Positions 1 through 64,000 of a DNA stretch of 64,000 bases are shown here, in pieces; within the stretch, counting starts at the first letter, position 1, and each line of letters begins with the position of its first letter. The DNA is from an uncultured Flavobacteriales bacterium (GTDB lineage: Bacteria; Bacteroidota; Bacteroidia; Palsa-965). Both the position numbers and the translations under genes were made by a program. Below the pieces are notes generated by a model, which was not told the DNA's origin, made no database searches, and saw only the letters and a list, made by a program, of their open reading frames with translations. The stretch spans positions 96,490-160,489 of the forward strand of contig CAIQQJ010000131.1 in the NCBI GenBank assembly GCA_903873905.1. The letters are read 5' to 3'.

Positions 1-546
1 CGCTGACGCAGCCCCGCTTGTGGTAACAATTACTTTGTCACTTGTCAATTGGTAAGCTTTCAAATCTGAAGCTCCCGACAATACAGCAATTAATTTAGAA
101 CTTGTTCCTGATAATTTCAATGTGCTTGCTCCGCTCAATGTACTCTTGATGGTATTTGCATTTACATCAAGTTTAATGGAGGAGGCGCTTGAGCCAACAA
201 TATTCAACGTGTCAATCGTCAATTGATTTGTACTTGTTGTGGAAGATGAACCACTCAAATCCAACACACGAAGATTTTTTACGGAAATTTTTATTTTAAT
301 ATCACCATTCGATTTTCCATCAGTGATCGAAAGAATTCCATCGTTCACTTCCGCTTTCACATCTTTGATATCAGCAGCTTCTCCTTCTATTAAAACAGAA
401 TTTGCATCGGCTTGTGTCAATTCAATGGTGTAACCTGCACTGGTTCTTACTCCTGTAAAATCACCCACAGGTCTTGCTTCCGTTGTTATTTGCGAAAATA
501 TTGCAGTAGAAAAAAGAAATGCAATGGAGGAAAAAATGGTTTTCAT
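1..546 (-). CDS. DUF2807/GIN-domain (adhesin-head-like) secreted protein, N-terminal part; C-terminus lies beyond window start
   Basis: ATG at 544-546 on the minus strand, then a signal-like N-terminus MKTIFSSIAFLFSTAIFSQ. The frame is open to position 1. G/S/T-rich repeated beta-strand segments (LSGASDLKAY, LSGTSSKL) are typical of DUF2807. It is absent from the ORF track because no stop codon falls in the window. Confidence 0.6.
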   Translation of the reverse strand, partial: MKTIFSSIAFLFSTAIFSQITTEARPVGDFTGVRTSAGYTIELTQADANSVLIEGEAADIKDVKAEVNDGILSITDGKSNGDIKIKISVKNLRVLDLSGSSSTTSTNQLTIDTLNIVGSSASSIKLDVNANTIKSTLSGASTLKLSGTSSKLIAVLSGASDLKAYQLTSDKVIVTTSGAASA

Positions 547-619
547 AATGGATGAATTTATATGCTTTGTGGATAAGACGGTTTACTTCTGCTGATTGTT
601 ACAGCTAATCTGAAATTAA

Positions 620-964
620 TTACATCACTTTGAAGGTCAGCCATATAGAAAACTCTTGATTACCAGAATCCAGTACATCCGTGAAGTCAATTGCCTCGAA
701 TTGGCTGATGACAGATGCTTTCAAATCGGGTCTTTTTGTGTTGACATCCATCACATGTGCCTTCCCCTTTTCATCGATTGTAAATACAACGCGAACTCTT
801 TCTGTAGAAGCAACATTCTTCATGTTCTGAGGGACGTGCATATTCTTTTGAATTTTTGAAAAGATGATTTCCGTTTTATCGAAGGAGATAATTGTGCCGC
901 GTGCTTGTGCAGGAATTGTAGCGAGAGTTATCATAAAAGACAACATGAATGTTAGCTTTTTCAT
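620..964 (-). CDS. hypothetical secreted protein (114 aa)
   Basis: ORF with an N-terminal signal peptide (MKKLTFMLSFMITLATIPAQA). I recognise no family. Confidence 0.55.
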   Translation of the reverse strand: MKKLTFMLSFMITLATIPAQARGTIISFDKTEIIFSKIQKNMHVPQNMKNVASTERVRVVFTIDEKGKAHVMDVNTKRPDLKASVISQFEAIDFTDVLDSGNQEFSIWLTFKVM

Positions 965-1043
965 AAAAAGAATGTTTTTAGAATTTGAATCTGAAATTGT
1001 TTTTCAGTAATGAGACGCACGATATGATTTGAAAGTTACAGTT

Positions 1044-1078
1044 GGAATTTGGAATTTGGAATTTGGAATTTGGAAACT
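1044..1078. repeat. tandem heptamer array ggaattt x about 5
   Basis: The sequence ggaatttggaatttggaatttggaatttggaaact is directly visible. It is intergenic, about 80 bp upstream of the start of 620..964. Confidence 0.8.
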
Positions 1079-1132
1079 AAATGGTCTGTAATTGCACAAT
1101 TGAAAAACTTTTCAACTTGCAAACTTTTCAAC

Positions 1133-1250
1133 TGTTTTTTTTTCGCGTGAGGGATAGCAGTGGAAAGCCCGGATCCCAACAGTACTGTTGGGAGAGGACT
1201 TGCAACGAATAGCCCGACCTGACGCAGGAAGGACACGCCATAAAAAAAAT
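1133..1250 (+). repeat. dispersed intergenic repeat element, copy A (about 115 bp, with a 20-bp perfect palindrome tcccaacagtactgttggga)
   Basis: The visible sequence is tttttttcgcgtgagggatagcagtggaaagccc|ggatcccaacagtactgttggga|gaggacttgcaacgaatagcccgacc...acgccataaaaaaaa. It is about 95% identical to the reverse complement of copy B at about 3140-3245. It shares its terminal modules with copies C and D. Confidence 0.7.
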
Positions 1251-1389
1251 AGAGATAGTCAAAATAGTTCTAGCGGTAGTCGCTTAAAAAAAGGTCTGAG
1301 ACTACGGAGTGGCAGAAAACAGCAAGCAAATAAAATTGCCAATCCCCAAATCAATTGGAAATTGGCAACTAATAAATTCTAAATCCTTC

Positions 1390-2421
1390 TTACTTGACTT
1401 TTTCGGCAGTAGAATATTTCTTCATGAAATCACAGGCTTTGTCAACCATATCGGCGGAACCTGCGAAGAAAGAAGTTCTTTGGTGTAATGTTTTTATTTC
1501 GAGATCCATGATTCTGCGCTCGCCGTCGGTTGCTTTTCCCCCTGCCTGTTCAATAATGAAAGACATTGGATTGCATTCGTACAACAAACGCAATTTCCCA
1601 TTTGGAGAAGCTGCAGTAACCGGATAAATATAAATTCCTCCTGTAATCAGATTGCGATGCACATCGGCAACAGCGGAGCCAATATAACGAGATGAGTAAG
1701 GACGTTTAGATGCAAGATCTTCTTCCTGGCAATACTTGATGTATTTTTTTACACCATCAGGAAAGTGAACGTAGTTTCCTTCATTGATGGAATATGTTTT
1801 TGCAGAAGAAGGCGTTTTCATATTCGGATGCGACAAACAGAATTCCCCAATGGATGGATCGAGTGTAAATCCGTTGACACCTTTTCCCGTTGTGTAAACA
1901 AGCATGGTGGATGAACCATAAATAATATATCCAGCAGCCACTTGATCGGTTCCTCGCTGTAAAAAATCCTCAATGTTTCCCGGACCAGAAAGTGAAAGTC
2001 GGCGATAGATGGAAAAAATTGTTCCGACAGAAACATTCACATCGATATTTGAAGAGCCATCGAGCGGATCCATCGCAACAACATATTTTGCATTTTTGGA
2101 TTGTGCATTGTCGACCACAATCATTTCCTCATTTTCTTCAGAAGCGATTGCGCAAACTTCTCCTCCAACACTCAAGGCAGCAATGAATTGTTCATTTGCA
2201 AAAACATCCAACTTTTTCTGAATTTCACCCTGAATATTTGTTTCTCCACTGTCACTCGCATCACCGAGAATATCGGCAAGTCCTGCTTTATTCACTTCAC
2301 GATTCACAATTTTGGCTGCAATTCCGATATCACGCAAAAGCCGAGAAAGTTCCCCTTTTGCGTAAGGAAAATCATTTTGCTTTTCAATAATAAATTGGCC
2401 TAGTGTTTTTACTTTGCTCAT
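1390..2421 (-). CDS. fbp: fructose-1,6-bisphosphatase class 1
   Basis: 343 aa. Carries the [19 protein letters not shown] motif and a C-terminal GGIYIYP...[21 protein letters not shown] region characteristic of class I FBPase. Confidence 0.9.
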
Positions 2422-2517
2422 TGAGGGATGGAATAAATATTGAGCTACAAAGATGTGAAATTTCAGGGTTTATTCGAGCGATAATTTCACTGAGTTTTAA
2501 GTAACTTCGAGATCCTT

Positions 2518-2979
2518 ATGACAAAAATAACCATCCGAAAAGCCACAAGGCATGACATGCCCGGAGTGCTGGCACTTATTCGTGAACTTGCTGATTACGA
2601 ACGTGCCCCGCAGGAAGTGGTGGTAACTTCCGAAGATTTAGAACGAGATGGATTTGGATCAAATCCGAAATTTTATTGCTTCGTTGCCGAACGGTCAAAT
2701 GAAATTCGAGGAATGGCCTTGTATTACATCAAATATTCCACGTGGAAAGGTCCTTGTGTTTTTCTGGAAGATATTGTTGTAACACAAACAGAACGCAGAA
2801 GTGGAATCGGAAAACTGCTTTTTGAAGAAGTGATGAAGGCGGCCAAAGTAATGGGCGCAAAAAGAATGGAATGGCAAGTGTTGGATTGGAATAAACCCGC
2901 AATAAAATTTTACGAAAAATACAAACCGCAAGTATTGGAAGAATGGCTGAATTATAGAATGACGGAGGAACAGTTGTAA
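2518..2979 (+). CDS. GNAT family N-acetyltransferase (diamine/SSAT-like)
   Basis: 153 aa with an acetyl-CoA binding signature (RRSGIGKLLFEEVMKAA). Confidence 0.8.
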   Translation: MTKITIRKATRHDMPGVLALIRELADYERAPQEVVVTSEDLERDGFGSNPKFYCFVAERSNEIRGMALYYIKYSTWKGPCVFLEDIVVTQTERRSGIGKLLFEEVMKAAKVMGAKRMEWQVLDWNKPAIKFYEKYKPQVLEEWLNYRMTEEQL

Positions 2980-2980
2980 A

Positions 2981-3090
2981 GTTGAAAAGTTGGAAGGTTG
3001 GAAAGTTGGAAAGTTGTTCCGAAGGAATCCCTTCGGGAAAAGGTTGGAAGGTTGAAATTTGTGATTTGAAATTTGGGATTTGGGATTTGA
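2981..3090. repeat. low-complexity tandem tract built from 8-mers (gttggaaa/gttggaag x about 4.5, a small hairpin ccgaagg-aatc-ccttcgg, then gatttgaa/gatttggg x about 3.5)
   Basis: The tract is directly visible. It begins 2 bp after the GNAT stop codon and runs into repeat copy B. Confidence 0.75.
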
Positions 3091-3139
3091 ACTCATTTTT
3101 CGACTGCATCCTGCCCCATTTTTGATTGCAGGCTTTTTT

Positions 3140-3245
3140 AGAATGGCGTGCCCTTCGTGCCTCAGGTCGGGCTATTCGTTGCAAGTCCTCTCCCAACAGT
3201 ACTGTTGGGATCCGGGCTTTTCACTGCTATCCCTCACGCGTTTTA
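3140..3245 (-). repeat. dispersed intergenic repeat element, copy B (inverted relative to copy A)
   Basis: The reverse complement reads cgcgtgagggatagcagtgaaaagcccggatcccaacagtactgttgggagaggacttgcaacgaatagcccgacctgaggcacgaagggcacgccat. This is nearly identical to copy A. Confidence 0.7.
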
Positions 3246-3342
3246 TAAAACTCAAACATCCCATTGCCCACCTTCCCCTCAGAATTGTGGGGATCAGCGT
3301 AGGTGGACTCACGCAAAAAAATAAAACAATTACCTTCACCGA

Positions 3343-4614
3343 ATGAAAGTCTTCAAATTTGGAGGAGCTTCTGTTAAAGATGCAAATGCAGTTCGGAATG
3401 TTGCTGGAATTCTAAAAGAATTTCCAAATGATCAATTGATCGTTGTGATTTCTGCAATGGGAAAAACAACCAATGCACTGGAACAATTGACAGATGCGTA
3501 TTATTTCAAGAAAGGGAATTTGGCATCTATCCTCGATGAAATTCGAAAATTTCATTTCGATATTATCGGAGAATTATTTCCAGATAAAAATCATCCCATT
3601 TACAATGACATTCACAACACTTTTGTGGAACTCGAATGGGTAATTGAAGAGGGCGCAACACAAACACACGATTGCGTTTATGATCAGATTGTTTCCATTG
3701 GAGAATTGCTTTCCACAAAAATTGTAAGTGCTTTTTTGTCGGAGGATCATGTCAAAAATAAATGGTGGGATGTTCGCGATTTTATCAAAACAGACAACAC
3801 CTATCGCGAAGGAAAAGTGGATTGGGATTTGACGGAACAAATGGTGAAAGAGCAATTGATTCCTTTCTTCGAATCGAAAAAAGAGCAGCTCGTAATAACC
3901 CAAGGTTTCATTGGTGTTACATCTGAAAATTTCACGACCACACTTGGGCGGGAAGGCTCTGATTTCACAGCTGCAATTCTTGCCTGGTGCTTGAATGCGG
4001 AGAGTGTCACCATTTGGAAAGATGTTCCCGGTGTATTGAATGCCGATCCAAAATGGTTTGATGAAACAAAATTGATCCCACAACTCACGTATCAGGATGC
4101 GATTGAATTAACTTATTACGGCGCAACTGTCATTCATTCAAAAACAATAAAGCCACTTCAGAATAAAAGAATTCCACTTTACGTTCAATCGTTTCTCCAT
4201 CCGAAAAAAGAGGGAACAAAAATTCATGATCAGCAAATCCATCTTCCTGTTCCTTGTTTTATTTTTAAGGTCAATCAGATTTTGCTTTCCATCTCTCCAA
4301 AAGATTTTTCATTTATAGTTGAAGAAAATCTTGGAGATATTTTTGAATTGTTTGCAAAGCACCGTGTGAAGATGAATGTTATGTTGAATTCTGCTATTAG
4401 TTTTTCGGTTAGCGTAGACTCTGATTCGGAAAAAGTTCCTGCATTGATTGAAAAACTTCGAGAGAATTACCGGGTGCTTTACAATGAGAATGTAGAATTG
4501 GTAACAATTCGTTATTACGACCAAGCAACAATTGATAGAGTTACAGCAGGGAAACAGATTTTTCTTGAAGTGAAAAGCCGTTATACCGTTCAGATTGTAA
4601 TGAAAAACAATTAG
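3343..4614 (+). CDS. lysC: aspartate kinase (monofunctional, with C-terminal ACT regulatory region)
   Basis: 423 aa. The N-terminal MKVFKFGGASV nucleotide-binding motif and overall aspartokinase architecture are present. Confidence 0.88.
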   Translation: MKVFKFGGASVKDANAVRNVAGILKEFPNDQLIVVISAMGKTTNALEQLTDAYYFKKGNLASILDEIRKFHFDIIGELFPDKNHPIYNDIHNTFVELEWVIEEGATQTHDCVYDQIVSIGELLSTKIVSAFLSEDHVKNKWWDVRDFIKTDNTYREGKVDWDLTEQMVKEQLIPFFESKKEQLVITQGFIGVTSENFTTTLGREGSDFTAAILAWCLNAESVTIWKDVPGVLNADPKWFDETKLIPQLTYQDAIELTYYGATVIHSKTIKPLQNKRIPLYVQSFLHPKKEGTKIHDQQIHLPVPCFIFKVNQILLSISPKDFSFIVEENLGDIFELFAKHRVKMNVMLNSAISFSVSVDSDSEKVPALIEKLRENYRVLYNENVELVTIRYYDQATIDRVTAGKQIFLEVKSRYTVQIVMKNN

Positions 4615-4794
4615 GACTTTCACAAAACGTCATTTTTTATTTCAGCCAGAACAATAAAATTTCGACACATAACAATAATTGTGCGACGAAAAGACAATTG
4701 GCGGCGCTTACAGTTGTAAATTTTTCTTTCTGCTATTTCTGATATTTTTTCAATTAATCAATTCGATTTCCCGATATTTGTTCAATTCAAAATA

Positions 4795-5172
4795 ATGATG
4801 GAAGCCCTTTACATTGCAAATACCATTCGTACAGCAGGAGTCAGTTTCGATGCTGAAAAAGCATTGTTGATTCTTAGTGGAAATTCCATCCCAGAAAATT
4901 CAGATGATTTTTTTCAACCCTTGCACACTTGGGTAGAAGAATTTAACAAAACACATACAAGCAAAGTCACCCTACGCGTTTTCATGACTTACTTCAATAC
5001 ATCAACCATTCGCCACCTCATTAGTTTGATAAAAAAAATGATTCAAGCGCACAAGAATGACCTTACGATTGAATGGGCTTATGAAAAAGGTGATGAAGAA
5101 ATAAGGGATCGTGGTCAGGATATTTCCGAAGTGCTGAAATTTGATTTTAAATTTGAAGAAGTTCCGTATTGA
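4795..5172 (+). CDS. DUF1987 / SiaC-like small regulatory phosphoprotein (partner-switch type)
   Basis: 125 aa. The segments SGNSIPENSDDFFQPLHTWVEEF and YFNTSTIRHLISLI align, from memory, with the SiaC/DUF1987 family (xGxSxPENSxxxFxxxxxWVExF ... LNTSSIK). Its stop codon abuts the convergent dehydrogenase gene, whose stop is at 5173. Confidence 0.5.
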   Translation: MMEALYIANTIRTAGVSFDAEKALLILSGNSIPENSDDFFQPLHTWVEEFNKTHTSKVTLRVFMTYFNTSTIRHLISLIKKMIQAHKNDLTIEWAYEKGDEEIRDRGQDISEVLKFDFKFEEVPY

Positions 5173-6117
5173 TTATCCGAGTACGGCAGAAATTTTTTCT
5201 TCAAGCACCTTAGCAATTTTTTCATAACTCTCAAAAGTCCATCCTGCAATGTGTGGTGTGAGTATCACTTTATCCGATTTTATCAGATACTGAAATGGCA
5301 ATGGTAATTTTGAAATATCGATTTTCTCGAATGAAACACTTTCGTATTCGGAAACATCAAGGCACGCTCCTCGCACTTTTCCGTTTTCAATAAACTTTAC
5401 CAATGCGGCCGTATCAAGAATTTTTCCTCTTGCGGTGTTGATCAACCAAATTGGCTTTTTGAATTGCGAAAGGAATTCCTCCTTCACCATGTAATTGGTT
5501 TCGTCTGTTAGAGGAATGTGAAAACTGATTACATCTGCTTCTTGAAATATTTCTTCTAGAGAACTCTCCTTAACCCAATCGTTCCCAAAATTCTTTTTGT
5601 ATTTGTCATAAACCAAAACACGAACATCAAATCCCTTTAATCGTTGAACAAATGCGGTTCCCATATTACCATAACCGATTACGCCAACTGTTTTTCCCTG
5701 TAATTCATAGCCTCTATTTCCCTCACGAATCCATTCACCATTTCGCACTTGATTATCTGCACGACAAACATTATTCATCAATGCCAATAACATTCCAATT
5801 GTTTGTTCCCCCACTGCATCACGATTTCCTTCGGGCGCATGGGCACAAATAATGTTTTTCTTTGCAGCAAATTCCAAATCAATATTTTCCATTCCTGCAC
5901 CTGCACGTGCAATGCATTTTAGATTTTTTCCTGCCTCAATAAATTGTTTATCAATTTTAAAACGACTACGAATTACAACAGCATCATAATTAGAAATGAC
6001 TTTTTCAATTTCCAGTTTAGAATTCACATAATCCTCATCACATTCATATCCACGTTTGCGGAGATTTCCGATTAAGCTCGGGTGATTTTCATCAATGAAT
6101 AATATTCGTGGTGACAT
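5173..6117 (-). CDS. D-isomer-specific 2-hydroxyacid dehydrogenase (D-3-phosphoglycerate dehydrogenase-like, short form)
   Basis: 314 aa. It has an NAD-binding Rossmann motif (GVIGYGNMG) and a catalytic region resembling the SerA/GhrB family. Confidence 0.8.
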   Translation of the reverse strand: MSPRILFIDENHPSLIGNLRKRGYECDEDYVNSKLEIEKVISNYDAVVIRSRFKIDKQFIEAGKNLKCIARAGAGMENIDLEFAAKKNIICAHAPEGNRDAVGEQTIGMLLALMNNVCRADNQVRNGEWIREGNRGYELQGKTVGVIGYGNMGTAFVQRLKGFDVRVLVYDKYKKNFGNDWVKESSLEEIFQEADVISFHIPLTDETNYMVKEEFLSQFKKPIWLINTARGKILDTAALVKFIENGKVRGACLDVSEYESVSFEKIDISKLPLPFQYLIKSDKVILTPHIAGWTFESYEKIAKVLEEKISAVLG

Positions 6118-6118
6118 T

Positions 6119-7513
6119 TTACAGAATTATTCCTCTTAATAATAAAATAGAAACAGTAAAATAAATTACCAGTCCGGTTACATCCACCAAGGTTGCCACA
6201 AATGGTGCAGAAGAAACTGCAGGATCCAATCCCACGCGTTTCAATAACAATGGAAGCAAAGAACCCGTTAATGTTCCCCAAAGCACAACTCCTACCAATG
6301 CAACACCAACCGTAATTCCTATAATCATCCAATGCGGTCCATAGTCCTGAACGAAATTCGACCACAATGCCACACGACAAAACCCGATTACACCAAGAAT
6401 AATTCCCAGCACTAATCCAGATTGAAATTCTTTCTTCATGATTTTCCACCAATCGCGCACAGTGATTTCTCCAAGTGCAAGCGCGCGAATAATAAGTGAA
6501 GTTGCTTGTGAACCACTGTTTCCTCCACTGGAAATAATCAAAGGAACAAAAATTGCGAGAATAACAGCTTTTGCAATTTGATCTTGAAAAAATGACATTG
6601 CAGTTGCTGTCAACGTTTCTCCAACGAAAAGAATTACCAACCAACCAACACGTTTGCGAATCATTTGCCAAAATGGTGTGGCCATGTAGGGTTCTTCCAA
6701 GGCTTCCACAGCACCCATCTTCTGCGCATCTTCAGTATTCTCTTCCCGAATCACATCAACCATGTCATCGAAAGTGATTCTTCCAACAAGACGATTCAAA
6801 CTATCAACAACTGGAATTACAACAAGATCATATTTGTCCATCAACATCGCCACTTCCTCTGCAGGCGTGTTTGTTTTTACACTGATAAAATCTGGAATGT
6901 AAACTTCAATAATTGGTGTTCGCAGATTTTTCGTAAGCAAACTTTTCAATGATAAAAGTCCAACAAGTTTTTCATCATCATCAACAACGTAAATCGTATA
7001 AATGTTTTTTACCTCATCTGCTTGATTTCGAATTTCACGAATGCATTCCCAAACATTTTTATTCAAATGCACTTTCACCAACTCTTTCGCCATTACACCA
7101 CCGGCAGAATCTTCGTCGTAATTTAACAGATCAACAATGTCGCTGGCTTGGTCAACGTCTTCAACGTGGGAAAGGACTTCATCTTGTTGCTCATCCGAAA
7201 GTTCCGAAAGTACATCCGCTGCATCATCCGATTGCAGATTATCAATGAGCTGCTCTGCAATTTCTTTTGAAGAAAGTCCTTCAAGAATTTTTTCACGAAT
7301 GTCATCTTCAAGTAAAAGCAACGTTTCCGCAGCAACTTCTTCATCGAGAAATTTATATGCAGCAACTGCCTCCTCCTCTTCAAGGTCATTGAGAACTTCC
7401 GCCACATCGGCAGGATGCATTTCGTAGAAAATTTCACGCAATCGTTCTCCTTCACCTGCTTCAAGAGCGTGGCGAACGGTATCTAAAAACGAATCCGAGA
7501 TTTGAAATGACAT
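6119..7513 (-). CDS. mgtE: magnesium transporter MgtE
   Basis: 464 aa. The architecture is an MgtE N-domain, a CBS pair and a C-terminal transmembrane domain with acidic residues. Confidence 0.9.
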   Translation of the reverse strand: MSFQISDSFLDTVRHALEAGEGERLREIFYEMHPADVAEVLNDLEEEEAVAAYKFLDEEVAAETLLLLEDDIREKILEGLSSKEIAEQLIDNLQSDDAADVLSELSDEQQDEVLSHVEDVDQASDIVDLLNYDEDSAGGVMAKELVKVHLNKNVWECIREIRNQADEVKNIYTIYVVDDDEKLVGLLSLKSLLTKNLRTPIIEVYIPDFISVKTNTPAEEVAMLMDKYDLVVIPVVDSLNRLVGRITFDDMVDVIREENTEDAQKMGAVEALEEPYMATPFWQMIRKRVGWLVILFVGETLTATAMSFFQDQIAKAVILAIFVPLIISSGGNSGSQATSLIIRALALGEITVRDWWKIMKKEFQSGLVLGIILGVIGFCRVALWSNFVQDYGPHWMIIGITVGVALVGVVLWGTLTGSLLPLLLKRVGLDPAVSSAPFVATLVDVTGLVIYFTVSILLLRGIIL

Positions 7514-7592
7514 TGAAAAACAAATTTTAGATTCAAGTTTTAAGATTCAAGTTTTTTAATACCTGAATTCCCTTCTAAAAATCGGGGCAAAG

Positions 7593-8366
7593 TTAAGGTT
7601 TCCTCACTAATAACGTGAGTTGAACGAAATCTTCAACCGATAACTGTTCAGCTCGTTTTGTAAAGTAAATATGCCCTTCGTTACCGGGAATTATTTCGAA
7701 TGCATGCAAAGCATTTTTTACCGTTTTTCTTCGCTGATTAAATGCGGCTTTCACCACTTCCACAAAAAGTTTTTCATCGCATGCCAGACCTTTTGTTGCA
7801 TTCCGTGTCAGTCGAATCACGGCAGATTTAACTTTTGGTGGTGGAGAAAAAACATGTTCACTTACTGTAAACAAATATTCAATTTTATACCAAGCCTGAA
7901 TTAAGACACTAATGATTCCATATGTTTTATTGCCTTCCTTCGCAGCCAAACGTTGTGCTACTTCTTTCTGAAACATTCCGACAACTTCAGGAACGAGCTC
8001 TCTATTTTCCACTGCCTTGAATAATATTTGGGATGAAATATTGTAAGGAAAATTCCCAATGATGGCAATGGGTTCCTTGAATTGTTCTGTCAAATCATAT
8101 TTCAGAAAATCTTTTGAAATTATTCTACCTTTCAATTCAGGATAATTTTCTTCGAGATACGCTACAGATTCCCGATCAATTTCCACCACCCACGTTTCAT
8201 ATTCTGGTTTTGCAAGAAGATATTTTGTGAGCATTCCCATTCCAGGACCAATTTCCAAAACCTTAGCATAAGGAACTGCATGCTTCAAACTATCCGCAAT
8301 TTTCCTTGCGATATTTTCATCACGAAGAAAATGTTGACCCAGATGTTTTTTAGCGCGAACGTTCAT
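7593..8366 (-). CDS. rsmA: 16S rRNA (adenine1518/1519-N6)-dimethyltransferase
   Basis: 257 aa. It has a SAM-binding motif ([12 protein letters not shown]) and N-terminal GQHFL, as in the KsgA/Dim1 family. Confidence 0.9.
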
Positions 8367-8369
8367 GGA

Positions 8370-8457
8370 AATAATTTTGAATTTTGAGTTCAGAATTTTG
8401 AATTAATGCATAGCCCCACTTTTCCTAATTCAAAATTTAGAATTAAGAATTCAAAAT
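8370..8457. repeat. long imperfect inverted repeat of gaatttt/aaattc words (arms about 35 bp; spacer tgcatagccccacttttcc)
   Basis: gaattttgaattttgagttcagaattttgaattaa ... ttaattcaaaatttagaattaagaattcaaaattcaaa is directly visible. It fills the spacer between the DUF4286-like gene stop and the rsmA start. Confidence 0.6.
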
Positions 8458-8757
8458 TCAAACTTCTTCAAGGAGTGTTCTGAAGGCCGTGAATTTGTCC
8501 CCGAATTTTTCAATTGATTCTTTTCGCAAAGCAGGTGCAAAATCCTTCATATAACGATTGATCGCATCCATGTTGGGCGCACGGTATTGTATGGCATAAC
8601 TCGTTCCTGTTTGTTCTTCAACCAAAATTTTGAAAATGGTTCCTGAAGAAAAACAACCTGAGTCAACAACATCCTTTATGTGATTCTCTTTCATCCATTT
8701 CAACCATTCATCATGGTGAGAATCGTCGATGTTGATTGTTACGTTGTAGATTATCAT
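8458..8757 (-). CDS. small conserved hypothetical protein (possibly DUF4286-like)
   Basis: 99-aa ORF packed between rsmA and the TPR gene. The family name is recalled only weakly. Confidence 0.55.
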   Translation of the reverse strand: MIIYNVTINIDDSHHDEWLKWMKENHIKDVVDSGCFSSGTIFKILVEEQTGTSYAIQYRAPNMDAINRYMKDFAPALRKESIEKFGDKFTAFRTLLEEV

Positions 8758-8835
8758 TGTATTTATCTTTTAAGCTTAATAGATGCTTTTTGTTTGTTAA
8801 AATGCACAGCAAATAATTCCTCACCATTTCTATTC

Positions 8836-10683
8836 TTATTCAACTTTATCGCCTCGTAATTGCCGATATCTTTTTCTTGCATCGACTGCAAACATACTAC
8901 TCGGAAATTTTACAAAAACATCATTGTAATACTGCAAGGCCTTTTCTTTGTCATTCAATTTCGTATCATATAATTCTGCCAATTTAAAAGTTGCATCGTC
9001 CCCGAGAATATCAGTTGAATAATTCTTGATGATTTTCTCAAGATAAGATGCTGCTTCCTCCCACTTCTGTTGTTTGTACGCAATCTTATAACGCATAAAC
9101 AAATTGTCATCTTCCAAGGAATGCCCAGGCCATTTCTTATCGAGTGAATCTAAATCAATACTTGCTGAATCAAACCGATTTTGAAAAACCATCAAATCAG
9201 CATGGGCAAACAAAATCAATGGGTCAGGATTACTGTCGAGAGCGAGATTGTCAGTAATCAGCATTGACCAATACATCGCGTCATTGGAAATCAATTTTGA
9301 GGTGGCGCCTTTCAAAACATTCAATTGAACCTGTGACCATTTGAAGTCTCCAATGTAAAAAGCAATTTTTGCATTGCGAAATTTAGCTTCTTGTCCAATG
9401 GGTTCATATTTAAAAGCCAATTCCACTTGCGAATAGCGCAACGACGCTTCCCAAACTTGTCCATCCAGCAACAACACATCACCCAATTCTAATTTACAAT
9501 CAGCCTGCGCTTTTGGAGAAATGTTTGGAATCGCTATTGCATTTTCAAGAAGCGAAATGGCATCTTTTGTTTTGAAAAGATAAAATGCTTCAAGATGAGC
9601 GAGTGTGCTCATCAGCGTTATTGTACGCACATCGCGACCCAATTCATCGAGTGTGGTATTCATTTCCTTTTCTAGTGAAAGCAAATCAGGTTGTGTATAA
9701 ACACCACCTATTGTAACTTCCTTATATTGGGTATCTATTTTTTCCGTTCGAGCTTCCCTGAAATGTGATCCATTCTGCCCCAATCCAATAACATAATCAT
9801 ACCCCTCTTTTGCGGCTTCGTAATCGCCATTTGTCCTTGCTGTTTCGCAAAGTTCCATTACCTGGTCACCATCCAAATGTTTTCGTTTGTCAATGGCTTT
9901 TGCTTGAATCAATGCGCCGGAAAAGTTTTTCTGTTGCATATAAAACCACATCAGCATTTCCGACCACATCGTTTTGTCAGGATATTTTTGCGAACGTTTG
10001 ATTAATTCTGCTTTTAAAATCGGCGCAATCTTATCTTCTCCATCTGCATCCATTTTCGCTTGCAGATTATTTTTTACTTGTTGTAGGTAGGAAGATTGCA
10101 CATCCAATAAATCAAGATATTCGTTCACCATAGCGGCATAATCTTTTTTCAAAGCGTAAACCTCCGCCAATTCAGTGTTGAATGTATAAAGCCCTTTAAG
10201 TTCTTTCCGTCCTTTCATCAAAGTGGAAATGGCAAAATCAGTTTCATTTACTCCAAGAAATGCAGTCGAAAGCTCTATAACTGCGTTTGCACTCGTTCCT
10301 CCATCGATTGCGTCAACACCTGCACTAAATTCTTTTTTCTTTTTGTCCTCATCGCCTTCTGCAGAATAAACTCTTCCCATATCAACATGAAAAGTGAGAT
10401 CGCCAGGATTGCGTGAACTCTGTTTCTTAACGAGCTTTTCAGCTTTTTTGTAAGTCTTTGTTTGAATGAGACAATTGAGATAATAATTATAATAAATATT
10501 GATTGGGGTTTTATTATAAAGCTTCTCGTAATAAATCAAAGCCTTATCATATTCACCGCTTTGATAATATTGAGCGGCGAGCTGTTCATCGGTGGAAGGA
10601 TCAGCAATAATCTGCACTTGGGCAATCGCTTTGCTAGACAATAAGATTGTCAACAAAAAAACCATTTGCAGAATTTTTTTCAT
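8836..10683 (-). CDS. secreted tetratricopeptide (TPR) repeat protein
   Basis: 615 aa with a signal peptide, then multiple TPR-like helical repeats (AQYYQSGEYDKALIYYEKL and others). Confidence 0.78.
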   Translation of the reverse strand: MKKILQMVFLLTILLSSKAIAQVQIIADPSTDEQLAAQYYQSGEYDKALIYYEKLYNKTPINIYYNYYLNCLIQTKTYKKAEKLVKKQSSRNPGDLTFHVDMGRVYSAEGDEDKKKKEFSAGVDAIDGGTSANAVIELSTAFLGVNETDFAISTLMKGRKELKGLYTFNTELAEVYALKKDYAAMVNEYLDLLDVQSSYLQQVKNNLQAKMDADGEDKIAPILKAELIKRSQKYPDKTMWSEMLMWFYMQQKNFSGALIQAKAIDKRKHLDGDQVMELCETARTNGDYEAAKEGYDYVIGLGQNGSHFREARTEKIDTQYKEVTIGGVYTQPDLLSLEKEMNTTLDELGRDVRTITLMSTLAHLEAFYLFKTKDAISLLENAIAIPNISPKAQADCKLELGDVLLLDGQVWEASLRYSQVELAFKYEPIGQEAKFRNAKIAFYIGDFKWSQVQLNVLKGATSKLISNDAMYWSMLITDNLALDSNPDPLILFAHADLMVFQNRFDSASIDLDSLDKKWPGHSLEDDNLFMRYKIAYKQQKWEEAASYLEKIIKNYSTDILGDDATFKLAELYDTKLNDKEKALQYYNDVFVKFPSSMFAVDARKRYRQLRGDKVE

Positions 10684-10685
10684 GA

Positions 10686-11270
10686 TCAGTTTTTCGGAGC
10701 GCCAGCTTGCTTGTCTGCCAATTTTTGATTCAAGACTTTCATGTAATCAGAAATTTTCGGTGCAAGAGAATCATAACCAACTTTCGCTCGGTCTAATGAA
10801 GAACGCATGGTACCTGCATATTCGTACATCTCATTCACTTGTTCTGATTCCTGCTCGACACAAGATTCTGGCGTAAGATTTTTTGCAAGTGAATTATTCT
10901 GAATATCATGTTCAAGATTATTCAATGTTGTATTGGTAGAATCAATCGCAGTGGAAATACGTTTGTGATTATCAGCGACCGTTTCAAATGCAGGAAGCAA
11001 GGACCGATAATTATTCAATAACAAAGCTGTCTTGAAATCCAATGTATCTCCAATTTTATTGATGTTAAATTGAATGAACTGAGTATTGTTTTTCAATTCC
11101 GTAGCAATTCGTTCAGCTTCTTCGCGATCAACGTTTTTCAACATCGAATCTGTTTTGACAAGTTTAATTCGAAGATTATTGATTTCGGTCAAATCCTTGT
11201 CGTGTTTTTCGCTCTTGCAAGCAGAAAAAAAAGCTACAATTGCAATTCCAATAATAAGATGCTTTTTCAT
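10686..11270 (-). CDS. lipoprotein with coiled-coil region (hypothetical)
   Basis: Internal start MKKHLIIGIAIVAFFSAC, a lipobox, lies 72 nt inside ORF 10686..11342. The sequence is Q/N/E/K-rich. Confidence 0.6.
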   Translation of the reverse strand: MKKHLIIGIAIVAFFSACKSEKHDKDLTEINNLRIKLVKTDSMLKNVDREEAERIATELKNNTQFIQFNINKIGDTLDFKTALLLNNYRSLLPAFETVADNHKRISTAIDSTNTTLNNLEHDIQNNSLAKNLTPESCVEQESEQVNEMYEYAGTMRSSLDRAKVGYDSLAPKISDYMKVLNQKLADKQAGAPKN

Positions 11271-11283
11271 TCGTAATTCCACA

Positions 11284-12552
11284 TTAATTAATAATATCAA
11301 ACCCTGTATAAGAACGCAACACTTGCGGAATACGGATTCCATCTGGAGTCTGATTGTTTTCTAATAGTGCGGCACAAATACGCGGCAAGGCAAGCGCACT
11401 TCCATTGAGTGTATGGGCGAGTTGTGGTTTTTCTGTCCCTTCTCGGAAACGCAATTTCAAACGATTCGCTTGGAACGATTCGAAATTGGAAACTGAACTT
11501 ACTTCCAACCATTTTTTCTGAGCTGCGGAAAAAACTTCCATATCATAAGTCATTGCAGAGGCAAAACTCATATCGCCACCACACAACAAAAGTGTGCGGA
11601 ATGGAAGTTCAAGATCCTTTAATAATCCAGCAACGTATTCACGCATTTGCTCCAACACATCATAAGATTTGGATGGATGTGCTAATTGAACAAGTTCAAC
11701 TTTATCAAATTGATGCAAACGATTCAACCCACGAACATCGCTTCCATAAGATCCTGCTTCACGACGGAAACAAGGAGTATAACCACAATTCATCACCGGA
11801 AAATCTTCCGCTTTCAAAATCACATCGCGATAAATATTGGTAATTGGAACTTCAGCAGTAGGAATCAAATACAAATCATCCACACCACAATGATACATTT
11901 GGCCTTCCTTATCCGGAAGCTGTCCTGTACCAAAACCGGAATCCTTGTTGATCAAAATAGGAGGTTGTATTTCAAGATAACCAGCAGCTGTTGCACGATC
12001 GAGGAAAAAATTAATAAGTGCGCGTTGCAAGCGTGCCATTTTCCCTTTGTAAACAGGAAATCCTGCACCCGTAATTTTATTTCCCAATTCAAAGTCAATC
12101 AAATCATATTGTGATGCCAATTCCCAATGGGGTTTTGCATTAGCAGGAAGCGTCGGAATTTCTCCATGTGTAAAAACAATTTTATTTTCTTCTGGAGTTT
12201 TCCCTGCAGGCACTTGGTCATTTGCAAGATTCGGAATCAAAACCAATAACTGATAGGTTTCCTCCTCGAATTTATTGAGCGAATTTTGAAGGCTCTTTTC
12301 AGACTCTTTCAGTGCAATACTTTTATTCTTTAAATCATCAGCTTCCGCTTTCTTCCCAGCTTTCATCAATTCGCCGACTTGCTTGGAAATAATATTTCCT
12401 TCAGCCTTTATTGCATCCAATTCCGCCTGTGTCTTGCGGCGATCTGCATCAATGGAAATTACCTGATCGATGATTTCAACTTTGAAATTTTTTTTCGTGA
12501 GACGACGAATGATCTCGTCTTTATTATCGCGAATGATATTGAGTTGTAGCAT
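11284..12552 (-). CDS. serS: serine--tRNA ligase
   Basis: 422 aa. An N-terminal coiled-coil arm precedes class II motifs, including FRREAGS. Confidence 0.92.
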   Translation of the reverse strand: MLQLNIIRDNKDEIIRRLTKKNFKVEIIDQVISIDADRRKTQAELDAIKAEGNIISKQVGELMKAGKKAEADDLKNKSIALKESEKSLQNSLNKFEEETYQLLVLIPNLANDQVPAGKTPEENKIVFTHGEIPTLPANAKPHWELASQYDLIDFELGNKITGAGFPVYKGKMARLQRALINFFLDRATAAGYLEIQPPILINKDSGFGTGQLPDKEGQMYHCGVDDLYLIPTAEVPITNIYRDVILKAEDFPVMNCGYTPCFRREAGSYGSDVRGLNRLHQFDKVELVQLAHPSKSYDVLEQMREYVAGLLKDLELPFRTLLLCGGDMSFASAMTYDMEVFSAAQKKWLEVSSVSNFESFQANRLKLRFREGTEKPQLAHTLNGSALALPRICAALLENNQTPDGIRIPQVLRSYTGFDIIN

Positions 12553-12732
12553 AACGTTTAATAATTGACTCTAAAGTTAGTTCAAATCGGTTGGAATTTG
12601 CAAAGTTGTTCTAGCGAAATCTGTAGGGAAAACGATTGAAATTTGAAAGACCCGGCGTTTGACAAATCTCATCCCTGCGTGTGAGAAAAATCTCGAACCT
12701 TCTAAATCGAAACATGCCAATTCTATTTCATG

Positions 12733-12768
12733 AAAAAACCCGTGAACCAAAGTGCACGGGTTTTTTAC
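12733..12768. terminator. bidirectional rho-independent terminator downstream of rpmA
   Basis: The plus strand reads aaaaaacccgtgaaccaaagtgcacgggtttttt. The stem cccgtg/cacggg has an A-run on one side and a T-run on the other. Confidence 0.7.
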
Positions 12769-12805
12769 GAGATTTTCACTACAGCTTATAGCTGCCGCTT
12801 CCGTT

Positions 12806-13069
12806 TTATTCTGCTTTAGCAGGAAGAACAGAAACGTACGAACGATCGTCGCGTTTTTTCTTGAATGTTACGATTCCATCAGCAAGAGCGAAAAGTGTGT
12901 GATCTTTTCCCATTCCTACGTTTGCATCAGGATAATGAACTGTTCCGCGTTGACGAACAATAATGTTTCCGGCAACAGCGAATTGTCCACCATAGATTTT
13001 TATACCCAATCGTGGAGATCTCGATTCGCGGCCGTTCTTTACTTTACCTTCACCTTTTTTATGTGCCAT
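12806..13069 (-). CDS. rpmA: 50S ribosomal protein L27
   Basis: 87 aa. N-terminus [24 protein letters not shown]. Confidence 0.92.
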
Positions 13070-13132
13070 GGTGTTATGAGTTTTGATTTCAGAGTGAGAA
13101 GTTCGGCGTGAACTTCCTTTCCAAAATCTAGT

Positions 13133-13630
13133 TTAGTCTACTTTTTTCTTTCTTGTTTTTTTCGCTGGTTTTTCTTCTACAACTTCCTCTACTACTTCTT
13201 CCACTTCTTCTTCAGTTGCAGCAAAAACTTTTTTCGCTGGAGAATAACGTGAACGAGCTTTCAATTCTAGAATCGAAGCAATTTCAAGTTTAGCAGCATC
13301 AGCACTAAGTTTTTCTCCTTTTCCGAGCACTTCCTGAATAAGAAGTTCGGTAAGAGCTTGACGATGACCATTCAATTTGCGATAGCCTTTACGGCGTTTC
13401 TTTTTGAATACAATCACTTTGTCGCCTTGCAGGTGCGAAAGCACTTTAGCTGCAACACGAGCGCCGTCAATGGCTGGTGTTCCGACGGTAATTTTACCGT
13501 CATTGTCAATGAGAAGGACTTTGCTGAATTCAACAGAGTCGCCTTCTTTAGCCTCAAGGCGGTTCACAAAAACGCGTTGTTTTTGCGACACTTTGTACTG
13601 GAGCCCGGCTATTTCTACGATAGCGTACAT
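13133..13630 (-). CDS. rplU: 50S ribosomal protein L21 with acidic/lysine-rich C-terminal extension
   Basis: 165 aa. N-terminus [14 protein letters not shown]. It carries an extra C-terminal tail [26 protein letters not shown]. Confidence 0.9.
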
Positions 13631-13945
13631 GTTAGTTTTGTTTAGTTTTTCCCTTTAAATAGGGCTGCGAAGATAATAAGTAAATCGCTAGTTCCGAGAA
13701 TTCTATCTGGAAAATTGGATTAAGAATTATTAATTAACCTCTATGCGATTGTATGTCAGCCTTTTATAAATTTAAGCAGACTTTAGAATTACCCCAAATT
13801 CATTGGTAAAATGGCCCATTTCCAATTCTTAATCTTTAATCCTTAAACTTTTTGAAGACAATACCGAGTCAAATTGGGTTTATTGAAAATCAGAAGGAAT
13901 ACTTACAAATGGGCCAAAAAGCGCTGTTTTCGCAGCTTTTAAAAT

Positions 13946-14431
13946 TTATTCCGTTTCACCAATAACTTCCCTGACCAAATCACTTTCAAAACCTCTTGAA
14001 AGAAGATAATTCATCACTTTATATTTTTTCTTCAAAACATTTTTCTCAGAGGTTTCCCTTGTTTTTTCATCAGCAACTTTTCTGAGTGTTTTTAAATATT
14101 CGGTTTCGTCAATTTCTGCCAATCCTTTTTTAATGCAATACTCGCTCAATTTTCTCCGTTTTAACTCTATGCGGATTTTCACACGGCCCCATTTTTTTAT
14201 TCTGAATTTTCCACCTGCAAATGCTTTCGCAAAACGTTCATCACTGAGAAAGTTTTTTGAGATTAAATCTGCGATTACATTTTCCACCTCATTCTCGTGA
14301 AGTCCCCATGAATAAAGTTTGTTTCGCATTTCCTGCTGGCAACGTTCTTGATATGCACAATAAGATTCAGCCTTCACCAAAGCTTGATGTTGCGTGTAAA
14401 CTTTTTGTTTTTTTTCATTCTCAAAACCCAT
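13946..14431 (-). CDS. recX: regulatory protein RecX
   Basis: 161 aa. Three-repeat helical RecX-like sequence (KAESYCAYQERCQQEMRNKL...). Confidence 0.72.
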   Translation of the reverse strand: MGFENEKKQKVYTQHQALVKAESYCAYQERCQQEMRNKLYSWGLHENEVENVIADLISKNFLSDERFAKAFAGGKFRIKKWGRVKIRIELKRRKLSEYCIKKGLAEIDETEYLKTLRKVADEKTRETSEKNVLKKKYKVMNYLLSRGFESDLVREVIGETE

Positions 14432-14607
14432 GAAACAAAATTAGGAAGAAAGCAATCGCCAAGTACCCAATTACACATTCCTCCTTGAAAATAAATCATT
14501 TACAAAATCAGTCCACATGCGAACTACACGAAATTTGCATTTCGTTCACCCAATTAGTTTTCATGCCTTATTCCTATTATTTTAGCAAACTCATTGACCC
14601 AAATCCT

Positions 14608-15336
14608 ATGAAAAAAATTCTGGTATTTGCATTCCTTCTCGTAGGGATTTCTGCTTTCGCACAGGACCGCAAGCCTAACAAAAATGTTGGCGGCCAATTT
14701 TCTCTTGGTGTACGTTCTACCATTAGTCTTTTCAGCGATGCTGGCAGCAGCATGGGCACGGGAGCGGGCGGCCAATTTCGCATTCGACTTTACAATTTCA
14801 TGAATACGGAATGGTTCGGCGATTATCTCATGTCAAGCATTGGAACAATTGGAACGCGTACTGATTATCATATTGGATGGTCGGTCATGTTCTATTCTCC
14901 AAAACAGAAACCTTTCAAAAAATATCATCCCAAACCGTATTTTCTGACTGGTCATTGTTTCGATTACACAAGGATTGCAGGGAATAATCCATTTTATCAG
15001 GATCCCAATCATTCCGTTGCTAGTCGATGGAGTTCTGCTGTTCAAGCAGGATTAGGATTTCACATTCCGTTTTGTGAACGCGTTGACCTTTCACTTTCTG
15101 CACAATACATGTTTCATTTGGGAAAAGACATTACAGCCGTGACACGTACTGCTGTAAATGGTGATGAATTTCTTTATATTGACAAAGAAGAAGCAAGTAT
15201 AAACGGACATTTATTAATCAGTTTCAGTCTCAATATCCGCTGTGCCGATTTGTGGCATGACCATCAAAAAAAAGGAGGCGCCAGAAAGGCCGCCCCTGAT
15301 CCTGACGGACAAAACCCTAAACATATTGAACAATAA
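14608..15336 (+). CDS. outer-membrane beta-barrel protein (porin/OmpW-like)
   Basis: Start at internal MKKILVFAFLLVGISAFAQ, a signal peptide. The pattern of alternating aromatic and polar residues suggests beta strands. Confidence 0.6.
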   Translation: MKKILVFAFLLVGISAFAQDRKPNKNVGGQFSLGVRSTISLFSDAGSSMGTGAGGQFRIRLYNFMNTEWFGDYLMSSIGTIGTRTDYHIGWSVMFYSPKQKPFKKYHPKPYFLTGHCFDYTRIAGNNPFYQDPNHSVASRWSSAVQAGLGFHIPFCERVDLSLSAQYMFHLGKDITAVTRTAVNGDEFLYIDKEEASINGHLLISFSLNIRCADLWHDHQKKGGARKAAPDPDGQNPKHIEQ

Positions 15337-15360
15337 CTTTTTCTGAAGAACCTCCACAGT

Positions 15361-16044
15361 ATGCGCAAAATATATTTTCTCTTCGCCTCACTATTAGCAG
15401 GAAACTTTTTGTTTTCACAAGCTACACCTCCACCGGCAGATGACAATTCGCTTTCGATGGCCAACACACAAGGTTTGCTTAGAACACAACTTACGTTGAC
15501 GCCATCTTGGATGATGAAAGGAACATCTGGAAATGATTCTACTTCCATTTCCAGTGCACGCACAAATGTTTATTTACATGGAACACTTGAATATTATTGG
15601 ACAGAACATTTTTCAACTAGAGGTGACATTTATTATTTCCTGAATAAAAACAGTGCACCAGGAGGATTGAAAAAAAATCACTCCTTGCAGGTTGGCTGTT
15701 CGTATCATTTTATGAAAGGAATGTCACTTGATCCTTATGTTGGAGTTTGCGGAGGAATTTCATTAGTGCAAATTTCACCAATGGATTTCATGAAAGGCGA
15801 CAGCACATTTTTGCCTAATTATCAAGTCCCATCACATCTTGATCCTGTATGGGCTCCACGTGTTGGAATGAATTTTTACGGACAACACGTTTTTCATTTT
15901 TTCGTAGAAGCGCAATACCTCATGGGTACTTACAGACCAGCGATTGGACCAATTCTTTCCATCAATGAAATTCGCATTTCAGCAGGACTTGGTTTCAATT
16001 TTGTGATTTTACACAAGGAAGCGACCGTAAGACCGGCGATTTAA
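15361..16044 (+). CDS. outer-membrane beta-barrel protein (hypothetical)
   Basis: 227 aa. Signal peptide MRKIYFLFASLLAGNFLFSQ and amphipathic beta-strand patterning. Confidence 0.55.
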   Translation: MRKIYFLFASLLAGNFLFSQATPPPADDNSLSMANTQGLLRTQLTLTPSWMMKGTSGNDSTSISSARTNVYLHGTLEYYWTEHFSTRGDIYYFLNKNSAPGGLKKNHSLQVGCSYHFMKGMSLDPYVGVCGGISLVQISPMDFMKGDSTFLPNYQVPSHLDPVWAPRVGMNFYGQHVFHFFVEAQYLMGTYRPAIGPILSINEIRISAGLGFNFVILHKEATVRPAI

Positions 16045-16144
16045 AAAGAATGCCAATTTCATAATTGCCAATTTCCGATTAGGATTCATTGAACAAATCA
16101 TTTTCAATGATCCTATTTTCTGCAATAGCATCCTGAATTTTCTC

Positions 16145-16192
16145 AAAAAATAAATGCCGAACAAACTTTCGTTCATCCGGCATTTATTTTTC
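16145..16192. terminator. bidirectional rho-independent terminator
   Basis: The plus strand reads aaaaaataaatgccgaacaaactttcgttcatccggcatttatttttc. The stem is aaatgccg/cggcattt. It lies between the convergent genes 15361..16044 and the M13 peptidase gene. Confidence 0.6.
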
Positions 16193-16231
16193 AATTTAAG
16201 ATTGGAAATTATCAAATTGGAATTTACTCTT

Positions 16232-18280
16232 CTACCAAATACTCACTCTAACAGAATCTGCTCTCCACATTGGATCGCCTGCTTTTACGTTGAATGCATT
16301 ATAGAATTCAGGTATGTTTGAGAAGGGTCCAAGTACACGCCATTTTGCGGGAGCGTGAACATCTGTCATCAACCTGCGTGCAAGTTCCTGATCACGTTGT
16401 TGGATCATCCATCCAAGAGCGTAACCCATGAAGTAACGTTGCATTGGAGTATAACCCGCAATTTTTTCTCCTTTTTTAAATTGCTCTGTTTTTTTGAATG
16501 CATCAATACCCAAAAGCACGCCACCATAATCTGCAATATTTTCTCCAAGAGAAGCAGCACCATTAATGTGTTTTCCAGGAAGCGGTTCGTAACCATTGAA
16601 CTGACGAATCATCACAGCTGATCGCACTTGAAATTTCGCTGAATCTTCAGATGTCCACCAAGAAACCAAATTTCCTTTTGCATCATAATTTCTTCCTTCA
16701 TCATCAAAACCATGCGTCATTTCATGACCGATTGTTGATGCTGCACCATAACCGTAAACAACAGCATCGTCAATAAGTGAATCAACACTTCCTGGAATTG
16801 TAAAAATCGCTGCGGGCAAAACGATTTCATTATTCGAAGGATTGTAATACGCATTATAAGTTTGTGGTGTCATATCCCATTCGGTGCGATCAACTGGTTT
16901 TCCGTATTTGGAAATCATGTCATTAAAACTCCAGCGTGCTGCATTCATCATGTTTTCGCAGTAGGAATTCGCGCCAACAACCAATTTGGAATAATCTTTC
17001 CACTTATCGGGATAACCAACTTTCTTCGTCATCTTGGAAAGTTTATCGAGCGCTTTTACTTTTGTCGACTCACTCATCCAATCCAATTTTTTTATTCGTT
17101 CACCGTAAGCCGTGCGAATTGCTTCCACCATATCATTGTATCTCTTTTTGGTATTTGCAGGAAAATATTCTTTCACAAAAAGTTTTCCGAGCACCATTCC
17201 CATCGCGCTTTCTTCTGAATCCAAAACACGTTTCCATCTTGGACGTTGTGATTCCGCACCAGAAAGAGCCTTGCCATAAAAATTGAAGTTTTCATTGTCA
17301 ATTGAAACAGAAAGAAAAGTTGCATAATTGCTGATTAAGTGAAAACGCATGTATGCTTTCAACACTTCGATATCTGTGAGTTGAAGTGTTTTTTCCAATG
17401 AAGAAAAGAATTCAGGTTGACCAACAATGACAGAATCAATTTTAGAAACGCCATGTGCCACACAAACATTTCTCCAGTTAATGGATGGTGTCAACGTTTT
17501 TGTAACATCATCAATTGACATCTTATTATAATTGGAATAAGGATCACGGAGGTCTTCGAGCTTGCGTGAATTTTTTGCAAGTTCAGTTTCGAAATTCATG
17601 ATACCATCGCTCATTTTCATTGCTAATGTCGCATCGTTTCCTGCGAGTTCAAGAATTTTGGCTACATGTTTTACATATGCTTCACGAATTTTTTTCGTTT
17701 CATCATCCGTATTAAAATAATAATCGCGATCCGGCAAACCCAAACCACCTTGCCACAAATTCACTGCCATTATTTCACTATTTTTTGCATCCTGCCCAAC
17801 GTAAAATCCTCCATAAAACAATCCGATTTCTAAGGGATCAAAATCGATCATGGTCTGCACCACACCTTTCACATCTTTTACAAGTCCAATTTTTTTCAAT
17901 TCATTTTCGAGTGGATCCAAACCCAGCTTATCAGCTTTTAGGGAATCCATTCCTGTTCCCCAGAAATTGCCGATTTTTTTTGTATCAGTTCCTACTGGTG
18001 CATTTGCCAGTACAGCATCTTCATTGATCTTTCGTAAATTTTTATAAATCTCCTCTTGAACTAGATCACCGATTCCCCAACTGGTTTCAGATCCTGGAAT
18101 TGGATTATTCTTAAACCATTTGCCATTCGCGAAAAGGAAAAAATCTTTCGTAGGATTAATAGTAGAATCGACATTGTCTGCAAAAACATCTTTTGCACTT
18201 GCTTTAATCTTTGGGCCGCCATAAAAAGCAAACAGAAGAGCGACAACAATTACAGAAAAAATAATTTTCATTGATTTCAT
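16232..18280 (-). CDS. M13 family zinc metallopeptidase (PepO/endothelin-converting enzyme-like)
   Basis: It carries the HEMTHGFD zinc motif and GENIADYGG. Start at internal MKSMKIIFSVIVVALL, a signal peptide. Confidence 0.9.
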   Translation of the reverse strand: MKSMKIIFSVIVVALLFAFYGGPKIKASAKDVFADNVDSTINPTKDFFLFANGKWFKNNPIPGSETSWGIGDLVQEEIYKNLRKINEDAVLANAPVGTDTKKIGNFWGTGMDSLKADKLGLDPLENELKKIGLVKDVKGVVQTMIDFDPLEIGLFYGGFYVGQDAKNSEIMAVNLWQGGLGLPDRDYYFNTDDETKKIREAYVKHVAKILELAGNDATLAMKMSDGIMNFETELAKNSRKLEDLRDPYSNYNKMSIDDVTKTLTPSINWRNVCVAHGVSKIDSVIVGQPEFFSSLEKTLQLTDIEVLKAYMRFHLISNYATFLSVSIDNENFNFYGKALSGAESQRPRWKRVLDSEESAMGMVLGKLFVKEYFPANTKKRYNDMVEAIRTAYGERIKKLDWMSESTKVKALDKLSKMTKKVGYPDKWKDYSKLVVGANSYCENMMNAARWSFNDMISKYGKPVDRTEWDMTPQTYNAYYNPSNNEIVLPAAIFTIPGSVDSLIDDAVVYGYGAASTIGHEMTHGFDDEGRNYDAKGNLVSWWTSEDSAKFQVRSAVMIRQFNGYEPLPGKHINGAASLGENIADYGGVLLGIDAFKKTEQFKKGEKIAGYTPMQRYFMGYALGWMIQQRDQELARRLMTDVHAPAKWRVLGPFSNIPEFYNAFNVKAGDPMWRADSVRVSIW

Positions 18281-18392
18281 AGGAGGGAAATTTAAGCACG
18301 CAAGGTAAAACGATTTCGCATGCCACTCAAAATTTATTTCCATACCATTTGCCTCTAAAAACGAATTGTCACCCCTCATCCCAAATCATTGG

Positions 18393-19295
18393 TTAAGAGT
18401 GACAATTCATTGCAAAAGTGCATTGTGTTTTTTTAATTTCCTCCACCATCTGGAACTGGAACTGGCACTGGAATCTGCTGTTCAATGATTGTTCCGTCTT
18501 TGTCAATGAGTTGACCTGATTTTTCTGCAGCTGCTTTTTTGCGGCAGCCGCTTCCTCTTCTGCAGCATCGTACATAGCTTGTTTCGCTGCAAATCCTGAT
18601 TCAAAAGTTTTTGTTGTTATGATGATCACTCCGCCTGTCATGTCGCCATATGCTGCGGGAATTCCACCTGACAAAACAGTTACCTGTTCAATTGATCCAC
18701 CCGGAATGCTAGCATTACCGTAAACTTTCATACCATCAATAAACATGGTTGAAGCGCCTTCACGTGATCCACGCATTACCAACTGTCCACCTTTTCCAAT
18801 ACTTAAATCTGAAGATCCACCTTCAATCAAACTTAAAACATCGCTTCTTCCACTTGCAGAATTTTTCAATTGATCAGCATTGATATTTTTTATAGTAGAA
18901 AAAGTTATTTCAACTGGGCTTCTAACAGCAGTCACAGTAAAAATTGAATCTGTTTCAACAACAAGAACTTGCATGGGATAATTTGCATAAGCCGTTTGTC
19001 CTGCATTGACAATGATGCCTTGTTTGACATATTTTTTATACCCCAACATTCGAGCTTCTACATTATAAGAGCCGGGATTCAATGCACGAAATGTAAAATT
19101 GCCGTCGAGGTTAGTTGCTCCGCCGATGTGAGAGCCGCCTGTGACAACCATTACGACCGCACCAGGCATGGGTTGACTTTTTTCATCTAAAACCGTGACT
19201 TTTAAATCACCTGTCGTTAGGTCTTGGGCTTTTACATTTGAAAATGAAATCAAAAGAATCGCGCTAAATATGAAGTATTGAGAAATCTTTTTCAT
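18393..19295 (-). CDS. carboxypeptidase-regulatory-like domain plus TonB-dependent receptor plug domain protein lacking a beta-barrel (short or truncated)
   Basis: 300 aa. Signal peptide, then a CarbopepD_reg-like beta sandwich (LKVTVLDEKSQPMPGAVVMVV...GNFTF) and a plug-like region. It ends in a low-complexity tail with no barrel. See findings. Confidence 0.6.
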   Translation of the reverse strand: MKKISQYFIFSAILLISFSNVKAQDLTTGDLKVTVLDEKSQPMPGAVVMVVTGGSHIGGATNLDGNFTFRALNPGSYNVEARMLGYKKYVKQGIIVNAGQTAYANYPMQVLVVETDSIFTVTAVRSPVEITFSTIKNINADQLKNSASGRSDVLSLIEGGSSDLSIGKGGQLVMRGSREGASTMFIDGMKVYGNASIPGGSIEQVTVLSGGIPAAYGDMTGGVIIITTKTFESGFAAKQAMYDAAEEEAAAAKKQLQKNQVNSLTKTEQSLNSRFQCQFQFQMVEEIKKTQCTFAMNCHS

Positions 19296-19494
19296 GATAA
19301 TTGGTTTTAATTAATGTAGAATTTATTTATCCGCATGCTGTAATTAGAACGCACACGTCCACAGAATTCCACACGATCATTCCGTCAATTCACAAAAAAA
19401 CCAATAGGTGGTAACAATACTCCGATAAGTGGAAAGAATCAGGAAAGATTAATCAGGACAATTAATGCCGAAGGAATTGCGCGTAGACAGATAA

Positions 19495-20142
19495 TTAATT
19501 ATTCTCACCCACAAAAGGATTCGTCTTTTTCTCAATTCCAATTTTAGTGAAGTTTCCATGACCGGAATAAATTTTCACATCATCGGGAAGGGGAAATAAT
19601 TTCTCGCGAATACTTTTTAATAGCGTTTCGTGATCACCACCAGGCAAATCAGTTCTGCCAATACTGCCTTGAAATAAAACATCACCACAAATTGCAAATT
19701 TTTCTTTTACAGAATAAAAACAAACACTTCCAGGTGAATGGCCTGGTGTAAATAAAATATCAAGTGATGTATTTCCAAATTTTACTTGCTGTCCTTCCTC
19801 CAAAGTCAAAATCGGTTTTGGCTGAATTTTGCCGTTGAACCCATACACCTGACAAACCATTGGGAATGATTCGAGTGTTCCCATTTCATCAGGATGAATT
19901 TCAAGTTGCAATTTCCATGTTTCTGCAACGAATGGATTTCCGAAAACATGGTCAAGATGACAATGCGTATTCAATAATTTAACTGGACGCAAATTGTTTT
20001 TTGCAATGTAAGATTTCAATTCTTCCTCTTCCTCGGAGTTATGACAACCAGGATCAATAATTATACATTCACCTGTTTCGTCGGAAAGCAGGTAGGTGTT
20101 CTCGTAAAAAGGATTGAAAGGAAAAACTTTTATAGTAACCAT
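19495..20142 (-). CDS. MBL-fold metallo-hydrolase (GloB-like)
   Basis: It carries the HCHLDH metal-binding motif. Start at internal MVTIKVFPFNPF. Confidence 0.8.
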   Translation of the reverse strand: MVTIKVFPFNPFYENTYLLSDETGECIIIDPGCHNSEEEEELKSYIAKNNLRPVKLLNTHCHLDHVFGNPFVAETWKLQLEIHPDEMGTLESFPMVCQVYGFNGKIQPKPILTLEEGQQVKFGNTSLDILFTPGHSPGSVCFYSVKEKFAICGDVLFQGSIGRTDLPGGDHETLLKSIREKLFPLPDDVKIYSGHGNFTKIGIEKKTNPFVGENN

Positions 20143-20351
20143 TTTGCAAAAATACATCATGGAAATTCTATTTTCCCGTCATAATTAACATTTTTGGCAA
20201 AATCTAACAATTAACTCATCATAAATCGTGCATTGCTCATTATTATGACGGTGATAGATGTAAATCCTTTTCCCTAACTTTATAGCTCGGCTTTTAAAGG
20301 TCGTATTCCTCGGAAAAGCAAAGACATCCTCCTCCAACTTTTCTTTGTCCG

Positions 20352-23300
20352 ATGAAAAATCTGCTTATGGAAAAGTATTCGAATTCAATTTATTTTTCTT
20401 CCTCTGCCCGACGGATTTTGGTCTTGTGCGCAATTATTCTTTTCCCCTATTTTTCCTTTGGTCAATTTTACAATGGATCACAAACGGATTTCGGACAAAA
20501 TCGTGTGCAATACCAGGATTTCAAATGGAACTTTTACAAATTCCCGAAATACGAAGTTTATTATAATACGGGAGGAAAGGAATTGGCGATTTATGTTGCA
20601 CGCGCAGCAAAACGTCACATCGCCGATATTGAGAAATTTTTTGATTACACGGTTGATGATCGCATTCAATTTATTGTTTACAACAAGCAAGAAGATTTCA
20701 AACAGAGTAATGTTGGTTTGAATTCTGAAGATGGAACAAATGTGGGTGGCATTACACGAATCGTTGGAAGAAAAGTTTTTCTTTATTATGAAAACGATCA
20801 CGTAAAATTAGAAGAACAAATTCGCGCTGGAATTGCTGAAGTGCTCGTGAACCAAATGATGTATGGTGGCAATATGCGTGACATGGTAAAAAATTCCACC
20901 TTGCTCAATTTGCCTGAATGGTACACCAAAGGATTGATTTCATATGTAGCGAAAGGTTGGGACAGCGAAACAGACAATCGTGTGCGCGATGGAATTATGA
21001 GTGGGCGTTATAATAAATTCAATCACCTCACTGGGCAGGAAGCACTTTACGCTGGACAATCCATTTGGTATTATATCGCTGAAAAATATTCTCCTGCTGT
21101 CATTCCGAATATTCTTTACATGACAAAAGTGAGTCGAAACGTAGAAAGTTCATTCTTGTTCGTGCTCGGTGTTAATATGCATGTGCTTACGATGGACTGG
21201 ATGAATTATTATTCTGAAAAATATTCATTCAATGACACCACACGCACGCTTCCTGAAACTAAACCTTTCATTCCCAAACCTCGCTCTTCAAAAATATATA
21301 GCGATGCAAAAATAAGTCCCGACGGACATTACATGACTTACGTTACCAATGAAATGGGACAGGTAAGATTATGGCTTGAAGATTTGCAAACGGGGAAAAA
21401 GAAAAAGTTATTCAAGATGGGCCAAAAACTCGATCGTATCAATGACTATTCTTATCCGATCATTGCTTGGCATCCGAATGGACAAATTCTTTCTTACATC
21501 TATGAAAAGAAAGGAGACACATGGCTTGTCATTTATACAATTGATGGTGGAGAAAAAGTAGTAAGACCAATTTACAATTTCATAAAAATTCTAGATTTTT
21601 CTTATTCTCCAGATGGAAAATCATTTGTCATGTCTGCAGTTCAGAATGGACAAACTGACATTTACCTATATAATATTGGCGGAGGTTCTGCAATTCCAAT
21701 TACACATGACGTTTGTGATGACTTAAATCCACGCTTTGTTGAGAATGGGAAAAGCATCATCTTCAGTTCCAACAGAACAAATGACACCTTGAATGTTAAT
21801 GTGAATCCAGATTCAAAATTGGTTACCTCATTTGATCTTTTCGTTTACAATTGGGAAACACGTTCGCAAGTATTACGCCGCATTACAAACACTCCTGACA
21901 TAAATGAATTACAGGCACAACCTTGGGACACTGCACGTTTTTCATATCTATCCGATCAAAATGGAATTTACAATCGGTACGTTGGATATTTCGACAGCAC
22001 CATTTCTTATATCGATACCGCTGCGCATTACAAATATCTTGCACGAAGTATTCCAGTTACAAATTACAAATACGGAATCATTGAACAGGACATTTCTCCG
22101 GGAGCAAACAAGTTAACAGAAGTGATTTTTCATGACGGAAAATATTGGATTTATACAGAAGCACTTGCACCATTTGAATCTCTCGGTTCTGTTAAATTAA
22201 AAAACACATCCCATCGTGAGCGCATGATTGAATTGGCGAAAGTGGATGAAGAATTGGAGTTGGAACAAAAACAGAAGAAAGAAAATCCACCAGTTCCCAA
22301 TGGAAAGCCAATGCAAACGGTAAAAGTTTATGAATCGCCGTCGCAGCGTGACCAACAAAAAAAGGATAGTTCAAAAGTTGACATCAACAATTATCAGTTC
22401 GACGATTCAAAAAATAATTCAAAAAACAATCCGCCTCCGTCCTCTGCAAATAACCAATCCGATACTACAAGAGGAGATACCATTGCGAAGCAACCCATTG
22501 ACGAATTCATCCTTCCTATTGCTAGAAATTACAAAGTTCAATTCAGCACAGAATATGTTGTCAGTCAACTCGACAATAGTTTTCTGAATGCCGGTTATCA
22601 AAGATTCACTGGTGGTGATTCACCGATTTATCTCAACCCTGGTTTTACAGGATTATTGAAAATTGGAATGACAGATTTGTTGGAGGACCATAAAATTGTA
22701 ACAGGCGTTCGTTTATCGAGTGATTTGAAAAGCAATGAATACGTCATGTATTATGAAGATCGCACACGACGTTGGGACAAATCACTGATGTTGCATCGTC
22801 AAGCATTTTTGAATGTGAGTGGTTCTGGAACAAGAAGTAAAATCTATACACACGAAGCGAGATATGGGTTGAAATTTCCGTTCAACGAAGTGTTAAGTGC
22901 ACGTGCAACTTTTGGATATCGTAATGACCAGCGAATTTTTCTTGCGGATAATTATCCGAACATGTTAGCAAAAAATAATTACACCAATTCTTCCAACGCG
23001 AAAGTTGAACTCGTTTTCGACAATACAATCAAGCGCGGATTGAATTTGTATAATGGAATGCGTTTCAAAGTTTACATGGAAACATTTCAAGGAATCGACA
23101 GCTTGTTTACTGCAAAGATTTCATCCAACCACAAATTGAAAAATGATCTTTACGCTGTTGGTTTTGATTGGCGTTATTACTTGCGTGTAAGTCGTGAAAT
23201 AGTTTGGTGCAATCGAATTGCTGCGGCAACTTCATTTGGACATGAAAAATTGGTTTATTACATGGGAGGAGTTGACAATTGGTTAGCTCCAAAATTTGAT

Positions 23301-23756
23301 CAAAGTGTTCATGTCGCAGATAATCAGAACTACACGTATCAAACGCTTGTAACACCGATGCGTGGCTTCTGGCAAAATGCACGCAATGGAAATACATTCG
23401 CAGTCATCAACAGCGAATTGCGCATTCCTGTTTTCCGTTATTTGTTTAATCGCCCCTTACGTTCTGACTTCATCAATAATTTTCAGTTGATCGGTTTCGG
23501 CGATATTGGATCAGCATGGACTGGAAAAAACCCTTATGGCCCAGAGAATTCTTTAAACACCACAGTCATCAGTGCAACAGGAAATCCGATTATGGTCATT
23601 CTTAAAAACCATACAGATCCAATTATTGGTGGATACGGAATTGGAGTTCGTACACGATTGTGGGGATATTTTGTAAGAATTGACTGGGCATGGGGAGTTG
23701 AAAACAGAGTCGTGCTTCCACGCGCAACTTATCTTTCATTTAGTCTGGATTTTTAA
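20352..23756 (+). CDS. large secreted protein: N-terminal domain of unknown function, PD40/TolB-like beta-propeller repeats, and a C-terminal predicted outer-membrane beta-barrel ending in Phe
   Basis: 1134 aa. The PD40-like repeats include YSPDGKSFVMSAVQNGQTDIYLYN and GKSIIFSSNR. The C-terminal 400 aa have an alternating pattern and a terminal aromatic (LSFSLDF). Confidence 0.65.
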   Translation: MKNLLMEKYSNSIYFSSSARRILVLCAIILFPYFSFGQFYNGSQTDFGQNRVQYQDFKWNFYKFPKYEVYYNTGGKELAIYVARAAKRHIADIEKFFDYTVDDRIQFIVYNKQEDFKQSNVGLNSEDGTNVGGITRIVGRKVFLYYENDHVKLEEQIRAGIAEVLVNQMMYGGNMRDMVKNSTLLNLPEWYTKGLISYVAKGWDSETDNRVRDGIMSGRYNKFNHLTGQEALYAGQSIWYYIAEKYSPAVIPNILYMTKVSRNVESSFLFVLGVNMHVLTMDWMNYYSEKYSFNDTTRTLPETKPFIPKPRSSKIYSDAKISPDGHYMTYVTNEMGQVRLWLEDLQTGKKKKLFKMGQKLDRINDYSYPIIAWHPNGQILSYIYEKKGDTWLVIYTIDGGEKVVRPIYNFIKILDFSYSPDGKSFVMSAVQNGQTDIYLYNIGGGSAIPITHDVCDDLNPRFVENGKSIIFSSNRTNDTLNVNVNPDSKLVTSFDLFVYNWETRSQVLRRITNTPDINELQAQPWDTARFSYLSDQNGIYNRYVGYFDSTISYIDTAAHYKYLARSIPVTNYKYGIIEQDISPGANKLTEVIFHDGKYWIYTEALAPFESLGSVKLKNTSHRERMIELAKVDEELELEQKQKKENPPVPNGKPMQTVKVYESPSQRDQQKKDSSKVDINNYQFDDSKNNSKNNPPPSSANNQSDTTRGDTIAKQPIDEFILPIARNYKVQFSTEYVVSQLDNSFLNAGYQRFTGGDSPIYLNPGFTGLLKIGMTDLLEDHKIVTGVRLSSDLKSNEYVMYYEDRTRRWDKSLMLHRQAFLNVSGSGTRSKIYTHEARYGLKFPFNEVLSARATFGYRNDQRIFLADNYPNMLAKNNYTNSSNAKVELVFDNTIKRGLNLYNGMRFKVYMETFQGIDSLFTAKISSNHKLKNDLYAVGFDWRYYLRVSREIVWCNRIAAATSFGHEKLVYYMGGVDNWLAPKFDQSVHVADNQNYTYQTLVTPMRGFWQNARNGNTFAVINSELRIPVFRYLFNRPLRSDFINNFQLIGFGDIGSAWTGKNPYGPENSLNTTVISATGNPIMVILKNHTDPIIGGYGIGVRTRLWGYFVRIDWAWGVENRVVLPRATYLSFSLDF

Positions 23757-23763
23757 AATCAGT

Positions 23764-24978
23764 ATGGAAGAAGTAATCGTTTTAAAAACTGCAATTCAAA
23801 ATGCTGCACGCGAATTACTACCGCGTGTCATTACCATCCGCAGACATTTGCATAAGCATCCCGAACTTTCATTTAAGGAATTCAACACAGCAGCATTTGT
23901 TGCGGATGAATTGGAAGCATTGGGAATTCCATTCGAAAGAATGTGTGACACCGGAATTGTTGCAATAGTGGAAGGAAAAAATCCAAAATTAAAAACCATA
24001 GCGTTGCGTGCAGATTTGGATGCATTACCAATTTCTGAAAAAAATAATGTTCCCTATAAATCCGTCAATGAAGGAATCATGCATGCATGCGGACATGATG
24101 TGCATGCCTCCTCGCTGTTGGGTGTTGCTCACCTTCTAAAACAATTTAGTGGAAATTTTGAAGGCACAGTAAAACTTATTTTTCAACCTGGAGAAGAAAA
24201 AGCTCCTGGTGGCGCTTCACTCATGATTAAAGCGGGTGTATTGGAAAATCCAAAACCAAGTTGCATTTTCGCACAACATGTTTTTCCTTCACTTCCAGCG
24301 GGAAAAGTTGGCTTCAGAAGTGGTATGTACATGGCATCTACCGATGAATTATACATGACCATTATCGGAAAAGGCGGACACGCTGCCATGCCAGCAGATT
24401 ATGTAAATCCTGTTTTGATTGCATCCACCATCATTGCAGCCCTTCATCAATTTTTCATGGATGAAAACACCAAACTCCGAAGCGCAAAAGAAAATCCCAC
24501 AGTTTTGGCATTTGGAAAGATTGACGGTATGGGCGCAACAAATGTCATCCCAGATAAAGTTTTGGTGGAAGGAACATTCCGCACCATGAATGAAGAGTGG
24601 CGTTCCGCTGCACATGAGTACATGAAAAAAACAGCCATCGCAATTGCAAGAGATATGGGTGGCGATTGTGAATTCAGAGTTGAAAATGGTTATCCGTTTT
24701 TGGTTAACGATCCTACTGTAACCGATAAAGCAAAAATTGCGGCTGAAAATTATTTGGGAAAAGAAAATGTTGTAGAATTAGAAAAAAGAATGACAGCTGA
24801 AGATTTCGCTTTTTTCTCACAAAAATTGCCAGCCTGCTTTTTTCGTTTAGGAACAGCCTCTACCGATGGGAAAAATTCCGAAGGTGTTCACACTTCCAAT
24901 TTTGACATTGACGAAAAAGCACTTGAAACAGGAATGGGATTGATGGCCTGGATTGCCATTGATGCTTTACAAGGTTAA
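23764..24978 (+). CDS. M20 family amidohydrolase (N-acyl-L-amino acid amidohydrolase/hippuricase-like)
   Basis: It carries MHACGHDVH and a dimerisation domain. The start is placed at MEEVIV, just after the upstream stop codon. Confidence 0.85.
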   Translation: MEEVIVLKTAIQNAARELLPRVITIRRHLHKHPELSFKEFNTAAFVADELEALGIPFERMCDTGIVAIVEGKNPKLKTIALRADLDALPISEKNNVPYKSVNEGIMHACGHDVHASSLLGVAHLLKQFSGNFEGTVKLIFQPGEEKAPGGASLMIKAGVLENPKPSCIFAQHVFPSLPAGKVGFRSGMYMASTDELYMTIIGKGGHAAMPADYVNPVLIASTIIAALHQFFMDENTKLRSAKENPTVLAFGKIDGMGATNVIPDKVLVEGTFRTMNEEWRSAAHEYMKKTAIAIARDMGGDCEFRVENGYPFLVNDPTVTDKAKIAAENYLGKENVVELEKRMTAEDFAFFSQKLPACFFRLGTASTDGKNSEGVHTSNFDIDEKALETGMGLMAWIAIDALQG

Positions 24979-25062
24979 ATCGTAATAGGACAACAGATCA
25001 TCCTTATCACCAAATCTTTTTTTAAAAGCGAGTATAAATTTGGAATAATAAATTTCTTTTCC

Positions 25063-26325
25063 ATGAAAAAATATTTTCTTCTATTGCTCCTTTGCTCCCA
25101 TCATATTTTCGCGCAACAAACGAAAGTCCTTTTTCTGGGAAACAGTTATACCTACACCAACAACATGCCCGATTTGCTTTACCAATTGAGTTTGGCAAGC
25201 CATGACAGCATTGCCTATGATTCTAATACACCCGGAGGTTACACTTTTCAAAATCACACACAAGATGGCACTTCGATTGCGAAAATAAATTCTCGTCAAT
25301 GGAATTATATAATTCTTCAAGGACAAAGTCAAGAGCCAAGTTTGGATACGCCTTATGTTGTTGCAAATGTTCTTCCCTATGCAGCACAACTGGATAATAT
25401 GATTCAGGCAAATGATTCTTGCACACAAACTATTTATTTCATGACATGGGGAAGGAAAAATGGTGACGCTTCAAATTGTGTGGCCTACCCTCCTGTTTGC
25501 ACCTTTTTAGGAATGCAACAACAATTGAAAAACCGCTACTTGCAAATGGGAATTGACAATCATGCAATTGTTGCTCCGGTTGGTGAAGCATGGAAAAATG
25601 TAATCGCTACAAATCCCACGTTCGATTTATATATTTCCGATGAAAGTCATCCGAGTTTGTATGGCTCTTATTTGACGGCTTGTGTTTTTTATGCGACGAT
25701 TTACAGAAGAAGTCCACTTGGCTTAAATTATTATGCAGGACTTCCTGTCAATGATGCAATACTTTTACAAACCATTGCGGGAAGTACAGTTTTAGATTCC
25801 ATGCAATTGTGGAATACGGAAATTTATTATCCGAATGCAAACTATATTTTTTCTCAACTCACTTCCACTTCACTTAACCTCATCAATTCAGATGCAAGTG
25901 CAACAAGTTGGTATTGGGATAATGGAACAGGAAATGGTTTTGTTCAAGGAACTGCAAATCAAATTTTGAATTTTCCGAATGTCACCACTTATAATGTTTG
26001 TCTTGCAGTTTCAAATGCTTGTCATTCCGACACCAGTTGCCAGACTATTAATTTGGCGACAGTTGGAATTGTTGAAAATATTTTGACGGAAATAAAAGTG
26101 GTACAGGATTTTTCTTCTGGATATTTTTCCATTCAATTTCCTGAACAAACAAAAGGTCCGTTCAGCCTTCATCTCTTTGATGCGATGGGTAGGGAAATAA
26201 AATCAATTGAAACAGGAGAACATCAAATTCAATTTGAAAATCCAAGTCCAGGGATTTACTTCATAAATGCAGAGGGAAATGGAATTCTATTTACAGGAAA
26301 ATCAATATTAATTCCTGCAAAATAA
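25063..26325 (+). CDS. secreted SGNH/GDSL-like hydrolase domain protein with T9SS type-A C-terminal sorting domain
   Basis: Signal peptide and an FLGNSYTY motif, which resembles a GDS(L) block. The C-terminus GIYFINAEGNGILFTGKSILIPAK is Por_Secre_tail-like. Confidence 0.65.
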   Translation: MKKYFLLLLLCSHHIFAQQTKVLFLGNSYTYTNNMPDLLYQLSLASHDSIAYDSNTPGGYTFQNHTQDGTSIAKINSRQWNYIILQGQSQEPSLDTPYVVANVLPYAAQLDNMIQANDSCTQTIYFMTWGRKNGDASNCVAYPPVCTFLGMQQQLKNRYLQMGIDNHAIVAPVGEAWKNVIATNPTFDLYISDESHPSLYGSYLTACVFYATIYRRSPLGLNYYAGLPVNDAILLQTIAGSTVLDSMQLWNTEIYYPNANYIFSQLTSTSLNLINSDASATSWYWDNGTGNGFVQGTANQILNFPNVTTYNVCLAVSNACHSDTSCQTINLATVGIVENILTEIKVVQDFSSGYFSIQFPEQTKGPFSLHLFDAMGREIKSIETGEHQIQFENPSPGIYFINAEGNGILFTGKSILIPAK

Positions 26326-26458
26326 GATTCAAATTGATTCAGTTAATATTTACTTAACATGAATCGTGTTGGTAATTTACAAATCCTTCATGTTTTCATA
26401 AAACCAAAGAATGATTTTCAGTGCAAGTCAAAGCTAAATTTGTAAGGAAGTATTCCTT

Positions 26459-26779
26459 ATGAAAAACGCTATTTCAATTCTATTCATCTTTCTTTTTGTT
26501 GGCAACATTTTCGCTGCAACACCAAAAACAGACATCATGTTTGTGAATGGAACGGTTTGCGATAAAAAAAATCATGAAAGCCTTGCTGGTGTGGAAGTGC
26601 GTGTGAAAGGGACAAACATTGTGGTCTACACAGATTTCGATGGGAACTTTTTTCTACCAGAACTTCCTCGCGGAAATTATCAATTGGATTTTAATTACAT
26701 CACCTATTCTTCAAGTCAATTGGTGACCGACAATTGCGATCATTGCTCCACGCTTACGGTGGAAATGAATCAGCAATAA
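26459..26779 (+). CDS. small secreted carboxypeptidase-regulatory-like domain protein
   Basis: 106 aa. Signal peptide and a CarbopepD_reg-like motif (VNGTVCDKKNHESLAGVEVRVKGTN...DGNFFL). Confidence 0.5.
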   Translation: MKNAISILFIFLFVGNIFAATPKTDIMFVNGTVCDKKNHESLAGVEVRVKGTNIVVYTDFDGNFFLPELPRGNYQLDFNYITYSSSQLVTDNCDHCSTLTVEMNQQ

Positions 26780-26949
26780 TTTAACCTTACACTAAATTAA
26801 GTTTTGCCCGTATTGTCAATGAATTACGTTGATTTACAGCGACTTAACTCTAATGTAAAGTTTAGGTTACTCAATCGTTATCGCATGGAAAACCAATATG
26901 ATAAATTTGTTTTAGTAATTGTATTACTCACAATTTAAAAACAAAGATC

Positions 26950-27423
26950 ATGAAACGTATCGCACTATTCCTTTCCCTCGCCATACTTTCAACTACAACG
27001 TTGAATGCCCAAGTCGCTTCCATTCAAAATGGTTACTACGCTGATGCAAACGGACAAGGGTTCACGGGAAAATACACTGAGTTTTTTGAAAGCGGAATAA
27101 TGAAATCCGAGATCAACATCACACAAGGCAAAGTTGAAGGATTCGCGATTTACTATTATGAAAATGGATCGAAAATGGAATCAGGAATTTATCTTGCTGG
27201 ATTGCGTGATGGCTTGTGGGAAAAATGGAGTGAGAAAGGAATTAAAACTGGCGAAGCAAATTATAAAGTTGGAGTGAAAGATGGAATGTGGATTGTTTGG
27301 GATGAACAAGGAAGTAAACGCATGGAAATGCATTATATAAGCGGACAAAAATCAGGGAAATGGCTAATGTGGGACGAAAAAGGAATTTTGAGTGGGGAAA
27401 GAATTTATTCAGACGCGCAATAA
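26950..27423 (+). CDS. MORN-repeat variant protein (YwqK-like)
   Basis: 157 aa. Signal peptide, then repeated G-x-W-x-x-W/Y-x-x-G units (GLWEKWSEKGIK, GMWIVWDEQG, GKWLMWDEKG). Confidence 0.65.
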   Translation: MKRIALFLSLAILSTTTLNAQVASIQNGYYADANGQGFTGKYTEFFESGIMKSEINITQGKVEGFAIYYYENGSKMESGIYLAGLRDGLWEKWSEKGIKTGEANYKVGVKDGMWIVWDEQGSKRMEMHYISGQKSGKWLMWDEKGILSGERIYSDAQ

Positions 27424-27445
27424 TTTACAATTGCACAATATTTTA

Positions 27446-27480
27446 AAAGGCTTTCTTTACCAAAAGAAAGCCTTTTTCCA
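27446..27480. terminator. bidirectional rho-independent terminator (MORN gene / trmB)
   Basis: aaaggctttctttaccaaaagaaagcctttttcc forms a perfect 12-bp stem. Confidence 0.65.
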
Positions 27481-27497
27481 TTCTTGCAAATTCGTAA

Positions 27498-28217
27498 TCA
27501 AAGAATTTCTGTAAGTGGAAATATTTTCGCGTCCACCCCATATCCCTCTTTTAGGCGGAACGATACATAGGTGATGTTCATTCCTTCTCCAAGAAATCTT
27601 TTTTCGTAAGCCGTTTGAATATTTGTCAGGATTGCATCGTGCGGTTTTCCATCACCATAAATATCATTACTACATTCAAGAATGGTGTGCTTTTCTTCCG
27701 CAATTATTTCCAAGGTATATTCATGCAGCAACACACTGTCCGTTTTCAGATGAATGATTCCATCTTTCCCAAGCAAATGCGCATAACGTACAAGAAATAG
27801 CGGAGACGATAATCGCTTACGCGGTTTCTCTTTTTGTGGATCAGAAAATGTCAGCCAGATTTCATCTACTTCACCTTCATCAAAAATCGCATTGATAAAA
27901 TCAATTCGTGTACGTAGAAATGCTGCATTGTTTAATCCTTTTGTAATTGCAATTTTCGCACCCCGATGCATTCTTGCCCCTTTGATATCAATACCAATGA
28001 AATTCTTGTTTGGAAATTGTTCAGCCATCCCAACAGTGTATTCTCCCTTTCCACAACCCAATTCCAATACAATTGGATTTTCATTCTTGAAAAATTCTTT
28101 TTTCCATTTTCCGCGCAAAGGATGCAAACCAATATTTTCCACATCGCGAAAGCCGAACTGCACTACATTGGGCATTTCCTTCATCTCGGCGAATCGTTGG
28201 AGCTTATTTTGTTTCAT
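27498..28217 (-). CDS. trmB: tRNA (guanine46-N7)-methyltransferase
   Basis: Start at internal MKQNKLQRFAEM. SAM-binding motif LELGCGKGEYT. Confidence 0.85.
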   Translation of the reverse strand: MKQNKLQRFAEMKEMPNVVQFGFRDVENIGLHPLRGKWKKEFFKNENPIVLELGCGKGEYTVGMAEQFPNKNFIGIDIKGARMHRGAKIAITKGLNNAAFLRTRIDFINAIFDEGEVDEIWLTFSDPQKEKPRKRLSSPLFLVRYAHLLGKDGIIHLKTDSVLLHEYTLEIIAEEKHTILECSNDIYGDGKPHDAILTNIQTAYEKRFLGEGMNITYVSFRLKEGYGVDAKIFPLTEIL

Positions 28218-28412
28218 GCAACAAATGTAATTACGATTTACGATGTACGATGTGGTTTTTTGCCACCAAGTCATGAAGACACGAAGGTTGTCAGCAGCAA
28301 ATAAACACATTTTAGTATCAACTGAAATCCTTCGAGCTTTAGTCCTTAGTGGCCCTTCATCAAGATTCTGACAAGCCTCATAATTCGTTGACTTTTCCCG
28401 ATCTTTACACCA

Positions 28413-29492
28413 ATGAAATTACTTGGCAAAAAACGTGTACTTGTGGCGCCACTCGATTGGGGGCTTGGTCATGCTACACGATGCGTCCCTATTATCAGAG
28501 AATTATTGCAACAAGGTGCTGATGTAATACTTGCCGCTGATGGAAGGCCTTTTGCTTTTCTTGAAAAAGAATTTCCAGAATTGCCAATCCTGCGTTTTCC
28601 AGGATACGGCATCACCTATCCAAAAGACGGAAGCCTTGCATTGCATTTTCTTTTCAATGCGTGGAAAATTAGAAAAAAAATCAAGGAAGAAAAAAAAGCG
28701 ATTGAAATTCTTGTAAAAGAAAATAATATTGACATCATCATTTCCGACAATCGATTTGCTTGCCGTACAGATAAAACATTCAATGTTTACATCACGCATC
28801 AGTTGAACATAAAAACACCCTTCGCACAAAAGTTCGTGAATCGATTGCATAAAAAATATTACGAACAGTTTGATGTAATTTGGGTGCCCGATTTAGAAGG
28901 AAAAATAAATCTCTCGGGAGAACTGGGGCATGATGCAATTACTGAAACTCCATTCAGATATGTTGGTCCCTTAACACGGTTTCAGCCTGCTGACATGCTG
29001 AATTCTCGTCCGAGAAAATGGTGGTTAGTTGTTTTACTAAGCGGGCCAGAACCACAGCGTTCTCATTTTGAAAAAATAATTTTAGAAGAATTATCGAAAC
29101 ATGCGGAAGAAACTTTAATTCTCCGTGGAGTTACTGATGGTGACAAAAACATTTCGCATCCCTACCCTCACGTCACAATGATGAATCATCTTTCGGGAAA
29201 TGAATTACAAGAAGAAATTCTCAGTTCGCATTTTGTTCTTTGTCGCCCTGGCTATTCAACATTATGTGACCTTTCCGCATTGAATGTTTCTCCAATTGTT
29301 GTTCCAACTCCAGGACAAACCGAACAGGAATATCTCGCAGCCTATCATGCAGCACAAAATAATGTTGTGAATATTTCGCAGAAAGATTTTAGTCTGCGAG
29401 AAGCGATCAATGCTTATCACAACATCAATTTATTCGGTGTTTATCCGGATGAGAAAGCTTTGGAAAAAAGAGTGGCGGGAATTTTGCGCTAA
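28413..29492 (+). CDS. GT-B fold glycosyltransferase, GT28/MGDG-synthase-like (paralog of 40152..41294)
   Basis: 359 aa. N-terminal G-loop LDWGLGHATRC. The C-terminal region PGYSTLCDLS...PTPGQTEQEYLA shares its layout with the 40152 protein. Confidence 0.7.
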   Translation: MKLLGKKRVLVAPLDWGLGHATRCVPIIRELLQQGADVILAADGRPFAFLEKEFPELPILRFPGYGITYPKDGSLALHFLFNAWKIRKKIKEEKKAIEILVKENNIDIIISDNRFACRTDKTFNVYITHQLNIKTPFAQKFVNRLHKKYYEQFDVIWVPDLEGKINLSGELGHDAITETPFRYVGPLTRFQPADMLNSRPRKWWLVVLLSGPEPQRSHFEKIILEELSKHAEETLILRGVTDGDKNISHPYPHVTMMNHLSGNELQEEILSSHFVLCRPGYSTLCDLSALNVSPIVVPTPGQTEQEYLAAYHAAQNNVVNISQKDFSLREAINAYHNINLFGVYPDEKALEKRVAGILR

Positions 29493-29506
29493 TAATTAAT
29501 AAAACA

Positions 29507-30544
29507 TTATTTCGCTTTTGGCAATGTAAATGAAAACGTTGAACCCACACCTTCCGAACTACGCACATTGATTGCTTGGCCGTGAGCTTCCAAAATATGT
29601 TTTACAATTGCTAGTCCAAGTCCTGTGCCACCTTGGTCGCGTGAACGCCCTTTATCAACACGATAAAAACGTTCGAATAAACGTGACAAATGTTCTTTAG
29701 CAATTCCAATTCCATTATCTGAAATTTCTACAAGGATATTATCATCCATATCATAGAAACGGATTTCAGTTTCCCCTCCATCCTTGCCATATTTTAGTGA
29801 ATTCACTATGAGATTTGTAGCCACTTGACGAATCCGATCCTTATCGGCATTCACACGCATCGGCTTATAATTTTCCTTGAAATGCAAATTTATTTTCCGT
29901 TCACTCGCTTTCATCTCTTGCCCATACATCATGTCATTCATTAGCTCAACAATGTCGAAATTTTCCTTTTCAAGCACCATCTCGCCCGATTCCAAACGGG
30001 AAATGGATTCAAGATCCTCAACAATACTAATCATCCGCTCAACACTTTTTTCCGCACGTTGTAAATAATTTCTATTTATCGTTTCGTCTTCCAAACCTCC
30101 ATCTAGCAAAGTTGTGATGTAACCTTGAATATTAAAAATCGGAGTTTTTAATTCGTGAGAAACATTTCCAAGAAATTCACGCCTATAATGCTCCAGTTTT
30201 TTCAGATCTTCAATTTCAGTTGATCTGTTTTTCATCCAATCAGTCACTTCCCTTTCCATTTGTAACATCAGGTCGTCACTTTCCAGCAATTCACCGGAAG
30301 GATTATCCTTAATGTTATAAATAGTTTTGTATAATGTTCGTATTCTATTTTGGATAAAATTTCGAATGTAATATTGAAAAATAAACCAATTAAGAATAGC
30401 TGCGGCAAGCCCTGCGGCAAATGCAATCAACCATCGATCTGGTGATTTTAAAATAATTCCAATTGTAATTGTAATTGCAGTAACAAGAGCCCCGATAATC
30501 AGTGAAGCATTGAGAGCAAGCCTGCGAATGGAAAGTTGATTCAT
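29507..30544 (-). CDS. sensor histidine kinase (PhoR-like, two transmembrane helices)
   Basis: 345 aa. H-box VSHELKTPI. HATPase motifs: N box (NSLKYG) and G boxes (GIGIAKEH, GGTGLGLAI). Confidence 0.85.
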   Translation of the reverse strand: MNQLSIRRLALNASLIIGALVTAITITIGIILKSPDRWLIAFAAGLAAAILNWFIFQYYIRNFIQNRIRTLYKTIYNIKDNPSGELLESDDLMLQMEREVTDWMKNRSTEIEDLKKLEHYRREFLGNVSHELKTPIFNIQGYITTLLDGGLEDETINRNYLQRAEKSVERMISIVEDLESISRLESGEMVLEKENFDIVELMNDMMYGQEMKASERKINLHFKENYKPMRVNADKDRIRQVATNLIVNSLKYGKDGGETEIRFYDMDDNILVEISDNGIGIAKEHLSRLFERFYRVDKGRSRDQGGTGLGLAIVKHILEAHGQAINVRSSEGVGSTFSFTLPKAK

Positions 30545-30683
30545 TTATTGAGAAAAATCCACTGCGAAGTTAAGGAAGAAAGGGACATGTTTCGAAGGGC
30601 AAAAATGGGAAAGGGAAAGAAAGTAATTACTAAAAATGTTCTAGTATTCTCTGTTAAGGTGTCGCTTGTGCAATATCCCCTTA

Positions 30684-31364
30684 CTAGAATTCAAATTTAT
30701 AACCGACTCCCTTAACTGTTTTGATAAAATCTTCTCCAATTTTTTCACGGAGTTTTCGGATGTGCACGTCAATGGTGCGATCACCCACAACAACTTCTTC
30801 TCCCCAAACTCTATTCAAAATTTCTTCACGTGCGAAAACTTTTCCTGGTTTAGAGGCAAGCAATGAAAGTAATTCAAATTCCTTTCGCGGTAAACTAAGT
30901 TCAACACCATCCTTAATTACGAGATAACTTTCGCGATCAATTCGCAAACCGCCCATGTCGAGAGATGCATTGTCTTTCCCCGTTTGATTTCTGCGAAGAA
31001 GTGCTTTAATTCTTGAAATGAGAACGCGAGGCTTGATTGGTTTATTAATATAATCATCAGCACCTGCATCAAATCCTGCTATGTGAGAATAATCTTCACT
31101 GCGTGCAGTAAGAAATGCAATGATAACGTCATCCATGCCCGGCGATGTTCGCAATTCTCTGCAAACCTCAATTCCATCCAAGCCAGGCATCATCACATCA
31201 AGCAAAACCAGATGAGGCAATTCCTTTTTTGCAATTCTAATCCCTTCATCGCCACTTGCCGCAGTGAAAACCTGATATCCTTCTTTTTTCAGATTGTAAC
31301 TGAGGAACTCAAGAATATCGAGTTCATCATCTACAATTAAAATTTTGTGTGAAAATGTTGTCAT
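30684..31364 (-). CDS. OmpR/PhoB-family DNA-binding response regulator
   Basis: A receiver domain (ILIVDDE...LLDVMMPGLDG) plus a winged-helix output domain (...VGYKFEF). The start is at internal MTTFSHK. It lies upstream of, and in the same operon as, the kinase. Confidence 0.88.
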   Translation of the reverse strand: MTTFSHKILIVDDELDILEFLSYNLKKEGYQVFTAASGDEGIRIAKKELPHLVLLDVMMPGLDGIEVCRELRTSPGMDDVIIAFLTARSEDYSHIAGFDAGADDYINKPIKPRVLISRIKALLRRNQTGKDNASLDMGGLRIDRESYLVIKDGVELSLPRKEFELLSLLASKPGKVFAREEILNRVWGEEVVVGDRTIDVHIRKLREKIGEDFIKTVKGVGYKFEF

Positions 31365-31738
31365 AATGTGGGCTTGAAGACTTAGCAAAGGTAATATAGT
31401 CCTCACACCTTACATGTTAACACAAGATTAATTTAAGGTCACCAGTATTATTCGCTGATTCTTGAATGTAGGGTAATACAATGCGTAAAAGCGTAAAATT
31501 ATAAATCAGAATCGTTACTTGCCTAACAGCCTGCAACATGCCATGATTACCCATTTTATAAGGTATTCTTTATACCAAAACTCTCCAACCGTACAATTTC
31601 AACTAAACTTTTCAAAATGCTTACAACCTGAATTTTACAAACAAACACTTTCCTTAACCTATTCGTAACACTTTCACTTCTTTTATGTTTGAAATTTGCG
31701 TTGTTCTAAAGAAATTTTTTGGAATAATTTCAACACAC

Positions 31739-32134
31739 ATGAAATCATTTTATTTTACTTTTCTAATTCTAGGTCTCTGTTTATTTTCCTGTAAACATCA
31801 ACCCGTAAACATTCCACATCATTCCACAAATGAATGCGACACTTTGAACGTTTCCTATTCAACAACTGTAAAACCAATTTTGTTGGGCAACTGTTATAAT
31901 TGCCATTCTACCTACTACGCAACAACAACTGGCGCACTTGATTTGGAAGATTGGAGTTCTCTTAAAAATTATCTCACATATACTTATCGCGGAGATAGTA
32001 TTTACGGTTCGAAATTTTATCATTCAATCAAACAAGTCGGACTCATTCAACCCATGCCTCCTGCGGGAAAACTTACAGATTGCGAAATTTCAAAAATTCA
32101 TTCCTGGATTATCTCAGGAGCACCTGCAAATTAA
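31739..32134 (+). CDS. small lipoprotein with CxxCH motif (PSCyt1-like cytochrome c-type domain)
   Basis: The lipobox is LFSC. The segment VKPILLGNCYNCHST...GALDLEDW matches the PSCyt1-type pattern (KPIL..C..CH....G.L.L). It sits directly upstream of a TonB-dependent receptor. Confidence 0.5.
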   Translation: MKSFYFTFLILGLCLFSCKHQPVNIPHHSTNECDTLNVSYSTTVKPILLGNCYNCHSTYYATTTGALDLEDWSSLKNYLTYTYRGDSIYGSKFYHSIKQVGLIQPMPPAGKLTDCEISKIHSWIISGAPAN

Positions 32135-32229
32135 AAAACCCAAACATCATTTTTTCAATATTCGTTTTCAATAAACATTTCAGAAGAAATACTTTTAAAA
32201 AAGCCTATTACAAGAAATCCGCCCTGTCA

Positions 32230-35091
32230 ATGAAAACTTTTTACATACTATTTCTTTTTTCAATCCTAACTTTTCTGTCTAATTCTTCTTTTGCACAAGT
32301 TGCACCGCAAACTGTAACTATTAGCGGAACCGTTTCCGATCAGAAGACAAGTGAATTATTAGGTGGAGTAATTGTATTTCTTGAAGGAACTGCGAAAGGT
32401 GCCGTAACCGATTTCGATGGAAAATACGAAGTGAAAAACATTACACCAGGAACTTATCGTTTACGTTTTTCAATGATCAATTATAAAACACAATTTATTG
32501 AAGGAATCGAAATTAAAGAGGGAACAAAAAATAGCGTGGTGAATGTTGTGATGGAACCATCTGTTTTCGAAGGTTCGGAAGTAGTAATTAAAGATGTTCG
32601 CAGAACTAATACAGAAGCAAGTGTTGTCAATGAAATTCACGAGGCAAAAGCTGTTGTGAGTGGTGTATCAGGCGCGCAAGCACAAAAATCGCAGGATGCT
32701 GATGCAGGCGCGGTTGTAAAACGTATACCCGGCGTAACCATCATTGACAATCGTTTCATTATGGTTCGCGGATTGAATGAGCGCTACAATTCCGTTTGGT
32801 TGAATGATGCAGGAGCTCCTAGTATGGAAACAGATAAACGCGCTTTTTCATTCGAGATGATTCCAACTGGAATGCTCGACAGAATTTTGATTTTCAAAAC
32901 TCCTTCACCTGAATTGCCTGCAGATTTCGCTGGAGGAATGGTGAAAATTTACACCAAAGCATTTCCAGACAAAAGAATGATTGCTGTTTCTTATTTAACA
33001 TCCGATCGTTCAGGAACAACATTCAAACCATTTGCCTCAACGCAAGGAAGTTCAACAGACAAGTGGGGATTTGATAATGGTTTTCGTTCAATGCCTGCAA
33101 GTGCCCCAGAATATTTCAATCACAGTGATGCTCAAAACAATGCTCAAACCAAGGCATTTCAGAATGATTGGGGAATAAATAATAAATCAGCAATGCCTGA
33201 TCAACGTTTCAGCATTATGTATGCACAGCCTTTTCACTTGAAAAAAGGAATGCTGCTTGGCAATACATTCGGAGTAAGTTATTCCAATACATTTTCATCC
33301 TACACTGTTCATCGTCAGGATTGGGATTCGCTCGTTCAAATGCAGGATTATTCAGATGCGCAAAGCACACACACAATAAGGACAAATGCAATTGAAAACT
33401 TCTCCATGCTTTTCGGGAACAATAAACTAGAATTTAAAAATTTGATTAATCAGCAGGGACGAGAATGGGTAACACAACGCGTCAGTAATTTTGAGAATGG
33501 TCCGAATGAAAAAGCATTTGTGGAAGGATACGAAAGCAGATTAATTTATTCTTCACAACTATGCGGCGATCACAAATCTAAAACAGGAAATACAGAATAC
33601 AATTGGTCTGCTGGATATGCTTACACAGAAAGAAACGCTCCAGATTTGCGCAGAATAAAATATACGAAAGCACGTACCGCTCCAGACTCGATGTATTCTG
33701 CTGCCATTGCAAATGTTGTTGATCCAGTAAATGGCGGCGGAAGATTTTACGCATGGCAAAACGAAAGAATGTTTTCATTCAACCAGAATTTTAGGCAAAC
33801 AATTTACATCGGGAAAAAAGATTCAATTGATAAACGATATCATTTCATTTTGAATATTGGAACTTATGCAGAATATAAATCAAGACAATTCATTGCACGT
33901 GTGTTGGGTTACACCATCAATCCAGGAGCATTGGCATTTGATTTAAAACGTTTGCCACTTGACCAGATTTTCGCTGACCAGCATGTTGGAATTCCCGGCG
34001 GATTCAAAATGGATGAAATTACCAGCGCTTCAGATAAATACCAAGCGCAAAACACGCAGATGGCCGGATATATTTCTGCTGATCTTCCAATTGGAAAAAA
34101 AATTGAAGTCATAGGTGGTGCACGTTATGAATACAATCAACAAGCACTACAGAGTTTTGTAAATATTGATAGTATAAGTCCGATGGTAAACACACGTTTT
34201 TTGTTGCCATCCGTGAATGCAACTTATAATTTCACTGATAAATCATTACTGCGTTTGGCATATGGAAAAACTGTCAATCGTCCAGAATTTCGTGAGTGGT
34301 CGCCATTTTATTTTTATGACTTTGATTTTAATGCGGGAACATATGGTTCACTATATCCATCAGTTATTGCGGAGCACGGGCAAATTCTCAAAGTTGCACA
34401 AGTTGACAATTACGATTGTCGTTTTGAATATTACCCAGGTTTTGCGGACCTCATTCAGGTTGGTGTTTTTTACAAATCATTCATTAATCCAATTCAGCAA
34501 ATCATTCTTCCATCTGGTGGAACTGACAGTCGTGCATTTTCATTTACCAATGGCGACAAGGCAACTGTTGAAGGGATTGAATTTGACATGCGAAAAAATC
34601 TTTCTGGAATTGATTCTTTGTTGAACACCAGTATTTTCGGAGACTTCAGCATTGTTGCAAATTTTTCATTGATAAAAAGCAAATTGCAAATTTCTCAAGT
34701 AATCAATCAGGCAACATCAAATCCATTGCAGGGGCAATCGCCGTATGTTGTGAATGGTGGCCTTTATTATCAAAATGATTCCATTGGATTACAGGCCAAT
34801 CTCCTTTATAATGTTTTTGGTCCGCGACTTTTTCTTGTTGGAACATTGGATTATGCGAATATCGGTGAGCTTCCTAAACCATCTTTGGATTTTACGGTTT
34901 CACAAAAAATTTGGAAATCATTTTCAGTGACTTTTGGAATTCAAGACATCCTGAATAAACCCGTTCGACTTGTTCAAGACACGAATCGTAATGGGAAATT
35001 TGAAAAAAATGGCAATGATAAAGAAATCATGTCATACAAACGTGGATCCTATTTCACTTTTGGAATTCGAATGAATCTTTCCGGAAAATAA
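32230..35091 (+). CDS. TonB-dependent outer-membrane receptor with N-terminal carboxypeptidase-regulatory-like domain
   Basis: Signal peptide MKTFYILFLFSILTFLSNSSFA, then a CarbopepD_reg domain, a plug and a long barrel. The C-terminus ends in an aromatic (FTFGIRMNLSGK). Confidence 0.85.
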   Translation: MKTFYILFLFSILTFLSNSSFAQVAPQTVTISGTVSDQKTSELLGGVIVFLEGTAKGAVTDFDGKYEVKNITPGTYRLRFSMINYKTQFIEGIEIKEGTKNSVVNVVMEPSVFEGSEVVIKDVRRTNTEASVVNEIHEAKAVVSGVSGAQAQKSQDADAGAVVKRIPGVTIIDNRFIMVRGLNERYNSVWLNDAGAPSMETDKRAFSFEMIPTGMLDRILIFKTPSPELPADFAGGMVKIYTKAFPDKRMIAVSYLTSDRSGTTFKPFASTQGSSTDKWGFDNGFRSMPASAPEYFNHSDAQNNAQTKAFQNDWGINNKSAMPDQRFSIMYAQPFHLKKGMLLGNTFGVSYSNTFSSYTVHRQDWDSLVQMQDYSDAQSTHTIRTNAIENFSMLFGNNKLEFKNLINQQGREWVTQRVSNFENGPNEKAFVEGYESRLIYSSQLCGDHKSKTGNTEYNWSAGYAYTERNAPDLRRIKYTKARTAPDSMYSAAIANVVDPVNGGGRFYAWQNERMFSFNQNFRQTIYIGKKDSIDKRYHFILNIGTYAEYKSRQFIARVLGYTINPGALAFDLKRLPLDQIFADQHVGIPGGFKMDEITSASDKYQAQNTQMAGYISADLPIGKKIEVIGGARYEYNQQALQSFVNIDSISPMVNTRFLLPSVNATYNFTDKSLLRLAYGKTVNRPEFREWSPFYFYDFDFNAGTYGSLYPSVIAEHGQILKVAQVDNYDCRFEYYPGFADLIQVGVFYKSFINPIQQIILPSGGTDSRAFSFTNGDKATVEGIEFDMRKNLSGIDSLLNTSIFGDFSIVANFSLIKSKLQISQVINQATSNPLQGQSPYVVNGGLYYQNDSIGLQANLLYNVFGPRLFLVGTLDYANIGELPKPSLDFTVSQKIWKSFSVTFGIQDILNKPVRLVQDTNRNGKFEKNGNDKEIMSYKRGSYFTFGIRMNLSGK

Positions 35092-35342
35092 AAACTCGTT
35101 TTTCGATTTCAAAAATCAGATTTCGAAACAAAACACGTGTTACCTCAGCGTAACGACACGGAAATATTTTCTTTACAAACGCGGCTTCAACTTAACACTG
35201 CAAACGCATTAATCCCTCAATAGGTTAATGATGCGGCAAAATGCGGGTAATAATGCACAGATACATTTGTCCTGAATTAATAGAAGCAAAATTTACACAC
35301 AACCGCAAAAAGAAAAACAAAACTGAAAATCAAAAAAACAAA

Positions 35343-38300
35343 ATGAAAAGAAAACCATTACTCAAAATTGGAATTTTCCTGTCAATGCTAATAGCTGGCG
35401 TTTCAGGAAATACCTTGACGGCACAAAACGTCATAAATGTTCAGGACAGTATTTTTACAAATACACATTGGACAGCATGCAATCAGTATCTTTTGTTCGG
35501 TTATGTTTATGTAACAGCAGGACATACCTTGACTATCGATCCAGGAACAATTATTAAAGGTGATAAGAATACAAAAGGAACACTTATCATTGAGCGCGGA
35601 GCTACAATCATTGCTCAAGGAACAGTAGCTCAACCAATCGTATTTACCTCAAATCAGCCAATGGGAAATCGTACCTATGGCGATTGGGGTGGAGTAATTA
35701 TTTGTGGAAGAGCAGCAACAAATTGGCTTGCTGGACAACAACAGGTTGAAGGTGGACCACGTTCATTGTATGGAGGAAATCTTCCACACGATAACTCAGG
35801 TGTATTTTCATATTGCCGAATTGAATTTGGTGGTGTTGCTTTTTCTCCAAACAATGAAGTAAATGGTCTTACACTTTGTAGTGTTGGAGATGGAACAGTA
35901 TTGAATCACATTCAAGTTTCCTATTCTGGTGATGATTCATTCGAATGGTTCGGTGGAACATGTAACCTAAAATATATTGTTGCTTACAGAGGTTGGGATG
36001 ATGATTTCGACCAAGATTGCGGATGGAGAGGGCACGTACAATTTGCATTCGGTCTTCGCGATCCTTATGCAGCTGACGTATCCGGTTCAAAAGGAATGGA
36101 AATGGACAGCTACCAATCAGGTACAAAAACAGGATTAGCTGGAGATACTTCTGGTTGCACAATGCCAGTTTGGTCAAACGTTACTCTTGTTGGTCCAATG
36201 GTTAGTCCAACATCAACAGCTTATGATCCACAATTCGTTGCGGGAATTCACTCTCGTCGTGGAAACGGAACAAGTATTTTGAATTCGGTTATTGTCGGTT
36301 ATCCTTGTGGTGTTCTGTTTGATGAATCTTCTTCTTCATTCGGTTCAACTACACGTAACCTTGACATTCTTGGTTCAGCAGGAGATTCAATCATGCAATA
36401 TCGTGGTGATATCATTTGTGGAATTCCAACCATCAATACACCAACAAGAAAAGAAGTTGAATATGTAATCAATGCAGCACGCTCACTTACTCCAACAAGC
36501 GTTGAAGCAGATACAACAACTGGAACACCTTTTGCTCCAGCATCCGGTCCATTCAACTTTTTGCAGACATCCTCCTACCAAAATCATCTTTACGCAACAG
36601 AACAAACAGGAATTGCATTGCACAGCCCTTTCAACTTGGCCAATCCTGATCCGACACCAACCAGTGTTTCTGTTATTTGTTACAATTCAAAAACACTTGC
36701 ATCTATGCCTGGTGCACAATACACACGTTTTCTAGCGCATTATGGAAATTCGAATCCTTTCAGTAACGGAAGCGTATTCCCATTCAATCCAGCATTGCCA
36801 CTCAATACTGACACAACACAATGGTTGTCACATTACAATGCTCCAACAGCTTATCCAGTTTGGAACAGTGGTCGTGTTACAGCTGCAAATGGATTCTTCA
36901 CACCAACAAATTATGTTGGCGCTTTTGCAGGAACACAATCTACCAATGACAATTGGATGAACGGATGGTGTAATTTCAATCCAGTAAATACAGATTATTC
37001 CTTGACATCTGCTCCATTGGCTACTATTACTGCTGCTGGTTCAATTGTTATTTGTGCAACTGGTGGATCTGCAGTTTTAAATGCAAATTCTGGTTCTGGT
37101 TATACTTACCAATGGACATTAAACAATGTCAACATCAATGGTGCTACAACTCAGTCTTACAATGCAATTGTTGCAGGTTCTTATAAAGTAATCGTATCAA
37201 ATGCAACAGGATGTTCTACAACTTCTGCTCCTATTGTTGTTACTTCTTATGCACCCGCAATCTCAACAATCACTGCAGGTGGCCCAGTAACTTTCTGTCA
37301 AGGTGGAAATGTAACACTGACTGCTAATAATGCGTCTGCCTATAGCTGGAGCAATGGAGCAACAACACCATCCGTTTCTGCAAATACATCCGGAAATTAT
37401 TTGGTAACAATTACAGATGCAAATGGTTGTCAAGCGACTTCAGTTGCAACTGTTGTAACTGTGAATTCATTGCCAACTGCAAACATCACAGCAAGTGGAT
37501 CAACTACTTTCTGTATTGGTGACAGTGTAATTTTAACTGCAAATACTTCTACTTCTTATTTGTGGAGCAATTCTGCAACAACACAAAGCATCACTGTTTA
37601 CAATTCAGGTAACTATTCAGTTCAAGTTACGAATGCAAACGGATGTCAGTCTGCAGCTTCTTCAGCAATAACAGTTTCTGCAAGTTCATCACCTGCACCA
37701 ACTATCACAATCACAGGTAACACTTCACTTTGTCAAGGAAATACAGTAACACTTACTGCATCTAATTCTGACACCTACTTGTGGAGCAATTCTGCAACAA
37801 CACAAACAATTACAGTTGGCGCTTCTGGAACATACAACGTTACTGTTACAAACAGCAATGCTTGCAATGGAACAGGTGTTTCTTCAAATGTAATTGTAAC
37901 TGTTCACCCACTTCCAGTTGCGAGTTATACAACATCTGGAGTAATTCCTTCTGTAAATTTCAGTAACACTTCTACTGGTGCAAATACTTACATGTGGGAT
38001 TTCGGTGACTTCAGTACTTCATCACAAACAAGTCCAACACATACTTATTCAGGAAATGGTTCTTACAATGTTTGTCTAACAGCCATCACATCATTCGGTT
38101 GTGCTGATACAACTTGCGCACCATCACTGATCAACGTAGGTATCAACCAAGTTCAACCTGAATTGGAAAACACAATTCTTTATCCAAATCCTGCAACAGA
38201 GGAATTGAATATTGCAATGAATGTTCTTCAAGACAAAGACGTACAAGTTGTAGCTTACGATTGCACAGGAAAATTGATGATCAATGAAAATCGTTCACTC

Positions 38301-38417
38301 ACAAGTGGAAATAACATCTTCACATATGATGTTACCAATTGGGATAACGGAATTTACTTCGTACGTGTTACAGCAGGAACAACTGTGAACACAATGAAAG
38401 TAATGATCAACAGATAA
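35343..38417 (+). CDS. T9SS cargo surface protein: N-terminal beta-helix-like domain, about 7 SprB-type/Ig-like repeats, PKD domain, type-A T9SS C-terminal domain
   Basis: Start at MKRKPLLKIGIFLSMLIAG. The repeats are about 75 aa each (C..G..V.LTA......Y.WSN.ATT..I.V...G.Y.V.VT.ANGC). The PKD-like part is YMWDFGDFSTSS...SYNVCL. The tail is LYPNPATEELNIAM...GIYFVRV. Confidence 0.8.
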   Translation: MKRKPLLKIGIFLSMLIAGVSGNTLTAQNVINVQDSIFTNTHWTACNQYLLFGYVYVTAGHTLTIDPGTIIKGDKNTKGTLIIERGATIIAQGTVAQPIVFTSNQPMGNRTYGDWGGVIICGRAATNWLAGQQQVEGGPRSLYGGNLPHDNSGVFSYCRIEFGGVAFSPNNEVNGLTLCSVGDGTVLNHIQVSYSGDDSFEWFGGTCNLKYIVAYRGWDDDFDQDCGWRGHVQFAFGLRDPYAADVSGSKGMEMDSYQSGTKTGLAGDTSGCTMPVWSNVTLVGPMVSPTSTAYDPQFVAGIHSRRGNGTSILNSVIVGYPCGVLFDESSSSFGSTTRNLDILGSAGDSIMQYRGDIICGIPTINTPTRKEVEYVINAARSLTPTSVEADTTTGTPFAPASGPFNFLQTSSYQNHLYATEQTGIALHSPFNLANPDPTPTSVSVICYNSKTLASMPGAQYTRFLAHYGNSNPFSNGSVFPFNPALPLNTDTTQWLSHYNAPTAYPVWNSGRVTAANGFFTPTNYVGAFAGTQSTNDNWMNGWCNFNPVNTDYSLTSAPLATITAAGSIVICATGGSAVLNANSGSGYTYQWTLNNVNINGATTQSYNAIVAGSYKVIVSNATGCSTTSAPIVVTSYAPAISTITAGGPVTFCQGGNVTLTANNASAYSWSNGATTPSVSANTSGNYLVTITDANGCQATSVATVVTVNSLPTANITASGSTTFCIGDSVILTANTSTSYLWSNSATTQSITVYNSGNYSVQVTNANGCQSAASSAITVSASSSPAPTITITGNTSLCQGNTVTLTASNSDTYLWSNSATTQTITVGASGTYNVTVTNSNACNGTGVSSNVIVTVHPLPVASYTTSGVIPSVNFSNTSTGANTYMWDFGDFSTSSQTSPTHTYSGNGSYNVCLTAITSFGCADTTCAPSLINVGINQVQPELENTILYPNPATEELNIAMNVLQDKDVQVVAYDCTGKLMINENRSLTSGNNIFTYDVTNWDNGIYFVRVTAGTTVNTMKVMINR

Positions 38418-38452
38418 AATATCTAAAGAGTAAACCCTCTCTTTGGTTGTAA

Positions 38453-38495
38453 GAAAAGAGCCGCTTCCTATTAAGGGAGCGGCTCTTTTGAATTT
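38453..38495 (+). terminator. rho-independent terminator after the adhesin gene
   Basis: aaagagccgcttcctattaagggagcggctcttttgaatttt. Confidence 0.65.
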
Positions 38496-38647
38496 TATGA
38501 TGCTGATTGTTTATTGAAAAAAGACAGACCCTTCAAATTCCAAAATGGGCATGAGTACTATTTTCAATCAACAATAAAATAGAATCCTAACCTCCTCATA
38601 ATACTCAGACCATATTGAAACTTTACGTTTGCTTAAAGATTCCGACC

Positions 38648-39082
38648 ATGAACAAACAAGAAATAAAAATCCTCATCGTTGATGATGAGCCTGACATTAG
38701 GGAATTTGTTTCCTACAATCTTTTCAGAAGAGGCTACACTGTCATCACTGCGGCCGATGGAAAAGAAGGTTATGATCTGGCTTTGGAATTCAAACCAAAT
38801 CTTATTATCCTTGACGTTTTGATGCCGGTAATGAACGGATATGAAACGTGCATTCGTTTACGCAAGAATCCAATTTTCGATCAGACTAAGATTATTTTTC
38901 TTTCCGCATTAAACGAATCAACCGCAAAGGATCTTGGATTGGAATTAGAGGCAGATGCATTTATTGGAAAACCAATTAGAATAGAATTGTTGGTAAAACG
39001 AATTGAGCTTTGGTTGAAGACTTCCATTCCTGTCCCTGTGATTTCACCAAACTACAAACCAGCACAAGGACTCGGCAACTAG
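38648..39082 (+). CDS. single-domain response regulator (CheY-like receiver only); truncated paralog of the RR at 30684..31364
   Basis: Start at MNKQEIKILIVDDEPDIREFVSYNL. It is about 60% identical by eye to the receiver of the upstream PhoB-like RR. The ORF has no output domain. Confidence 0.8.
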   Translation: MNKQEIKILIVDDEPDIREFVSYNLFRRGYTVITAADGKEGYDLALEFKPNLIILDVLMPVMNGYETCIRLRKNPIFDQTKIIFLSALNESTAKDLGLELEADAFIGKPIRIELLVKRIELWLKTSIPVPVISPNYKPAQGLGN

Positions 39083-39196
39083 AATTGATAATCTGATTAT
39101 TCCAAATTGAATCTTCATTTTTTTTGCCCCCTTTGTAATGCATGCTATCATTTAATTTTATCGGGCAAACATTTTTTTCTAATGCCCAACTAATTC

Positions 39197-40150
39197 TTGA
39201 ATGCTTTTCATCAAAAGCAATTAAGAAACGTGAACATTGAATTGACTTACATCACACAACATGTTAATGTAAACGTTATTTCTCCTTCATCTTCCCTTGA
39301 CACAGAAGAGGGAAATTTGTTCAACAAAAACAAGGTGAACAAAAAACGATACAAAACAATTATTCTTTCAGATCTCCACCTGGGCACATCGACCTCCAAA
39401 GCGAAAGAAGTAAATCATTTTCTCAAACATCACAAGTGCGAAACACTCATCCTTAATGGAGATATTATTGATGGTTGGCAATTGAAAAAATCAGGTGAGT
39501 GGAAAAAGCAACACACCAAATTTTTCAAGCTTGTTCTAAAGCGTGCTTCAAAAGGAACAAAAATTATATATATCCGTGGCAATCATGATGATTTTCTAGA
39601 TGAAGTTCTTCCCTTTACAATGGGAAACTTTTCAATTCGCTTAGAGTATTATTTGCAATCAGGAAATAAAAAATATTATGTAGTGCATGGTGACATTTTC
39701 GATATGGTCACCACCAAATTGAAATGGCTGGCAAAACTTGGGGATGTTAGTTACACCTTTTTACTTTGGCTGAACAAACATTACAACAAACGTAGAGAAA
39801 GGCGCGGTCAACCTTACTATTCGCTTTCACAAGTCATCAAGGCAAAAGTCAAAAGCGCCGTCAGTTTCATTTCAGATTTCGAAACACAATTAGCTTCTGT
39901 TGCGAAAAAGAAAAACTGTGATGGGGTGATTTGCGGACACATTCACACACCCGCAAATAAAATGATAGGAGATATTCATTACCTCAACAGTGGTGACTGG
40001 GTAGAATCCTTAACAGCCCTAGTAGAAACATTTGAAGGAGAATGGAAAATAATTCATTACACAGAATGGCTTAATGAATTGAAGATGCAATTATCATATG
40101 AAGTGGAAGAGTCAACGGATAACATTCGTGAACTAACAAATAATTACTGA
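39197..40150 (+). CDS. LpxH-family metallophosphoesterase (UDP-2,3-diacylglucosamine pyrophosphatase-like)
   Basis: Motifs SDLHLG, GDIIDGW, GNHDD, HGD, GHIH and SGDW align with E. coli LpxH (ADLHL/GDLFEAW/GNRDF/HGD/GHTH/LGAW). The true start may be an internal GTG near 39335 (..VNKKRYKTIILSD). Confidence 0.7.
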   Translation: MNAFHQKQLRNVNIELTYITQHVNVNVISPSSSLDTEEGNLFNKNKVNKKRYKTIILSDLHLGTSTSKAKEVNHFLKHHKCETLILNGDIIDGWQLKKSGEWKKQHTKFFKLVLKRASKGTKIIYIRGNHDDFLDEVLPFTMGNFSIRLEYYLQSGNKKYYVVHGDIFDMVTTKLKWLAKLGDVSYTFLLWLNKHYNKRRERRGQPYYSLSQVIKAKVKSAVSFISDFETQLASVAKKKNCDGVICGHIHTPANKMIGDIHYLNSGDWVESLTALVETFEGEWKIIHYTEWLNELKMQLSYEVEESTDNIRELTNNY

Positions 40151-40151
40151 C

Positions 40152-41294
40152 ATGAAATCAAAAGTTCTATTTGTCGTACAAGGAGAAGGCCGTGGGCACA
40201 TGACGCAAGCGATTTCATTGCGGCAAATTCTCGAAAAAAATGGATTTGAAATTTGTGGTGCAATTGTGGGCACGAGTGAAAGGAGAACTATTCCTGATTT
40301 TTTTCACAAACAATTTTCAGGGATTCCTGTTGTGAGAATGCAAAGTCCAAATTTCGTTACAAAAAATAATCGTGGAATCAATATTGGAGCAACGGTTTGG
40401 CGCAACTTTGTTCGATTCGGAACGTACATTAAATCGGCGAATTTATTAAAACAAAAAGTTGCTGAATGGAATCCTGAAATTATTATCAACTTCTATGAAC
40501 CGATTGTCGGGTTGTATGCAAAAACAACTCACAAAAGCAAAAGACCACCCATCGTTTGCATCGCCCACCAATATCTTGGAGAACATCCTGATTTTGTTTT
40601 CCCAAAAGGCCATGCTATGGATCGAATTTTTCTAAAAAACTACACAAGCTTAACTTCTTCAGGAGCAGAAAGGATTCTCGCCTTGTCTTTTTCGCCAATG
40701 GGATATTCCGGTTATGAAAAATTAAAAGTTGTTCCGCCACTGCTACGGCAAGAAATAAAAACATTGTCGGTAAATAAGCGTGGCTATTATCTCTGCTACC
40801 TTGTCAATGCTGGATATCGAGATGATATAGAAAACTGGCACAAGAAAAATCCCGGCATCTGTTTGCATGTGTTCACTGACATGGAAACGGAAAAAGAATT
40901 CATTGAAGTGCATGAAAATCTTTTCTTTCACAAATTGAGTGATACCAAATTTCTAGAATACATGTCAGGTTGTAATGGTTTGATAAGCACTGCTGGCTTT
41001 GAATCCGTCTGTGAGGCATTTTATCTTGATAAACCTGTTTTTATGGTTCCTGTTGAAGGACAATTCGAACAATTGTGTAATGGTTTGGATGCTCAGCGTG
41101 CAGGAGTTGGAATTTATGATTTGAAATTTGATATTGGAAAGTTTTTGGATTGGTTGCCTAATCACAAATCTCAATCAAAAGCATTTCATCAATGGGAATC
41201 ATACGCGGAAAAACATTTCGTCAAAAATTTCAACGAAGTGCTCGAGGCAAATGCTCCGGCAGATCCGCTTACCTCCGAACTTCTTCCAGTTTAA
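40152..41294 (+). CDS. MGDG-synthase/UgtP-like glycosyltransferase (GT28 family)
   Basis: N-terminal VQGEGRGHMTQA resembles UgtP TANYGNGHVQVA. C-terminal GLISTAGFESVCEA...VPVEGQFEQLCNGL resembles UgtP KPGGITLTEA...PVPGQEKENANF. It begins 1 nt after the LpxH-like stop. Confidence 0.7.
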   Translation: MKSKVLFVVQGEGRGHMTQAISLRQILEKNGFEICGAIVGTSERRTIPDFFHKQFSGIPVVRMQSPNFVTKNNRGINIGATVWRNFVRFGTYIKSANLLKQKVAEWNPEIIINFYEPIVGLYAKTTHKSKRPPIVCIAHQYLGEHPDFVFPKGHAMDRIFLKNYTSLTSSGAERILALSFSPMGYSGYEKLKVVPPLLRQEIKTLSVNKRGYYLCYLVNAGYRDDIENWHKKNPGICLHVFTDMETEKEFIEVHENLFFHKLSDTKFLEYMSGCNGLISTAGFESVCEAFYLDKPVFMVPVEGQFEQLCNGLDAQRAGVGIYDLKFDIGKFLDWLPNHKSQSKAFHQWESYAEKHFVKNFNEVLEANAPADPLTSELLPV

Positions 41295-41335
41295 AAAGAA
41301 CATTACTCCTTCCTATTTTCACTTACTTCCCAAAT

Positions 41336-42226
41336 ATGAATCGCAAGAGAATTGCTTTTGTCATTAACCCGAATTCCGGTAGCGACAAGAAAACGGATCG
41401 TGTTAAACTCATTCGCAGCCTGATCAATTATTCTTACGACAGTGAAATTATTCTTTGGAAAAATATTTCCGATCGTGATGAAATTTTTCAAAATGTAAGT
41501 ACTGGTGAATTTGACATTGCCGTTGCAGTTGGAGGTGATGGAACAGTAAGTCAATTGGCGGAAGTATTATGTGAAACGGACGTTGCGCTTGGAATTATTC
41601 CTTTCGGATCTGGAAATGGACTTGCTCGTCATTTGGGAATACCACTGAAGCCAGCAGCTGCGATGAAATTATTGGAAACAGGCGTTGTAAAGAAAATTGA
41701 TCGTGGACGAATAAATAATCGTTCATTTTTCTGCACAGCAGGTGTTGGCTTTGATGCACGCATCGGAAAATTATTTGCCGAAAGTGAGACGCGAGGATTT
41801 TGGACATATGGAAAAATGACCTTGTCGGAATTTCGCTCTTACAAAGCGGAAAATTATTCAATAGAGATTGACGGAAAGAAACTTGAAAGGACTGCATTTC
41901 TGATGACCATCGCTAATGCAGGACAATATGGAAACAATGCATGGATTGCCCCAAAGGCAAATGTTGCAGATGAAATTTTACATTTTTCTATTTTACTTCC
42001 ATTCCGATGGTGGAATATGGTTGGTATCGCTGGGAAAATGTTTGGGAAAAAACTAGATACATCTCGCTTTCTAGAAAGTTTTACTGGAAAGAAAATTACC
42101 ATTACGAGAAAGTCAGAAGGCGCAATTCATTATGACGGCGAACCTGATTTTATGGGAACAGAATTGATTGCCTCTATTGACTCTGCTGCATTGAATGTGG
42201 TAGTGCCAAATAATTTCAAAGGCTGA
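41336..42226 (+). CDS. DgkB/YegS-family lipid kinase (DAGK_cat domain)
   Basis: Start at MNRKRIAFVINPNSG. Motifs GGDGT and GSGNGLAR align with B. subtilis DgkB. Confidence 0.8.
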   Translation: MNRKRIAFVINPNSGSDKKTDRVKLIRSLINYSYDSEIILWKNISDRDEIFQNVSTGEFDIAVAVGGDGTVSQLAEVLCETDVALGIIPFGSGNGLARHLGIPLKPAAAMKLLETGVVKKIDRGRINNRSFFCTAGVGFDARIGKLFAESETRGFWTYGKMTLSEFRSYKAENYSIEIDGKKLERTAFLMTIANAGQYGNNAWIAPKANVADEILHFSILLPFRWWNMVGIAGKMFGKKLDTSRFLESFTGKKITITRKSEGAIHYDGEPDFMGTELIASIDSAALNVVVPNNFKG

Positions 42227-42241
42227 TTTTCAAAACCATTT

Positions 42242-42658
42242 TCAGCTGTTGGAATAGAGCGCAAGCAAATGATTTTCTGAATCACAGAAGAGTGCATAAT
42301 ATCCACTTTTGTGGTCAATCATTGTTTTCGCAATAATTGTTGCTCCGTCCTTGTTTGTGTTTCTAATCAATGATTTAGGTTGTATTATTTTACCACCAAA
42401 ACTTTCAACACGTTCTAGGACAAGTCCCATATCTGACTCAACTTTAAAAAACAATACAGGACCTGGTCCTTGGCAAATGATTTCCTTGCTCTCTACAAGT
42501 GAAATAGACAAGTGCTCGTTAAGCTTTGATATCGCATGTCTCCTACCTTCAAAACTCTGGTGGTTAAAAATAAGACCTAGCACCTTACCATAAAAAACTA
42601 CGGCATTATCGAAATCGTTGACTGGAATTTCAATCCAAGGAATCTGCGTGATTTTCAT
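42242..42658 (-). CDS. VOC/glyoxalase-family protein
   Basis: 138 aa. N-terminal MKITQIPWIEIPVNDFDNAVVFYGKVLG is a typical glyoxalase fold opening. Confidence 0.6.
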   Translation of the reverse strand: MKITQIPWIEIPVNDFDNAVVFYGKVLGLIFNHQSFEGRRHAISKLNEHLSISLVESKEIICQGPGPVLFFKVESDMGLVLERVESFGGKIIQPKSLIRNTNKDGATIIAKTMIDHKSGYYALFCDSENHLLALYSNS

Positions 42659-42672
42659 AACAATTGTTCTAG

Positions 42673-43488
42673 CTAAAAATTAATTCCGATAAAACTGACA
42701 TCATCCGTTTGAACTGTATTCTGTTTCCAGTCATTGAAAATTTCTACAAAAAAAATGCATTGCTCATCAAGTGACATATGCGATGAATTGGAAATTATCT
42801 CCCCAATCCTTTTGCGTGAGAACTTTTTCCTGTTCATTCCATTGTATTGGTGTTTCAATCCATCAGAAAAAAGATAGATCCGATCACCTTCCTTGATTTC
42901 TCTCTTGATGGTCTTGAAAGATCGGTTCTTCTCGATTTGCCAGCCACCAATTGGATAACTATTACCTCTCAGTAACTCTATTTTCTTTTGATTACAGAAA
43001 TAGAATTCTCCATTTGCTGAGGAATATTGAAATTCTTTCGTGGCCGGATTGTATGAACACAAGGTAATTTCCATCCAATCATTATTGAAATCAATATCCT
43101 TGTTCTCATCATTAAAAGTTTCAATCCACTTCTTGTCAAGTTCTGTAAGATAATCGCCAAGATTATCAAAATTTTTATTGATGACATAATTCAACAAACT
43201 TATTCCCAAAACACTGAGCATAGCCCCACCAATTCCATGTCCCGTGCAATCAGCCAATGCAAAATAGTATACACCATTCTTTTCAGTAAGCCAATAAAAA
43301 TCACCACCGATGATTTGTTGTGGCTGGTAATAAACAAAATGATCTGAGAAAGCTGCTTCAAAATGTCTGTCCTTCGGCAACAATCCCTTTTGAATGGTAG
43401 AAGCATAAATAATACCATGCTGAAACTGGTTAATCGTTTCCCGCAACATAGAGTCTTTGTGTTTGGATAATAGTTTCATCATCATCAT
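42673..43488 (-). CDS. standalone PP2C/SpoIIE-type serine/threonine phosphatase
   Basis: 271 aa. Metal-binding motifs GGDFY, ADCTGHG, SDG and DDV(S) are present. There is no sensory or receiver domain. Confidence 0.8.
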   Translation of the reverse strand: MMMMKLLSKHKDSMLRETINQFQHGIIYASTIQKGLLPKDRHFEAAFSDHFVYYQPQQIIGGDFYWLTEKNGVYYFALADCTGHGIGGAMLSVLGISLLNYVINKNFDNLGDYLTELDKKWIETFNDENKDIDFNNDWMEITLCSYNPATKEFQYSSANGEFYFCNQKKIELLRGNSYPIGGWQIEKNRSFKTIKREIKEGDRIYLFSDGLKHQYNGMNRKKFSRKRIGEIISNSSHMSLDEQCIFFVEIFNDWKQNTVQTDDVSFIGINF

Positions 43489-43577
43489 TTTTCCTTTCTC
43501 AGAAATTCCAAGTCCAATACTTTTTCATCACTTGCGGTAGTTAAGAAAAAGACAAAGTGTTTTTATTCAAAAAAAAA

Positions 43578-45932
43578 TTATTTCAAGAGTGTCAAGTAAC
43601 CCGTGAGATTGTATTTTTTATTGTCAAATCCAATAGCATTCAAAACATAATAATATGTTCCATCTGTTGCAATGTTGCCAGATGTTGTTCGTCCGTCCCA
43701 ACCAATCAACGGACTTTCACTCGCAAAAAGCAAGGCTCCCCAACGATCAAATATTTGCAATTTAAATTCCCTGATTCCAATTGTTGAAACAAAGAAATTA
43801 TCATTCACTCCATCAGCATTTGGTGTGAAAACATTTGGAATCGTTACCAAAGAAGGAATATCATTTACAACAATGGTTGCAATTGCGGTGTCTGAACATC
43901 CAGCAGCATCACTTGCGGTGAGAATGACAACAAAAGTTCCCGGAGTATTATAACTATAAGAAGGATTTATGCTGTTACTTCCCGCGCTGTTGTCTCCGAA
44001 ATTCCATTGCCAAGTTGTAACATTGGACGAACTGCTATTCGTAAAGTTGACAGGAAGTGGTGAAATACCAGTATAAACATTGGCAAAAAAACCAGCATTC
44101 ACCTGATCAACGTTTACTGTTAGAAAGGAAGTGTCAACACCACAGGCATTACTTGCAATCACAAAATAATTTCCTTGCGCGGTGACGATGATGGAATTAC
44201 TTGTTGCTCCATTACTCCACAAAAAATTATTCGCACCAGATGCTGTTAGCGTTGCACTATCGCCATTACAAATAAAAGCGCTTCCACTTATTACAGCAAC
44301 GGGATTAGGCTGAATTGTTATTGAAATTTGCGCAGAATCTGTCCCACAACTATTCGTTGCAGTAACAATATAATTTCCAGCAGCGCCAACATATATCGAA
44401 GAGCTTGTTGGGCCAGAACTCCAAGAATAAGAGTTTCCACCCGAAGCAATAAGTTGAACTGAATCGCCTTGACAAATTGATGTTGGGCCGTTTGCTATTA
44501 TGCTTGCGTTGGGTAAAGGGAGAACGTTTACGGCAATTGTTTGTGTATCACTTCCACAAGTTGTGCTAACTGTTACCGTATAAGTTCCTGCAGTAGTAAC
44601 CGTAATAGAAGGCGTGCTTGCACTTGTATTCCACAAATAATTATTTCCTCCTGATGCAGAAAGTGTAACATTCCCTCCAACACAAAAAGTAGTTGGACCG
44701 CTAGCAGAAATTTGTGCAACAGGAAGTGGTAAGACATTCACAGTAATTGCTTCTGTATCATTTCCACATGTGTTCGTTGCCATCACGGTATAAGTTCCCG
44801 CTGCATTAACGGTAATTGCAGAAGTTGTTGCTGTATTGCTCCATAAATAAGATGTTCCTCCGCTTGCTGTCAATGTTACATTTCCTCCTGTACAAAATGT
44901 TGTTGGTCCACCTGCTGCAATTTGTGCGATAGCAGCAGGAATGACATTGATAGAAACTGTTGTTGTCGCAGAATCATTGCAAACACCGTGAACAGAAAAA
45001 GTAAGAACTGTATTTCCATTGTCACCTGCTCCAGCTGTGTAAACTGTATTGGCAGAATTTGCGGGAGAAAAAAAGCCTGTACCACCTGACCAATGCACAG
45101 AAGAAAAACTTCCTGATGCTGTTCCTGAAAGATTTATTGTTCCATTGCTGCATACATTTCCTCCGCCAGTTGCAAAAGCCGCTAATGGAACAAATGGAGC
45201 TTGGCATCCATAATTGACATAGGTGGCTATAGGTGTCCCTGGCCAACTAAACAATACCGTGGCTCCATCATTTTGCGCCGAGGAGCCGCCATAAGTTCCC
45301 AAAACATTTACAAGCAATGCGCGATCATAGGTAACAGTATCACTACAACCAGATGGCGTATATCGCATGATCAATGTTCGTGTTGAAGATGCACCAGTTG
45401 GAATAGTTGTGATCGTGGCAGTATTATTTGTATTGGCAAAATGTCCTTGGAAATTATTGGGATTTTGAAAAATAAGATAAAGTGTATCCGTAAGATTTGT
45501 AAATGAATTTGCAGTGACGCACATATCTGTTGAGCTGATCAACAATACCTCTTTTCCTGCAGGAATTATTCCACCCACTGGTTCCACGAGATGACCACAA
45601 CTCATAATGGTTGCATTGAGTTGTGAAGTCAATTGTGCTGTAAGAGCATTCTGAACAAGACCTTGATAAGTATTATTTGGCCAAGTAATTGAAATACCCG
45701 TGATGTTAATCGCACTGGGTCCGGTTCTGAAACGAACCATTTCATTTTTTCCTTCGCAATTACAAGCGGGACTTGCAGAGTTTGTGCATCCCGATCCAGG
45801 AACGCATGCGTCAACAAGAATACTTTCTATTTCAAAACATTTAGCTGGAATCTGCGCAGACAAATTTGCTGCGAAGAAAATCAGGACAGATAAAATTGTA
45901 ATTCTTCTAAGAGATAAATTGAAAGTGCGCAT
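43578..45932 (-). CDS. T9SS cargo adhesin with about 5 SprB-type repeats, PKD domain and type-B (gliding-motility-associated) C-terminal domain
   Basis: Start at MRTFNLSLRRITILSVLIFFAANLSAQ. The repeats read AAGGPTTFCTGGNVTLTASGG.SYLWS...T.T.TN.CG. The PKD part is WQWNFGDNSAG. The C-terminus FTPNADGVNDNF...GTYYYVL matches TIGR04131. Confidence 0.8.
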   Translation of the reverse strand: MRTFNLSLRRITILSVLIFFAANLSAQIPAKCFEIESILVDACVPGSGCTNSASPACNCEGKNEMVRFRTGPSAINITGISITWPNNTYQGLVQNALTAQLTSQLNATIMSCGHLVEPVGGIIPAGKEVLLISSTDMCVTANSFTNLTDTLYLIFQNPNNFQGHFANTNNTATITTIPTGASSTRTLIMRYTPSGCSDTVTYDRALLVNVLGTYGGSSAQNDGATVLFSWPGTPIATYVNYGCQAPFVPLAAFATGGGNVCSNGTINLSGTASGSFSSVHWSGGTGFFSPANSANTVYTAGAGDNGNTVLTFSVHGVCNDSATTTVSINVIPAAIAQIAAGGPTTFCTGGNVTLTASGGTSYLWSNTATTSAITVNAAGTYTVMATNTCGNDTEAITVNVLPLPVAQISASGPTTFCVGGNVTLSASGGNNYLWNTSASTPSITVTTAGTYTVTVSTTCGSDTQTIAVNVLPLPNASIIANGPTSICQGDSVQLIASGGNSYSWSSGPTSSSIYVGAAGNYIVTATNSCGTDSAQISITIQPNPVAVISGSAFICNGDSATLTASGANNFLWSNGATSNSIIVTAQGNYFVIASNACGVDTSFLTVNVDQVNAGFFANVYTGISPLPVNFTNSSSSNVTTWQWNFGDNSAGSNSINPSYSYNTPGTFVVILTASDAAGCSDTAIATIVVNDIPSLVTIPNVFTPNADGVNDNFFVSTIGIREFKLQIFDRWGALLFASESPLIGWDGRTTSGNIATDGTYYYVLNAIGFDNKKYNLTGYLTLLK

Positions 45933-46338
45933 GTTTAAGTTTTTTCCCGACAAAGTGAGCATCAGATATTATTACTGAAAAACTTGAAGAGGTTAAAGAA
46001 TCTATTGGGAAAAAGAAACTTATAGGATATTCACTTCAATAGTTCAAAAGTAAATAATTAGTGTTTCGGGGAGTTTATTTTGGGGTTATGTTATTGACTT
46101 AACAAGCTGATTTGTGATATATCATCCTATTTTTCCTTGCACCAGCAAAAAGATCGTGAAAGTACACGAAAGGAAAAGTGTAATTAGCAAGGTGATGACA
46201 TGAATCTTCTCGATTCGATCACTTCTGAGTAATAGTACAAGCTTTTTCATTTGGGAATTTGGGGTTATTTTGTAAAAAAAACTAATTTCCTTTTCAGATA
46301 GCTTTTCAAATCTTCAGCTTACAAACCATATTGGTTTT

Positions 46339-46377
46339 TTAAAAAACTCCCCTGGACCATCTCGTCAAAGCCCAGGG
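46339..46377 (-). terminator. rho-independent terminator about 150 nt downstream of the cold-shock gene
   Basis: The minus strand reads ccctgggctttgacgagatggtccagggg agtttttt. Confidence 0.5.
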
Positions 46378-46523
46378 AAGTAAAAGCAAAAAACTGAACG
46401 AAAAAAAAGAAACTTTTAATTAGATGAAATATTATTTTTAAAATCTCCTATCAACATAACAAATGTAATGCTGTAGAATGTCGTGTAACTTACCTTGATG
46501 TTATCTATTTGTTTCATTTCTCC

Positions 46524-46721
46524 TCATGACTCTTTTTTTCTGACGTTTATAGCGACAGGTCCCCTCTTTAAAATTTTTATTTCAAAAACTACTTCATCTG
46601 CTTCGGCCACTTTTTCGAGCAAATATTTTTCCTGAACATAATACTCATTACCATTCTCCAGATCTGTAACAAATCCAAATCCGCTTTTTTCATTATAAAA
46701 TTTCACTCGCCCCTTTCTCAT
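46524..46721 (-). CDS. cold-shock protein (CspA family)
   Basis: 65 aa. RNP1-like motif KGFGFV and VKFYNEKSGFGFVT. Confidence 0.85.
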   Translation of the reverse strand: MRKGRVKFYNEKSGFGFVTDLENGNEYYVQEKYLLEKVAEADEVVFEIKILKRGPVAINVRKKES

Positions 46722-46775
46722 TCTATTTTGTTTTAAACCAATTCTCCGAGTTTAATAAATCTTTGGGTAAACCCT

Positions 46776-48095
46776 TTACAAAACAATTTTTCTGGAAATA
46801 GTATTCCACTTATTGCTACAACGCACAATATAAACTCCATGCGACCATGAACGCGTTTCAATTTTTCCACTACCCGATGGAATATTTTTCTCATCATAAA
46901 TGATTCTCCCGGAAATGTCCATGATCTGCAAATCAAAATTCTCTTCACTATTAACCTGATAATTCAATACTTCATCTGCAGCATAAAACCATGTAGCGAA
47001 TTTTTCGACTTGTTGGAAATTAACAGCAACAATGGAACTAACTTTAGTATCACCATTATAATCAGTTTGGCGAAGTCGGTAATAATTGACACCAATTCCC
47101 GGCTCGTAATCTATAGTTTCATAATAATGTTGTTGTGAACTGGTGCCACTGCCATTCACATTGGAAATAGCTTGAAACGGATCACCGTTTACTGAACGCT
47201 CCACTGTGAAGAAATTGTTATTCGTTTCACTCGATGTAATCCAATTCAAATCAACTGAATTTTTATTCGCAGAAGTTGCAGTGAAATTTAGAAGATTGAT
47301 TGGAAGAACAGTTGTACAAGCATTATCTGAATTGGCCGTCACATGCACGTTATCAATGGCCATGTGAGGATCATTACTACCATTGTTCGCGTCCCACCAA
47401 CGCAACATTAAATAATTATTGATTGGCACATTTACTGGAATACAAACAGAAATGTGACCACTTACAGTTCCCGGGTAACTACTGATTTGATTTGAAGAAG
47501 CCGTTGCGCTATTATTGGGAGCGGTGTAATTTGCTGTTACAACATTAGTATACGTATGAGCATTATTTGGAAGATCCGCTGAAGTTAAATTAGAGGAACT
47601 CACGAAATAAGACAAAAAATTCACGTTCGGATTATTACCATTTTCTGCAAGAGACAATTGATACCAATCGAAATCGACACTAATGGAAACTATGGGAAGC
47701 CCAAAATTATTCCGCAAACACAAACCCAATCCAATTCCACGTTGCCCATTAACACCAGGAATGTCAGGACCACCAGAATTATTAGATGGCCTTGTACCCA
47801 ACTTCATGTCCGTTCCACCATTGATTTGATAAACAGCCCAACCTCCAGCATTTGGTGGAACTGCAGCTGTAATATTTATCGTTGCACGAAATGGATCAGT
47901 TCCAGCAGCTGTAATTTGGTAACTCGTAGCATACCACCCAAGAAAAGTTGAATTATCTGTCCATGTAAGAACAGAGGAAGTTCCAAAATTCTGTGAATAG
48001 TTCCCTGCAGAAAATGTTGCTTGCGCATCACTTTTATGATTGCAGAAAATCAAAAACATTATTAGAAATAGAAAAAGTTTTTCCCTTTTTATCAT
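46776..48095 (-). CDS. T9SS type-A cargo protein of unknown function
   Basis: 439 aa with a signal peptide. The C-terminal beta sandwich (GVYIVRCSNKWNTISRKIVL) is Por_Secre_tail-like. Confidence 0.7.
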   Translation of the reverse strand: MIKREKLFLFLIMFLIFCNHKSDAQATFSAGNYSQNFGTSSVLTWTDNSTFLGWYATSYQITAAGTDPFRATINITAAVPPNAGGWAVYQINGGTDMKLGTRPSNNSGGPDIPGVNGQRGIGLGLCLRNNFGLPIVSISVDFDWYQLSLAENGNNPNVNFLSYFVSSSNLTSADLPNNAHTYTNVVTANYTAPNNSATASSNQISSYPGTVSGHISVCIPVNVPINNYLMLRWWDANNGSNDPHMAIDNVHVTANSDNACTTVLPINLLNFTATSANKNSVDLNWITSSETNNNFFTVERSVNGDPFQAISNVNGSGTSSQQHYYETIDYEPGIGVNYYRLRQTDYNGDTKVSSIVAVNFQQVEKFATWFYAADEVLNYQVNSEENFDLQIMDISGRIIYDEKNIPSGSGKIETRSWSHGVYIVRCSNKWNTISRKIVL

Positions 48096-48121
48096 TGTCG
48101 CAAAAATATAATTTGCGACAA
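48096..48121. promoter_or_regulatory. perfect 10-bp inverted repeat ttgtcgcaaa-N6-tttgcgacaa abutting the start codon of 46776..48095
   Basis: The repeat is directly visible and is a candidate operator. It occupies positions -1 to -26 relative to the ATG. Confidence 0.4.
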
Positions 48122-48639
48122 GTGGTTGAGCAAATCAGAATTGAATGCTGCTAGGATTTTCACTTGTCTTAGCTTCACAAAAGTATTTCCAGTTTATTCA
48201 TTGAAGGTTATGGCAGAATAAAGTTTTGGTAAAATAAATTACCATAATTCCTTTAAACCAATCAACAAACCTGTTTTTATGAAAAACCACTCACTTCAAC
48301 CACTTATTTGTCTGCAGGTTAAAGACAACTTAACCTAGCCGCCATAATTTTGATGTGAAAAATAATTCAACCCCATGACGACCAAAATAAAAAACGAGAA
48401 GCAGCTAAAAGAAATCATAAAACCCAGATCAACATCTTCCTCCTTTTTGAAAATCACAAATTCAACACAATCATTTTCTGGAACTATTGAGGAACATAAT
48501 TTCATTGGCCATTCCAGAAATTCACACAAAAAGAATTTTTTTCAAGGAACACGTAATTGAGCATCCAAAAATCTCATTCCAATTACCAGTTCATTGCTGT
48601 GAATTAGTTTCATTTTCTTACATTTAGGTAAAATCAGAA

Positions 48640-50277
48640 ATGAAACAATTCCTTCTTTCAATAATTCTTATTGTAGCAACTGGCCGATTCAGTTACGCTC
48701 AAACACCATCCATTCTTTGGCATTTCAATACACACGATGCCTCCTTCGGGAATGCCGCGCTCGGTGATTTGGATCATGATGGTCGTCCTGAGATTGCCTT
48801 CAGTTCCTATTGGGGCGATAGCTGCATTTATGTTTTGAATGCCGAAGATGGAACTTTGCTTTGGAAAAAAAACATGAACGGTTGCAATGATGCAGCTCCA
48901 ATAATTTTTGATGTCGACAATGATAGTTTACCTGAAGTTATTCTTGCATCATCCTGTAATCCTGTTCTTACTTGCTTCAATGGAATTGATGGCGCGATAA
49001 AATGGCAAACTCCTTTTGGAGGAACAGATTCTCCACCTTCAATTGCTGATATTGATGGTGATAATCAAATGGAGATTTTGGTTGGTGATTTCGAAGGGCG
49101 TTTGAATTGTTACCGTGCGTTGAATGGAACGTTGAAATGGCAAATTACAGTTGATGCCAACGCTGCAATTGAAGCATCGCCTGCATTGGTGGATGTAAAC
49201 AATGATACACATCCCGACATTATCGTAAATACATGGGCCTATGGAGGAAGTGGCGACAGCACTGCCGTATACGCTTATGATGGTATGACTCAATCATTGC
49301 TTTGGAAAAATCCAATTCCCACTGATGTAATTTATCATGGTGCCGCTTTTGCTGATGTGGATGAAGATGGAAAACCTGAATTGGCCATTACTTCCTATGA
49401 TGGAAATGTTTATTTACTGAATGGCGAAAATGGTTCTGTCGCATGGCAATACCCAACTCCCGGATTAACTTACATTGGTGATCCTGTTACAATTGGTGAT
49501 CTTGATAATGACAACCATCTCGATCTTGTTTTCATTGGTGGATATGGTGAAGTGGATGCACTCGATCGTTTTGGTGGATTGAAATGGAATTTCATGCTTC
49601 CGCTATATCAATCTTCCTTTCGTGGCGCTTCACTTGCTGATGTGAATAATGACGACACGCTTGATGTTGTTTTTGCCGCATCGAATGGCGTACTCTATGC
49701 GTTGAATGGAAGCAGAGGAAATCTCTTGTGGAACATAAATCTTCGAACCGATTATGGCGATTCATCTTATTCATTGGAACACGGACCTGTGATTTCCAAT
49801 TTCAGAAATGATGACACGCTTGATGTTTTTGTTGCTGGCGGTTATGCCAATTATCCGAATATACAAACAGATTTCGGTCGGGCTTATGCAATTAAAATTG
49901 GGAAAAGTCCTGGACCAGCATGGACCATGTTTCAGCATGATTACACACGCAGCAATTGCATTTGTACTCCTACTCCAACAGGAATAATTTCTCAGGAAAT
50001 GAATTCGCTAAACATAAGCGATGCGCCAAATCCTTTCACAGAAAAAATTGTTTTCAATATCTCCCTCGATAAAAACACAACCGTCAATGCTGCCGTTTTT
50101 GATATGCAAGGCGTAGCGGTAAAAACTTTTTCGGATGAAACTTTAGCAACAGGTAATTACCAATACATCTGGCAAGGAAAGGACGATGGCGGAAATAATC
50201 TTCCAGCAGGAATTTATTTTTTCAGGATCACAGCGGGCAATTTTTCTTCAGTGAAGAAAGTCGTTCTGATGCGATGA
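48640..50277 (+). CDS. FG-GAP/PQQ-like beta-propeller repeat protein with T9SS type-A C-terminal domain
   Basis: 545 aa. Eight D-x-D/N-x-D-G/T Ca-binding-like loops (DLDHDGRPE, DVDNDSLPE, DIDGDNQME ...) alternate with NG(T)LLW blades. The tail is NPFTEKIVFNI...GIYFFRI. Confidence 0.75.
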   Translation: MKQFLLSIILIVATGRFSYAQTPSILWHFNTHDASFGNAALGDLDHDGRPEIAFSSYWGDSCIYVLNAEDGTLLWKKNMNGCNDAAPIIFDVDNDSLPEVILASSCNPVLTCFNGIDGAIKWQTPFGGTDSPPSIADIDGDNQMEILVGDFEGRLNCYRALNGTLKWQITVDANAAIEASPALVDVNNDTHPDIIVNTWAYGGSGDSTAVYAYDGMTQSLLWKNPIPTDVIYHGAAFADVDEDGKPELAITSYDGNVYLLNGENGSVAWQYPTPGLTYIGDPVTIGDLDNDNHLDLVFIGGYGEVDALDRFGGLKWNFMLPLYQSSFRGASLADVNNDDTLDVVFAASNGVLYALNGSRGNLLWNINLRTDYGDSSYSLEHGPVISNFRNDDTLDVFVAGGYANYPNIQTDFGRAYAIKIGKSPGPAWTMFQHDYTRSNCICTPTPTGIISQEMNSLNISDAPNPFTEKIVFNISLDKNTTVNAAVFDMQGVAVKTFSDETLATGNYQYIWQGKDDGGNNLPAGIYFFRITAGNFSSVKKVVLMR

Positions 50278-50317
50278 TTAATTCTGATTTCTAAAGATTA
50301 ATTAACTAGCCGTTTTC

Positions 50318-51004
50318 TCATTGCGTGAAACTCACCAACAAATAATTCACTAAACTGGTTTGTTTTCCATCCACTTTTGCATCAGCTGAGATTTTCATCA
50401 CAGTGCCTGAATTTTTTATCCAAGTGTTTTCTTGTAAATTTTTTATTGTACAAATCTCCGCCTTCTCTTTTTCAGAAGGAAGATGAAGCATTACGGTGAA
50501 TCTATTTTTTGGAACAAGAAACCAGCAAACTGTTATTCCGTCTTTTGACTTTTTATTTACAACCATCATTTTTTTCAAAACAGGATAATCATTCATTTTG
50601 AAATCAAGTGAGGCTGTATCCACATCGCCCTTGAAAAAAGCGGTGAATAGTAAATCAGCATTCGGATTCATTTGTGCACCCATTGGTCCACCACCGTTAT
50701 TGAATAGATTTTCATTGCCCAGAATATCTTCTCCGTTTAGTGAATCCAAAAATGGCTCAATCCATTCCACTAATTTCTGTGGATCAGGTGTCCCTGCATT
50801 TTTATCATTCATGACAAAAAAGCAAGCAATTCCATTTTCCTCAATTTTTCTTGGAGCGGACAAAACAGTTTTTACTTTTGACGAGTCAATAGATACTGTT
50901 TCTGCAGGGAAACTATCAGATTTCTTGTCGGCAAATTTTTCTCCACAACCAAAAAAAAGAAAAGCTGAAACAGGTAAAAGAAATAGGAAAGAAGAAATAT
51001 TCAT
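50318..51004 (-). CDS. lipoprotein (hypothetical)
   Basis: 228 aa. Lipobox LFFGC. Confidence 0.6.
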   Translation of the reverse strand: MNISSFLFLLPVSAFLFFGCGEKFADKKSDSFPAETVSIDSSKVKTVLSAPRKIEENGIACFFVMNDKNAGTPDPQKLVEWIEPFLDSLNGEDILGNENLFNNGGGPMGAQMNPNADLLFTAFFKGDVDTASLDFKMNDYPVLKKMMVVNKKSKDGITVCWFLVPKNRFTVMLHLPSEKEKAEICTIKNLQENTWIKNSGTVMKISADAKVDGKQTSLVNYLLVSFTQ

Positions 51005-51014
51005 TTTTAATTAA

Positions 51015-51086
51015 GTTGGAAAGTTGGAAAGTTGGAAAGTTGGAAAGTTGGAAAGTTGGAAAGTTGGAAAGTTGGAAAGTTGGAAA
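51015..51086. repeat. tandem octamer array gttggaaa x 9 (ctttccaa on the gene strand), 10 bp upstream of the lipoprotein ATG
   Basis: The sequence (gttggaaa)9gtta is directly visible. Confidence 0.85.
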
Positions 51087-51162
51087 GTTATTTTTTGTTA
51101 GTCTGATTTAAAAATCATTTGCAAACTTTCTAGAGGCAAACTTTTCAACTTGACAACTACAA

Positions 51163-51867
51163 TTAATTCGCTTCAAAACTATAACCAATTCCTTTTACTG
51201 TTTTAATAAATTGTTCACCTATTTTCTCTCTCAATTTGCGAATGTGAACGTCAATCGTGCGATTTTTTTCGCCAAACTCTCCACCCCAGATTTCTCGATA
51301 TATTTCATTGCGCGTAAAAACTTTTCTCGGAGAAGTTAGCATCAAGGCAAGCAATTCAAAAGCCTTTCTTGGTAAAACGATTTCTGTATTACCATTAAAT
51401 ACAATATAACGCTCTCTATCAATCCGAATGGTTCCCATTTGCACCGTTTTTGAGAGTTCCTTTAAACGATGACGCTTCAGGATTGCTTTTACACGCATCA
51501 CCAACACATTTGCGCGTATCGGCTTTATAATGTAATCATCAGCACCAGCTGAAAAAGCCGCTATTTGGGAATAATCCTCACTTCTGCCAGTATAAAATGC
51601 AATTAGCGTTTTTTGTAATGTAGGAATGGACTTCAGATCATGGCAAATTTCAATTCCGTCTGTTCCTGGAATAATCATATCCAGAATTACCAGATGAGGT
51701 TGATACTTTTTAGCAAGCTCTATTGCCTCTTTTCCATTATCGGTACACAAAACTTCAAAATTGGCAGCTTCTAATATCCCTTTAAGAGAAAGCAAAATAT
51801 GCTCATCAGAATCGACAATCAAAATCCTGTAACACTCCTTTAATTCCACAGATCCGTTGGTAAACAC
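51163..51867 (-). CDS. orphan OmpR-family response regulator
   Basis: 234 aa with a receiver plus winged-helix domain. I saw no adjacent kinase. Confidence 0.85.
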   Translation of the reverse strand: MFTNGSVELKECYRILIVDSDEHILLSLKGILEAANFEVLCTDNGKEAIELAKKYQPHLVILDMIIPGTDGIEICHDLKSIPTLQKTLIAFYTGRSEDYSQIAAFSAGADDYIIKPIRANVLVMRVKAILKRHRLKELSKTVQMGTIRIDRERYIVFNGNTEIVLPRKAFELLALMLTSPRKVFTRNEIYREIWGGEFGEKNRTIDVHIRKLREKIGEQFIKTVKGIGYSFEAN

Positions 51868-52218
51868 ATCGGCGAAAGTATCCTACCCACGTTGCGATGC
51901 CGTTAAGGCCATGTTAAGTTTAAAATAACAGTGTAAATAAAGCTCATTAATTAGACCTAAAATGAACAAAGACGATTTGAAAACTTCCAGCACCCTGAAA
52001 GCCAACAATGGTAACACTTTTAGCCAATACATCATTTAAGACACAACTATTTTTAGCCACGCCACGTTTTACTTCGTAATTTCAGTTCACAATTATGAAA
52101 TCAAAACACTTCGGTTTCTGGCTTATTTTTTTATTCCCATTTTCTGTTTCCTTTATTTGAAACCTGCAGAATACAAATTGTTTCAAACTGATTTTTTTCA
52201 TTCTCTGAATCTGTCAAA

Positions 52219-52563
52219 ATGAAAAGCAAGCCTGAGTCCGATTTTTTTTACATGGTGTATGAAGTGGTACGACTTGTTCCTAAAGGTCGCGTAACAACTT
52301 ATGGAGCCATTGCAAAATATCTCGGCATGAAAGGTTCTTCTCGTATGGTGGGTTGGGCCATGAACAGTTCCCATTCACATCACTCGCCTGTACCTGCGCA
52401 TCGTGTGGTTAATCGTGAAGGTTTGCTCACAGGAAAAAATCATTTCGCAACACCTACAATGATGCAAGAACTTTTGGAAAAAGAGGGAATCAAAGTTTCA
52501 AAAGACAAAATCTCCAATTTCAAAAACTATTTCTGGGATCCAAGTGAGGAATTGAAGTTGTAA
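52219..52563 (+). CDS. alkyltransferase-like (ATL) protein: MGMT-family DNA-binding domain with the active-site Cys replaced by Ala (PAHRVV)
   Basis: 114 aa. TYGAIA, a helix-turn-helix, then PAHRVVN where methyltransferases have PCHRV. This is the pattern of ATL proteins that bind O6-alkylguanine without repairing it. Confidence 0.7.
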   Translation: MKSKPESDFFYMVYEVVRLVPKGRVTTYGAIAKYLGMKGSSRMVGWAMNSSHSHHSPVPAHRVVNREGLLTGKNHFATPTMMQELLEKEGIKVSKDKISNFKNYFWDPSEELKL

Positions 52564-52636
52564 TTCAAATTTTCAGAATTCAAAAATTCTTTCACTTCAA
52601 AAGTCAATATTTTTTTTGGGATTGTTCTTCAAATTT

Positions 52637-55510
52637 CTAACGAAGCGGATAGGCACACAAATACTTCTTATTATTTCCACACACCAAAGTCAAACTTCCA
52701 TCGCCGTTCAATTTTCCAATACTAAATGCCGTGCTTCCTTGAATTGGGAATCCTTCTGCATCGGCTCCTCCATTATTTATCAAATGCAATTCCGACGAAG
52801 TCGGACACAAGACCCCGATACGGACATCTTTTGTATCAAAGAAAAAGATTTGCGGTGATGTTGTCGGTGGTGAATCAAAAGTAAAACTCATCACCGGTGC
52901 TTTGTCCTGATTAAATAACATCAAGCGATGTGCATCAAGAAAAATGAATTCGCGATTGCCATCACCGTCAATGTCGCGATAATCAAAACCGGGAGCATCT
53001 TCAAAATCCATGAAGTGCATTCTTTCCAAATCATCTGTCAAACTCAAGCGACTCACATTACCAATTGAATCGGAAGAAACAATTCTTGTTCGTGAAAGAT
53101 CCTTACCAGCTTCAACAATTATTTGTATCACTGGAGCATTCAGTTGTTCTTTCAAACTCAAGCGTGCATTCCCTTGTCTATCCACCACATAAATTTTTCC
53201 AGACCGATCTGCAATGATCACATAATCTTTTCCTCCAACCACAACGCGTTGTACAGGAACGAGAACAATGTCTTGGGTCATTGGCAATTTCCAACCTTCC
53301 ACTTTTTTACCCGTGATCTGATAATTGTAAATAATTTTATCGCTGCAGGCAATGAGAAAACGATAATCGCGATTGTTGTCGTAATCCATTATACTCAATG
53401 GGTTTGTTGCCATTGCTGGAAGTTTGATTGGGAATGGTGCAAGATCATTTCCATTTCTATCAATTACGTAAATTGAGGAAGTTGTATTAAAAGCTAACTG
53501 GTATTTTCCATTCTTTAAGGCATCCACCTGTTTCACTTCGCCAATTATTTTTTCGGACAATTGTTTTTTCCAATAAACAGTGCCAGTGTTACTGATGAGA
53601 TAAATCTTATTCGCATCATCCTGAATGAAAATATCTAAGCCTTTTGTTTTGTGATCCATCACCAAACAGGGTTTCCCGCTAAAGGTGGTGTCCAATTGTG
53701 TTTCCCAAAGTGTGGCAATGTCTTTTTTTGTTTGCGGATTGTGCCGAATGAAAATATTGGTATAAAACAAATCATTATCACTTGTGCTGTATTGCAAAAC
53801 CGCGCCATCAAAACGACGCAACAATTTGGAATGAACTTTCAAATCTTCATTGAGCGCAGAGGAACTGTTTTCCTTCAAGAGACCATCACAATGACCAGGT
53901 GATGCATACAAAGTCAAACTTGCTTCTTGCGACATATTCGTTGCGAAATCTGCATAGGAACGATTGTGCGCGAGTGTAGTTCCATTTTGATTCGATGCGA
54001 TGAAGGCTCGTAATGCATTTTCATCAGAAGCAAATACTACATATTGCTGCACAACGGTGTAATAAGCTTCACGCAAATCACTGAACATTTCCCCGAACGT
54101 TGCAGATAACATTTCAGGAACAGGCATTTTACGAATGACAAATCCACTTGAATCACTTGTTGGTTCGGAAGGAACAGTGTCATTTTTTATTTCAAGCGAT
54201 TGCAATGTTGATTTTGCTTCGGCAGTATTTGCTGAACTCAACAATGCAATGGTGGTTGTTCCTCCATCGGGAGCAGGAACTATTGCCATTACAATTTCAT
54301 TTCCCAACCAATTCGCAATTTGTTTGTCTGGATCAAAATTGTAATTGCGTTTCAGTTGTGCCAATTTATCTCGACGTTCATCCGCCAATCCTTCTCGTTC
54401 AAGAAATGCATCATAACGTTGATTGAACAATTGGAAATTGCTAATGCCGAAACTGGAATAGGTAATGGTTGAACCAGGAAGAACACTCGCCGCTTCGATG
54501 AGTTGCGGTTGTTGTCCCTTGAAAATCCCAAGGTATTCTTTCGCCGAATCGGGAGAAGAAGTATAACCATTCATTAAAACTGCATTCGGACGAAGTGACA
54601 AATCCATTTCGGTCCATTCAGCAAAACGATTGATACCTTCCAATCGATCTTGAAAATTATCATTTGAAATCCGTTTCAATCCCACTGATAATTTCTGGTA
54701 ATTGAAATAAATATTTGCGGCTGCTTTTTCTCCAGCGGTTTGTCGCACTGCGGAAAAACCCTTGTCATTTTTCAAGGTCGGACCTTTTCCCAATTGATCC
54801 ATTCCTGTTTTCAAAAGATCCTCATTGCAGGAAATCAGAATGACGCCTTCGCGCATGCCCGTACAAAATCCGCCATTGGTAATTTCACCAATGTGAAGAA
54901 TTGGATTTCCTTTCCAAATGGTTTCCGTAATTTTTTTTGTTCCTGCATGCTTTTTTACAAATGCTGCATAATCATCCATATCGCCTGTTGACGGAAGTGC
55001 ACTCGTGATGAGAAAATCAAAACCTTCATTACCGGTTAAATGAAGCGAGAGCCAACATTGCCGTTCTTCAAAAAAGGATTTTACATCTGCATCCGTATTG
55101 AGCAGCGAATCGATCAAGGTGGAAGTGTGTGAAACGGAAGTAGCCCATTGTGTTTCATTCAATGCATCCCAAACCAAATTTCCCTGACTCAATTTTGCCC
55201 AAGCACCATGCACATCATTTGAACTGATGACACAGAATGCAGAATTAGGAACAGCCTCGAGGGCATCGCGTGAAGGAGATTCCAGTTTTCGAATGCGGAA
55301 GAAGCCATAAATCCCCGCCCCTGCTATGAGCACAGCAGCAATAATGAGGAGAATTCGATTACGTTTTGACAAGTTCTTTGGCTTAACGTACGAATTTACT
55401 TGGCTTTGACAAGCGTTCTCACAATGAAATTGGGTACTTATTAAGAGTGAGTTGTTAAGAGAATGGGGTATTGAGACTGCGGCTTTGCTTTTGTACCCAT
55501 ACTCAATCAA
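52637..55510 (-). CDS. large membrane-anchored protein of unknown function with C-terminal FG-GAP-like beta-propeller repeats
   Basis: 957 aa. A single N-terminal transmembrane helix (ILLIIAAVLIAGAGIYGFF) is followed by a long unassigned domain, then DxDxDG-type repeats (RDIDGDGNRE, KLNGDGSL). Confidence 0.65.
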   Translation of the reverse strand: MIEYGYKSKAAVSIPHSLNNSLLISTQFHCENACQSQVNSYVKPKNLSKRNRILLIIAAVLIAGAGIYGFFRIRKLESPSRDALEAVPNSAFCVISSNDVHGAWAKLSQGNLVWDALNETQWATSVSHTSTLIDSLLNTDADVKSFFEERQCWLSLHLTGNEGFDFLITSALPSTGDMDDYAAFVKKHAGTKKITETIWKGNPILHIGEITNGGFCTGMREGVILISCNEDLLKTGMDQLGKGPTLKNDKGFSAVRQTAGEKAAANIYFNYQKLSVGLKRISNDNFQDRLEGINRFAEWTEMDLSLRPNAVLMNGYTSSPDSAKEYLGIFKGQQPQLIEAASVLPGSTITYSSFGISNFQLFNQRYDAFLEREGLADERRDKLAQLKRNYNFDPDKQIANWLGNEIVMAIVPAPDGGTTTIALLSSANTAEAKSTLQSLEIKNDTVPSEPTSDSSGFVIRKMPVPEMLSATFGEMFSDLREAYYTVVQQYVVFASDENALRAFIASNQNGTTLAHNRSYADFATNMSQEASLTLYASPGHCDGLLKENSSSALNEDLKVHSKLLRRFDGAVLQYSTSDNDLFYTNIFIRHNPQTKKDIATLWETQLDTTFSGKPCLVMDHKTKGLDIFIQDDANKIYLISNTGTVYWKKQLSEKIIGEVKQVDALKNGKYQLAFNTTSSIYVIDRNGNDLAPFPIKLPAMATNPLSIMDYDNNRDYRFLIACSDKIIYNYQITGKKVEGWKLPMTQDIVLVPVQRVVVGGKDYVIIADRSGKIYVVDRQGNARLSLKEQLNAPVIQIIVEAGKDLSRTRIVSSDSIGNVSRLSLTDDLERMHFMDFEDAPGFDYRDIDGDGNREFIFLDAHRLMLFNQDKAPVMSFTFDSPPTTSPQIFFFDTKDVRIGVLCPTSSELHLINNGGADAEGFPIQGSTAFSIGKLNGDGSLTLVCGNNKKYLCAYPLR

Positions 55511-55513
55511 ATC

Positions 55514-55936
55514 TTACTCAATCAAAAATTCTGCTTCCACTTGATATCTCATTTTAATATCCTGCGGGCTTCCTGCAGGTTGTGCCATAGTAGAACTATA
55601 GGTTGAGTTACTCGTGGAAGATTGTGAAGGTTGCAATGACCACCTTGCGTTTTCGTCATCATTTACTTCTTTTACACTTACGATTTCGCCAATGGTTTTA
55701 TCCACTTTGCTCAACATGAATTGTGCTTTGTCTTGCGCATTTTTAAGTGCTTGTGCTTTCAGGTCTTTTCTCATTTGTTGTTCTTTCGACGATTTGAAAT
55801 CACCAAGTGTGAGATAAGAAATTCCTTTGGTATCGAGTTGTTGAACGATTGAAACGGCGGAAAGCAAAATCGTGGTGGAAATCATGGTGGAGGCTAGAAC
55901 AAAGGCGGAGGACGGCACTAATAAAAGTATTTGCAA
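55514..55936 (-). CDS. SIMPL-domain-like protein, apparently only the C-terminal half
   Basis: 140 aa. The C-terminal part resembles SIMPL/DUF541 (KAQALKNAQDKAQFMLSKVDKTIGEIVSV...YQVEAEFLIE). The N-terminal half of the domain is missing. Confidence 0.45.
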   Translation of the reverse strand: MQILLLVPSSAFVLASTMISTTILLSAVSIVQQLDTKGISYLTLGDFKSSKEQQMRKDLKAQALKNAQDKAQFMLSKVDKTIGEIVSVKEVNDDENARWSLQPSQSSTSNSTYSSTMAQPAGSPQDIKMRYQVEAEFLIE

Positions 55937-56005
55937 TGGATTTGTAAGTTCTTGGATTAATTAGTTGTGTAGTGATGTAACTTTGTACACTTAATTTTTC
56001 CTCCA

Positions 56006-56401
56006 ATGTCAATATTTAATAAAGGTCCCGTTTATAGCGTTGTATTTTCGAAATGCCCAAAATGTAATCTGTCAAATCTTTATGTTGACAATCATCCTTA
56101 TCATCTGAAAAAACTCGGGCAGATGAAAAAGGAATGTGAGAAGTGCGGACAGAAATATGAACCTGAAACGGGTTTTTATTATGGAGCAATGTATGTGAGT
56201 TATTTTTTGTCCATTCTTTTCATGTTTATTCCTGCTGGAATTCTTTATCTCGCATTTGATACGAGTTTGGAAACAAACATTGGTGTGGTGATAGGAATTT
56301 ACATTTTCATGTATCCGATACTTTTCCGTTGGTCGCGAAATATTTGGCTGAATCTTTTCGTTCCTTTTGATGAGGAGGTGAAAGCGAAAATCCTTGGATA
56401 A
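56006..56401 (+). CDS. DUF983-like small membrane protein with N-terminal CxxC...CxxC zinc ribbon
   Basis: 131 aa. CPKC...CEKC, then two transmembrane helices. Confidence 0.55.
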   Translation: MSIFNKGPVYSVVFSKCPKCNLSNLYVDNHPYHLKKLGQMKKECEKCGQKYEPETGFYYGAMYVSYFLSILFMFIPAGILYLAFDTSLETNIGVVIGIYIFMYPILFRWSRNIWLNLFVPFDEEVKAKILG

Positions 56402-56542
56402 TTGTGCTTTAGCTATTGACGATTCTAAAAGTGGCAGTTTGTTTTTCACACAATAGTTTATCAAACTGAAATCACAATCTCTTACCTTCTTGGCATTCTA
56501 TTTGCCTTTCTATAGGAAATAGACGATATTTGTTTAGAATAA

Positions 56543-56962
56543 ATGCCCATGAAAACAAAGAACCTTTTTCTACTGCTGGTAATTTCCATCACTGTTGTTT
56601 TTTCAGCTTGTCAGCCCGATCAACAACCGACACCAACCGATGCGCGTGATGTTTATGTCGCATCTTGGACATGTAATGAAAATAGTTCGCAGATTGGACC
56701 AAGTGTTTTTACGGTTCACATTAACAAAGTGACTTCAAGTACAACACAAGTGCAAATTGAAAACTTTTACAACATTGGTTTTAACTTCAATGCAAAAGTT
56801 GAAATCACTGGAAGTTCGATGTCTATTCCTGTGCAAACCATCAATGGAAATCAGGTTCATGGCAGCGGAACAAAAACGGGAGCCAACAGCATTAGTCTCA
56901 CTTATTATGTGAACAATGGAAGTGGCATTGATACTTGCACCGCTACGCTTGCCCGTCAATAA
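56543..56962 (+). CDS. small lipoprotein (hypothetical)
   Basis: 139 aa. Lipobox VFSAC. Confidence 0.5.
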   Translation: MPMKTKNLFLLLVISITVVFSACQPDQQPTPTDARDVYVASWTCNENSSQIGPSVFTVHINKVTSSTTQVQIENFYNIGFNFNAKVEITGSSMSIPVQTINGNQVHGSGTKTGANSISLTYYVNNGSGIDTCTATLARQ

Positions 56963-56999
56963 TTGCATTTATTCCCAAATCAAAATCCCACAATTTAGT

Positions 57000-58205
57000 A
57001 TGACAAAAAACACTCCCATGAAATTTCTATTCAGCCTGTTTGCTGTTTTAATAATTTCACTTCCTGTTCTTGCACAACAATACACTTCTTCGGAAGTAAA
57101 ATCCATTGAGAAGGCAAAATCATATTATGCAAAAAACAAATATGACAAGGCCATTGCAACTTTGAAAAAAGTGCAAGTCACGCATTTTTATGATGATGAT
57201 TTGTGGGAATTGCGTTGCTCTTATGAATATGATCGCTACAATGCACAAGTGATTTTGGATTTTTTGGACATTCTCAAAAAAGCTGGAAAGAAAAATGCTT
57301 CTTTCGATTTTGACAAATTGAAATCCACACAATACCACCAGGAAATGATCAATGCTTGTTCTGTTGCTACAATGGTTTGTGGAAAACAGGAAACAGCTTC
57401 AATGATTTTGCATGAACAGTTTATTGAACCTTCTGGAATCGACAGTGCCGTTACGGATGAGGCAAAAAATGAATACAGTAAAGGTGGTGACGAATTCAAC
57501 AATTCAAATTATTCTGCAGCCATTCGTGCCTATGAAAATGCATTGAAACTCGACAGCATTTATTATTATGCGAATTATAAAATAGGAATGTGCTATTACT
57601 CCGACGAGAAATATGAAAAAGCAGTTCCATATTTCCTTAAGGCAATTGCATTGGAACCAAAAATGTTGAGTTCACGCCAGAATTTAGTTTCCTGTTTGAT
57701 GCTGTCAAAAAACTGGCAAGAAGCTTACGAAGCGTGTGTGGATGGAATCATCGCTTATCCGGACATTCGCTTTTTTACAAAATTGAATCTGATCGCCGAT
57801 AAACTTGGAAAAACTTTTAACCGTCATTGGATGTCGCGCAATTATCTCCCAAGCATGATTACTTCCACCTCACAGGGTGCAATTGCAGCGGAACCTTGGT
57901 CCTATTACCGTGAGGCAAAAGACAAGATTTCGGATTTCTGCAATGATTTTGGAATTGTAAAAAAGAAGGTGGAGTTTACTGAACAAAAATATTTGGAGAC
58001 ATACAGCTGGGAATTCATGTTGAAGAAAACCGACACGGAAGATGGAGAATTCGGCTTCGCACGTAAAATGCAGAAGGAAGGATATCTCGATTGTTACGCA
58101 ATGGTGAGCATGTATCACATCGCCTTCTCTGAACAATACGAAGATTTTTCCAAGAAAAATGCGGATCGCATTCGACAATATATCGCAACCTATTTGGTGA
58201 AATAA
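57000..58205 (+). CDS. secreted TPR-repeat protein
   Basis: Start at internal MTKNTPMKFLFSLFAVLIISLPVLAQ. TPR-like helices (YSAAIRAYENALKLDSIYYYANYKIGMCYY). Confidence 0.65.
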   Translation: MTKNTPMKFLFSLFAVLIISLPVLAQQYTSSEVKSIEKAKSYYAKNKYDKAIATLKKVQVTHFYDDDLWELRCSYEYDRYNAQVILDFLDILKKAGKKNASFDFDKLKSTQYHQEMINACSVATMVCGKQETASMILHEQFIEPSGIDSAVTDEAKNEYSKGGDEFNNSNYSAAIRAYENALKLDSIYYYANYKIGMCYYSDEKYEKAVPYFLKAIALEPKMLSSRQNLVSCLMLSKNWQEAYEACVDGIIAYPDIRFFTKLNLIADKLGKTFNRHWMSRNYLPSMITSTSQGAIAAEPWSYYREAKDKISDFCNDFGIVKKKVEFTEQKYLETYSWEFMLKKTDTEDGEFGFARKMQKEGYLDCYAMVSMYHIAFSEQYEDFSKKNADRIRQYIATYLVK

Positions 58206-58223
58206 TAATTAGGAAAATGAAAT

Positions 58224-58262
58224 GAGAAAGCCGCTTCAATTACGAAGCGGCTTTCTTGTTAT
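58224..58262. terminator. bidirectional rho-independent terminator (TPR gene / nfu)
   Basis: gaaagccgcttcaattacgaagcggctttcttgtt forms a perfect 12-bp stem. Confidence 0.6.
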
Positions 58263-58278
58263 AAAAAAAATAAAAAAA

Positions 58279-58539
58279 TTATTTCACAACAGGAACCACA
58301 ATCAAATTCACCGCTTCCACTGAAACAATTTCAGGTGCAGCTTTTCTGATCGCTTCCTCAATTCCCGCCTTGAACGTCATCAAATTCATCGAACATGATT
58401 TGCACGCTCCGAGAAATTCGATTCGCACAATGTTGTCGTCGGTTATTTCCAATAACGAAACATCACCACCATCTGCTTGCAGGAATGGACGTAATTGTTC
58501 CAAGGCAAGTTCAATTCTATTTTTAAGTTCTGTTCGCAT
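58279..58539 (-). CDS. NifU-like Fe-S cluster assembly protein (Nfu type)
   Basis: CKSCSMNLMT (CxxC) and the Nfu fold. Start at internal MRTELKNRIELA. Confidence 0.75.
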   Translation of the reverse strand: MRTELKNRIELALEQLRPFLQADGGDVSLLEITDDNIVRIEFLGACKSCSMNLMTFKAGIEEAIRKAAPEIVSVEAVNLIVVPVVK

Positions 58540-58549
58540 CTGTTTTTTT

Positions 58550-59650
58550 CTAATTATTTTTTTCAGCCACTTCGGCCGCAACAGCTTTTGGTTTTGAATT
58601 CACGATCGCCACTTGCTGCGCAACGTTACCCGCCATTTCCAAAAATGCTTTGGCTTGTGGAGTGGTTTCCTGTAAAACCACAGGGCGACCAACATCACCC
58701 GATTCACAAATGCTTTGCACCAATGGAATTTCTCCGAGAAGAGGAACATCCAAATCTTCCGCCAATTGTTTTGCACCTTCTCTACCGAAAATGTAATATT
58801 TATTTTCAGGCAATTCTGCTGGTGTGAAGTACGCCATGTTTTCTACAATTCCCAGAATAGGAATGTTGATGGATGGCAACTTAAACATCGCGACAGCTTT
58901 TTTCGCATCGGCCAAGGCTACATTCTGAGGAGTGCTGACAATCACTGCGCCTGTAACTGGAATTGCTTCCACGAGTGAGAGGTGAATGTCCCCAGTTCCT
59001 GGAGGAAGATCTACAATCATGTAATCGAGTTCGCCCCAAATGGTTTGACTCAACATTTGATTCAGCGCACGAACAGCAATTGGTCCACGCCAAACAACAG
59101 CTTGATTGATTTCAGCGAAAAAACCCATTGACAATATTTTCACACCATAACTTTCCACCGGAACCATGATATCCTTATCGTCAATTTTCTTCAATTGCGG
59201 TTTTTCATTTACGCAATCGAACATGATGGGCATGGAAGGTCCGTAAATGTCTGCGTCGATCACACCAACACGTGCACCCTGCATGGCAAGTGCACAAGCA
59301 AGATTTGCGGCAACTGTTGATTTTCCTACACCACCTTTTCCAGATGCAACAACAATAAAATTCTTGATGCCTTGCAATTCAAGGCCACTTCGTTGTGAAG
59401 TCACATTCGAAGTCATGTTCACATGGGCAACAGCGTCTTTATCTACAAAATTCGCAATTGCATTCACGCAATTTCTCTTGATCAACTCTTTCAATGGACA
59501 AGCTGGAGTTGTGAGTACAACAGAAAACGAAATGTTTTTTCCATCAATCACAATATCCTGCACCATTCCAAGTGTCACGATATCTTTTTTAAGATCAGGG
59601 TCCTCCACGTTGCGGAGCGCTTCGAGGACTATTTCTTTTGTTATTTTCAT
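58550..59650 (-). CDS. apbC: Mrp/ApbC family Fe-S cluster carrier ATPase
   Basis: Walker A GKGGVGKST, an N-terminal DUF59-like domain and a CxxC pair. Start at MKITKEIVLEAL. Confidence 0.88.
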   Translation of the reverse strand: MKITKEIVLEALRNVEDPDLKKDIVTLGMVQDIVIDGKNISFSVVLTTPACPLKELIKRNCVNAIANFVDKDAVAHVNMTSNVTSQRSGLELQGIKNFIVVASGKGGVGKSTVAANLACALAMQGARVGVIDADIYGPSMPIMFDCVNEKPQLKKIDDKDIMVPVESYGVKILSMGFFAEINQAVVWRGPIAVRALNQMLSQTIWGELDYMIVDLPPGTGDIHLSLVEAIPVTGAVIVSTPQNVALADAKKAVAMFKLPSINIPILGIVENMAYFTPAELPENKYYIFGREGAKQLAEDLDVPLLGEIPLVQSICESGDVGRPVVLQETTPQAKAFLEMAGNVAQQVAIVNSKPKAVAAEVAEKNN

Positions 59651-59741
59651 AGCGCAAAGGTAAGGAGAAGGAGCAGGCAAAAAAGAAGAAGTTGGCAGGA
59701 AATTTTAGCTCCAATTCATTTCAAGGAAATTGTTAAAATAT

Positions 59742-59870
59742 TTTGGGCGTGCCCCCAACAGTACTGTTGGGGGCGGGCTATACGTTGCAAGTCCTCAGCC
59801 GCAGTGTCGGGTTTAAAAACCCAACACAGCGTCTTCCGGGCTTTCCTCTCCTATCCCTCACGCAAAAAAG
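59742..59870 (-). repeat. dispersed intergenic repeat element, copy C (22-bp palindrome cccccaacagtactgttggggg plus an extra hairpin gtgtcgggtttaaaaacccaacac)
   Basis: It shares the gcgtgccc, gggctat.cgttgcaagtcctc, ccgggcttt and tatccctcacgc modules with copy B, in rearranged order. Confidence 0.65.
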
Positions 59871-60067
59871 GTTTTGCCACTAAGACACAAAAGCACTAAG
59901 CATTATGGAAAAATCTAATTCTACTTTGAATCACCTATTTCTTATTCCGCGGATTGGGCGGATTTTTTTGAATGGATTTTAAAAAGCAAATCCCTAATCA
60001 CTTCATCTCTTAATTCCTTCATCACCACTCACCCTTTTCTTGGCTTATTAATTGCTACTTTCAGCGT

Positions 60068-60553
60068 ATGAAACGTTTCTGTATTTCCACCATTTTGATT
60101 TTTGTCGCAAGTTTTTCTTTTGCACAGAAAAGTTATCTGGTTCATTTGACTATTGACAAAATATATCTGGGAAAAGATTCTGTTATTTTCAAAAACGGAA
60201 AAACATTTTTGCTTGAAATGAAAAATCATTCTGATACGCTTGAAGTTGCCAAGCTAGGAGGAATTCCTGTTGCAATTGTAATTGATGTTAGAAGAGCAAA
60301 AGTGGGAGAACGAATAAAATATCAGATTGGATATTCTTTTTACAAAAAGGAAAATTCGAAATGGACAATCATCAGAAATTTTGGTTTCATTGATCGTTAT
60401 GAATTGAATTCAGCAACGCCAGAATTTGAAGCTTCTGCAAAGAAGAAATCTGCACACGAAGAATATCACTGTTCCATTGGAGAACCACAACAGTTCGCCG
60501 CTTTTTTTCGGATGGATGTTTATAAAAAGGGAGTGGTGGCAGGAGGCAAGTGA
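60068..60553 (+). CDS. hypothetical secreted protein (161 aa)
   Basis: Signal peptide MKRFCISTILIFVASFSFAQ. I recognise no family. It is flanked by repeat copies C and D. Confidence 0.5.
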   Translation: MKRFCISTILIFVASFSFAQKSYLVHLTIDKIYLGKDSVIFKNGKTFLLEMKNHSDTLEVAKLGGIPVAIVIDVRRAKVGERIKYQIGYSFYKKENSKWTIIRNFGFIDRYELNSATPEFEASAKKKSAHEEYHCSIGEPQQFAAFFRMDVYKKGVVAGGK

Positions 60554-60572
60554 CAAGGGTGTTTTCTTTAAG

Positions 60573-60680
60573 TTTTTTTGCGCAAGGGATAGTAGTGGAA
60601 AGCCCACAGCTGCGTGGCAAGTGTGTTGGAGCGAGGACTTGAAACGGATAGCCCGACCCGCAGGGATGCGCCCAAATAAA
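60573..60680 (+). repeat. dispersed intergenic repeat element, copy D (central palindrome replaced by acagctgcgtggcaagtgtgttgg)
   Basis: The sequence tttttttgcgcaagggatagtagtggaaagccc...gcgaggacttgaaacggatagcccgacccgcagggatgcgcc matches the ends of copy A. Confidence 0.6.
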
Positions 60681-60721
60681 AAGAGCGGCAGGAAAAAAGC
60701 GGCAGGAGGCAGTCAAATAAA

Positions 60722-60755
60722 AAAATCTCCACATTGCTGTAGAGATTTTAATTTT
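60722..60755. terminator. bidirectional rho-independent terminator downstream of fumC (and of 60068..60553)
   Basis: aaaaaatctccacattgctgtagagattttaatttt. The minus strand gives the stem aaatctc/gagattt followed by tttttattt. Confidence 0.55.
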
Positions 60756-60868
60756 CAATTTCACAAAGAGAATTCTCAGAAACCCGGAATGTACAATGTC
60801 AAACAAACAATGTACAATGTTCAAGTAAAAAGTTTTCTCAATACCCAATACGCAATACTCAATACTCT

Positions 60869-62281
60869 TTATTTCAAAGATCCAACCATATCTTCTGGTC
60901 TCACCCAAAGATCAAATTGTTCAGCGGTTACATATCCTAATTCAATGGCTGCAGCTTTCAAGGTTTTTCCTTCCTTGTGTGCTTTCTTTGCAATCTCGGC
61001 ACATTTGTAATAACCGATGTGTGTGTTCAATGAAGTCACCAACATCAATGAATTTTCCATGTGCATTTTGATGATTGGAAGATTTGGTTTGATTCCATCT
61101 GAACAATGTTCTGTGAAAGAAACACAAGCATCACCGAGCAATCTTGCACTTTGCAAAACGTTTGCGGCAATGACCGGTTTGAAAACATTCAATTCAAAAT
61201 GTCCGTTCATTCCTCCAATGGAAACCGCAACATCGTTACCGATTACTTGCGCACAAACCATGGTCAATGCTTCAGGTTGAGTTGGATTCACTTTTCCTGG
61301 CATGATGGATGAACCTGGTTCGTTATCAGGAATAACGATTTCTCCAATACCAGAACGCGGACCAGAACTCAGCATGCGAATATCATTTGCCATTTTCATC
61401 AATGCAACTGCAGAACGTTTCAATGCGCCTGACAATTCCACCATCGCATCGTGTGCAGCGAGTGCTTCAAATTTATTTGGTGCTGTTACAAATGGGAAAT
61501 TTGTCAACTCAGCGATTTTTTTCGCAACCAATACATCGTAACCTTTCGGAGTATTCAATCCTGTTCCAACTGCAGTTCCACCAAGCGCCAGTTCGCGAAC
61601 CATTTCCAATGCATTTTTAATTGCACGAATTGAATTGGTGATTTGCTGAACGTATCCTGAAAATTCCTGTCCGAGTGTGAGTGGAGTCGCGTCCATGAAA
61701 TGTGTGCGACCTGTTTTTACGATGTTGGCAAATTCTTTTGCTTTTTTATCCAATGAATCGCGCAACCTTTCCATTCCTGGAAGTGTGCATTCGGAAACCA
61801 ATTTATAGGAAGCGATGTGCATCGCAGTTGGATACGTATCATTCGATGATTGTGATTTGTTCACATCATCATTCGGATTCAAAATCTTTTTCTCGTCAGT
61901 CAATTTTCCACCGCTGATGACATGCGCGCGATACGCAATCACCTCATTCGCATTCATATTGCTCTGTGTGCCCGATCCGGTTTGCCAAATCACCAATGGG
62001 AATTGATCATCCAATTTGTGCGCGAGAATTTCATCGCATACTTGTGCAATCATATCTCGTTTCGCTGCATCCAAAACACCAAGATCCGTATTCGCTTGTG
62101 CCGCCGCTTTTTTCAAATACGCGAAAGCATAAATGATTTCCTTTGGCATACTCGCTTCCGGTCCAATCTTGAAATTATTTCTCGATCGTTCGGTTTGCGC
62201 ACCCCAATATTTATCGGCAGGAACTTTTACCTCGCCCATGGTGTCTTTTTCAATTCGGAAATTGGATGTCAGTGTTGTCAT
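60869..62281 (-). CDS. fumC: fumarate hydratase class II
   Basis: 470 aa. It carries the [13 protein letters not shown] signature and [11 protein letters not shown]. Confidence 0.92.
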
Positions 62282-62290
62282 GATATTTTT

Positions 62291-62332
62291 TTTTGAAGTG
62301 ATGAAGTAATTAAGTGATTGGGTGATGAAGTG
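62291..62332. repeat. single inverted copy of the tcatcacccaat / attacttcatcac repeat (downstream flank of the four-helix-bundle gene)
   Basis: gaagtgatgaagtaattaagtgattgggtgatgaagtg is the reverse complement of the motif that is tandemly repeated at about 62870-62945. Confidence 0.6.
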
Positions 62333-62348
62333 TTTTACGAAAGTAAAA

Positions 62349-62756
62349 TTAGTGAATGTTATGAGGTTTAGAGGAAAATTTTGGAATAGAAAGCTTCACT
62401 TTTTTGATTAATCCGTTCAACATCGCAGCTATATGATTAAGATCATCTGTCAACTCCAAATGAGTTGTTTGGTTTAAATAATTCAATCGTAATGAAATAT
62501 CCAAAAGCGTATCGACCTCACTAAGAGATGCACGCGATATGTTTAGAAATCTTGCGTATTCCTTTGCACTCCCCCTTGCAGACCCTTCAGAAATATTTGC
62601 AGAAACAGAAACCGATGCTCGCCTCAATTGCAAAGTAAGGCCATAAATTTCATGACGGGGAAAACTGTCGGTGTGCAAATAAACTTTCTCAATAAAATCC
62701 ATTGATTTTTGCCAAACGATCAACCTCTTGTGAGGTCGAATACTTTTCAATTCCAT
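62349..62756 (-). CDS. four-helix-bundle protein (TIGR02436 / 23S rRNA-intervening-sequence protein family, Avd-like)
   Basis: Start at [26 protein letters not shown]...ISEGSARGS...[12 protein letters not shown]. This is the characteristic family sequence. Confidence 0.7.
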
Positions 62757-62869
62757 AACAAAACACAATTAAAATAAATACAAAAAACAAATAAATTACA
62801 ATCAACAAAATCTCAAAAAATAATTACAAATATAAAAATTCATCATTTCATCGCCCCATCACTCTTTAT

Positions 62870-62945
62870 TTTCTCACCTCATTACCTCATCACCCAATTA
62901 CTTCATCACCTCATCACCCAATTACTTCATCACCCAATAACCTCA
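62870..62945. repeat. tandem array of cctcatcacccaattacttcatcac units (about 3 copies; upstream flank of the four-helix-bundle gene)
   Basis: ctcattacctcatcacccaattacttcatcacctcatcacccaattacttcatcacccaataacctcataac is directly visible. Confidence 0.7.
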
Positions 62946-62948
62946 TAA

Positions 62949-63344
62949 CTAAATCACCTCCAGAATCCTTTCAATCGGCCTTCCAATCACCGCCTTGCTC
63001 CCCTTGATCACAATCGGTCGCTCAATGAGAATTGGGTATTTCACCATCGCCTTAATCCATTTCTCCTCATCCATTTTCTTGTCGCGGAAATTTTCCTTGT
63101 AAACATCTTCTTTCTTGCGAATCAATTCTTCCGCAGAAATTCCAAGTTTTTTCAAAACGGATTTGATGTCTGCTTCCGTAACTTTCACTTCAGAATAAAG
63201 AAACACTTCAGGAACTATTTTTTTCTGTTCCAACAATTCCATCGCCTTGCGACTCATACTACAGGACTTCCGATGCCAGACTTCGATACGTTCCGCTGAA
63301 GGAGCGGAACTACTCAGTCTGACAATTTTGTTTTTTTTCGCCAT
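62949..63344 (-). CDS. ArsC/Spx/YffB-family thioredoxin-fold protein
   Basis: 131 aa. IEVWHRKSCSMSRKAMELLEQ (CxxS redox motif) and the C-terminal YPILIERPIVIKG. Confidence 0.7.
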   Translation of the reverse strand: MAKKNKIVRLSSSAPSAERIEVWHRKSCSMSRKAMELLEQKKIVPEVFLYSEVKVTEADIKSVLKKLGISAEELIRKKEDVYKENFRDKKMDEEKWIKAMVKYPILIERPIVIKGSKAVIGRPIERILEVI

Positions 63345-63451
63345 GATTTTTATTTTATCAATTCCAATTTGTCAGACTGAGTGTTTTTTGTCAACAGCAA
63401 TTTCTCTTACAATTCCAAAAATTTACTTTGACAAAAAATGTATCGAAGGCA

Positions 63452-64000
63452 CTATTTCAAATCCACATTCCAACTCGGACCATATTCCATCAAATATGAT
63501 TTTATGAATTCATCCAAATTTCCATCCAACACACCTGCCGCATCCGAGGTTTCATGATCAGTACGCAAATCTTTCACGAGTTTGTAAGGATGCAAAACAT
63601 AATTCCGAATTTGTGATCCCCACTCAATTTTTTTCATGCCTCCACGAATGGCCTGAACGGTTTCCATTTTCTTGCGCATCTCCACTTCATATAATTGCGA
63701 TTTCAACAAACGCAAGGCATTTTCACGATTTGTCATTTGTGATCGCGACTCCTGATTCTTGATGACGATGCCGGAAGGTTTGTGATACAAACGAACAGCA
63801 GTCTCCACCTTATTTACATTTTGTCCACCTGCTCCACCCGAACGGAACGTTTCCCATTCACATTCTGCAGGATTGATGTCAATTTCAATTGTGTCATCCA
63901 CCAATGGATAAACATAAACCGAAGCGAAAGAAGTGTGTCGTCGTGCGTTTGCATCGAAAGGAGAAATCCTTACCAAACGATGCACACCATTCTCACCTTT
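63452..64000 (-). CDS. prfB: peptide chain release factor 2, C-terminal about 180 aa (N-terminus beyond window end)
   Basis: SPF tripeptide (RISPFD), GGQ motif ([18 protein letters not shown]) and the RF2-type sequence around them. The ORF runs off the window at 64000. Confidence 0.85.

Follow-up and report, generated by a model that had tools for sequence, protein, structure and literature searches.

Two near-identical repeats (hereafter copies A and B) lie in inverted orientation around fbp and a GNAT gene in the window, the whole 64,000-nt stretch of an uncultured Flavobacteriales bacterium that was analysed, and we asked what kind of element they are and whether the arrangement has a meaning of its own. 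A repeat search of the window returned inverted arms at 1144-1249 (+) and 3135-3240 (-), each of 106 nt and spaced by 1885 nt; the pair, whose identity the earlier note had estimated at about 95%, is thus present and was measured as 93% complementary over the 106 nt. The genes between and beside the two copies encode FBPase, a GNAT acetyltransferase and an aspartate-kinase-type amino-acid kinase. The perfect 20-nt palindrome TCCCAACAGTACTGTTGGGA is indeed common to both copies, with exact sites at 1174-1193 and 3191-3210, and a third site with 2 mismatches was found at 59753-59772; it was matched in 0 of 100 shuffles of the window. The T-run and A-run said to end each copy are clear in copy A (T-run 1135-1143, A-run 1242-1249) and weaker in copy B. 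Two spurious ORFs starting MGEDLQRIARP, at 1188-1382 (+) and 2729-3196 (-), both begin within the repeat, as had been noticed. The 7-8-bp tandem arrays near the copies were recovered by Tandem Repeats Finder at 1042-1075, 1106-1133, 2967-3016 and 3052-3091:

1042-1133 (no strand): tandem arrays, (TTGGAAT)x4.9 and (AACTTTTC)x3.5, beside copy A
2967-3091 (no strand): tandem arrays, (GGAAAGTT)x6 and (TTGAAAT)x5.7, between the GNAT stop codon and copy B

Arrays of a similar kind also occur in element-free intergenic regions and in relatives without elements; they are adjacent to the element without being part of it and represent a general trait of intergenic DNA in this lineage. One further contig, L117, carries one extra GGAAAGTT unit compared with the window, and since its GNAT protein is identical to the window's, it probably derives from the same strain.

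A search of the whole window against Rfam at gathering thresholds gave no match, and the Flavo-1 RNA motif (RF01705) emerged only in E-value mode, with E-values of 1.3e-5 and 2.2e-4 in a 2.4-kb search and of 3.5e-4, 8.9e-4 and 5.9e-3 in the whole window. Copy A (36.8 bits), a further copy D (35.3 bits) and copy B (32.3 bits) all missed the Flavo-1 gathering threshold of 42 bits, an operational cut-off, and the cmscan alignment spans the full model (positions 1-76) with every stem segment paired. None of the GGGAUAG-type elements at 18 test loci reached the threshold either. The published Flavo-1 alignment (Weinberg et al. 2010, PMC2864571) includes GCGUGAGGGAUAG... and ...AUAGCCCGACC sequences, and its supplementary alignment contains GCGUGAGGGAUA.GAAGC..., GCGUUAGGGAUA.GUAGU... 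and ...CGGAUAGCCCGACC. The repeats and Flavo-1 share the same hairpin, the conserved blocks (GAU.G.AG.GGAAA... / ...UUG.A.CG.A.AGC), the internal loops, the phylum and a multicopy state. A 21-nt core, GGACTTGCAACGNATAGCCCG, was found at at least 116 loci; among the matches listed, these fall in Flavobacteriia, Bacteroidia, Cytophagia, Chitinophagia and Sphingobacteriia, several genomes hold 2-4 loci, and all are Bacteroidota except three MAG contigs that are probably mis-binned. With four copies in the window and at least 116 loci in other Bacteroidota, the dispersed family proposed earlier is real, and sequence comparison has shown the repeats to belong to a Bacteroidota-wide intergenic family of ~90-130 nt homologous to Flavo-1. 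Flavo-1 is among the most abundant Rfam entries labelled sRNA (PMC9029176); the literature on RF01705 and on MITE and REP work in Flavobacterium yielded nothing on function.

On modelling, the strand reading GCGUGAGGGAUAG... was shown to fold as a predicted closed three-way junction in each copy. P1, the 5-bp closing stem, is followed after its 5' strand by one junction A, P2, one junction G, P3, the P1 3' strand and a CCAAA tail. P2 is the long Flavo-1 hairpin, with nearly invariant stem blocks (GGGAUAGNAGUGRAAAGCCC / GGACUUGCAACGNAUAGCCC), purine-purine internal loops (5'-GNA/5'-GNA) and a freely variable tip, and P3 is a variable hairpin. Rfam models P2 alone and leaves the flanks unpaired, whereas in the present elements P1, P3 and the CCAAA tail show conservation and covariation, which indicates that the Flavo-1 motif is closed into a three-way junction; the copies that reach the Rfam threshold are an AT-rich subtype with no obvious P1. 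When a covariance model of the closed structure (R1) was scored at every position, the window proved to hold four elements instead of the two noted before, at 80-94 bits, with the next best position at 9 bits:

1145-1241 (+): copy A, R1 93.2 bits, E=2.3e-20; Rfam Flavo-1 36.8 bits at 1140-1223
1145-1149 and 1234-1238 (+): copy A, P1 5' strand (GCGTG) and 3' strand (CACGC)
1151-1170, 1171-1195 and 1196-1215 (+): copy A, P2 5' strand, tip holding the palindrome (1174-1193) and 3' strand
1150, 1216 and 1217-1233 (+): copy A, junction A, junction G and P3
1239-1241 (+): copy A, tail CAT, then the A-run 1242-1249
3143-3239 (-): copy B, 93% identical to A, R1 86.9 bits; Rfam Flavo-1 32.3 bits at 3161-3248
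3239-3235, 3150-3146 and 3145-3143 (-): copy B, P1 5' strand, P1 3' strand and tail CAT
3191-3210 (-): copy B, palindrome at the P2 tip
59744-59863 (-): copy C, R1 80.2 bits, E=3e-17, though absent from the seed alignment
59863-59859, 59751-59747 and 59746-59744 (-): copy C, P1 5' strand, P1 3' strand and tail CCA
59753-59772 (-): copy C, palindrome forming P3, the P2 tip being a long, different hairpin
60580-60674 (+): copy D, without palindrome, R1 94 bits; Rfam Flavo-1 35.3 bits at 60575-60662; tail CCA 60672-60674
60580-60584 with 60667-60671 (+): copy D, P1 (GCGCA/TGCGC), compensatory relative to A-C

Copy C had no Rfam match at E<=1 in the whole-window search. The similarity between A and B stops 1 nt before P1 and 3 nt past it, and their 93% identity includes the variable arms. 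Orientation of the copies is mixed within the 64 kb, A and B each being antisense to both neighbours, and the genes adjoining the four copies are housekeeping genes with no transposase, reverse transcriptase or other partner among them.

The minimum-free-energy fold of copy A is the same three-way junction, and RNAalifold predicted P1, P2 and P3 de novo. Across 50 sequences pairing was found in 94.9% of cells, against 20-43% with slid partners, and P1 showed compensatory changes at all five pairs; ~18 distinct complementary P1 variants were listed. Among 111 unselected model matches, 19 of the 22 pairs were compensatory and the covariation score was 0.322 versus 0.081 in shuffles, none of 500 attaining the observed value, the unselected alignment (A3) being fitted to the model and so favouring the given structure; in another alignment (A2) the P1-bearing sequences had been pre-selected by complementarity. 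P2 pairs were kept at 96-99% in 111 elements. A first P1 complementarity test gave 102/109 versus ~50/109 for a control that was uninformative, and later P1 tests were tail-anchored and alignment-based. The sense strand folds better than the antisense (-29.3 versus -27.3 kcal/mol, p about 4e-7) and its mismatches are purine-rich (103 versus 27), the strand asymmetry being modest (G.U 46 versus A.C 33). On this strand the 3' flank reads CCAAAWWA, and positions +3 to +5 carry A in 75-81% of cases. The repeats were thus rightly suspected to be structured, folding in silico giving the three-way junction, and we consider the family identity and this structure, taken jointly, to be very probable.

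Known structured RNAs were also compared. A tRNA or tRNA-like identity was rejected, as ARAGORN found none in the window and Rfam gave no tRNA match (E<=10 around A and B); the reminiscence of tRNA is limited to the P3-P1-CCA geometry. Hammerhead and other small ribozymes were dismissed by eye on the basis of junction strands of 0-1 nt, no CUGANGA/GAAA core and no Rfam match, and rRNA mimicry by the element's conserved cores found no support beyond a single weak 14-mer match in a Mucilaginibacter rRNA operon.

The palindrome, regarded earlier as the hallmark of the family, loses that role: it is missing from all other family members examined and sits in different arms (P2 in A and B, P3 in C), as a sequence that simply happens to cap a variable arm at present. 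An 18-nt palindrome, CCCAACAGTACTGTTGGG, is seen again in other metagenome contigs, where it caps unrelated terminator-like hairpins; possibly it is a small module in its own right that inserts into hairpin loops. Since the copies represent a known Flavo-1-type element that folds and apparently multiplies within genomes, both the palindrome and the pairing around fbp are incidental. The element is therefore of a known kind, its structural model being modestly extended.

Elements of the family are intergenic in 97 of 99 cases, and they show no preferred direction with respect to the flanking ORFs (27 >E>, 23 <E<, 20 <E> and 13 >E<). Variable arms are shared more within a genome (median 0.55) than between genomes (0.35, p=9e-8), and one such genome-specific subfamily has copies at 1.7, 2.1, 2.3 and 4.0 Mb of a single chromosome. 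Relatives whose FBPase is 89-91% identical have no element at the syntenic AK-GNAT-fbp locus; in the nearest species-level relatives, which are element-free, intergenic DNA could not be aligned with the window. At strain level no empty site or polymorphism was seen, as all contigs encoding the identical GNAT or the 161-aa protein carry elements and copies C and D are present in 5 of 5 strain-level contigs; contigs of near-identical strains in metagenomes break inside copy A. Target-site duplications were not detected, direct repeats of 4, 5 and 6 nt flanking 32, 7 and 0 of 99 elements against 31.1, 8.6 and 1.9 with permuted flanks, nor did the flanks lengthen the stem beyond what composition gives, as judged against permuted controls. 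None of 129 loci held a split autonomous element with an ORF inside the P2 tip or P3. Viral contigs seldom carry the element (5 matches in a viral collection), which makes phage-borne spread unlikely. In the F. psychrophilum transcriptome (PMC9723704), Flavo-1 matches lie sense or antisense to transcribed regions, many are untranscribed, and some coincide with structured 5' transcribed regions. Flavo-1 copies at the Rfam threshold were also observed ~100 nt from SAM riboswitches in three Flavobacterium species.

The inverted geometry had suggested a mobile unit, composite or MITE-like, with A and B at its ends and fbp and GNAT as its cargo, and two inverted, 93% identical copies 1.9 kb apart would fit such a unit. 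The order AK-GNAT-fbp-hypothetical is, however, kept in relatives without elements (L120-L124), inverted pairs at two other loci (L027 and L051) enclose unrelated housekeeping genes, each copy alone is a complete three-way-junction unit, and there are neither target-site duplications nor a transposase inside or nearby. We consequently abandon this proposal as highly improbable. A classical MITE is likewise not indicated, target-site duplications being absent and the 5-bp P1 being the sole terminal inverted repeat. Action in cis on neighbouring mRNAs, as a bidirectional terminator, 3'-end stabiliser or 5'-UTR regulator in the manner of exapted REP/BIME, would draw on the stability of the structures (-32 to -54 kcal/mol), on distances of ~100 nt from gene ends, on the Flavo-1 matches at structured 5' transcribed regions in F. 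psychrophilum (PMC9723704) and on the proximity of the Rfam-threshold copies to SAM riboswitches. Against it, no U-run comes after the stems, whose sense-strand tail is rich in A; divergent genes flank 20 of 83 elements; the elements lie sense as often as antisense; and A and B are antisense to both neighbours. In a terminator scan neither the closing stem nor the full structure of any element was called; the single call within an element, at 59758-59743 in the P3-P1 3' region of copy C, is a 5-bp stem. Separate hairpins were found nearby:

1334-1370 (-): terminator-like hairpin, T-rich in its tail, immediately past the stop codon of fbp and in the gap that separates this gene from copy A
60722-60749: terminator-like hairpin shared by the convergent genes beside copy D

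The hairpin after fbp indicates that the transcript of this gene can end without copy A. The idea that the elements end transcripts of both strands does not survive these observations, and cis action in general appears improbable.

A multicopy family of structured small RNAs that serve the host, made from independent genes or processed from longer transcripts and copied by ordinary duplication, is a rather unlikely reading; such RNAs could for example offer a conserved RNA-binding protein a platform to bind, or act as its sponge. It accords with the strong covariation and phylum-wide invariant core, with purine-rich loops typical of protein- or tertiary-contact sites, with the better fold of the sense strand, with the classification of Flavo-1 as sRNA by Rfam, and with the CCA(AA) after the closing stem and the continuous P3-to-P1 3' strand, an acceptor-stem-like geometry. 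It is opposed by the lack of a conserved promoter upstream (only a weak T bias at -1 to -3) and of a U-tract terminator after the element, by random orientation relative to genes, by F. psychrophilum matches that are often outside transcribed regions or antisense (PMC9723704), by the missing elements at syntenic loci of related species, and by genome-specific subfamilies scattered megabases apart. A near-invariant 20-nt core across a phylum is nonetheless unusual for a selfish repeat, and a host-beneficial RNA fits it just as well.

The best reading as a whole is a non-autonomous, fold-dependent proliferating repeat that is REP-like in behaviour, to which we give about an even chance; the mechanism of proliferation, inferred from the distribution and structure, falls slightly short of even. 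The unit bounded by P1 and the tail would be a non-autonomous repeat that multiplies within genomes and is not a DDE-transposase MITE. Its copying to new AT-rich intergenic sites may proceed by way of an intermediate that is single-stranded, either ssDNA or RNA, and a putative trans-acting enzyme would recognise the conserved junction and P2 loops; the need for such recognition would account for a core frozen across the phylum while both hairpin tips drift. The inverted arrangement around fbp and GNAT would then be a coincidence of two independent insertions or copies, and any effects on neighbouring transcripts would be secondary.

This proliferating repeat resembles the REP/BIME and REPIN-RAYT systems of Proteobacteria in being short, structured, extragenic and multicopy, in both orientations and often in nearby pairs, in forming genome-specific subfamilies without target-site duplications, and in a conservation that, for REPs, is commonly ascribed to a single-strand-specific enzyme acting in trans. 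The REP-type behaviour proposed for the repeats therefore holds up. REPs are, however, simple imperfect palindromes of ~35 nt that are species- or genus-specific, whereas the present element, ~100 nt long, forms a three-way junction whose core does not vary across the phylum, and no RAYT-like gene flanked by repeats was seen among the genes beside the four window copies. With bacterial MITEs (Correia/NEMIS, ERIC, RUP, BOX) it shares small size, non-coding character, dispersed intergenic location, RNA folding when co-transcribed, spurious ORFs and assembly breaks, but in MITEs the terminal inverted repeats correspond to a parent IS and target-site duplications are present. Here a terminal inverted repeat of that type is absent, the sole terminal complementarity being P1, which covaries between copies. 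PATEs derived from IS200/IS605 have no target-site duplications, no terminal inverted repeats and fixed short edge sequences, and are recognised as folded single-stranded DNA with mismatched hairpins. The element would be similar in these traits, but has no subterminal left-end/right-end hairpin pair and no TnpA/TnpB gene nearby, and its orientation is mixed within 64 kb. The FopS/GibS sRNAs of Bacteroides (PMC11697453) are also non-coding and multicopy and likewise belong to Bacteroidota. Identity with them was rejected because the architecture is unrelated: FopS, which is confined to Bacteroidaceae and has promoters of its own, carries a terminator hairpin behind a single-stranded 5' seed.

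A bolder version of the proliferating repeat, which we think unlikely, takes the three-way junction with its CCA(AA) 3' edge as the module by which a hitherto undescribed mobile element, made of RNA or ssDNA and spread over the phylum, is recognised. A conserved Bacteroidota enzyme would copy this bacterial counterpart of SINEs or REPINs by reading the P2 purine loops and the P3-P1-CCA minihelix, and Flavo-1 would then not be an sRNA but a selfish replicator that depends on its structure.

The elements break metagenome assemblies, create spurious annotated ORFs and may lie at rearrangement breakpoints. The new covariance model finds copies that the Rfam threshold misses, including all four in the window. 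Three findings alter the way in which Flavo-1 ought to be approached, namely the closed three-way junction with a fixed 3' edge, the absence of an orientation preference and the genome-specific subfamilies; taken together, they replace an sRNA without explanation by a hypothesis, open to testing, that the element proliferates in dependence on its structure.

The earlier note had described an inverted repeat pair around fbp and a GNAT gene, and repeat search recovered it (arms 1144-1249 and 3135-3240, 106 nt, 93% complementary, 1885 nt between them). The 20-nt palindrome TCCCAACAGTACTGTTGGGA claimed for it is exact at 1174-1193 and 3191-3210, and a third site, at 59753-59772, has two mismatches; shuffling the window 100 times produced no match. 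Direct reading of the repeat sequence shows its T-run, its A-run and its conserved modules, the 7-8-bp tandem arrays beside it were confirmed by Tandem Repeats Finder, and both ORFs said to begin MGEDLQRIARP are present with start codons within the repeat. The genes at the pair are:

1390-2421, minus strand, FBPase (fbp), between copies A and B
2518-2979, plus strand, GNAT acetyltransferase, between copies A and B
3343-4614, plus strand, amino-acid kinase of the aspartate-kinase type (AK), at the repeat pair

Copy C was located via the third palindrome site, and copy D via an E-value Rfam search of the whole window. A covariance model (R1), built from a seed of 50 related elements whose alignment excluded copy C, was scored at every window position and returned exactly four matches, the next best reaching 9 bits:

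60574-60679, plus strand, copy D, 94.0 bits
1139-1246, plus strand, copy A, 93.2 bits
3138-3245, minus strand, copy B, 86.9 bits
59739-59869, minus strand, copy C, 80.2 bits

At gathering thresholds Rfam gave no match anywhere in the window. By E-value, Flavo-1 (RF01705) is matched across all 76 model positions by copy A (36.8 bits), copy B (32.3 bits) and copy D (35.3 bits), each short of the gathering score of 42 (E-values: copy A, 1.3e-5 in a 2.4-kb search; A, B and D, 3.5e-4 to 5.9e-3 in the whole window). Since sequences of the same type, e.g. GCGUGAGGGAUA.GAAGC... and ...CGGAUAGCCCGACC, also stand in the supplementary alignment of the Flavo-1-defining paper (PMC2864571), the window repeats were assigned as Flavo-1-family elements below the Rfam cut-off. 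We hold this identity, jointly with the structural model that follows, with high confidence.

The architecture is constant across the flanks of all matches, in the order:

a 5-nt stretch (5' strand of the closing stem P1), then a single A
GGGAUAGNAGUGRAAAGCCC
a variable hairpin (tip of P2)
GGACUUGCAACGNAUAGCCC, then a single G
P3, a second variable hairpin, which begins ACC
the 3' strand of P1, fully complementary to the opening 5 nt
the tail CCAAA

About 18 complementary versions of P1 were found, among them GCGUG/CACGC, GCGUU/AACGC, CGGCC/GGCCG, GCGCA/UGCGC (copy D), GGCUG/CAGCC, GCAUG/CAUGC and GUGAU/AUCAC, and unguided RNAalifold returned the same P1, P2 and P3. In a MAFFT alignment of the 50 seed sequences, which were picked partly because a P1 partner had already been found, pairing cells made up 94.9%, versus 20-43% with partners slid by 1-3 columns, and both sides had changed in 5/5 P1 pairs, both tip-closing pairs and 3/3 P3 pairs. 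Across 111 model matches from 100 loci, which were not pre-selected for P1 but whose alignment was fitted to the model, 19 of 22 pairs were compensatory and the covariation score was 0.322, versus 0.081 when shuffled (0 of 500 reached it) and 0.03-0.05 with slid partners. In the Rfam consensus P2 alone is paired, with 8 unpaired positions on each side of it, so the published model is extended here by a closing stem, a third arm and a tail.

In the internal loops of P2, purines face purines (A·G; then G·A, N·N, A·G; then G·A, G-C, A·G). Among non-standard cells of the modelled pairs, purine-purine outnumbers pyrimidine-pyrimidine (103 versus 27) and G·U outnumbers A·C (46 versus 33). Whole elements fold at -29.3 kcal/mol in the sense strand versus -27.3 kcal/mol for the complement (p about 4e-7), an advantage that holds for each variable arm alone. 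Because of this mismatch bias and the better sense-strand folding, the strand reading GCGUGAGGGAUAG... is the predicted folding strand, whether as RNA or as single-stranded DNA.

Among 18 other loci, no element of the GGGAUAG type reached the Rfam cut-off, and three copies of an AT-rich subtype exceeded it (59-83 bits). The latter occupy a syntenic position in three Flavobacterium species (L074 3654-3733, L020 1864-1945, L044 3223-3299) and carry P2 and a P3-like hairpin without an obvious P1. Each has a SAM riboswitch about 100 nt away on the opposite strand, so its antisense may fall within the leader that the riboswitch controls.

The palindrome, which had been offered as a family feature, is not a hallmark. 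In A and B it caps P2; copy C has those 18 nt as its P3 and another long hairpin at the tip of P2, and copy D is without the palindrome. Across roughly 1 Mb of retrieved loci, no other family member has even its 12-nt core. Because the arm differs by copy and other members lack it, the palindrome is a lineage-specific filling of arms that vary across the family. The 18-mer CCCAACAGTACTGTTGGG was found at 25 places in metagenome contigs (L130-L154), only one of them a family element, the orthologue of copies C and D. At 10 of the 25 it is extended by 3-17 perfect base pairs, different in sequence each time (about 0.4 such extensions expected by chance), and the extended forms often lie between an A-run and a T-run, terminator-like. 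The hairpins that it caps in these other, low-GC contigs are longer and share nothing else, and many of them resemble terminators (L139, L141, L144, L145, L138, L149 and L153).

Scanning the 21-nt core GGACTTGCAACGNATAGCCCG against one genome per species gave at least 116 loci, with Flavobacterium, other Flavobacteriaceae, Chitinophagaceae, Cyclobacteriaceae, Cytophagales, Sphingobacteriaceae, Bacteroides and Parabacteroides among the matches listed; 5 of 2.9 million viral contigs carry it. The original paper reported the motif only as occurring in Bacteroidetes (PMC2864571), and a review ranks Flavo-1 with the most abundant sRNA families of Rfam, without a known function (PMC9029176). Three MAG contigs labelled Bifidobacterium (L027, L091, L105) hold typical Bacteroidota elements and Bacteroidota-like genes, probably through binning contamination. 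The window's own lineage is uncultured Bacteroidia, and no protein in a large collection exceeds 93% identity to its FBPase.

Several findings point to multiplication of copies within genomes. Copies A and B are 93% identical, both variable arms included, and their similarity stops 1 nt before P1 and 3 nt past it. Sharing of variable arms has a median score of 0.55 within a genome versus 0.35 between genomes (p=9e-8), and one Bacteroidia chromosome bears four copies at 1.7, 2.1, 2.3 and 4.0 Mb with scores of 0.80-0.94. The lack of elements around the syntenic AK-GNAT-fbp locus of relatives, given below, points the same way. Metagenome contigs with an identical GNAT protein begin inside copy A, the usual sign of an assembly broken by a repeat. 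A 1305-bp metagenome contig (L152/L158) matches the window at 99.6% identity over copies C and D; comparing its positions 1-160 with window 59578-59736, all similarity is lost after ...CACGCCCA, the exact 3' edge of copy C, and what follows is the end of some other gene. The window arrangement is intact in further contigs from that strain, and the break reflects either rearrangement at the element or a chimeric assembly joined via a different copy. The presence/absence polymorphism that the earlier note had proposed looking for did not appear: every strain-level contig carries the elements, the nearest relatives have intergenic DNA that does not align with the window, and an empty site was not encountered. 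This counts against direct proof of mobility.

Arrays of 7-8-bp units fill many intergenic regions of the window, with and without Flavo-1-type elements:

1042-1133, 2967-3091, 8373-8466, 41107-41153, 51013-51089, 60788-60867, 62294-62332 and 62874-62960, tandem arrays

That at 51013-51089 is perfect, (AAGTTGGA)x9.6. Past the GNAT stop codon, a contig encoding an identical GNAT protein (L117, 1778-2154, versus window 2967-3016) has one extra GGAAAGTT unit, so array copy number varies between near-identical strains. Similar arrays adjoin elements in other taxa (L055, L023, L043, L057); relatives without elements have arrays of their own, sometimes inverted just past stop codons, which would make long hairpins (L123, 3805-3998 and 1979-2085). 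Past a fumarase-type lyase gene, strain-level contigs hold a small ORF (135 aa as called) with Pfam 23S_rRNA_IVP and bAvd; its window counterpart, a 139-aa ORF at 62349-62768 on the minus strand, was matched by position only and is bracketed by arrays 62285-62332 and 62907-62965, inverted complements (repeat pairs I3 and I4).

Several readings of the element were weighed. A composite unit around fbp and GNAT was rejected: relatives with 89-91% identical FBPase keep the order AK-GNAT-fbp-hypothetical with no elements in the 8-21 kb around it. No transposase is nearby, inverted pairs elsewhere (L027, L051) surround unrelated housekeeping genes, and none of 129 loci has a split element with an internal ORF. 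In two genomes encoding an identical FBPase (L121 4308-9246, L120 9073-9271), one has three Por_Secre_tail (type IX secretion signal) genes between AK and GNAT, the other a 197-nt spacer. Target-site duplications, another proposed check, are not carried by the flanks, which extend P1 no more than composition alone would; a classical MITE is unsupported because these duplications and real terminal inverted repeats are absent. The suggestion that the copies end transcripts is likewise unsupported by the flank and terminator-scan results. The downstream consensus is CCAAAWWA with no U-run, the scan called neither the closing stem nor the whole structure of any element (its single call inside one was a 5-bp stem, in copy C), and separate terminator-like hairpins lie between fbp and copy A (1370-1334, fbp's own) and beside copy D (60722-60749, common to the convergent genes).

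An independent sRNA gene family is possible. Against it stand the lack of promoter and terminator, random orientation, loss of elements in related species and a transcriptome study of F. psychrophilum, in which Flavo-1 hits lay sense or antisense to transcribed regions and many were not transcribed (PMC9723704). Upstream, no promoter-like block is conserved, only T at 42-60% at positions -3 to -1. Flavobacterium loci (L009, L044, L050, L096, L098) have a aaaagttcttttgaaaccg block a few nt before P1, resembling the Bacteroidetes -7 promoter box TAnnTTTG, which could be a genus-specific promoter or part of a larger repeat unit. Elements are intergenic in 97 of 99 cases; with ORFs on both sides (n=83), 27 point the same way as both neighbours, 23 are antisense to both, 20 have divergent and 13 convergent neighbours. 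In the window, A and B run antisense to the genes on either side, whereas an Mrp/NUBPL-type ATPase gene downstream of copy C and a 161-aa ORF upstream of copy D have the same sense as the element.

The best-supported reading, which we put forward tentatively, is a non-autonomous, structure-dependent repeat that would proliferate in genomes, REP-like in behaviour, its invariant core perhaps held by the needs of a putative trans-acting partner. The Flavo-1 family is already known, and the literature gives it no function; new are the window copies as sub-threshold members, the closed three-way-junction model with a CCA(AA) edge that is fixed, the lack of any bias in orientation, subfamilies particular to each genome and a covariance model catching copies that Rfam misses. 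Unsurprising to a specialist, these results are useful for a motif without explanation since 2010.

Follow-up and report, generated by a model that had tools for sequence, protein, structure and literature searches.

The three-gene cassette described here is most likely a form that a known phospholipid-to-glycolipid pathway takes in Bacteroidota, since its first gene encodes a PlcP-type enzyme and not LpxH. On balance, it is probable that the cassette carries out lipid renovation, running from phospholipid through diacylglycerol to glycolipid, with a kinase handling the diacylglycerol. The original prediction had proposed a lipid-directed cassette with several possible products; that general view holds, and among its options the best supported is the synthesis or remodelling of a glycosyl-diacylglycerol.

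ORF calling in the window (the whole 64-kb stretch of DNA analysed) finds genes 1, 2 and 3 all on the + strand, co-directional and tightly linked, with maximal ORFs at 39197-40150, 40152-41294 and 41192/41336-42226. The intergenic gaps are as originally described: 1 nt between genes 1 and 2, and 41 nt between genes 2 and 3 with ATG 41336 as the start of gene 3. The maximal ORF of gene 1 opens at TTG 39197, but its true start is probably GTG 39335, giving 271 aa, because homologs are about 270-280 aa long and because a conserved promoter-like motif, AAATTTGTTCAAC (39313..39325, + strand), falls within the maximal ORF, 15 nt upstream of the GTG. No lpxH, lpxI, lpxB or lpxK was found within the window.

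Gene 1 and its relation to LpxH

Gene 1 (39335..40150, + strand) encodes a metallophosphoesterase (MPE) of the PlcP/LpxH2 type, predicted to act inside the cell as a phospholipase C. Among experimentally validated PlcPs, it shares 43% identity with PA3219 of P. aeruginosa (205 bits) and 41% with SMc00171 of S. meliloti (190 bits), against 21% with E. coli LpxH (32 bits). The two validated enzymes share 46.6% identity, agreeing with the published 46% (PMC8528852). Pfam Metallophos matches gene 1 with 59 bits, and an NJ tree places it in the PlcP/LpxH2 clade. Its scores on LpxH models are one third of the cut-offs or less: 45.2 bits on NF003743/PRK05340 (cut-off 134) and 22.9 bits on TIGR01854 (cut-off 190.35). 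The validated PlcPs behave similarly on these two models (55/44 and 38/39 bits, against 45/23 for gene 1), while an LpxH-like paralog of Bacteroidales reaches 77-92 bits.

The original prediction had credited gene 1 with the full LpxH motif set. All five motifs are indeed present (SDLHLG, GDIID, GNHD, HGD and GHIH) and all align with those of PlcPs, but this set is common to calcineurin-like phosphoesterases in general and is no LpxH signature. Block 3 reads GNHD, as against GNRD in E. coli and Klebsiella LpxH (PMC3087551); GNRD is not universal in LpxH, however, since the Bacteroidales LpxH-like paralog also carries GNHD. Alignment reveals three PlcP-specific blocks, GDI(I/V)DGW, YWS(L/F)S and GDWVES, which are present in gene 1 and absent from LpxH. 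Gene 1 does share with LpxH its superfamily, its metal-binding motifs and an overall architecture: the AF2 model (pLDDT 82.7) has an LpxH-like calcineurin-like core and a helical lid, the insertion comprising helices 121-192, and its top 25 Foldseek matches are LpxH structures. The lid does not discriminate between the two families, as PlcP presumably has one too.

P. distasonis encodes both a gene 1 ortholog, next to the glycosyltransferase, and the separate LpxH-like paralog, which lies in the same record as lpxB. This paralog is the better LpxH candidate, at least in Bacteroidales. On its HMM scores, its sequence identities, its place in the tree and the existence of the second P. distasonis paralog, gene 1 was rejected as a housekeeping LpxH, and it is best predicted to be a PlcP-type lipid-remodelling phospholipase, even though NCBI and JGI name its orthologs "UDP-2,3-diacylglucosamine diphosphatase/LpxH". 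PMC3087551 cites Babinski et al. for the finding that LpxH2 of P. aeruginosa failed to complement lpxH in E. coli. Among the best 25 representative relatives of gene 1, five are GT4-MPE fusion proteins. Across orders the MPE is conserved mostly at 58-87% identity (two outliers, 39% and 46%); conservation this high is odd for a stress-only enzyme and counts against the lipid-renovation reading.

The glycosyltransferase and the lipid kinase

Gene 2 (40152..41294, + strand) encodes a GT-B glycosyltransferase (GT) assigned to the PF13528/TIGR00661 (MJ1255/VC2487) family. It exceeds the threshold of PF13528 (Glyco_trans_1_3), with 123.5 bits against 25, and stays below that of TIGR00661, with 92.6 bits against 195.9; JGI names its orthologs "TIGR00661 family". 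The original label of a UgtP/MGDG-synthase-like GT28 is not confirmed, because Pfam gives PF13528 instead; the protein has no match to PF06925 (MGDG_synth) or PF04101 (Glyco_tran_28_C), and the HMM search puts it outside the GT28/MGDG synthases. In many orthologs PF04101 appears as a secondary match only, flagged weak where graded. The only GT4-type match is PF13439 at 17.3 bits, under the 28.5 cut-off; P. aeruginosa Agt1, by comparison, gives GT4-type matches.

By fold search, gene 2 is nearest to GT1 UDP-glycosyltransferases and not to GT28, the closest folds being B. subtilis YojK/YjiC, the yeast sterol glucosyltransferase UGT51 and OleD. With these enzymes it has in common the motif for donor binding and a G-loop at the N-terminus that ends in His; it differs in its low identity (11-15%) and in its genomic setting between a phosphodiesterase and a kinase that act on lipids. 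In a profile-versus-PDB search, the match is confined to the UDP-sugar motif of GT1 UGTs. Pfam, profile and fold searches thus rule out both a UgtP/MGD1-like GT28 and an Agt-like GT4, and gene 2 is predicted to be an inverting, UDP-sugar-dependent GT-B enzyme. As an inverting GT-B enzyme, and in proposed action on diacylglycerol, it would resemble the GT28 enzymes UgtP/YpfP and plant MGD1. Its acceptor could nevertheless be another lipophilic molecule, since the nearest GT1 structures act on sterols, polyketides and flavonoids. The TIGR00661/PF13528 family has thousands of members (5864 matches); the literature yielded neither a biochemically characterised member nor a characterised Bacteroidota glycosyl-diacylglycerol synthase.

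Gene 3 (41336..42226, + strand; 296 aa) encodes a soluble DAGK_cat/YegS_C lipid kinase, as had been predicted. It matches PF00781 (DAGK_cat, 88 bits) and PF19279 (YegS_C, 63.9 bits) and falls just under the TIGR00147 cut-off (108.2 against 118.65 bits). Its nucleotide loop GGDGT occurs within AVGGDGT, and its C-terminal DGE motif within YDGEPD. Its PDB relatives are 4wer, 3s40, BmrU (3t5p), DgkB (2qv7) and YegS, and its similarity to DgkB, BmrU and YegS is at much the same level. A diacylglycerol kinase is proposed that, like the Gram-positive DgkB, could recycle diacylglycerol. As the original prediction also held, genes 2 and 3 are not LpxB and LpxK orthologs: gene 2 has no match to PF02684 (LpxB) and gene 3 none to the LpxK model.

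The proposed renovation pathway would begin with gene 1 acting as a Mn-dependent, cytoplasmic, membrane-peripheral phospholipase C. It would split off the phosphorylated head of a glycerophospholipid in the membrane, which for Bacteroidota is probably phosphatidylethanolamine, and so leave diacylglycerol. Gene 2, which the 1-nt gap suggests is translationally coupled to gene 1, would then transfer a sugar from a UDP-sugar to this diacylglycerol; the product of such a GT1-like inverting enzyme would be a phosphorus-free glycosyl-diacylglycerol, probably beta-linked. Gene 3, where present, would convert diacylglycerol to phosphatidic acid, and thus buffer the diacylglycerol pool or feed it back into phospholipid synthesis. 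What the analysis shows is the families to which genes 1 and 3 belong, the fold class of gene 2 and the conserved linkage of MPE to GT; the substrates, the sugar, its anomeric configuration, the role of the kinase and the inducing condition are inferred.

Gene neighbourhood, known operons and regulation

Conservation was surveyed in 80 species-representative loci found through the GT and, separately, in seven kinase-anchored look-ups. In 42 of the 80 loci, from several orders, MPE and GT are direct neighbours (with the MPE immediately upstream in 39), and in the other 38 they do not adjoin; this clustering is far beyond chance. The trio, whose synteny the original prediction had left to be checked, is conserved only in part: the kinase is also present in 25 of the 80 GT-anchored loci and lies directly beside MPE-GT in 24, a frequent but optional neighbour, and its link to the pair may be lineage synteny. 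Anchored on the kinase, it stands beside MPE-GT in three look-ups and alone in four. P. distasonis, where the MPE and GT genes overlap by 4 bp, and Chitinophagaceae have the pair without the kinase. Two loci that share their flanks differ only in the presence or absence of genes 1 and 2, and the closest relative of the window has the trio intact within other flanks. In Cytophagales loci the GT stands without the MPE, beside an NtrC/HK two-component system, bestrophin and a 347-aa protein; no functional clue was gained from these neighbours.

Lipid renovation by PlcP and a glycosyltransferase is well established, and PlcP next to an "uncharacterised glycosyltransferase" was tabulated for about 40 Bacteroidetes genomes in 2016 (Table S2, PMC4796936). 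The original view that the combination is not a described pathway therefore stands only for the kinase and the GT family: no description of a kinase associated with PlcP-GT, or of this GT family, was found in the literature. Proteobacterial examples of PlcP-Agt operons include S. meliloti SMc00171, Phaeobacter MED193, SAR11 HTCC7211, P. aeruginosa PA3219-PA3218 and Methylosinus OB3b. The cassette resembles them in starting with a PlcP/LpxH2-clade MPE (41-43% identical to validated members), in having a co-oriented glycosyltransferase immediately downstream (PMC4796936, PMC8528852, PMC9239053) and, as proposed here, in its logic of phospholipid to diacylglycerol to glycolipid. It differs in that its GT is PF13528/TIGR00661, GT1-like and inverting, whereas Agt is a retaining GT4 enzyme, and in the DAGK_cat lipid kinase that is often attached. 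The two differ also with regard to Pho regulation, which for the present cassette is a matter of analogy.

The motif AAATTTGTTCAAC resembles the Bacteroidota -7 box TAnnTTTG, with the motif end 10-16 nt ahead of the start codon, and a promoter role is inferred from this resemblance. Of 43 loci with an MPE, 17 carry a related motif, TTTG[TC]AAA, directly ahead of the start codon, where shuffles expect 0.29; it looks like a general promoter box. Among neighbour genes and with profile models, no Pho-regulon gene or identifiable PhoB/PhoR was found beside the cassette. Response regulators near the GT score 190-218 bits against PhoB cut-offs of 270-296, so that a Pho link through neighbours found no support, and upstream of the cassette the window has a regulator that is a stand-alone receiver. 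In the flavobacterium Dokdonia, phosphorus starvation induces plcP; the lipids that accumulated were aminolipids and a glycolipid was not reported, which counts against the renovation reading. In F. johnsoniae, Pi depletion raises the PlcP Fjoh_4577 by log2 8.6 and the PF04101 glycosyl transferase Fjoh_0541 by 5.4 (PMC8115612); no further mention of either gene was found in the literature. These starvation data may link to the cassette indirectly, provided for F. johnsoniae that the two genes are orthologs of those in the window, and by analogy they suggest phosphate limitation as its possible inducing condition.

Alternative acceptors, alternative pathways and significance

The GT might instead modify another lipophilic acceptor, such as a carotenoid, a flexirubin-type pigment, a hopanoid- or sterol-like lipid or a polyprenol. 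Its link to the MPE would then stem from some other common pathway, in which the MPE strips a phosphate or diphosphate group from the precursor of that acceptor. The GT1 enzymes for small hydrophobic acceptors that top the structural matches, the confinement of the profile match to the UGT UDP-sugar motif and the Cytophagales GT without MPE would all fit. This is nonetheless unlikely: gene 1 is clearly within the PlcP clade, the GT4-PlcP fusions, like the PlcP-Agt operons, speak for diacylglycerol as the common intermediate, and no pigment or isoprenoid genes recur beside the pair except ispH, downstream of PorQ in Bacteroidales-type loci. Slightly less likely still is a sphingolipid version, in which a PlcP-like enzyme takes the phosphorylated head off a ceramide phospholipid (e.g. 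ceramide phosphoethanolamine), the GT makes glycosylceramide and the kinase is a ceramide kinase. Bacteroidales make sphingolipids, and the pair occurs in one of their members, P. distasonis; ceramide kinases and sphingosine kinases are found among the DAGK_cat enzymes; the animal ceramide galactosyltransferase is a GT1 enzyme, the class (sterol glucosyltransferase included) to which the gene 2 fold is closest. Against it, the cassette is spread across many Bacteroidota lineages, no sphingolipid synthesis gene is recurrent across the 80 loci, and glycerophospholipids are the substrate of every validated PlcP (PMC4796936, PMC8528852).

A lipid A pathway, with gene 1 as a UDP-2,3-diacylglucosamine diphosphatase isozyme and the GT and kinase building or decorating a lipid A-like glycolipid, is improbable. 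Its basis would be the database names, the LpxH-like fold, the scoring of P. gingivalis with only an "LpxH2", locus L039, where the LpxH-like paralog and not the MPE precedes the GT, and an lpxB-x-surE-hsp20 group divergently adjacent in six related loci. That group is absent from the window, however, and kept in L094, a locus without MPE-GT. Canonical lpxB lies 2-3 kb off in the closest relatives, which, with the missing LpxB and LpxK matches, rejects the GT and kinase as replacements and undoes the supposed mirroring of the LpxH-LpxB-LpxK order. The low LpxH scores and identity of gene 1, the better LpxH candidate in Bacteroidales and the failed complementation by P. aeruginosa LpxH2, as cited in PMC3087551, weigh further against it. 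Least probable, and hardly to be expected, is that the three genes are mere neighbours without a common pathway. The solitary kinases and the loci with the MPE away from the GT would agree with this, yet MPE and GT adjoin across orders, separated by 1 nt or overlapping by 4 bp, fusion proteins unite the same two enzyme classes, and the trio stays together in differing flanks.

The renovation reading, if true, would have consequences beyond this locus. More tentatively, and short of being probable, the PF13528/TIGR00661 GTs may constitute a novel family of inverting glycosyltransferases for lipids (diacylglycerol or ceramide), which Bacteroidota including P. distasonis would combine with a phospholipase of the PlcP type, and frequently with a dedicated lipid kinase, to make an unreported glycolipid; the "LpxH" names would then be wrong. 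The naming of PlcP-clade proteins as LpxH by NCBI and JGI has a bearing on antibiotics directed at LpxH as well as on how lipid A pathways are reconstructed. A large GT family in which no characterised member was found would gain a testable function, and the MPE-GT pair of P. distasonis, a culturable human gut species, makes it directly testable. PlcP-type renovation, genetically demonstrated so far only in Proteobacteria, would reach Bacteroidota with another GT class and a lipid kinase.

Gene layout and the start of the phosphoesterase gene

The cassette consists of three co-directional genes: gene 1, a metallophosphoesterase gene (MPE; ORF 39197-40150), gene 2, a glycosyltransferase gene (GT; ORF 40152-41294), and gene 3, a lipid kinase gene (ORF 41192-42226). 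Gene 3 homologs are about 296 aa long and align from residue 1 of the version that begins at the ATG at 41336. With this start codon, the intergenic gaps are 1 nt and 41 nt, reproducing those of the original prediction. No terminator-like site was seen between the cassette genes, and the gene that follows (42242-42658) lies on the opposite strand.

Homologs of gene 1 are about 270-280 aa long, and its translation probably starts at GTG 39335, which would give 271 aa. A conserved AT-rich TTTG motif (39313-39325) lies 15 nt ahead of this codon, within the longer gene 1 ORF. Across 43 orthologous MPE loci, TTTG[TC]AAA stands directly ahead of the start codon in 17, against 0.29 expected from shuffles. 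The form TTTG[TC]AAAAC(C) is carried by the relatives' loci L003, L005, L006, L010, L015, L021, L028, L031, L041, L048, L055, L060, L073, L074, L080, L092 and L093, 10-16 nt ahead of the phosphoesterase start codon, which is frequently GTG or TTG. It is similar to the -7 promoter box of Bacteroidota but has a conserved extension; its position implies that the phosphoesterase gene would have a very short leader.

A PlcP-type phosphoesterase and the lipid A enzyme

Gene 1 had been assigned to the LpxH family. In a Pfam search, Metallophos is its sole match, and its scores on the two LpxH equivalog models are 45 bits against a cut-off of 134 and 23 bits against one of 190, close to the scores of validated PlcPs. 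The window protein is 43% identical to the PlcP of P. aeruginosa (PA3219; 205 bits) and 41% identical to that of S. meliloti (SMc00171; 190 bits), versus 21% for E. coli LpxH (32 bits). In the alignment, the blocks GDI(I/V)DGW, GNHD(D/E)FL, YWS(L/F)S and GDWVES are common to the window protein and the PlcPs and absent from LpxH. The LpxH label is right for superfamily and fold, since the AF2 model (pLDDT 82.7) has LpxH structures as its best matches and contains the helical lid; judged by sequence, the specific enzyme is PlcP, not LpxH. An earlier comparative study named a paralog of this clade "LpxH2", with His in block 3 where LpxH has Arg, and according to work cited there P. aeruginosa LpxH2 fails to complement E. 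coli lpxH (PMC3087551).

The reference PlcPs were found by tblastn of a plasmid collection, among chromosome pieces filed as plasmids. In P. aeruginosa, the matching 270-aa gene is followed by a glycosyltransferase gene and then by an adenylate/guanylate cyclase-domain gene, whose position corresponds to that of cyaB (PA3217). In S. meliloti, the matching 281-aa gene has genes for an acyl-homoserine-lactone synthase and for a LuxR-type regulator as neighbours, taken here to be sinI and sinR. The former locus is PA3219-PA3218 (PlcP-Agt1), known from PMC8528852, and the latter gene is SMc00171, the founding PlcP; their mutual identity of 46.6% agrees with the published 46% (PMC8528852) and thereby confirms both references. 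The collection contains chromosome fragments or entire chromosomes (L081, L086 (P. distasonis), L087 (B. finegoldii), L082 (P. aeruginosa), L083 (S. meliloti)), e.g. "plasmid 23" and "plasmid 45" of P. distasonis TSDC17.2-1.1, and an S. meliloti "pSymB" of 3.7 Mb. In the misfiled records, PlcP-like and LpxH-like paralogs bear one name, "UDP-2,3-diacylglucosamine diphosphatase".

Gene 1 might instead serve Bacteroidota as their housekeeping enzyme of lipid A synthesis. P. gingivalis has been scored as having "LpxH2" alone (PMC3087551). In six related loci lpxB lies divergently beside the cassette, and in 1 of 80 loci (L039, a Flammeovirgaceae MAG) the GT (L039:6004-7077) is preceded not by a PlcP-like gene but by an LpxH-like paralog (L039:5158-5937), which shares 45% identity with its LpxH-like counterpart in P. 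distasonis; both arrangements may count against the PlcP-GT reading. When the same plasmid collection was searched with E. coli LpxH, a different protein was matched in P. distasonis, B. finegoldii and Phocaeicola. This Bacteroidales LpxH-like paralog scores 77-92 bits on LpxH models, has a conserved radC/Fe-S protein context in the two cases inspected (P. distasonis and B. finegoldii), and does not group with the PlcP clade in an NJ tree whose members include 129 representative relatives. In P. distasonis (L086:3001-3780) it shares a 388-kb record with lpxB, and the same strain has an ortholog of gene 1, 61% identical, with a 4-bp overlap with a TIGR00661-type glycosyltransferase gene. Gene 1 is accordingly the paralog of PlcP type; the separate LpxH-like protein, the scores and the tree speak against the housekeeping role. 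The public names "UDP-2,3-diacylglucosamine diphosphatase/LpxH" of gene 1 orthologs look like over-annotation.

The glycosyltransferase and the kinase

Gene 2 matches PF13528 (Glyco_trans_1_3) and, below cut-off, TIGR00661 (MJ1255/VC2487 family). No match to the MGDG_synth, GT28_C, GT4 or LpxB profiles was found, which places it outside the GT28/MGDG synthases and overturns its earlier description as UgtP-like. It has about 5900 relatives, nearly all from Bacteroidota among the matches listed, annotated solely as "uncharacterized protein (TIGR00661 family)" or "glycosyltransferase family protein"; no characterised member of the family was found in the literature. AF2 predicts its fold with confidence (pLDDT 93), and matches of the family profile to PDB sequences are confined to the UDP-sugar motif of GT1 UGTs. 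The invariant residues (G-x-G-R-G-H16, AGFES-x-CEA and E306-Q307) would fit, by analogy with GT1 and GT28 enzymes, an inverting, UDP-sugar-dependent GT-B enzyme.

Gene 3 encodes a DAGK_cat plus YegS_C kinase with a GGDGT loop, bearing out the predicted DAGK_cat lipid kinase family. DgkB, BmrU and YegS are related to it to about the same degree.

Linkage, neighbourhood and possible function

Linkage was assessed in 80 species-representative loci fetched via the glycosyltransferase. MPE is present in 42, directly upstream of GT in 39 of these. The kinase also occurs in 25 of the 80; in 16 it follows closely downstream in the same direction, and in 7 it lies upstream of MPE-GT in divergent orientation. 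Carriers include Bacteroidia MAGs, Chitinophagaceae, Bacteroidales, Emticicia, Arundinibacter and Rhodothermales, and the closest relative (L001) keeps the trio intact between flanks unlike those of the window. Kinase-anchored look-ups returned the trio in 3/7 and the kinase alone in 4/7. Natural fusions of an N-terminal GT4 and a C-terminal phosphoesterase make up 5 of gene 1's best 25 representative relatives (P0244, P0245, P0248, P0250 and P0263; 564-663 aa; phosphoesterase part PlcP-clade, 47-53% identical to the window gene), which independently and strongly supports joint action of this phosphoesterase clade with a glycosyltransferase. Two loci, L093 and L094, have common flanks (lpxB-x-surE-hsp20 and, at the opposite end, NlpC/P60-GH114-smpB); both have the kinase, MPE-GT is found in L093 alone, and the pair thus behaves like a two-gene indel. 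Family membership and linkage are direct observations; judged by the linkage, the MPE-GT pair is the tight unit, and the kinase is its frequent, optional neighbour.

Several neighbourhoods recur. The genes lpxB, a 100-aa ORF, surE and hsp20 divergently adjoin MPE-GT-KIN (KIN, the kinase gene) in L093 and also in L001, L002, L003, L005 and L092. In Cytophagales (Ekhidna, Marinoscillum, Cyclobacteriaceae), the GT has no adjacent phosphoesterase, is preceded by genes for an NtrC-type regulator and a histidine kinase, and is followed, sometimes after a bestrophin, by a conserved 347-aa protein without Pfam or NCBIfam match (L047:1906-2949; homologs in 23 loci, e.g. L024:8040-9083 and L057:8050-9093). 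In Bacteroidales-type loci, porQ (type IX secretion) is directly downstream of the GT (L046:7216-8268; NF033711, 405 bits; assigned by sequence clustering in L013, L014, L019, L023, L029, L056 and L068); cmk-like and ispH-like genes come after porQ in L013 and L023 at least. In several loci, a gene for a SpoIIE/PP2C-type phosphatase (SiaA-like, 117 bits) follows the cassette at a distance of one to three genes (window 42673-43488, minus strand; L010:9815-10552; L074:10864-11595; L095:5773-7938). Just upstream of the window cassette is a stand-alone receiver-domain gene (38615-39082). Read from translations alone, the flanking ORFs (32080-35091 and 35241-38417, plus strand; 43578-45962 and 46776-48095, minus strand) appear to include large secreted-type proteins with Ig-like repeats and with C-terminal regions of the kind found in type IX secretion cargo, and a TonB-dependent-receptor-like ORF.

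PlcP adjoining an "uncharacterised glycosyltransferase" has been tabulated for about 40 Bacteroidetes genomes (PMC4796936, Table S2), so the MPE-GT pair as such had been observed before; no mention of a kinase associated with it was found in the literature. Profile searches of the neighbouring genes found no Pho genes beside the cassette, which may count against the proposed function. Pi depletion strongly induces F. johnsoniae genes that carry the labels PlcP and "glycosyl transferase (pf04101)", putative orthologs of the window genes. In Dokdonia, plcP is induced by P starvation, and aminolipids, not glycolipids, increased. By analogy with these other Bacteroidetes, a phosphate-stress role may be suggested.

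The nearest folds of the GT act on non-glycerolipid acceptors, which may count against a diacylglycerol substrate; the unusual conservation of MPE may likewise count against the proposed function as a whole. We infer the substrates, sugar, anomeric configuration, kinase role and inducing signal. If the validated PlcP-Agt pathway is taken as the model (PMC4796936, PMC8528852, PMC9239053), the cassette most likely acts in three steps: gene 1 would cleave phospholipid to diacylglycerol, gene 2 would turn this into glycosyl-diacylglycerol, and gene 3 would convert surplus diacylglycerol to phosphatidic acid.
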